Part shown: one piece after another, positions 1-4,976 of the stretch | Layout of the letters: each line of letters opens with the position of its first letter | How positions within the stretch are numbered: position 1 is the first letter of the stretch | Source: a virus | Taxonomy: Duplodnaviria > Heunggongvirae > Uroviricota > Caudoviricetes | IMG/VR virus record: IMGVR_UViG_2681813267_000006 | Coordinates: 1 to 4,976 of that record | DNA length: 4,976 bases | Direction: 5' to 3' (one strand) | Notes under the pieces: model-generated | Seen by the model: the letters and a program-made list of their open reading frames with translations, nothing else | Database searches by the model: none | What the model was told of the DNA's origin: nothing | Made by a program: the position numbers and the translations under genes

Positions 1-78
1 TAAAAAAAGAACAAATGGTAGTGTCCGCTATTGCCAGTACACCTCAAACAGATGTCTGGAAATATAGGGGCAAATCCA
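1..78 (+). mobile_element. Right terminus of an IS2-family (IS3 family) insertion sequence; the element body lies left of the window
   Basis: The sequence ending at 78 (ACAGATGTCTGGAAATATAGGGGCAAATCCA) matches the IS2 right inverted-repeat terminus as I remember it (outer ~32 bp). Further inward the sequence differs from my memory of IS2, so this is probably a relative rather than IS2 itself. The junction sits inside a holin reading frame. Confidence 0.6.
2..67 (+). CDS. C-terminal end of an IS transposase (OrfB-like), 5'-partial; runs in from the left edge
   Basis: The open frame from the window edge translates ...[12 protein letters not shown] and stops at TAG 65-67. The NRCLEI-stop ending matches the IS2 OrfB C-terminus as remembered. 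The stop lies inside the terminal inverted repeat, as is usual for IS3-family elements. Confidence 0.5.
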
Positions 79-222
79 CTTACGCTTATGACTTCCCAGC
101 ACACCAATCGCAGCCCACTGTGATGGACTGACCTGATCCAACCACTGCAAAAACCAGTAGCCGGCACTGCCGGCGGAGGTGCCGTAGGCAATGCCTGTTG
201 ATATTTTTTCCATCTGATACAT
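79..222 (-). pseudogene. S21-type pinholin (class II holin), 3'-truncated by the IS insertion
   Basis: Minus-strand ORF 28..222 begins [44 protein letters not shown], near-identical to the N-terminal ~44 residues of phage 21 S (dual-start motif, TMD1). After codon Ser (91-93) the frame gives [20 protein letters not shown], which has no similarity to S21 TMD2, and no alternative frame restores it. The break coincides with the IS terminus at 78. A G-rich SD-like stretch (GGGGGGCGGG) precedes the ATG at 220-222. Confidence 0.7.
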
Positions 223-252
223 ATCCCGCCCCCCGACAGACCTGTGCTATCG

Positions 253-288
253 GAAAGAAAAAAGGCCATCAGCAAAACTCTGATGGCC
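253..288 (-). terminator. Rho-independent terminator on the minus strand (tR'-like), just upstream of the holin
   Basis: Minus-strand hairpin GGCCATCAG-agttttg-CTGATGGCC (plus 264-288) followed by TTTTTTCTTTCC (plus 253-263). Confidence 0.6.
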
Positions 289-333
289 TGAATCACCTTT
301 ACCAATATTGTATGAAAAAACACGCACGACTAA

Positions 334-362
334 TTGACAATAATTTTCATTTCCATTAAAAA
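334..362 (+). promoter_or_regulatory. Candidate sigma70 promoter on the plus strand, antisense to the phage late transcript
   Basis: Perfect -35 TTGACA (334-339), 17-bp spacer, -10 TAAAAA (357-362, 4/6 to consensus). It lies about 35 bp upstream of a hairpin plus U-run on the same strand. Confidence 0.3.
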
Positions 363-397
363 AGATCGCGTAGCATTCTTAATTCATGAGGAACTTT

Positions 398-463
398 ACC
401 CGCCAGCAATCTGAGTAGCGAAAGCTGTTCATCCCCAATGTTTTTGCTGGCGGGTCCTTTTTT
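398..463 (+). terminator. Terminator-like structure on the plus strand: 12-bp stem, large structured loop, U-run
   Basis: ACCCGCCAGCAA (398-409) pairs with TTGCTGGCGGGT (444-455); the 34-nt loop contains an AGC-GAAA-GCT mini-hairpin; followed by CCTTTTTTC (456-464). The same inverted repeat would also fold in the minus-strand late transcript, but without a U-run. Confidence 0.35.
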
Positions 464-854
464 CTACGGTCCTCCTCCCCGGAGGGGGGCATTTCATTAT
501 TTTTCTAATCGTTACTGGTGAGAAGGCGGAAGAAAAAGCCAGTTCTTCGCCCCTAAATAACAGCATGATTCCAGTCCATGCAAAATCTGATTTCCAGCTC
601 ACACATACCGAGCGCTGTACAAAAAACCGCCAGCCAAGGCAGTTAAGAGTGTGTTCCCGGGGTTTGCTTAGAATATTTTGTAAGTTGTCCGAAGAGATAT
701 TTACAACACCAGAATGATGAATCATCAGTCCCCTGCCAGAGGTTCACTACGTAACCTGACCGACAATGCACCATTCTGGTGCTGAAAAAAGAGCACTGGA
801 ACTGCAACAAAACAACATCACAGAACAGGAGATGGTAAGGAGTCAGACATTCCC

Positions 855-868
855 ACACAATATTGTGT
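855..868. repeat. Perfect 14-bp palindrome ACACAATATTGTGT, candidate dimeric protein-binding site
   Basis: The sequence is its own reverse complement with no central spacer; it sits 35-48 bp downstream of the 3' end of the tRNA array. No U-run follows, so it is not a terminator. Confidence 0.4.
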
Positions 869-902
869 CAGTGCAAATAACAACCTTCGTCTCAAATCTC
901 GC

Positions 903-977
<75 letters not shown>

Positions 978-980
978 ATA

Positions 981-1056
<76 letters not shown>

Positions 1057-1058
1057 GC

Positions 1059-1135
1059 TGGCCCACCACCGAGGACTCGAACCTCGCACCGTCAACTTAG
1101 AAGGTTGATGCTCTATCCGGATGAGCTAGTGGTGG
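1059..1135 (-). tRNA. tRNA-Arg (anticodon UCU), phage-type
   Basis: Reverse complement CCACCACTAGCTCATCCGGATAGAGCATCAACCTTCTAAGTTGACGGTGCGAGGTTCGAGTCCTCGGTGGTGGGCCA; fully paired acceptor stem beginning with an unusual C1:G72, U8, A14, A20 and C35 (Arg identity elements), anticodon loop CTTCTAA, T-loop TTCGAGT, discriminator G73, encoded CCA. Confidence 0.8.
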
Positions 1136-1136
1136 T

Positions 1137-1213
1137 TGGTGGCCCTTGCTGGACTTGAACCAGCGACCTGGCGATTATGAGTCGCTCGCTCTGACCAACT
1201 GAGCTAAAGGGCC
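1137..1213 (-). tRNA. tRNA with CAU anticodon: Ile2 (lysidine, ileX/ileZ-like) or elongator Met
   Basis: Reverse complement GGCCCTTTAGCTCAGTTGGTCAGAGCGAGCGACTCATAATCGCCAGGTCGCTGGTTCAAGTCCAGCAAGGGCCACCA; the anticodon arm (GCGACTCATAATCGC) resembles E. coli ileX-type tRNA-Ile2 as remembered. Ile versus Met cannot be decided from sequence alone. Confidence 0.85.
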
Positions 1214-1222
1214 GGAGGCAGA

Positions 1223-1251
1223 ATAATAACCATATGTCATCACATCTGCAA
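1223..1251 (-). promoter_or_regulatory. Candidate promoter for the tRNA array
   Basis: Minus strand reads TTGCAG (plus 1246-1251), 17-bp spacer, TATTAT (plus 1223-1228, 5/6 to consensus), then 9 nt to the 5' end of the first tRNA. Confidence 0.35.
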
Positions 1252-1299
1252 ACTCATCTGACCACCAGCACGTTTAACGTCCTGTGCCGTTTTTCAGGT

Positions 1300-1324
1300 A
1301 TAAAAAAACCCGCATAAAGCGGGC
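1300..1324 (-). terminator. Short intrinsic terminator about 75 nt downstream of the Q-position gene
   Basis: Minus strand CCCGC-tttat-GCGGG followed by TTTTTTTA (plus A-run 1301-1308). Its position between the Q-like gene and the downstream tRNAs and lysis gene fits an early terminator of a short pR'-type transcript. Confidence 0.5.
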
Positions 1325-1402
1325 TCTTTCAAATGTCCATGTCTGCTATTCGCCTCGCGGTACAGCTTTGCGAAGCGTACAAGAATTGAAGCAGTTTTTA
1401 CG

Positions 1403-1957
1403 TCAAAAAGCAATAACTTTTTTCTCTATACCAAAAGCCATAACCATTGGTTTGTACAAAATAAATTCTGCCACCTTTAGCCAATGCTCAATGCGTCTTT
1501 CACAGGTTCTTAAACTCCATTTCGGGTGTGCATCATTCAGCAGTTCAGCCATTTTGCGTTTGGTCATCCCCCGCCCCTCATACCGTTGCCGAAGGACGCT
1601 AATCAATCCTGGATGCTCTGCCAGCACCTCACTTATGACCCGATCAATACATAACGCCTCTGCATCAGTACAATGCGCCAGCCAGCTCTTTTGCTTACCG
1701 TTAATCATATCCCGCAAAAAAGCCTCAAGTTCAGACTTGTTCAGACCTGCTTTTTTCATCCTCCGGAGCGCCTCGTTAATTGCCGTTTTTGTCAGCTTTT
1801 TAGAGGTCAACATCAGGTTAAACATATTCCCCGTCTTACCGCCACCAATATACGACCAGCGCCCCCACATACGTAGTTTTCCCTGAATCCAGACACTTTC
1901 CAGCGTGGTGAGACGAAGGTGTTCTCCGCTTTTTCCTGTATTCGTTGGGTAAATCAT
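1403..1957 (-). CDS. 185-aa protein in the late-antiterminator (Q) position; family not recognised
   Basis: ORF MIYPTNTGKSGEHLRL...EKKVIAF. The ATG at 1955-1957 is preceded by GGAGG at 7-nt spacing and overlaps the upstream stop (ATGA). The longer ORF from 2077 would overlap the upstream gene by ~120 nt and was not used. The Q call is positional only (last gene before a terminator, tRNAs and holin); the protein has only 3 Cys and no CxxC pairs, so it is not a lambda/82-type zinc-finger Q. Confidence 0.75.
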   Translation of the reverse strand: MIYPTNTGKSGEHLRLTTLESVWIQGKLRMWGRWSYIGGGKTGNMFNLMLTSKKLTKTAINEALRRMKKAGLNKSELEAFLRDMINGKQKSWLAHCTDAEALCIDRVISEVLAEHPGLISVLRQRYEGRGMTKRKMAELLNDAHPKWSLRTCERRIEHWLKVAEFILYKPMVMAFGIEKKVIAF

Positions 1958-2244
1958 AAATATCCCTCCTTTCTCCAGATTTCTTGTGTGCGAAAAACAC
2001 CTTCTGCATGCATCAGGCGTAATTCTTCTTTGGTGTAATCGCTGGTTTTTACCCGCCCGTCGATTAAATCGTGGCACGAGCTACAGGCAATCGCTGCCTG
2101 CATATCGTGTGGCTTTATCGCTGTTCCGCACGTTCCCGCCAGTCGGTAATGCGCCAGCACAGACGTTTCCGGATCGTGATTGCAGTAGCCAGGAATTCTG
2201 ACGGTGCACATCTGCCCCCGCGCCGCTTTACGTAAATCCACCAT
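1954..2244 (-). CDS. ybcO: YbcO-like DUF1364 phage protein (putative zinc-binding nuclease of the Nin region)
   Basis: 96-aa ORF MVDLRKAARGQMCTVRIPGYCNHDPETSVLAHYRL... with four conserved Cys, resembling DLP12 YbcO as remembered. Its start overlaps the upstream stop (TAATG) and its stop overlaps the downstream start (ATGA). Confidence 0.8.
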   Translation of the reverse strand: MVDLRKAARGQMCTVRIPGYCNHDPETSVLAHYRLAGTCGTAIKPHDMQAAIACSSCHDLIDGRVKTSDYTKEELRLMHAEGVFRTQEIWRKEGYL

Positions 2245-2843
2245 TACGCAAACTCCAGCAGCTGCGCGGCCACATTTTCGACTTGTTCCGGAGAGGAAAA
2301 TTTACGGAACAGAATCCAGTTCCACAGCACATTCAGAACAGATTTATAAACCTGCTGAAACTCGGTTTCGTCCATATTCGCAAAAGCGATGGATTTTGCC
2401 CGACGCCCGCGGCTACCGTCCGGATAAAAATGTTCGGTGTAAAATCCAGCCTGAATGGTTACCCACTCGCGAAAAGCCTCAAACGACTTTAGCAATGCCG
2501 TATCCCGGGTTCTGCGTGTCGCAACTGTATTCAGATATTGCTCTGCGGCTTCGCTCAGAGCTGGCGTATGTTCCCGACCTACTGATTCGCACAGGTAATC
2601 AACGAAACCAGACAGCAGTTCTCGTTCGCGAGGCGTGATCGCCCCACCGACCGGAGTCCAGTAATCGAAACCCAGTTGCAGGAGTTTGAAAAAACGCTTG
2701 TGGAATGCGTAGTTACACACACGCTTAAAGTCTGCGTGTATCCACTCACCTATTTTGATTTGATGCAGAAAATCGCAACTCTCCGGCGTCGCCGGGAGAA
2801 GTAATCCGGAAGAGGTTTGTTTGACCAGTTGTATATGTGCCAT
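2244..2843 (-). CDS. Conserved lambdoid Nin-region protein (~199 aa), possibly YbcN-like; function unknown
   Basis: ORF from ATG 2841-2843 (MAHIQLVKQTSSGLLLPATPE...AAQLLEFA), with GGAG about 10 nt upstream. The longer ORF from 2885 has no ribosome-binding site. It is translationally coupled to the ybcO-like gene. The family assignment is tentative and from memory only. Confidence 0.75.
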   Translation of the reverse strand: MAHIQLVKQTSSGLLLPATPESCDFLHQIKIGEWIHADFKRVCNYAFHKRFFKLLQLGFDYWTPVGGAITPRERELLSGFVDYLCESVGREHTPALSEAAEQYLNTVATRRTRDTALLKSFEAFREWVTIQAGFYTEHFYPDGSRGRRAKSIAFANMDETEFQQVYKSVLNVLWNWILFRKFSSPEQVENVAAQLLEFA

Positions 2844-2881
2844 CGGCTTTCTCCGGTGGCACGGTGTTACACAGCAGGAGT

Positions 2882-3169
2882 TCAATCCTGCTCAAGATTG
2901 TAGATGAGTTTATTCTTCAGCAAAAGCAGAAAACCAGCCTTAAAACCAATCTCTTTCAAAACCCGTAATGATGTGACAAATTCGTCCTCACGCAAAATAA
3001 AACCGTCCGTCAGAAGTCCATTACAAAAATAAAATAACACAGCACCGCTCTTCCTTTGTTGAGATTGCAAACATCTAATGCGGCAATGGCTGACAATCGC
3101 TCCATTCTCAACGCGCACAGCATAGAGGCCATTTTCACTAAAAATTTCACGCAATTCTTCGATTTTCAT
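2882..3169 (-). CDS. Hypothetical 95-aa protein
   Basis: ORF MKIEELREIFSENGLYAVRVENGAIVSHCRIRCLQ...; GGAAGGA about 8 nt upstream of the ATG at 3167-3169; own promoter-like element upstream; lies just downstream of the hok terminator. No recognisable family. Confidence 0.55.
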   Translation of the reverse strand: MKIEELREIFSENGLYAVRVENGAIVSHCRIRCLQSQQRKSGAVLFYFCNGLLTDGFILREDEFVTSLRVLKEIGFKAGFLLLLKNKLIYNLEQD

Positions 3170-3250
3170 CTTCAGAATCCTTCCAGATAAATAGCTCTCC
3201 CCTGTTCGGGGTCCATCCCTCTTCTCCCTGCGCGCTACTTAAGTGAGTCG

Positions 3251-3278
3251 ATTCTATCTGCGAAGGTGCGCGAATCAA
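3251..3278 (-). promoter_or_regulatory. Candidate promoter for the 95-aa ORF
   Basis: Minus strand TTGATT (plus 3273-3278), 16-bp spacer, TAGAAT (plus 3251-3256). These are the same hexamers as the predicted hok promoter. Confidence 0.4.
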
Positions 3279-3287
3279 ATTCACCGG

Positions 3288-3343
3288 AAATAAACAACAA
3301 AAAACCCGCCGAAACGCTGAGAGATCACAGCGATGGGCGGGTT
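3288..3343 (-). terminator. Rho-independent terminator ending the hok transcript
   Basis: Minus strand AACCCGCC ... GGCGGGTT with an internal CGCTG/CAGCG sub-stem, followed by TTTTTTGTTGTTT (plus A-run 3290-3304). Confidence 0.6.
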
Positions 3344-3418
3344 AAGTGCGGGTGCGTTGAGGATGCCTGACACATCAGAGGTGGGCGGGGATGGGATCAG
3401 CTCCCCGCCCGGTCACTC

Positions 3419-3574
3419 TTACTTCCTGGATTCGTAGTCTACGAAGACAGCGACCTCCGTCTGGCCGGTTCGGATTCGTACCTCACAGAGGTCTTTCCTC
3501 GTTACCAGTGCCGTCACTATGACGGTTAAACAGATGACGATCAGGGCGATTAACATCGCCTTTTGCTGCTTCAT
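3419..3574 (-). CDS. hok: Hok/Gef-family type I toxin (51 aa)
   Basis: MKQQKAMLIALIVICLTVIVTALVTRKDLCEVRIRTGQTEVAVFVDYESRK: single transmembrane helix plus conserved C-terminal motif, nearly identical to HokD/HokC as remembered except at the extreme C-terminus. AAGGAG lies about 9 nt upstream of the ATG. Confidence 0.9.
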   Translation of the reverse strand: MKQQKAMLIALIVICLTVIVTALVTRKDLCEVRIRTGQTEVAVFVDYESRK

Positions 3575-3631
3575 AGCCTGCTTCTCCTTGCCTTTCGGCA
3601 TGTAAGAGGCTAACCTACATGTGCAAAGCAT
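3419..3631 (-). CDS. mok: mok-like overlapping reading frame (in-frame N-terminal extension of hok, 70 aa)
   Basis: The in-frame upstream ATG at 3629-3631 gives MLCTCRLASYMPKGKEKQA + Hok, the same arrangement as MokC/HokC. Confidence 0.55.
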   Translation of the reverse strand: MLCTCRLASYMPKGKEKQAMKQQKAMLIALIVICLTVIVTALVTRKDLCEVRIRTGQTEVAVFVDYESRK

Positions 3632-3685
3632 GAAATTGGCCTCAGATTAATGTTAAGCGTCTTGCCGGACGCGTAATGTTAACTG
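3623..3685 (+). ncRNA. sok: Predicted Sok-type antisense RNA (coordinates approximate)
   Basis: Expected from hok/sok architecture. Candidate plus-strand promoter TTGCCT (3588-3593), 17-bp spacer, TAACCT (3611-3616); hairpin GCGTC-ttgccg-GACGC (3657-3672) followed by GTAATGTT. The transcript would be complementary to the mok start region. The promoter match is weak. Confidence 0.25.
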
Positions 3686-3750
3686 GGGCTTTTCTCTATC
3701 TGCCTTTTGGTGTTCATGCCTGAAGCAGATAGCCTCAAGCACCCGCAGTC

Positions 3751-3780
3751 ATTCTACTTACCTCGCCAATATGAAATCAA
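3751..3780 (-). promoter_or_regulatory. Candidate hok/mok promoter
   Basis: Minus strand TTGATT (plus 3775-3780), 18-bp spacer, TAGAAT (plus 3751-3756). The predicted transcript 5' end near 3745 carries UGCGGGUGC, which is complementary to GCACCCGCA (plus 3347-3355) just upstream of the terminator, resembling the 5'/3' pairing of hok mRNAs. Confidence 0.35.
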
Positions 3781-3801
3781 TCAGAAAGGTGCCCCATAAA
3801 A

Positions 3802-4488
3802 TCACTCCTTCTCTTCTTTACCGTAGTGGAGTTGACCAATTTTGATAAGAGGGCGTCCCTGAGATTTGCGGTGTAGATTGGTATCGCGCAGAGAATACAC
3901 ACAGCCACAATATTCCTGCTGATAGAATTTTTCGCGCTTGCTGATTTCAATCATACGGGACGAGCCGCCCTGCTTGCGCCAGTTATAATCCCAGTACACC
4001 ATGCCCGGATAATGCGCGACGGCTCGCCGCCCACAGTCGTTAACCTGCTGCATATTTTTCCAGCGTGAAATGCCCAGTGAACTGCTGATCACACTGAAAC
4101 CATTTTCAGCGGCGTACAGCGCTGTCCGCTCAAAACGCATGTCAAAACACATGGTGCAACGGATCCCTCGTTCGGGCTCCCATTCCATTCCTTTGGCTCG
4201 TTCAAACCAGTTGTCTGTGTCGTAATCAGCATCAATAAACGGCACGCCGTGTTGTTCAGCAAAGCGAATATTCTCATCCTTACGAATTAAATACTCTTTC
4301 TGAGGATGAATGTTCGGGTTGTAGAAAAAGATGGTGTAGTCGATTCCCGAGGCCTGAAGCGCCTCCATCACCTCACCGGAACATGGAGCACAGCAAGAGT
4401 GCAGTAGTAGTTTGTTTGCCCCGTTTGGGAGCTCCAATTTGGGCCGTTTGAAATCAGCAACTGTCATAAATATGTTTATTGGGGTCAT
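3802..4488 (-). CDS. queH: QueH-type epoxyqueuosine reductase homologue (DUF208 family), 228 aa
   Basis: ORF contains the family hallmarks [18 protein letters not shown], RCxMCFxMR and YCGCVYS. The start is uncertain: ATG 4486-4488 or ATG 4465-4467, neither with a strong SD. Confidence 0.8.
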
Positions 4489-4635
4489 AAAAATATCAAA
4501 GAGTGTAGCATTAGAACGGGGCTATCGGAAACAGATGTGTGACTGCTCCCCGCCCTTTCGGGTGGTCTCCTGATGATTTGAGGGTGCAGAAATCCCTCCG
4601 GTTAAGGATTAAATTTTTAACAGTGCTAAATTTAA

Positions 4636-4976
4636 TTATTCAGTTCTGGATTTTGTCGCCCTGCGTATCCGCGCTTTCGCGTTACGCTCAATCTGTATCA
4701 GCTTTTCTATATTTCTCCGCCTTTCCTGTTCCTCCTGGCGCAATAGCCTTACATCATCTGCCAGTCTGGTTTCTCTTTTTGCCACAGAGAGCATCCAGTC
4801 AAACGGCTCCACAACCGCACCGCAGATTTTACAGCGGACCTGACGCTCTTTTTCGTCAACCCGGACAGAGGCGTGATGGCAATATGGTCTTTCCGATGGT
4901 TCATAAAGAAAATTAACCTGATTACGTGGGTCATCCTCTTTTACCGGAAATAAAACGATATTGCTTAACTCATCTT
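4636..4976 (-). CDS. 3' end of an unidentified protein (5'-partial; start lies right of the window)
   Basis: The minus-strand frame is open for 112 codons from the window edge to TAA (4636-4638): DELSNIVLFPVKEDDPRNQVNFLYEPSERPYCHHASVRVDEKERQVRCKICGAVVEPFDWMLSVAKRETRLADDVRLLRQEEQERRRNIEKLIQIERNAKARIRRATKSRTE. Protein-like composition with a C-HH...C-x2-C motif and a basic, probably helical tail. The provided ORF track omits it because it has no in-window start. Confidence 0.55.
   Translation of the reverse strand, partial: DELSNIVLFPVKEDDPRNQVNFLYEPSERPYCHHASVRVDEKERQVRCKICGAVVEPFDWMLSVAKRETRLADDVRLLRQEEQERRRNIEKLIQIERNAKARIRRATKSRTE

What the first reader, a model, noticed from the sequence alone, without database searches (positions are those of the whole stretch)
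1..222. Pinholin gene cut by an IS2-family element: the prophage lysis cassette looks inactivated
The holin ORF matches S21-type pinholin through TMD1 and the start of TMD2, then changes abruptly to unrelated sequence. 12 bp further on (79-90, origin unexplained) the unmistakable IS2-type terminus ...GGGGCAAATCCA begins, and a transposase-like C-terminus (NRCLEI-stop) reads in from the window edge. A pinholin without TMD2 should not trigger lysis, so the prophage is probably trapped in the chromosome while its tRNA, QueH and Hok cargo remain intact. The 12 bp between the last holin codon and the IS end suggest either a more complex rearrangement (IS-mediated deletion) or a divergent holin.
Basis: partly seen in the sequence, partly recalled or inferred. 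Interest (0 to 1): 0.55.

Follow-up and report, generated by a model that had tools for sequence, protein, structure and literature searches.

The report
IS-wrecked phage holin in Shigella sonnei
The left end of this short Shigella sonnei draft contig holds a dead phage-21-type holin gene followed by scraps of two insertion sequences, which is ordinary prophage decay and may be partly a mis-assembly.

Summary

- **1-46:** the right end of IS600.
- **47-78:** the last 32 bp of IS2.
- **79-89:** the holin's own codons 63-66. This is the exact IS2 insertion flank found in S. sonnei complete genomes.
- **90-222 (-):** holin codons 1-44.

IS2 therefore did not cut TMD2. It sits after codon 66 of 71, with a 5-bp duplication GTAAG in relatives. 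That allele is on record in 234 blocks of the assembly collection and is named S. sonnei by its sources. It is absent from 5426 complete E. coli genomes.

TMD2 is missing because of a separate 54-bp in-frame deletion. That deletion and the IS600/IS2 joint occur only in this contig.

The window is the whole contig CXAV01000219.1, so nothing beyond IS600 can be seen.

Two facts weaken the tail. Sibling short-read assemblies carry obvious mis-joins in the same segment. Also, window 90-944 carries the variants of a second prophage copy with an intact holin, while the tail comes from the IS2-cut copy. The deletion, or its link to the tRNA/QueH/Hok cargo, may therefore be an assembly chimera.

This is ordinary Shigella IS-driven prophage decay and of low interest.

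The parts
1..46 (+). Right end of IS600 (IS3 family): transposase stop codon TAA at 1-3, terminal inverted repeat ending ...GTACACCTCA at 46. The contig starts here, so the rest of IS600 is not available.
   Evidence: 46/46 identical to L003 2001-2046, at the end of a CDS annotated 'IS3-like element IS600 family transposase'. The same 46-47 bp recur at IS600 ends in S. sonnei and S. boydii loci.
47..78 (+). Last 32 bp of IS2 (right inverted repeat), including the last six transposase codons N-R-C-L-E-I-stop at 47-67. The element is truncated or interrupted on its inner side by IS600.
   Evidence: 32/32 identical to L002 2502-2533 and to the IS2 end in S. sonnei L028/L007. The IS600/IS2 joint was found nowhere else.
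79..89 (-). Retained 3' fragment of the holin: last two bases of codon D63, then K64, R65, K66. It includes cttac, the 5-bp IS2 target GTAAG on the coding strand.
   Evidence: Window 47-89 is 43/43 identical to S. sonnei L007 454-496 and L028 6179-6221. In L028, GTAAG is duplicated on both sides of the complete IS2.
89..90 (.). Junction of a 54-bp in-frame deletion relative to the common S. sonnei allele. It removes L45-D63 (almost all of TMD2) and creates a His codon. There is no microhomology at the ends.
   Evidence: L007 497-550 and L028 6125-6178 are absent from the window. The junction was found in no other sequence.
90..222 (-). Holin codons 1-44 plus one base: M1 at 220-222, alternative start M4 at 211-213, TMD1 and the first 9 residues of TMD2.
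   Evidence: 100% identical to intact 'class II holin family protein' genes. Pfam PF04971 covers residues 5-44. The intact allele is 91.5% identical to phage 21 S.
28..222 (-). The resulting 64-aa fusion ORF: holin 1-44, then H, K, R, K, then 16 residues read from IS2 and IS600 DNA ([16 protein letters not shown]). It is annotated in the source record from M4 as the 61-aa 'lysis protein S'.
   Evidence: P0001, singleton on a 4976-bp contig. The hydropathy peak of TMD2 is lost: 2.05 falls to 0.29.

Best explanation
Window 1-222 is the decayed lysis-gene end of a lambdoid prophage in Shigella sonnei. The proposed order of events follows.

1. **IS2 insertion (shown).** An S21-type (class II) pinholin gene received an IS2 insertion after codon K66, five codons before its stop, with the usual 5-bp duplication GTAAG. 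This is the common S. sonnei allele.
2. **54-bp deletion (present in the contig; its reality in the cell is inferred).** An in-frame deletion starting 11 bp outside the IS2 end removed residues 45-63, which make up the second transmembrane helix.
3. **IS600 insertion (same status as step 2).** An IS600 copy landed inside IS2, 32 bp from its tip.

From established phage-21 work, TMD2 is the helix that oligomerises into the pinhole and TMD1 only restrains it. The remaining 64-aa product (TMD1 plus a junk tail) therefore cannot depolarise the membrane, and this holin copy is dead. No function is proposed beyond that of a pseudogene.
For: - **IS ends:** IS600 end 46/46; IS2 end 32/32.
- **Shared junction:** window 47-89 is identical to the S. 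sonnei holin::IS2 junction.
- **Canonical IS2 insertion in relatives:** a complete IS2 flanked by GTAAG, followed by lysozyme and Rz genes.
- **Distribution of the IS2-cut allele:** P0002 has 18 member sequences, is listed in 234 blocks of the collection and is named S. sonnei by its sources. No complete E. coli genome has it, 0 of 5426.
- **The deletion:** exactly 54 bp, in frame.
- **Loss of TMD2:** Pfam match truncated at profile position 40 of 64; TMD2 hydropathy peak abolished.
- **Family:** the intact allele is 91.5% identical to phage 21 S.
- **No overlap-merge signature:** the deletion ends share no bases, which argues against an overlap-merge artefact (sequence).
- **Context:** IS1/IS2/IS4/IS600/IS911 expansion, IS-within-IS and pseudogenisation are documented for Shigella (PMC7373316).
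Against: - The deletion and the IS600/IS2 joint exist in a single short-read draft contig and nowhere else searched.
- Sibling assemblies show clear mis-joins in the same 60-bp segment. One is a tandem duplication whose two units carry the variants of the two different holin copies.
- Window 90-944 is 100% the intact-holin copy type. It differs at 614/720/723 from the IS2-cut copy seen in other S. sonnei assemblies, including chromosome-sized records, so the tail may be joined to the wrong prophage.
- Three otherwise unseen base differences lie within 113 bp of the other contig end.
- A deletion 11 bp away from the IS end is not the classical IS-adjacent deletion.
Confidence: 0.55

Rival explanations
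1. Assembly chimera or artefact. The strain has two near-identical prophage copies. One carries an intact holin, lysozyme and Rz and is the source of window 90-4976. The other carries the ordinary IS2-cut holin. The assembler joined the first copy's holin 5' part to a short tail from the second copy. The 54-bp gap, and possibly the IS600/IS2 joint, is a product of that join or of a mis-resolved repeat.
For: - Window 90-944 is 100% identical to the intact copy in sibling L031. All IS2-cut copies examined differ at 614, 720 and 723.
- IS2-cut copies in the S. sonnei assemblies examined also carry an IS at window 768, and often one at 232. The window lacks both.
- L031, L029 and L030 show duplications or a deletion in the same TMD2 segment. 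L031's duplication mixes the ACA and ACG paralog variants.
- 81 member sequences of a partial holin (P0008) stop within this same TMD2 segment.
- The deletion allele is a singleton.
- L014, 99.92% identical to the window, has an intact lysis cassette.
Against: - The junction has no shared bases, so an overlap-based merge cannot have made it.
- The 89-bp tail chains three junctions within a span shorter than two reads, which suggests real reads carry them.
- A real recombinant between the two copies would look the same.
Confidence: 0.35
2. One reading: a single IS2-family element inserted within TMD2 truncates the holin, and its transposase gene runs in from the window edge.
For: The IS2 tip sits 12 bp from the point where holin homology ends.
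Against: - The 11 bp between them are holin codons 63-66, and the IS2 site is after codon 66.
- Bases 1-46 are IS600, not IS2.
Confidence: 0.02
3. A naturally divergent full-length holin with a different C-terminus.
For: None beyond the open reading frame of 64 codons.
Against: - The C-terminal 16 residues are translated IS2/IS600 terminal repeats.
- There is no second hydrophobic helix.
- Among 208 homologues, the only one with this C-terminus is the same contig's own annotation.
Confidence: 0.01
4. The TMD1-only remnant is kept as a trans-acting antiholin that delays lysis by the co-resident intact pinholin.
For: - The deletion is in frame. A sibling assembly has an independent in-frame 42-bp TMD2 deletion in the intact copy.
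- From my own recollection of phage-21 work, not checked here: TMD1 restrains TMD2.
Against: - It is a singleton allele.
- The junk tail comes from IS DNA.
- The sibling variants look like assembly errors.
- There is no expression evidence.
Confidence: 0.03

Closest known systems
Phage 21 pinholin S21 (S21 68 / S21 71), Pfam PF04971, class II holin
   Same: The N-terminal 44 residues are homologous. The intact allele is 91.5% identical over all 71 residues. It has the same M1/M4 double start position. In relatives it sits upstream of a lysozyme gene and an Rz gene; the lysozyme has a Gly/Ala-rich N-terminus of the signal-arrest-release type.
   Different: The window copy lacks residues 45-63 (TMD2) and the last five residues. 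It ends in IS-derived sequence and has no endolysin on the contig. The residues between M1 and M4 are Y-Q, whereas from memory S21 71 has K-S, so the extra positive charge of the antiholin form is absent.
Common S. sonnei 'lysis protein S' allele (P0002; holin::IS2, e.g. strain Ss046, CP000038)
   Same: Identical IS2 insertion point and flank (43/43 bases) and the same holin variant (GAT at codon 63).
   Different: The common allele keeps the full TMD2 and a complete 1.3-kb IS2 followed by lysozyme and Rz. The window has the additional 54-bp deletion and only 32 bp of IS2, abutted by IS600.
IS-driven pseudogenisation and IS-within-IS nesting in Shigella (Hawkey et al. 2020, PMC7373316)
   Same: IS2 and IS600 are two of the five IS expanded in all Shigella. 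The paper notes insertions of IS within other IS in reference genomes and large numbers of IS-inactivated genes.
   Different: Nothing in kind. This particular IS600-in-IS2 joint is not seen elsewhere.
essD, the S21-like holin of the E. coli K-12 cryptic prophage DLP12
   Same: Same holin family in a defective lambdoid prophage. EssD-named clusters are about 80% identical over the shared N-terminus (P0066, P0078).
   Different: The EssD-named full-length cluster (P0078) is an uninterrupted 71-aa protein. The window copy is interrupted and internally deleted.

Membership tests
S21-type pinholin (class II holin, PF04971) | Sequence homology to phage 21 S | tested here: met
   Pfam PF04971, E=1.1e-19, but only residues 5-44 and profile positions 1-40 of 64. 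The intact allele is 91.5% identical to phage 21 S.
S21-type pinholin (class II holin, PF04971) | Two transmembrane helices, with TMD2 as the hole-forming helix | tested here: not met
   Residues 45-63 are deleted. The 17-residue hydropathy maximum after residue 30 falls from 2.05 to 0.29. It is therefore a pseudogene of the family, not a functional member.
S21-type pinholin (class II holin, PF04971) | Dual-start motif giving holin and antiholin forms | tested here: inconclusive
   M1 and M4 are both present (MYQMEK). No basic residue lies between them, unlike MKSM in several relatives.
S21-type pinholin (class II holin, PF04971) | Followed by a SAR endolysin and a spanin gene | tested here: not met
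   These genes are not on this contig; IS2 and IS600 follow the holin instead. In S. sonnei complete genomes a lysozyme with N-terminus MSPSLRKAVAVAIGGGAVAIASVLITG and an Rz gene follow the IS2.
IS2 (IS3 family) | Terminal inverted repeat sequence | tested here: met
   32/32 bases identical to the IS2 right end.
IS2 (IS3 family) | 5-bp target duplication | tested here: met
   GTAAG lies on both sides of the complete IS2 at the same site in L028. Only one side is visible in the window.
IS2 (IS3 family) | Complete element with transposase genes | tested here: not met
   Only the last 32 bp are present. IS600 sequence begins at base 46 going inward.
IS600 (IS3 family) | Terminal sequence and transposase 3' end | tested here: met
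   46/46 bases identical to an annotated IS600 end, including the stop codon.
IS600 (IS3 family) | Complete element and 3-bp target duplication | not testable with these tools
   The contig ends 46 bp inside IS600.

The most novel reading that the evidence does not exclude
The in-frame loss of TMD2 is real and selected. A TMD1-only pinholin fragment, expressed from the late promoter of a cryptic prophage, acts in trans as an antiholin. It would delay or block lysis by the closely related intact prophage (or a superinfecting relative) in the same S. sonnei cell. The independent in-frame 42-bp TMD2 deletion in a sibling isolate would then be a second example.
Probability: 0.03. Interest if true: 0.5.

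Novelty: already known. Interest (0 to 1): 0.1.

Why it matters
It matters little. It is one more example of insertion sequences dismantling prophage genes in Shigella, a process already described at population scale. The useful lessons are practical. The IS2 cut in this holin looks like an S. sonnei marker: it is absent from 5426 complete E. coli genomes. The TMD2 region of this gene is also a trap in short-read assemblies, because two near-identical prophage copies coexist. 'Truncated holin' calls there should not be read as biology without read-level support.

Tried and rejected
- **Exact look-up of the 64-aa ORF:** failed because the record annotates it from M4. It was found through the homologue search.
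- **Scans for other copies of the junctions:** nothing was found for the IS2-holin-deletion junction in species-representative genomes. Nothing was found for the deletion junction in viral and metagenome contigs, or for the IS600/IS2 joint.
- **Upstream sequence beyond IS600:** impossible to obtain, because the window is the whole contig.
- **Classical IS-adjacent deletion:** rejected, because 11 bp of target remain next to the IS2 tip.
- **Slipped-strand deletion:** no direct repeat at the ends. The nearest GAAG repeats would give a 56-bp deletion, not 54 bp.
- **Inferring the assembler's k-mer from contig ends:** this was meant to decide between artefact and real deletion. The ends are inconsistent. 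There are 46 bp of IS600 at the left end and 0 bp of IS1 at the right end, if the window's strain has the IS1 seen at that site in sibling L017. I abandoned the attempt.
- **Divergent full-length holin:** rejected.

Full report
**What is at 1-222**

ORF listing and direct reading show a 64-codon ORF on the minus strand (28-222). Its first 44 residues are identical to intact 71-aa 'class II holin family proteins' of E. coli prophages. Megablast identity is 100% from window base 90 onward and stops there. Pfam PF04971 (phage P21 holin S) matches residues 5-44 only, profile positions 1-40 of 64. The intact relative matches positions 1-63. The intact allele is 91.5% identical over its full length to S of phage 21.

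**The IS part is two elements, not one**

- Window 47-78 is 32/32 identical to the right tip of IS2. NRCLEI-stop (47-67) is the end of the IS2 transposase.
- Window 1-46 is 46/46 identical to the right end of IS600. TAA at 1-3 is the IS600 transposase stop.
- IS2 is therefore reduced here to a 32-bp stub abutted by IS600. This joint was found nowhere else, neither in the fetched loci nor in the species-representative genomes. No complete E. coli genome covers both pieces as one continuous match.

**The 'unexplained 12 bp'**

Comparison with S. sonnei loci fetched through the QueH protein resolved this.

- Window 47-89 is 43/43 identical to the junction between IS2 and the same holin in strain Ss046 and other S. 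sonnei genomes.
- Window 90-232 matches 54 bp further on.
- In these genomes the holin reads ...[24 protein letters not shown], then a complete IS2, then GTAAG-GCTGCGAGAGGTGAATAATG and a 165-aa lysozyme and Rz.
- GTAAG is duplicated, so this is a canonical IS2 insertion after codon K66, five codons from the stop.
- Bases 79-89 are therefore holin codons 63-66.
- The window differs by a clean 54-bp in-frame deletion. It removes L45-D63 and creates one His codon, with no shared bases at its ends.
- The hydropathy peak of TMD2 disappears.

**Where the window comes from**

The homologue search found the window's own annotation. P0001 is a 61-aa 'lysis protein S [Shigella sonnei]', a singleton on a contig of 4976 bp. 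Look-up shows the window is the entire contig CXAV01000219.1 of draft assembly GCA_001254495.1. Nothing lies upstream of IS600 to inspect.

The undeleted IS2-cut allele (P0002, 91 aa) has 18 member sequences and is listed in 234 blocks of the collection, several of them with chromosome-sized contigs. None of 5426 complete E. coli genomes has that junction. The deletion junction was found nowhere else.

**Mechanism**

From established phage-21 work, partly echoed in PMC7312051, TMD1 leaves the membrane and TMD2 forms the small holes that trigger release of the signal-arrest-release endolysin. A product with TMD1 only cannot do this, so this copy is dead as written.

The common S. sonnei allele keeps TMD2 and loses only the last five residues. 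There, the main damage may instead be the 1.3-kb IS2 separating S from the lysozyme gene; this is inference.

Endolysins of this type can also leak out without a holin. Holin loss alone therefore does not prove a trapped prophage. The IS2-cut prophage in the S. sonnei assemblies examined is in any case riddled with other IS.

**Reasons for caution**

1. Sibling short-read drafts show aberrant versions of exactly this segment:
   - L031 has a 31-bp tandem duplication whose first unit carries the intact copy's variant (ACA) and whose second carries the IS2-cut copy's variant (ACG). That can only be a mis-join.
   - L029 has a 24-bp duplication plus AAG to TTT at the IS2 junction.
   - L030 has a 42-bp deletion.
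   - A partial-holin cluster with 81 member sequences (P0008) stops within this same segment.
2. S. sonnei strains can hold two near-identical copies, one with an intact holin plus lysozyme and one IS2-cut.
   - Window 90-944 is 100% identical to the intact copy of L031.
   - All IS2-cut copies examined differ at 614, 720 and 723. They also carry IS at window 768, and often at 232, which the window lacks.
   - L014, 99.92% identical to window 90-4976, has a complete lysis cassette.
   - The contig may therefore join one prophage's cargo to the other prophage's tail.
3. The right contig end coincides with an IS1 site in sibling L017. Three otherwise unseen differences lie within its last 113 bp.

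Against an artefact, the junction has no overlap that a merging step could have used. The 89-bp tail also links three junctions within a very short span. I put about 0.55 on the structure being real as written and about 0.35 on artefact or chimera.

**Comparison and novelty**

This is a pseudogene of the S21 pinholin family, hit by IS2 and then IS600. IS expansion, nesting and gene inactivation in Shigella are well described (PMC7373316). Nothing here is new in kind. The only non-trivial reading is a retained TMD1-only antiholin, which rests on an in-frame singleton deletion and is unlikely.

**Verdict**

- Observation: partly confirmed.
- Interpretation: partly supported.
- The feature is ordinary and partly of doubtful assembly quality; interest is low.

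Noticed in passing
window 903-1213 (-): Four tandem tRNA genes lie between the Q antiterminator gene and the holin: Gly-TCC, Thr-TGT, Arg-TCT and a CAT-anticodon tRNA. ARAGORN calls the last one Met, but RefSeq annotates tRNA-Ile at the corresponding position of relative L001. In S. sonnei L028 an IS replaces window 769-1142, removing most of this cluster.
   Followed up: partly
window 3419-3744 (-): A hok/sok toxin-antitoxin locus: Hok is called as 51 aa at 3419-3574, and there is an Rfam sok hit at 3569-3744 (117 bits, full model).
   Followed up: no
window 3802-4488 (-): A prophage-borne QueH (epoxyqueuosine reductase, PF02677). The 228-aa product is identical in S. boydii Sb227 and S. sonnei Ss046 prophage remnants.
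   Followed up: no
window 2385-2621: 16 of the 19 differences from relative L008 cluster in about 240 bp of the DUF1367 gene. The same patch separates the window/L014 type from the L008/L028 type, which looks like a small recombination patch.
   Followed up: partly
window 4864, 4900, 4927 and the contig end at 4976: Three bases differ from every relative compared at those positions, all within 113 bp of the right contig end. The contig stops exactly where sibling contig L017 has collapsed IS1 ends (GGTGATGCTGCCAACTTACTG...). This suggests a low-quality or paralog-mixed contig end.
   Followed up: partly
L029 764-971; L030 520-733; L031 2694-2860: Other S. sonnei draft assemblies carry a 24-bp duplication, a 42-bp in-frame deletion and a 31-bp paralog-chimeric duplication in the same TMD2-coding segment of this holin. 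This is probably a systematic mis-assembly hotspot caused by two holin paralogs.
   Followed up: partly
L007 (S. sonnei Ss046) 1-12000: In Ss046 the same prophage is scrambled. An IS110-family element sits at window position 232, an IS3-family element at 768, and IS600 abuts window 2537. The QueH-Hok-Rem block lies about 9 kb away in inverted orientation.
   Followed up: no
L002 2490-2590 (ETEC plasmid pE275a_90): A different IS2/IS600 juxtaposition: the IS2 right tip is followed directly by the last 52 bp of IS600, next to the heat-labile toxin genes eltAB.
   Followed up: no

Follow-up and report, generated by a model that had tools for sequence, protein, structure and literature searches.

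The window analysed here, a stretch of 4,976 nt (IMG/VR record IMGVR_UViG_2681813267_000006, positions 1 to 4,976), covers the late-control region of a lambdoid prophage. Every phage gene lies on the minus strand, and the late-strand order is Q, tR', tRNAs, the interval under study and the holin (Table 1). Because the holin gene is cut after codon 44, the prophage copy in the window is defective. In the closest complete genomes, the match to the window begins only at position 90. From 230 to 900 (671 bp), the window is 100% identical to the copy in CFSAN029787, which lies beside an intact holin gene.

Late-strand elements between the tRNA array and the holin

A first-pass annotation of this DNA had described some 600 bp, between the tRNA array and a "tR'-like" terminator, as free of ORFs. 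The lack of credible ORFs holds (see below), but the interval is not empty, since it contains a terminator-like hairpin (644 to 625) and a long hairpin (704-784), both on the late strand. The label tR', in turn, belongs elsewhere: the hairpin at 263-289 is a terminator on the late strand, immediately upstream of the holin, and the likely tR' is the hairpin at 1323 to 1302. Hairpins equivalent to 263-289 are found upstream of the holins at the PasA locus, the PP4 locus and locus L061. The hairpin at 625-644 is faced by plus-strand terminators at 455-505. Positions 604-900, which include both the hairpin at 625-644 and the long hairpin, lie outside the sRNA module described below.

The hairpin at 704-784 is strongly strand-specific: the minus strand folds at -40.4 kcal/mol (z -4.05), compared with a z of -1.1 for the plus strand. 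At least 119 IMG/VR contigs contain its core motif; of 128 copies, 117 are located at most 260 nt downstream of the 3' end of a tRNA-Gly gene. Across 27 distinct sequences, the 30 pairs are kept in 98% of cells, compared with 33-57% when the pairing is slid. Double changes occur at five pairs, while 15 pairs vary only via G.U. The hairpin has no family match in Rfam, and an ORF that starts inside it is not conserved. The hairpin is a real conserved RNA structure, supported by covariation, and lies in the trailer of the phage tRNA operon or of the late transcript; as to its role, our guess is a processing or stabilising hairpin. A further terminator just before it (at ~790, minus strand) was considered and dropped, as folding gave no support (z -0.2).

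Table 1. Features of the window and of the candidate sRNA gene, with positions in the window.
Feature	Position	Strand	Remarks
QueH gene	3802-4488	minus	first in the late-transcription order listed
hok/sok locus			after QueH in late order; Rfam sok, 117 bits
DUF1367 gene, then DUF1364 gene			in late order after hok/sok, before Q
Q-type antiterminator gene	1403-2077	minus	ends at 1403
Likely tR'	1323 to 1302	minus	CCCGC-UUUAU-GCGGG-U7, ~80 nt past the Q stop
Phage tRNA array Met/Ile2-Arg-Thr-Gly	903-1213	minus	four tRNA genes
Interval under study			0.68 kb, between tRNA array and holin
81-nt RNA hairpin	704-784	minus	~120 nt downstream of tRNA-Gly
Terminator-like hairpin	625-644 (644 to 625)	minus	U run 624-618; faces the sRNA terminators of the plus strand
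Mosaic sRNA module	254-603		350 bp, common to all alleles and contexts
Second conserved island	553-603		right module edge; 6% difference vs 23-30% in adjacent sequence
Second hairpin, then U-rich stretch	469-490	plus	-15.5 kcal/mol, z -2.1; allele-specific
Predicted sRNA	369-464	plus	~95 nt; 5' end inferred from the -10 position
U6 tail (TTTTTT)	458-463	plus	two bases past the outer stem
C-rich internal loop	432-443	plus	12 nt, UCCCCAAUGUUU; conserved
Inner 8-bp helix	412-419/424-431	plus	GAAA cap at 420-423
Outer stem, perfect 12 bp	398-409/444-455	plus	ACCCGCCAGCAA pairs with TTGCTGGCGGGT
Variable, AU-rich 5' part of the sRNA	369-397	plus	single-stranded; no pairs in the centroid structure
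Sigma-70-type promoter of the candidate sRNA	334-362	plus	-35 TTGACA 334-339, 17-bp spacer, -10 TAAAAA 357-362
Intrinsic terminator	263-289	minus	10-bp stem and U6; ~40 nt upstream of the holin start
Class II holin gene, 5' part (44 codons)	90-222	minus	start at 222, truncated at 90

A candidate sRNA gene on the opposite strand

On the plus strand, the first-pass annotation had picked out a TTGACA element with a 17-bp spacer and a TAAAAA element, followed by a 12-bp stem with a GAAA-capped mini-hairpin and a U6 run. All of these are present (Table 1). The -10 element is weak and A-rich and lacks the conserved final T in the window allele, so the strength of the promoter is uncertain. In the commonest allele, the promoter can also be read as TTGACA-18-AAAAAT. 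The promoter pattern has one match in the window compared with 0.06 expected, and 12 of 200 shuffled sequences contain a match; by itself the pattern is therefore only suggestive.

The plus-strand RNA 369-466 has a folding energy of -31.6 kcal/mol compared with -19.1 +/- 2.9 kcal/mol for dinucleotide shuffles (z -4.2; 0 of 200 shuffles as stable), and the hairpin on its own (396-457) reaches z -6.1. The same fold is recovered in the AR_0086 allele (z -5.1). As a terminator the candidate is atypical, with an interior of 34 nt, and a consensus terminator scan made no call. The outer stem folds almost equally well on the opposite strand, so that the strand was assigned from the promoter and the U run. 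The inner GAAA-capped helix, which includes two G.U pairs, forms on the plus strand only. The U6 tail behind a stem and the AU-rich unpaired stretch at 369-397 correspond to the layout of Hfq-class sRNAs; the tail is slightly shorter than the U7 of PasA and PasC. The first pass had predicted a plus-strand RNA of ~95 nt that has a promoter and a terminator of its own; fold statistics, conservation and parallels to PasA/PasC lend backing to this prediction, and the RNA is read here as a putative transcript.

Two further hairpins had been proposed, at ~470-490 and at 525-551. Both exist in the window, but neither is conserved in other alleles; for the hairpin at 469-490, 60% of the columns are variable. 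By analogy with PasA, for which a longer form has been described, the hairpin at 469-490 may serve as a back-up terminator that yields a longer minor form, perhaps of about 135 nt.

Conservation was assessed by segment as the mean pairwise difference across five lineages. The promoter block differs by 9%, compared with 16-20% in its own flanks, and TTGACA is invariant, with the spacing and an A-rich -10 element retained in all lineages. The outer stem, the inner loop region and the U tract differ by 0-5%. In contrast, the single-stranded 5' part of the sRNA differs by 20% and the sequence flanking the sRNA gene by 16-30%. The promoter and the hairpin are thus the best-conserved parts of the module, and the 5' region of the RNA is variable. 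The first-pass annotation had considered that homologous intervals might turn out as decayed genes with neither promoter nor hairpin conserved; in the lineages compared, both are conserved. It had also suggested a covariation analysis of these intervals, which bore out the conservation of the hairpin but yielded no covariation in its stems: these are near-invariant among 13 alleles from 44 IMG/VR contigs and five lineages. Since they hardly vary, the conservation of the sRNA could also reflect recent spread. In module remnants, the hairpin is intact save for one uncompensated G-to-A change in the plasmid allele; the other stem change, found in one contig, is an A-to-G change resulting in a G.U pair. 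Next to intact holins, the late-strand terminator at 263-289 has no mismatches, but two to three are present in plasmid and island remnants.

The candidate sRNA gene is part of a mosaic module with well-defined edges. Alignments to every other context end at 603 and diverge beyond it, and plasmid and island remnants begin at 254-256. The conserved right-edge island and the sRNA block occur together (in 1423 and 1427 genomes, respectively); the island showed no significant structure when folded on either strand. A search with the promoter-plus-hairpin block (325-475) located the module in 1427 of the 5426 complete E. coli genomes, with 912 sites on chromosomes and 642 on plasmids. [quoted passage not shown]

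The module occurs in three settings. The first comprises prophages with an intact holin that also carry the serum-resistance gene iss. The second comprises ColV-type plasmids such as pS88 (pECOS88, NC_011747.1, module at about 111.7-112.1 kb) and D10, where the module lies 0.47 kb from iss on the same strand; holin and endolysin (S and R) are deleted there, and only Rz/Rz1 fragments remain. The plasmid allele is identical in pS88 and D10, and the ~640 plasmid copies probably represent one lineage. In the third setting, an island remnant in Nissle 1917 and EE72d, the module lies between IS remnants about 2 kb from papI; the distance in Nissle is 2.2 kb, and the Nissle copy is found around 4683242-4683382 of NZ_CM189243.1. 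Existing records carry no credible annotation at the module in any of the three settings. A literature search for the exact RNA sequence returned no published match, and no matching sequence was present in the supplements of the S. flexneri M90T TSS-mapping paper.

Possible function of the module and alternative readings

On balance, we regard positions 334-464 as an autonomous sRNA gene of the moron type, which from its sequence would be expressed in the lysogen, have an Hfq-dependent layout and act in trans. By analogy, the candidate is probably an Hfq-type regulator. The promoter with its perfect -35 element would fire in the lysogen, directed away from the holin and against late transcription, and the ~95-nt transcript would stop at the structured intrinsic terminator formed by the 12-bp GC-rich stem and U6. 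The conserved 3' terminator and U tail, with a variable AU-rich single-stranded part upstream, would suit an Hfq-dependent base-pairing sRNA. Such an RNA would most likely pair in trans with host or prophage mRNAs, or with other sRNAs, and contact would probably be made through the single-stranded 5' part and through the C-rich internal loop, which is conserved. An antisense effect on the late transcript, if any, would be secondary. Observed here are the sequence features, how the RNA folds relative to shuffles, which segments are conserved, where the module occurs and the parallel in position; that the gene is transcribed, where its RNA begins and ends, that it depends on Hfq and that it acts in trans are inferred.

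What speaks most for trans action is that the module persists in places where there can be no late transcript. Promoter and hairpin are retained without the holin, the lysis genes or the late promoter on ColV plasmids and in the Nissle 1917 remnant, and in the window itself the holin is truncated. This survival points to a function that is independent of the late transcript, or to none. It also weighs, if only indirectly, against control of late read-through, a role that had been suggested for the RNA in the first pass and is not supported.

A more far-reaching version is possible but tentative. According to it, the module is a domesticated, hitherto undescribed sRNA family of E. coli that derives from one of several interchangeable antisense cassettes carried by lambdoid prophages right before the holin and regulates host or virulence genes in trans, with the 81-nt hairpin as a second new, conserved RNA element of the late transcript. 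Promoter and terminator would have been kept past the decay of the phage, beside iss (ColV/pS88), near pap (Nissle and related strains) and in Shigella.

The RNA might instead act in cis as an antisense lock on the lysis cassette, which we consider unlikely. Late-strand leakage from tRNA or cargo promoters would be paired by the RNA and the holin silenced in the lysogen, together with the terminator at 263-289, by duplex cleavage or transcriptional collision. Lambda OOP RNA offers a model: this short RNA, antisense to a phage mRNA, is transcribed from a constitutive promoter of its own and ends at an intrinsic terminator; it overlaps the cII coding region and acts in cis via RNase III. The window RNA likewise has a predicted promoter and terminator of its own and is fully complementary to a phage transcript; unlike OOP, it overlaps an untranslated stretch, and its module outlives the phage. 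The antisense geometry upstream of the lysis gene, as proposed earlier, stands, with complementarity to the late transcript 150-240 nt before the holin start. Moreover, the unrelated PasA, PasC, PP4, PapR-like (L085) and window RNAs share position and orientation beside the holin, so that the position may matter, and the interval holds three terminator-like sites in series on the late strand. However, the module remains intact in the absence of the holin or late promoter while the adjacent late-strand terminator decays, and the ribosome-binding site of the holin lies outside the RNA. Neither the window RNA nor the PP4 RNA paired better with the initiation region of its cognate holin than shuffled RNAs did; for PasA, such pairing was marginal (p 0.03). 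PasA and PasC, in addition, show many trans partners in RIL-seq.

Still less probable, in our view, is that there is no dedicated RNA, and that a chance or vestigial promoter-like site is combined with a hairpin that merely stops stray antisense transcription. The wide distribution would then reflect hitch-hiking with iss or the lysis cassette and IS-mediated spread. A chance of ~6% for the promoter pattern, the weak -10 element, the lack of covariation, the single allele of the plasmid copies and the small number of lineages (about five) are all compatible with this. Yet every lineage retains TTGACA, spacing and -10, and the hairpin loops are as conserved as the stems while the surroundings diverge by 16-30%. 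Conservation of promoter and loops amid such divergence is not expected of a mere terminator or of neutral DNA.

There is little to recommend an element that acts at the DNA level, in which the 12-bp inverted repeat and its 34-bp spacer would serve, at a mosaic boundary, for protein binding or recombination. The repeat is perfect, its outer stem is equally stable on both strands, and the module has sharp mosaic boundaries that are shared across contexts; but the repeat lies ~150 bp from either boundary, the inner GAAA-capped helix forms on the plus strand only, and U run and promoter are found on the matching strand. A decayed protein-coding cargo gene, also raised in the first pass, or a small peptide gene is the most improbable reading, and we reject it: although mechanical ORFs of 37-98 aa exist and a 10-codon ORF (MRNFTRQQSE, 386-418) is open in five of five alleles, eight ORFs of the interval had no match in Pfam or PHROGs, the 98-aa frame runs across a mosaic junction and its length in near-identical copies is anywhere between 17 and >149 aa, a 63-aa ORF annotated by RefSeq in another allele is closed in the window, and the 10-codon ORF lacks a Shine-Dalgarno sequence and carries five non-synonymous substitutions and one synonymous substitution.

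Comparison with known prophage sRNAs

Prophage sRNAs encoded between Q and the lysis genes, such as AsxR, AgvB, PasA-D, Esr41 and PapR, rewire host regulation in pathogenic E. coli and have so far been catalogued mainly in EHEC and EPEC. If the reading as an autonomous sRNA gene is true, the candidate extends this catalogue to a family present in about a quarter of complete E. coli genomes, with carriers among extraintestinal pathogens, the probiotic Nissle 1917, Shigella and, near iss, ColV virulence plasmids. The family is unnamed, absent from Rfam and from annotation, and unusually widespread; its kind is already known. In practice, the analysis yields precise coordinates for a Northern blot or the re-analysis of RNA-seq data.

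Searches for a known relative of the candidate gave no significant hit. Rfam 15, in which AgvB, AsxR, Esr41 and STnc100 are included, returned no sRNA match for it at E<=1 over the whole window or at E<=10 over 225-905, and the window RNA was not found to mimic a known sRNA target site. In O157 prophages, the moron site downstream of PR' holds convergent sRNA genes (Tree et al., 2014, PMC4104026). AsxR is located 282 bp 3' of stx2AB and is antisense to stx2AB; both AsxR and AgvB vary in their 5' part and are conserved in their 3' terminator part (Tree et al., PMC4104026). The candidate resembles both in its moron slot 3' of PR', in being antisense to or convergent with late-strand elements, and in combining a conserved 3' terminator part with a variable 5' part. 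In contrast to AsxR and AgvB, which measure 51-60 nt with a conserved 3' region of ~42 nt, the window RNA measures ~95 nt and has a different 3' region.

The closest parallels are found in PasA and PasC of EPEC E2348/69, which have been validated by Northern blot and RIL-seq (Pearl Mizrahi et al., 2021, PMC8550237, Table S6) and have homologues in O157, EcOnc51/52 (PMC8550237; 10.64898/2026.05.13.724894). The holin/lysozyme operon directly adjoins pasA, pasC and pasD1 (Zhu, Shabalina and Storz, 2026, bioRxiv 10.64898/2026.05.13.724894). PasA and PasC are each flanked by a cargo esterase gene on one side and the holin on the other, and both are encoded on the opposite strand: in locus L003, PasA occupies 2916-3000 on the minus strand and the holin lies at 3214 on the plus strand, while in the window the RNA lies at 369-464 on the plus strand and the holin starts at 222 on the minus strand. 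PasA and PasC consist of TTGACA, a 17-bp spacer, an A-rich -10 (TCAGAA), ~60-80 nt, a GCCAGC...GCTGGC stem and U7. A second cassette of the same design follows PasA, and the promoter design of PasA goes with an abundant RNA.

The window RNA shares with PasA and PasC the slot between cargo and holin of a lambdoid prophage and the antisense orientation, a promoter composed of TTGACA, a 17-bp spacer and an A-rich -10, and an end in a U run. Its terminator stem likewise begins with GCCAGC, and a GAAAG motif is present in the loop, as in PasA. A possible longer read-through form is a further common trait, as is the restriction to Escherichia/Shigella, which applies to PasA-D as well (10.64898/2026.05.13.724894). 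The size is similar too, 79-85 nt for PasA and PasC compared with ~95 nt for the window RNA. However, the terminator of the window RNA contains, in addition, a GAAA-capped helix and an internal loop of 12 nt. The window module leans to ExPEC chromosomes, ColV plasmids and Shigella and not to EPEC/EHEC; and PasA and PasC are experimentally validated, whereas the window RNA is predicted from sequence. Tests of homology gave no significant similarity: a covariance model built from seven PasA/PasC-type sequences scored the window RNA at 8.4 bits (E about 6), compared with 55-105 bits for true members. Blastn detected no similarity between the window RNA and PasA/PasC, and local alignments stayed within the range of shuffled sequences (p 0.03-0.26). 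A GCCAGC-type terminator stem is also present in a sequence of L198 and L200 that we read as AgvB-like.

A further antisense module lies upstream of the holin of prophage PP4 in E2348/69 (locus L006, 2113-2202, minus strand). It shares the promoter core ATTGACAATAAT, position and orientation with the window RNA, and as in the window design a GCCAGCG...CGCTGGC stem is followed by a U run. When the window-family model was run over 33 other holin-upstream or related loci, the PP4 module was the best non-self hit, at a non-significant 17.3 bits (E about 0.9). With the Rfam model of Esr41 (RF02676; gathering score 102), the PP4 module reaches 32 bits; unlike this weakly Esr41-like module, the window RNA has no Esr41 match. 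The relation of the candidate to the PP4/Esr41-like cassette is remote at most.

PapR of UTI89 is a prophage-borne, Hfq-dependent sRNA of at least 167 nt whose seed reaches the terminator stem (Khandige et al., 2015, PMC4546395). It matches the type EcOnc08/21/42 of the table of Pearl Mizrahi et al. (PMC8550237). The distance of 2.2 kb between the Nissle copy of the module and papI had raised the possibility that the candidate is PapR itself, which was rejected because the published primers correspond to an unrelated sequence. Like the window RNA, a PapR-related sequence lies antisense and upstream of a holin in the IMG/VR locus L085. Together, these loci suggest a general rule, namely that unrelated sRNA cassettes are accommodated on the antisense strand in the stretch immediately before the holin. 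In architecture and position, the candidate matches validated prophage sRNAs, while the models of known families fail to recognise it; it would therefore be a new sRNA of a known kind.

A late-strand hairpin and a tR' candidate

The late strand of the window carries an RNA hairpin downstream of the tRNA-Gly gene, and its fold is strand-specific, with a z of -4.05 on the minus strand vs -1.1 on the plus strand. The hairpin is found in at least 119 IMG/VR contigs, and the tRNA-Gly gene precedes it in nearly every copy. In an alignment of 27 distinct sequences 98% of cells keep their pairing and double changes occur at five pairs; covariation thus supports the structure, which no Rfam family matches. 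A second hairpin on the same strand, placed ~80 nt past the stop codon of Q, is likely the true tR' of the late promoter. It is missing from the output of the consensus terminator scan, and Rfam returns only a weak IsrK-like match at 1303-1376 (19.9 bits, E 0.46).

Features of the window and of the compared loci
Feature	Location	Strand	Setting or detail
81-nt RNA hairpin	window 704-784	minus	~120 nt 3' of tRNA-Gly
tR' candidate	window 1302-1323	minus	CCCGC-UUUAU-GCGGG then U7
Second conserved island	window 553-603		right edge of sRNA module; 6% difference vs 23-30% alongside
Complete hok/sok-type type I toxin-antitoxin locus	window 3419-3744	minus	inside prophage
Isolated sRNA-module remnant	L008/L009 (Nissle 1917, EE72d) 2501-2641		flanked by IS3- and ISL3-family fragments
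Unannotated antisense cassette	L006 2113-2202 (E2348/69 PP4)	opposite to holin	upstream of PP4 holin
Second complete promoter-plus-terminator cassette	L003 2768-2831 (E2348/69 PP2)		just 3' of PasA
PapR-resembling sequence (...CACGTTTTTTGTTCCTTGCCGCCCGTATCCATATGCGGGCTTTTTTTT)	L085 (IMG/VR)	antisense	~130-180 nt upstream of holin

Surroundings of the candidate sRNA module

The conserved island at the module edge accompanies the sRNA block throughout (1423 vs 1427 genomes); it has a significant fold on neither strand, and no obvious promoter was found in it. The module remnant in Nissle 1917 and EE72d lies ~2.2 kb away from papI, a gene of the P-fimbrial operon. At the left end of the window (1-132), the holin gene is cut at position 90, after codon 44. 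Positions 47-78, TGGATTTGCCCCTATATTTCCAGACATCTGTT on the minus strand, are presumably an IS2 terminal inverted repeat; this 32-mer recurs in six other loci examined, and in S. flexneri-type genomes window 1-46 is fused directly to position 133. The hok/sok locus comprises a Hok-like ORF (3419-3631) and an Rfam sok match of 117 bits (3569-3744).

Antisense cassettes upstream of holins

Made up of a predicted promoter (ATTGACAATAAT), a stem (GCCAGCGCAGA...TCTGCGCTGGC) and a U6 run, the PP4 cassette overlaps a CDS annotated as hypothetical. It is on the other strand from PasD1 (L006 1761-1933) and ~180-270 nt downstream of it; the two do not overlap. The PP2 cassette, in tandem with PasA, probably accounts for the 236-nt 'minor' PasA form in the published sRNA table (PMC8550237). 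Our impression is that the holin-proximal antisense slot, just upstream of the holin and on the opposite strand, hosts interchangeable sRNA cassettes, and this is strengthened because the PapR-resembling sequence of L085 fills the same slot as the candidate sRNA of the window. Compared with known prophage sRNAs, the PP2 cassette is PasC-like in design, and the PP4 cassette shows a weak likeness to Esr41 (32 bits).

Follow-up and report, generated by a model that had tools for sequence, protein, structure and literature searches.

The hok/mok/sok locus of plasmid R1, in which mok occupies another reading frame than hok, is plasmid-borne, acts in post-segregational killing (PSK), mediates plasmid maintenance, and is reported to reduce T4 plating. 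The tac/fbi/ucb/dcb model of its mRNA was established for R1 (PMC9841398). The closest relative of the locus described here is mokW/hokW/sokW of phage 933W and of VT2-Sakai (Sakai prophage 5; AF125520): hokW-sokW was shown experimentally to be a type I toxin-antitoxin (TA) system, sokW neutralized toxic HokW, and mutation of the sokW promoter released HokW toxicity (Takada et al. 2021, PMC8621323). hokW-sokW aided lysis and doubled phage release after mitomycin C, and HokW was reported to be distant from R1 Hok, with 44% identity (PMC8621323). K-12 hokD (relF), carried by the Qin cryptic prophage, belongs to the same lineage. hok genes show an about four-fold enrichment in prophages (bioRxiv 10.1101/2025.08.07.668861), and the same preprint cites a report that the intact native chromosomal hokA/B/C loci do not mediate PSK.

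The window (the whole 4,976-nt stretch analyzed, i.e., positions 1 to 4,976 of the Caudoviricetes record IMGVR_UViG_2681813267_000006) carried on the minus strand of 3288-3780 what is, with a probability of about 0.9, an intact hok/mok/sok type I TA cassette of the hokW/hokD lineage, located in a lambdoid prophage between replication genes and a Q-like antiterminator gene. On sequence grounds its identity as a hok/mok/sok cassette is secure, and we infer expression and toxicity of the window allele from homology. The locus is already known, in that its family is well characterized, annotated, and very common, and it held nothing surprising.

Gene organization and closest relatives

The coding and promoter elements of the cassette, together with the antisense RNA, were as follows:
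3780-3751, minus strand: sigma-70-like hok/mok promoter-like site, with -35 TTGATT (3780-3775), 18-nt spacer, and -10 TAGAAT (3756-3751); 9/12 consensus match
3631-3419, minus strand: mok ORF of 70 aa, starting with ATG at 3631 and containing hok in the same frame
3574-3419, minus strand: hok toxin ORF of 51 aa, MKQQKAMLIALIVICLTVIVTALVTRKDLCEVRIRTGQTEVAVFVDYESRK, assigned by Pfam, PHROG, and identity to HokW/HokD
3588-3616, plus strand: putative Sok promoter, with -35 TTGCCT (3588-3593), 17-nt spacer, and -10 TAACCT (3611-3616)
3623-3693, plus strand: predicted Sok RNA of ~71 nt, with the 933W sokW annotation transferred via pairwise alignment

The 51-aa product matched Pfam HOK_GEF (E 9.8e-23, 79.9 bits against a cut-off of 22) and PHROG 251 'MokW-like host killing' (E 1.3e-32), while the NCBIfam Hok subfamily model gave sub-threshold matches alone (55 bits against a curated cut-off of 73). 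The leader 3744-3569 matched Rfam sok (RF01794) end to end at 117 bits (gathering score 59), and this match fell on the minus strand because the model is written in the hok-leader sense. High nucleotide identity to lambdoid prophage loci across leader, ORF, and fbi placed the locus in the hokW/hokD sub-lineage. The original prediction of a complete hok/mok/sok-type locus was borne out, since all the elements described were found on the minus strand where it had placed them, and family, strand, ORFs, promoter, terminator, and fold-back pairing were all upheld by family models, folds, and homologues.

The mok-like in-frame extension that had been predicted for the toxin was recovered as the 70-aa ORF opening at the upstream ATG 3631, with its own SD (GAGG at 3643-3640, 8 nt upstream of this ATG); in length and frame it equaled the annotated mokW of 933W, and in-frame mok extensions were kept in Escherichia and Photorhabdus homologues. 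The window mok was thereby in frame with hok, unlike that of R1. Seven loci (L013, L014, L015, L028, L030, L034, and L041) displayed a 1-nt insertion between the mok and hok starts (column 163 of alignment A2); ORF scanning of these seven gave no in-frame mok extension, so that mok, if present there, would use another frame.

Over the stretch between the hok promoter -10 and a point just beyond fbi, the window and 933W/VT2-Sakai loci were 92% identical in DNA, and they had the following in common: a 70-aa in-frame Mok, the Sok promoter hexamers, the Sok hairpin, tac, and fbi. They differed in the -35 region, the terminator, and the mok start region complementary to the Sok tail, and a 7-nt post-stop insertion belonged to the window. 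The hok ORFs were separated by four synonymous changes plus one amino-acid change, the window Hok thus being 50/51 identical (98%) to HokW of 933W/Sp5, with the VDYES.K ending shared and R50 in the window against E50 in HokW. Genome positions also differed: the window locus lay between QueH and the Q-like gene, whereas that of 933W lay at 58.4-58.7 kb of a 61.7-kb record. The original prediction had read the toxin C-terminus as VDYESRK and as unfamiliar; the sequence was correct and unlike the TAYEPEE of HokD, but the ending was of HokW type (VDYESEK in 933W). A new Hok subtype defined by this C-terminus was considered and rejected, as the HokW ending was identical but for one residue.

Alignment of the toxin with K-12 HokD, which the original prediction had proposed, gave 46/51 identical residues (90%), with TAYEPEE in place of VDYESRK at the end. 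The K-12 and window loci occupied the same neighborhood upstream of the late-gene antiterminator and shared the same fbi and a terminator of the same type; however, the K-12 match began only 14 nt upstream of the hok ATG, and its promoter, tac, mok start, and sok were replaced by relBE, while the window kept all of them. In window coordinates, the K-12 copy lost everything upstream of 3588 to relBE. Since K-12-type loci carry relBE upstream, the window copy represents an un-truncated Qin-type hokD locus, showing the form of the truncated K-12 hokD before relBE replaced its control region. With the R1 locus, the window shared the tac/fbi fold-back, a ucb anti-SD hiding the mok SD, a Sok antisense to the region where mok starts, a hairpin following the stop codon, and a terminator beyond fbi; it differed from the plasmid-borne R1 locus in residing on a prophage.

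An identical 551-bp segment was present in Escherichia coli FDAARGOS_943, and RefSeq labeled this identical DNA hokD (WP_014532198.1); its record of that DNA contained neither the mok ORF nor the Sok RNA, annotations usually carrying the hokD CDS alone. DNA identity to hokD-annotated loci ranged from 89 to 92%. Some match was found in 4713 of 5426 complete E. coli genomes, and in 2129 of the 5426 (~39%) a match extended over at least 80% of the query; among the matches in these 5426 genomes, only 3 records exceeded 95% identity. Two GTDB representative records, titled E. coli and Shigella flexneri, were 99.6% identical. Genomes of E. coli with any match had a median of 2 and a maximum of 9 matching places.

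Beyond its correct annotation, the window locus matters little and gives no special handle on the role of prophage-borne hok/sok; it does allow the tac/fbi fold-back, the anti-SD stem, and the tac hairpin to be confirmed by a clean comparison of Escherichia, Kluyvera, Pantoea, Erwinia, and Photorhabdus.

Promoters, Sok, and conserved RNA structures

A promoter-like element had been predicted upstream of the toxin, and a site TTGATT-18-TAGAAT was indeed located at 3780-3751, one of 2 such sites in the region against 0.6 expected from the consensus scan. Its -10 TAGAAT was conserved among relatives, while the -35 varied, as exemplified by TTGGCG at a 17-nt spacing in the E. ruysiae locus L006. 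Compared to its closest relatives (3757-3785), the window promoter had lost 10 nt between its -10 and the ancestral -35 (the L006 promoter being TTGGCG-17-TAGAAT), and a GATT duplication created TTGATT at 18-nt spacing, replacing the ancestral -35. The hok transcript probably starts near G3744, because the -10 hexamer ends at 3751, and G3744 coincided with the first position of the Rfam sok model; with such a start, 3747-3745 would likely not be in the RNA.

A second promoter-like site, TTGATT-16-TAGAAT at 3251-3278 (minus strand), was composed of the same two hexamers and lay directly 3' of the hok terminator, and the E. ruysiae locus had the counterpart TTGAAG-18-TAGAAT after its own hok terminator (L006 1822-1851). 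The window site probably drives the 95-aa ORF at 3169-2882, the product of which matched PHROG 340 (unknown function) and no Pfam family.

On the plus strand, the putative Sok promoter fell below the threshold of the consensus promoter scan (7/12, weak) and was located by homology to sokW: both hexamers recurred unchanged ahead of the sokW annotated in 933W, and TAACCT is exactly the sequence replaced by primer YO-421 in the promoter-less sokW of Takada et al. 2021 (PMC8621323). Sok, for which the original prediction had given no position, was predicted to fold (dG -30.2, z -4.9) with 9 nucleotides unpaired at its 5' end, followed by a long hairpin and a tail rich in U, and the Sok 5' tail was complementary to the mok AUG and the codons after it. 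Between this tail (3623-3639, GCAAAGCAUGAAAUUGG) and that of sokW (GUUCAGCAUGGAUUGAG), 7 of 17 positions differed, the remaining Sok being identical; such a difference could limit cross-talk among paralogous hok/sok loci.

The structured elements predicted in the hok mRNA were as follows, in transcript order:
3747-3733, minus strand: tac element at the 5' end, UGCGGGUGCUUGAGG, pairing with fbi in the full-length RNA (MFE folds)
3690-3639, minus strand: ucb/anti-SD stem-loop, burying the mok SD GAGG (3643-3640) against GCCCC (3689-3685), its complement being the Sok terminator hairpin
3410-3383, minus strand: GC-rich hairpin directly following the hok stop codon and conserved among the homologues, where columns 358-384 showed compensatory changes (RNAalifold)
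3362-3347, minus strand: fbi (fold-back inhibition) element, CCUCAACGCACCCGCA, pairing with the 5' tac
3342-3294, minus strand: intrinsic terminator, with an 8-bp stem (3342-3335 / 3309-3302) around an inner hairpin, then UUUUUUGUUG; dG -22.8

Pairing between the two ends of the transcript had been predicted from a 9-nt complementarity of UGCGGGUGC at 3747-3739 with GCACCCGCA at 3355-3347. This 9-mer was absent elsewhere in the window, its chance expectation was 0.04, and none of 200 shuffles gave 2 matches. Folding of the full transcript, which had been proposed as a check, agreed: the MFE fold of 3747 to 3296 contained a helix of 15 bp with one bulged C, joining 3747-3733 to 3362-3347, and the whole-transcript fold had a z-score of -8.15. 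The complementarity is therefore real as a part of the 15-bp tac/fbi helix, but the outer three of its nine pairs (UGC/GCA, 3747-3745 with 3349-3347) may precede the transcription start; they held in an E. coli-like subset only and changed without compensation in L009, L028, and 933W.

Conservation of the pairing was examined on 49 loci from one-genome-per-species contigs, which gave 37 distinct transcripts, each starting at the tac element and ending 80 nt beyond the stop codon, from Escherichia, Shigella, Kluyvera, Pseudocitrobacter, Pantoea, Erwinia, Kalamiella, and Photorhabdus, aligned with MAFFT. Per-sequence duplex folding paired the 5' element with a segment lying 40-50 nt beyond the stop codon in 32 of the homologues examined, the exceptions being truncated contigs, an N-run, or a higher-scoring GC-rich alternative. 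RNAalifold on the 37-sequence alignment kept just 2 tac/fbi pairs and chose a competing local tac hairpin, and the fold-back pairs were therefore counted explicitly on the alignment. Core pairs (columns 4-10 with 415-422) were standard in 32-36 of the 37 sequences, and column pair 7:419 displayed a compensatory switch (U-A in 20 sequences, C-G in 13). Altogether 81.9% of the tac/fbi alignment cells were paired, against 35-54% with the 3' partner slid by 1-3 columns, a count that under-counts the second half of the helix since MAFFT shifts the bulge-less Photorhabdus rows by one column; per-sequence duplex folding gave a contiguous helix in Photorhabdus. The observed tac/fbi covariation score was reached by 0 of 500 shuffles. 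Conservation in homologues, on which the original prediction had made the pairing depend, was thus found, with the core kept across the 37 transcripts and a compensatory change within it.

These results also bear on the reading that both the small ORF and the 5'/3' complementarity arose by chance in intergenic DNA. Its one attraction is the small size of the elements, and it is already refuted, with a practically negligible probability: a 9-mer pair had an expectation of 0.04, the family models matched at E 1e-22 to 1e-32, and the pairing was conserved and covarying across genera.

The alternative local tac hairpin (3742-3716), forming without fbi, displayed covariation of its own in RNAalifold (7:32, UA 20 / CG 15; 15:24, AU 14 / GC 13). 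Column 7 covaried with two alternative partners, which is what the published closed/open switch of hok mRNA predicts (PMC9841398). When the last 80 nt were removed, the 5' end of the MFE fold went over to the local hairpin, but the mok SD was not opened, unlike in the published opening, an outcome regarded as uninformative. The anti-SD stem (MFE pairs 3643-3685, 3641-3687, and 3640-3688) had compensatory changes between columns 60-70 and 99-111: 65:105 (AU 30/GC 7), 66:104 (GC 17/AU 12), and 69:100 (GC 21/AU 15).

Toward the 3' end, the 3410-3383 hairpin, which carried the 7-nt insertion relative to the closest relatives, was presumed to be the 3' end protector of processed hok mRNA and could stop trimming, a role carried over from R1 hok (PMC9841398). 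An intrinsic terminator had likewise been predicted, and direct folding gave the 8-bp stem followed by a run of six U. The consensus terminator scan of 3150-3900 returned no terminator, and it missed this one because the loop was too long (the scan allows at most 8 nt). Relatives had a compact terminator, AACCCGC-TTCG-GCGGGTT plus a T-run, while the terminator loop of the window had a ~24-nt insertion forming an inner hairpin (3302-3342). The allele-specific indels in promoter, post-stop hairpin, and terminator loop all left the predicted structures intact.

Prophage context

The gene order of the FDAARGOS_943 prophage was as follows: cI/Cro-like regulators, YdaT, replication genes, DUF977, QueH, hokD, a 95-aa hypothetical gene, DUF1367, DUF1364/YbcO, DUF1133 Q-like gene, four tRNAs, holin, lysozyme, and lysis protein; the window spanned QueH through holin. 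By this order, the locus lay in the equivalent of the lambda nin region, as had been proposed.

The class II holin ORF (222-28, minus strand) matched holin families over its first 44 residues only and then diverged. Similarity to related E. coli prophages began at base 90 of the window, and bases 1 to ~80 matched an IS2 terminus (with matches at the ends of IS2 transposase genes on plasmids). Given the IS2 end and the divergence of the holin ORF, the holin gene appears to be interrupted by IS2, in line with the earlier remark that the prophage is lysis-defective, its lysis cassette being interrupted.

Some further features were observed in this part of the window. Four tandem tRNA genes (903-1213, minus strand), with the specificities Gly-TCC, Thr-TGT, Arg-TCT, and one with the CAT anticodon, lay between the Q-like and lysis genes, and the CAT-anticodon tRNA was called Met by ARAGORN and Ile by RefSeq in the matching genome. 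FDAARGOS_943 had an IS1 between the DUF1133 gene and the tRNAs, and the window was without it. Between the DUF1133/Q-like gene and the tRNAs, positions 1300-1387 (minus strand) gave weak, sub-threshold Rfam matches (Trp_leader at 23 bits and isrK at 20 bits, E 0.2-0.5); a hairpin resembling a terminator and lying 3' of the late promoter is one possible source of these matches, which may well be due to chance.

Proposed mechanism and competing readings

The mechanism proposed here was drawn from plasmid R1 hok/sok and from hokW-sokW, and the window sequence was consistent with its every step. A weak constitutive promoter would yield a stable hok mRNA of ~450 nt, in which the 5' tac would be clamped to the 3' fbi and the mok ribosome-binding site would be buried by the upstream anti-SD box, so that the full-length RNA would be neither translated nor bound by Sok. 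Slow 3' trimming would take off fbi, whereupon the 5' end would refold and mok, together with the coupled hok, would become translatable. As long as the short-lived Sok (3623-3693, plus strand) is made, it would pair with the mok start region and the duplex would be destroyed. Once Sok synthesis stops, whether by DNA loss, transcription shut-off, or prophage induction, the 51-aa Hok would be made, insert in the inner membrane, and kill or lyse the cell.

What such a cassette does for its carrier can be read in several ways; the original prediction had suggested that it could stabilize the prophage or serve in phage defense. One reading takes it as active, with the main role of speeding lysis and phage release after SOS induction and not primarily of addiction or defense. 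This is the only experimentally supported role of the closest relative, 50/51 identical in its toxin (PMC8621323), and location in the early/delayed-early prophage region means that induction could perturb Sok synthesis; still, IS2 interrupts the holin gene, which makes it unlikely that productive lysis and release are selectable here, the 933W cassette sits elsewhere in its genome and thus in a different regulatory context, and R1 hok/sok has the reported effect on T4 plating. This reading is accordingly rated as possible but rather doubtful. The holin being broken, a lysis-helper role would not be under selection in this prophage, and prophage maintenance or persistence as a selfish cassette seems more plausible than lysis help here. 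PADLOC had no model matching Hok or its neighbors, hence no database support for a defense role.

Somewhat less likely again is a structurally intact but functionally silent locus, one that decays as a passenger in a crippled prophage and resembles the K-12 chromosomal hok loci, which cannot kill. The degenerate prophage with an IS2 end in its holin gene would fit this, as would the private indels in promoter, post-stop hairpin, and terminator loop, the loss of everything upstream of 3588 to relBE in K-12 hokD of the same lineage, and the lack of PSK that the preprint cites for native chromosomal hokA/B/C. Against it, no element was missing or disrupted and the ORF was open; hok had diverged from 933W by only the four synonymous changes and one amino-acid change, the promoter indels left a 9/12 promoter at correct spacing, the terminator insertion kept the closing stem and U-run, and the paired elements were still complementary. 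A distinctly unlikely, speculative reading is that the window has a rare allele with kinetics or a trigger unlike those of hokW/hokD, maybe insulated from paralogue cross-talk, as an independent addiction module; this reading was based on the rarity of records with >95% identity, the rebuilt -35, the 7-nt and ~24-nt insertions, and the 7/17 differences in the Sok tail. If true, the insulated allele would hold the IS-crippled prophage in the chromosome.

A separate observation concerned the toxin C-terminus. TadA A-to-I editing reportedly turns a Tyr codon into Cys in hokB and does the same at the C-terminal Tyr of hokC/D/E (bioRxiv 10.1101/2025.08.07.668861). The Tyr47 codon TAC of the window hok (3436-3434, minus strand) lay within CUACGAA (3431-3437), a TACG context like that of the reported TadA sites. 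In the 37-sequence alignment, this codon was TAC in 34 sequences and a hard-coded TGC (Cys) in 3, namely the two Pseudocitrobacter copies in L041 and Pantoea osteomyelitidis L047.

Follow-up and report, generated by a model that had tools for sequence, protein, structure and literature searches.

The QueH (DUF208) family of epoxyqueuosine reductases was reportedly defined by Zallot et al. in 2017, who are also said to have found QueG and QueH together in Acinetobacter baylyi ADP1. E. coli, for its part, does not make cobalamin (B12) de novo. According to PMC4646009, which cites Frey 1988 and Miles 2011, the production of both epoxyqueuosine (oQ) and queuosine (Q) by E. coli is established, the oQ-to-Q step is cobalamin-dependent in E. 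coli and Salmonella, and queG knockouts of K-12 accumulate oQ. Staphylococcus aureus carries QueG together with QueH, and their distinct expression is attributed to cofactor availability (PMC13443448). As in the QueH-positive E. coli considered below, the last step is thus served by a B12-dependent enzyme and by a non-homologous Fe-dependent one, and the pair is interpreted as a redundancy tied to the availability of cofactors (PMC13443448). In S. aureus and A. baylyi, however, both genes are chromosomal and species-wide, whereas QueH in E. coli is strain-variable (18% of complete genomes) and is delivered by phages and plasmids.

The subject of the present analysis is a queH gene within a window of 4,976 nucleotides, this being the whole stretch of DNA analysed (positions 1 to 4,976 of the IMG/VR virus record IMGVR_UViG_2681813267_000006). 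In terms of structure, the nearest described system is the QueH of T. maritima (PDB 7LC5, 7LC7 and 9DEU), with which the window protein shares the Pfam family over its full length, the fold, and the cysteine pattern CC..(C/D), C..C and C.C together with NPNI.P..EY. The two proteins are only about 30% identical, however, and the window QueH has a Cys where the T. maritima enzyme has Asp13, ends in a conserved basic tail of about 25 residues that the latter lacks, and is encoded on a prophage where the T. maritima gene is chromosomal. The closest relatives in sequence are the QueH proteins of other Enterobacterales, at 80–87% identity. A chromosomal QueH at 80–86% identity occurs in Erwinia, Providencia, Proteus, Photorhabdus, Pantoea, Pectobacterium, Dickeya, Klebsiella aerogenes, Cronobacter and others. 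Those of Erwinia, Providencia, Proteus, Photorhabdus, Pantoea and K. aerogenes are of the same length as the window protein, and the chromosomal queH of Erwinia moreover has the same TGCTACACT upstream element and leader. In Erwinia and Providencia the gene stands among core genes, whereas the window queH lies in a lambdoid nin region, in a host which already has QueG.

Queuosine-pathway genes are also carried by phages in the form of the 7-deazaguanine genes (FolE, QueC, QueD, QueE and DpdA) of phage 9g and others. These genes, however, make preQ0-derived DNA bases and need DpdA, whereas QueH acts after insertion into tRNA, and there are no DNA-modification genes in the locus annotation of the QueH prophage of E. 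coli FDAARGOS_944. The searchable literature contained no discussion of QueH on prophages or plasmids of Enterobacteriaceae that bear QueG.

The coding sequence and the family of its product

The preliminary description placed an open reading frame of 228 aa with a QueH (DUF208) signature at positions 3802–4488. Both the Pfam match and the motifs confirm this assignment, which can be refined with respect to the strand and to the start of the coding sequence:

3802 to 4467, minus strand: queH coding sequence, 221 aa and stop codon (open reading frame, Pfam, PDB match, fold, allele comparison, RefSeq)

The 228-aa open reading frame itself spans 3802 to 4488 on the minus strand, a strand which the preliminary description did not give. 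The first ATG of this frame (4488) is not conserved among the seven sister alleles compared. An ATG is lacking at this position in the plasmid alleles L008 and L010, and in allele L007 there is an in-frame stop inside the 7 codons upstream of the second ATG. Because the first ATG is not conserved while the second (4467) is common to every allele compared, the start is placed at 4467, and the real coding sequence is most likely 3802 to 4467, the longer frame adding 7 non-conserved codons. The RefSeq annotation, WP_012421537.1, is likewise a 221-aa coding sequence at 3802 to 4467.

The open reading frame matches Pfam PF02677 (QueH) with 220.6 bits and an E value of 1.9e-65, against a cut-off of 23.5, and the alignment runs end to end, from ORF residues 27 to 201 and from profile positions 1 to 174 of 175. 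This match is far above chance, and profile searches place the protein in no different family. The T. maritima protein (PDB 7lc5) is matched at E 5e-22. Indeed, the exact protein is already named ‘epoxyqueuosine reductase QueH’ in RefSeq, such that the identity of the gene is already known, although the NCBIfam library returned no model match for the protein. Among phage families the protein belongs with PHROG 3217 (phrog_3217; 459.7 bits), which the PHROGs resource lists as of ‘unknown function’, and it is because of this label that phage annotators call QueH hypothetical.

All four of the family motifs, CCAP, N.NI.P..EY..R, RC..C and YCGC, are found in the window protein, the first and last of them in the forms CCAPC and YCGCVYS, and the four are invariant across members at 31–49% identity and in the T. 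maritima QueH. Among close homologues the Cys motifs and NPNIxPxxEY are kept in 119–120 of 120. The ligand residues for the [4Fe-4S] cluster and for the adjacent iron are also present. The occurrence of CCAPC in place of the CCAPD of T. maritima was considered as a reason for doubt and rejected, since Cys is the norm of the family and T. maritima the exception. The T. maritima QueH has also been crystallised as a D13N mutant.

An AF2 model of the window protein (pLDDT 77.7, pTM 0.80) was compared with the PDB using Foldseek. The top five matches are all T. maritima QueH, at E values of about 1e-10, with target-normalised TM scores of 0.81–0.84 and rmsd values of 2.7–3.0 Å, and the next fold class, the TtuA/LarE adenine-nucleotide alpha-hydrolases, follows at E 2e-4, which is six orders of magnitude worse. 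As modelled, therefore, the protein has the QueH fold with its adenine-nucleotide alpha-hydrolase-like core. Every feature testable here places the protein in the QueH family, and its identity as the enzyme QueH can be held with high confidence. From this membership, the window protein would be expected to have the enzyme activity, the metal content and the cobalamin independence of the family.

The prophage locus and its neighbours

It was also claimed that QueH is prophage-borne, and this is upheld from two sides. The flanking genes, by Pfam and PHROG, are lambdoid, and include a Q-like antiterminator, NinB, YbcO and a P21-type holin. Further, the corresponding locus of E. coli FDAARGOS_944, which is 99.4% identical, lies inside a complete lambdoid prophage with an integrase, a repressor, Rac-like replication genes, lysis genes and tail genes. 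In other words, queH lies within the nin region of a Rac-like lambdoid prophage. Closely related prophages without queH (H3–H8) cover only 59–71% of the window. The neighbouring features of the window are the following:

3419 to 3574, minus strand: hok-family toxin gene (hokD-like), a neighbour that lies outside the QueH unit (Pfam HOK_GEF, 79.9 bits; RefSeq hokD)
3569 to 3744, minus strand: hok/sok regulatory RNA (sok) (Rfam RF01794, 117 bits)
1403 to 1957, minus strand: Q-like late antiterminator (DUF1133), marking where the nin region with queH ends (Pfam DUF1133, 355.8 bits; Phage_antitermQ; PHROG 753; RefSeq)
903 to 1213, minus strand: phage tRNA array with CAT (Ile2/Met), Arg-TCT, Thr-TGT and Gly-TCC (ARAGORN; Rfam tRNA)

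The setting was surveyed over 86 phage and prophage loci, of which 80 came from IMG/VR, with the window and five annotated loci making up the rest. A DUF977 (ydaW-like) gene at the end of the replication module is followed by QueH at 71 of the 78 loci that could be assessed in this respect, and QueH is followed by hok at 65 of 81. The adjacency of hok which had been pointed out for the window is thus found here and at most other loci, but it is not obligatory, since in some prophages the place is taken by other genes: an NgoMIV-type restriction-modification system in the O157:H7 prophage, and a DUF1971 gene in strain 200177. A promoter-like sequence, TTGATT-18-TAGAAT, lies directly past the queH stop codon in the window (3780 to 3751) and is that of hok/sok.

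The tRNA genes are more variable still. At least one tRNA is found downstream of QueH at 33 of 49 assessable loci, but the arrays have at least 5 compositions (CAT-Arg-Thr-Gly, Thr-Gly, CAT-Arg(TCG)-Arg(TCT), CAT-Lys-Thr-Gly and CAT-Arg-Thr), and both phage HannyBb and the O157:H7 prophage (Z1832) have QueH without any tRNA. The anticodons of the four window tRNAs (CAT, TCT, TGT and TCC) include no GUN, such that none of the four is a Q substrate, exactly as the preliminary description had it; and over the 86 loci none of 124 tRNAs has a GUN (G34-U35-N36) anticodon. What is not supported is the further suggestion that QueH acts together with the tRNA array, given that the arrays vary or are absent, that they contain no Q substrates, and that plasmid copies of the gene come without an array. 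Consistent co-inheritance of QueH with the array was not found among the loci surveyed, and the proximity of the two is a matter of lambdoid architecture, in which the nin region stands beside the Q–S interval. QueH does not require either hok or the tRNA array as a partner, and is best described as the stable occupant of a cargo slot with varying downstream neighbours.

In this regard queH is to be compared with the morons and lysogenic-conversion genes of lambdoid phages, since it is a single non-phage gene set between phage modules in a cargo slot, with a putative promoter of its own. Both the position of a non-phage gene between phage modules, as given by the occurrence after DUF977, and a variable presence, as given by the 18% of E. 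coli genomes, are found for queH. The likeness is incomplete, however, since the gene has no terminator of its own in the window (no terminator-like site was found between queH and hok), its base composition (0.49–0.51 GC) does not differ from that of its flanks, and its expression in lysogens is a prediction.

Distribution, upstream element and selection

An intact queH (at least 80% of the gene, with copies at 90–100% nucleotide identity) occurs in 985 of 5426 complete E. coli genomes (18%), almost always in the chromosome, and 985 of the 995 E. coli copies are full-length. Since queG is present in all 5426 of these genomes, QueH in E. coli always duplicates a step for which there is already an enzyme. 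The statement that enterobacteria normally use the cobalamin-dependent QueG accordingly holds for E. coli, where no genome is without it, but not for the order, in many genera of which there is a chromosomal QueH in a housekeeping context. In Providencia, for example, queH adjoins tmcA/purC, and in Erwinia its neighbours are purL on one side and glrK-glnB-hmp-glyA on the other, both of these being core chromosomal settings. The protein of the window is itself widespread, in that WP_012421537.1 is a RefSeq MULTISPECIES entry for Enterobacteriaceae that covers at least 1000 contigs, those of Shigella sonnei included.

Beyond the E. coli chromosome, queH is found in 188 viral contigs of IMG/VR and in the isolated temperate Escherichia phage HannyBb, whose annotation calls it hypothetical. 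Searching with tblastn also gave QueH on 302 plasmids, 99 of them from Klebsiella and 67 from Escherichia, with 136 predicted to be conjugative. On the IncFII/IncR and IncFIA/IncR plasmids of Klebsiella queH stands alone as an accessory gene, and there are no phage genes in its vicinity. Certain candidates were put aside. A further 57 ‘distant’ matches on E. coli plasmids, obtained in a more sensitive search, are short queH pseudogene remnants on EHEC-type plasmids, and ‘Acinetobacter phage MD-2021a’ (78% identity), which might have been taken as a second phage carrier, is a 328-kb fragment of bacterial chromosome with soxR, cynX and tadA. The unannotated and unverified contigs named ‘UNVERIFIED Bacteriophage sp.’ and ‘Staphylococcus/Listeria phage’ were used solely as diverse QueH sequences and not as evidence of phage carriage.

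Upstream of the coding sequence, three features of the window are of relevance:

4502 to 4510, minus strand: TGCTACACT, putative native promoter in the form of an extended −10-like element (TGnTAnAnT), 35 nt before the ATG (direct reading and conservation)
4468 to 4479, minus strand: ATAAACATATTT, an AT-rich leader that is conserved and immediately precedes the start codon, without a Shine-Dalgarno sequence (conservation in the mobile alleles and in Erwinia)
4548 to 4565, minus strand: short stem, rich in GC and closed by a GAAA loop, on the upstream side of the promoter-like element (dG −8.6, z −0.85)

A 9-nt degenerate motif such as that of TGCTACACT is to be expected by chance a few times per window, and its weight comes from positional conservation only, the motif being found at the same distance from queH in 85 of the 86 phage and prophage loci. 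The same conservation extends to other carriers. About 60 nt before the start codon align in common between the prophage alleles and the Klebsiella plasmid allele L008, which carries TGCTACACT, while the plasmid allele L010 has TGCTAAAAT at the same place with flanks that have otherwise diverged. The chromosomal locus of Erwinia (L100) has TGCTACACT at −40, followed by an AT-rich leader, ATAAACRTATTT, which resembles that of the window and in which ATAAACGTATTT is the counterpart of ATAAACATATTT. From this pattern, the ATAAACATATTT leader may have a role in translation initiation, and the TGCTACACT element and leader would together be a native promoter and leader that were captured along with queH. 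Such a promoter, if it is one, would allow expression outside the regulatory circuit of the phage.

Other signals around the gene are few. A generic scan for the sigma-70 consensus, in which a −35 hexamer is required, gave no promoter upstream of queH, and Rfam found there neither a B12 riboswitch nor any other regulatory RNA. Nor did the scan give a terminator after queH, and in the window the gene could simply be read through from the early-right operon of the phage and be expressed mainly on induction. The stem at 4548 to 4565 is probably of no significance in the window, whereas in most other alleles its position is taken by a hairpin of the L002 type (dG −16.5, z −3.96). Past the queH stop codon the window folds no better than its shuffles (z +0.68), while there are hairpins in this region in alleles L003, L007 and L010.

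In pairwise Nei-Gojobori comparisons among prophage, phage and plasmid alleles, dN/dS is 0.02–0.08, with dS among the mobile alleles extending from 0.09 to saturation (above 1). Judged by these values, the mobile queH alleles are under strong purifying selection and appear to have been kept functional for a long time in mobile contexts.

Possible role of a second enzyme for the last step

The reading that we consider the best overall, and somewhat better than an even proposition, is that the window encodes a functional B12-independent QueH which is an accessory gene with its own means of expression and which may act as a backup for the lysogen. Under this proposal, queH would be an Erwinia-like housekeeping gene of other Enterobacterales that was captured with its own promoter-like element and leader, and which would now ride in Rac-like lambdoid phages as a ‘moron-like’ unit, placed behind the DUF977/ydaW-like gene where the replication module ends, with IncF/IncR plasmids as a second mobile carrier. 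The predicted iron-sulfur enzyme would convert oQ34 into Q34 in the tRNA-Asp, tRNA-Asn, tRNA-His and tRNA-Tyr of the host. Because E. coli always has a QueG that needs imported cobamide, a mobile QueH would free Q maturation in the lysogen from the supply of B12, and this would be a lysogenic-conversion or backup function of benefit to the host cell. Taken separately, the physiological role, that is, Q maturation independent of the cobamide supply, is about evenly balanced in our estimation. Enzymatic activity, expression in lysogens from the gene's own promoter and a fitness benefit under B12 limitation would each be expected on this proposal, and a benefit at times of B12 scarcity is plausible and consistent with the purifying selection and repeated mobilisation seen among the alleles. 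Counting against such a benefit, corrinoids are usually accessible to E. coli in the gut. Moreover, we know of no difference in phenotype or in decoding between oQ-tRNA and Q-tRNA, and it is for this reason that a selective benefit is hard to specify.

Three other explanations need to be weighed against the backup role, and the evidence from the locus bears on each. One is that queH is a neutral passenger of no current benefit in E. coli, which persists by virtue of its linkage to hok/sok addiction and of the success of the prophages that carry it. The frequent occurrence of hok/sok after QueH, the redundancy with a QueG that is present in every genome and the decaying fragments on EHEC-type plasmids, which show that the gene can be lost, are all in keeping with such a passenger. 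A passenger would not be expected, however, to have so low a dN/dS across alleles whose synonymous divergence reaches saturation, to be full-length in all but a few of its E. coli copies, or to keep its catalytic motifs intact in practically every close homologue, and the gene persists also where there is no hok, beside the restriction-modification or DUF1971 genes and on plasmids; neutrality is, on balance, unlikely. A target other than host tRNA, either 7-deazaguanine in phage DNA or some part in defence and counter-defence (involving, for instance, anticodon nucleases or tRNases of the colicin E5 type that cut at Q34), is suggested by the use of Q-pathway enzymes for DNA modification in phages (PMC6884629), by the occurrence of QueC-like proteins in defence systems (PMC13639016), and by the restriction-modification system which follows the QueH slot in some prophages. 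Yet the prophage has no DpdA/TGT-like transglycosylase, no preQ0 synthesis and no QueC, QueD or QueE genes, a PADLOC search for defence systems gave no match, and Hutinet et al. 2019 found neither QueA nor QueG nor QueH among the DNA-modifying viruses of their analysis (PMC6884629). With 80–86% identity to housekeeping QueH proteins, and no accelerated evolution, a change of target is very improbable.

More closely tied to the life of the phage is the explanation in which QueH is made in the lytic cycle from the early-right operon and, together with the tRNA array, optimises the decoding of phage mRNA at NAU/NAC codons. In its favour, queH shares its strand with the delayed-early nin genes and no terminator flanks it in the window, tRNA arrays lie downstream at some two-thirds of the assessable loci, and in another system infection by a Shewanella phage is described in a review (PMC13191261) as raising Q levels in a way that is linked to the codon use of late genes. 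Against it, however, the arrays differ in composition or, as in HannyBb and the Z1832 prophage, are absent, and not one of the phage tRNAs is a substrate for Q. Further, the purifying selection is equally strong, and the upstream element the same, on non-phage plasmids and chromosomes; a lytic cycle lasts tens of minutes, and with host QueA and Tgt unchanged the turnover of tRNA leaves little scope for an enzyme of the last modification step; and no effect of oQ versus Q on decoding is known. Lytic tuning of this kind is unlikely, and so is a device for decoding that is specific to the phage and coupled to its tRNA array.

Returning to the backup role, a stronger form of it may be formulated, in which mobile QueH is a selected ‘cofactor-independence’ module that uncouples the maturation of Q-tRNA from the BtuB-dependent uptake of cobamide. 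This we regard as improbable. Were it true, lysogens and plasmid hosts would keep fully modified tRNA in niches that are poor in B12 (urine, blood, aerobic surfaces and plants), and would keep it even where BtuB, the receptor for E colicins and for phages of the BF23 type, has been lost or repressed. There would then have to be a real and so far unrecognised fitness consequence of having oQ in place of Q, and QueH would be the first demonstrated case of a last-step enzyme of tRNA anticodon modification that temperate phages spread as lysogenic conversion.

More generally, the carriage of QueH by temperate phages has been under-appreciated, the survey of 2019 having reported no QueA, QueG or QueH homologues in the viruses that it analysed (PMC6884629). 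Here queH is seen to be mobilised onto prophages and conjugative plasmids of species that bear QueG, where the allele comparisons point to strong purifying selection. The idea of a B12 backup is reasonable and agrees with all of the comparative evidence, but its importance depends on there being a phenotype of oQ versus Q. Nevertheless, the pattern of mobilisation and selection hints that B12-free finishing of oQ to Q may matter in nature, and QueH-positive and QueH-negative isolates of E. coli constitute a natural system in which to ask whether the availability of B12 shapes the tRNA epitranscriptome.

Naming and C-terminal tail of QueH

The protein encoded at 3802-4467 is named QueH, the B12-independent epoxyqueuosine reductase, by both Pfam and RefSeq, and the NCBIfam library returned no match to it. 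On the phage side the picture is one of an annotation gap, in that the PHROGs v4 family which matches the protein, phrog_3217 (459.7 bits), bears the label ‘unknown function’ and the copy of the gene in the isolated Escherichia phage HannyBb (L003, 8001-8687) is annotated as hypothetical. In QueH proteins of enterobacteria the C-terminus forms a basic, conserved tail at residues ca 197-221 (3802-3880 in the window), within which R200, R205, I208, G211 and Y215 are invariant in an alignment of 35 sequences, whereas the enzyme of T. maritima is without this tail. The tail may be a tRNA-binding extension.

QueH copies in plasmid and mislabelled phage records

The 328 kb record CAKLQH020000001.1 (L005), listed in a phage collection as ‘Acinetobacter phage MD-2021a’, was rejected as a phage and is a fragment of a bacterial chromosome, with a gene content of soxR, cynX, tadA and regulators of the gntR and lysR types; the QueH that it encodes, at 78% identity, is a chromosomal copy. 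Several ‘UNVERIFIED’ Staphylococcus or Listeria ‘phage’ records carrying QueH likewise have the appearance of bacterial DNA.

The E. coli O103 plasmid pWL1467 contains a short, divergent QueH pseudogene remnant of 156 nt (L103, 2317-2472; ca 73% nucleotide identity), and similarly short and divergent remnants occur in roughly 57 further records of E. coli plasmids. On EHEC-type virulence plasmids these remnants adjoin kinase-effector fragments and transposase remnants, and they look like an older plasmid-borne acquisition which has since decayed.

Other intervals of the window

Two further features of the window are as follows.
903-1213, minus strand: tRNA array with anticodons CAT, TCT (Arg), TGT (Thr) and TCC (Gly)
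2882-3169, minus strand: 95-aa ORF between hok and ninB, a hypothetical protein in RefSeq

The CAT tRNA is assigned as Met by ARAGORN but as a tRNA-Ile of the lysidine type by RefSeq. The codons read by the four tRNAs are AUA, AGA, ACA and GGA, all rare in E. coli. Among related prophages there are at least five different array compositions. The 95-aa ORF has no match in Pfam or NCBIfam, its sole match being phrog_340 (‘unknown function’). The ca 680 nt at 223-902, which separate the tRNA array from the gene for the holin, hold no convincing ORF and may contain only a late promoter and terminator region; Stx phages carry their toxin genes in the corresponding interval from the antiterminator gene Q to the lysis gene S.

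Sequences flanking queH and variable cargo

Most prophage and plasmid alleles share a strong, conserved hairpin 5′ of the queH promoter-like segment. In the APEC O1 locus (L002, about 10500-10545) it has the form TGTCTGCTTTG...CAAAAGCAGACA (dG −16.5, z −3.96), and hairpins of this type lie at the same position in HannyBb, the E. coli O157:H7 Z1832 prophage (L006) and two plasmid alleles (L008, from Klebsiella, and L010), its place in the window being taken by unrelated sequence. The hairpin could act as an operator or as an upstream terminator or insulator, or it could mark a boundary of capture.

Downstream of queH, the slot occupied by hok/sok in the window contains, in the O157:H7 prophage (7872-9882), genes for a DNA cytosine methyltransferase and an NgoMIV-family restriction endonuclease. 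What lies 3′ of queH thus varies, making the site a hotspot for cargo and defence genes. Near the lysis genes, moreover, a DedA-family membrane protein (FDAARGOS_944, L001 18353-18865) and the potassium transporter TrkG (APEC O1, L002 2458-3915) are further host-type cargo of the same prophage family as the window.
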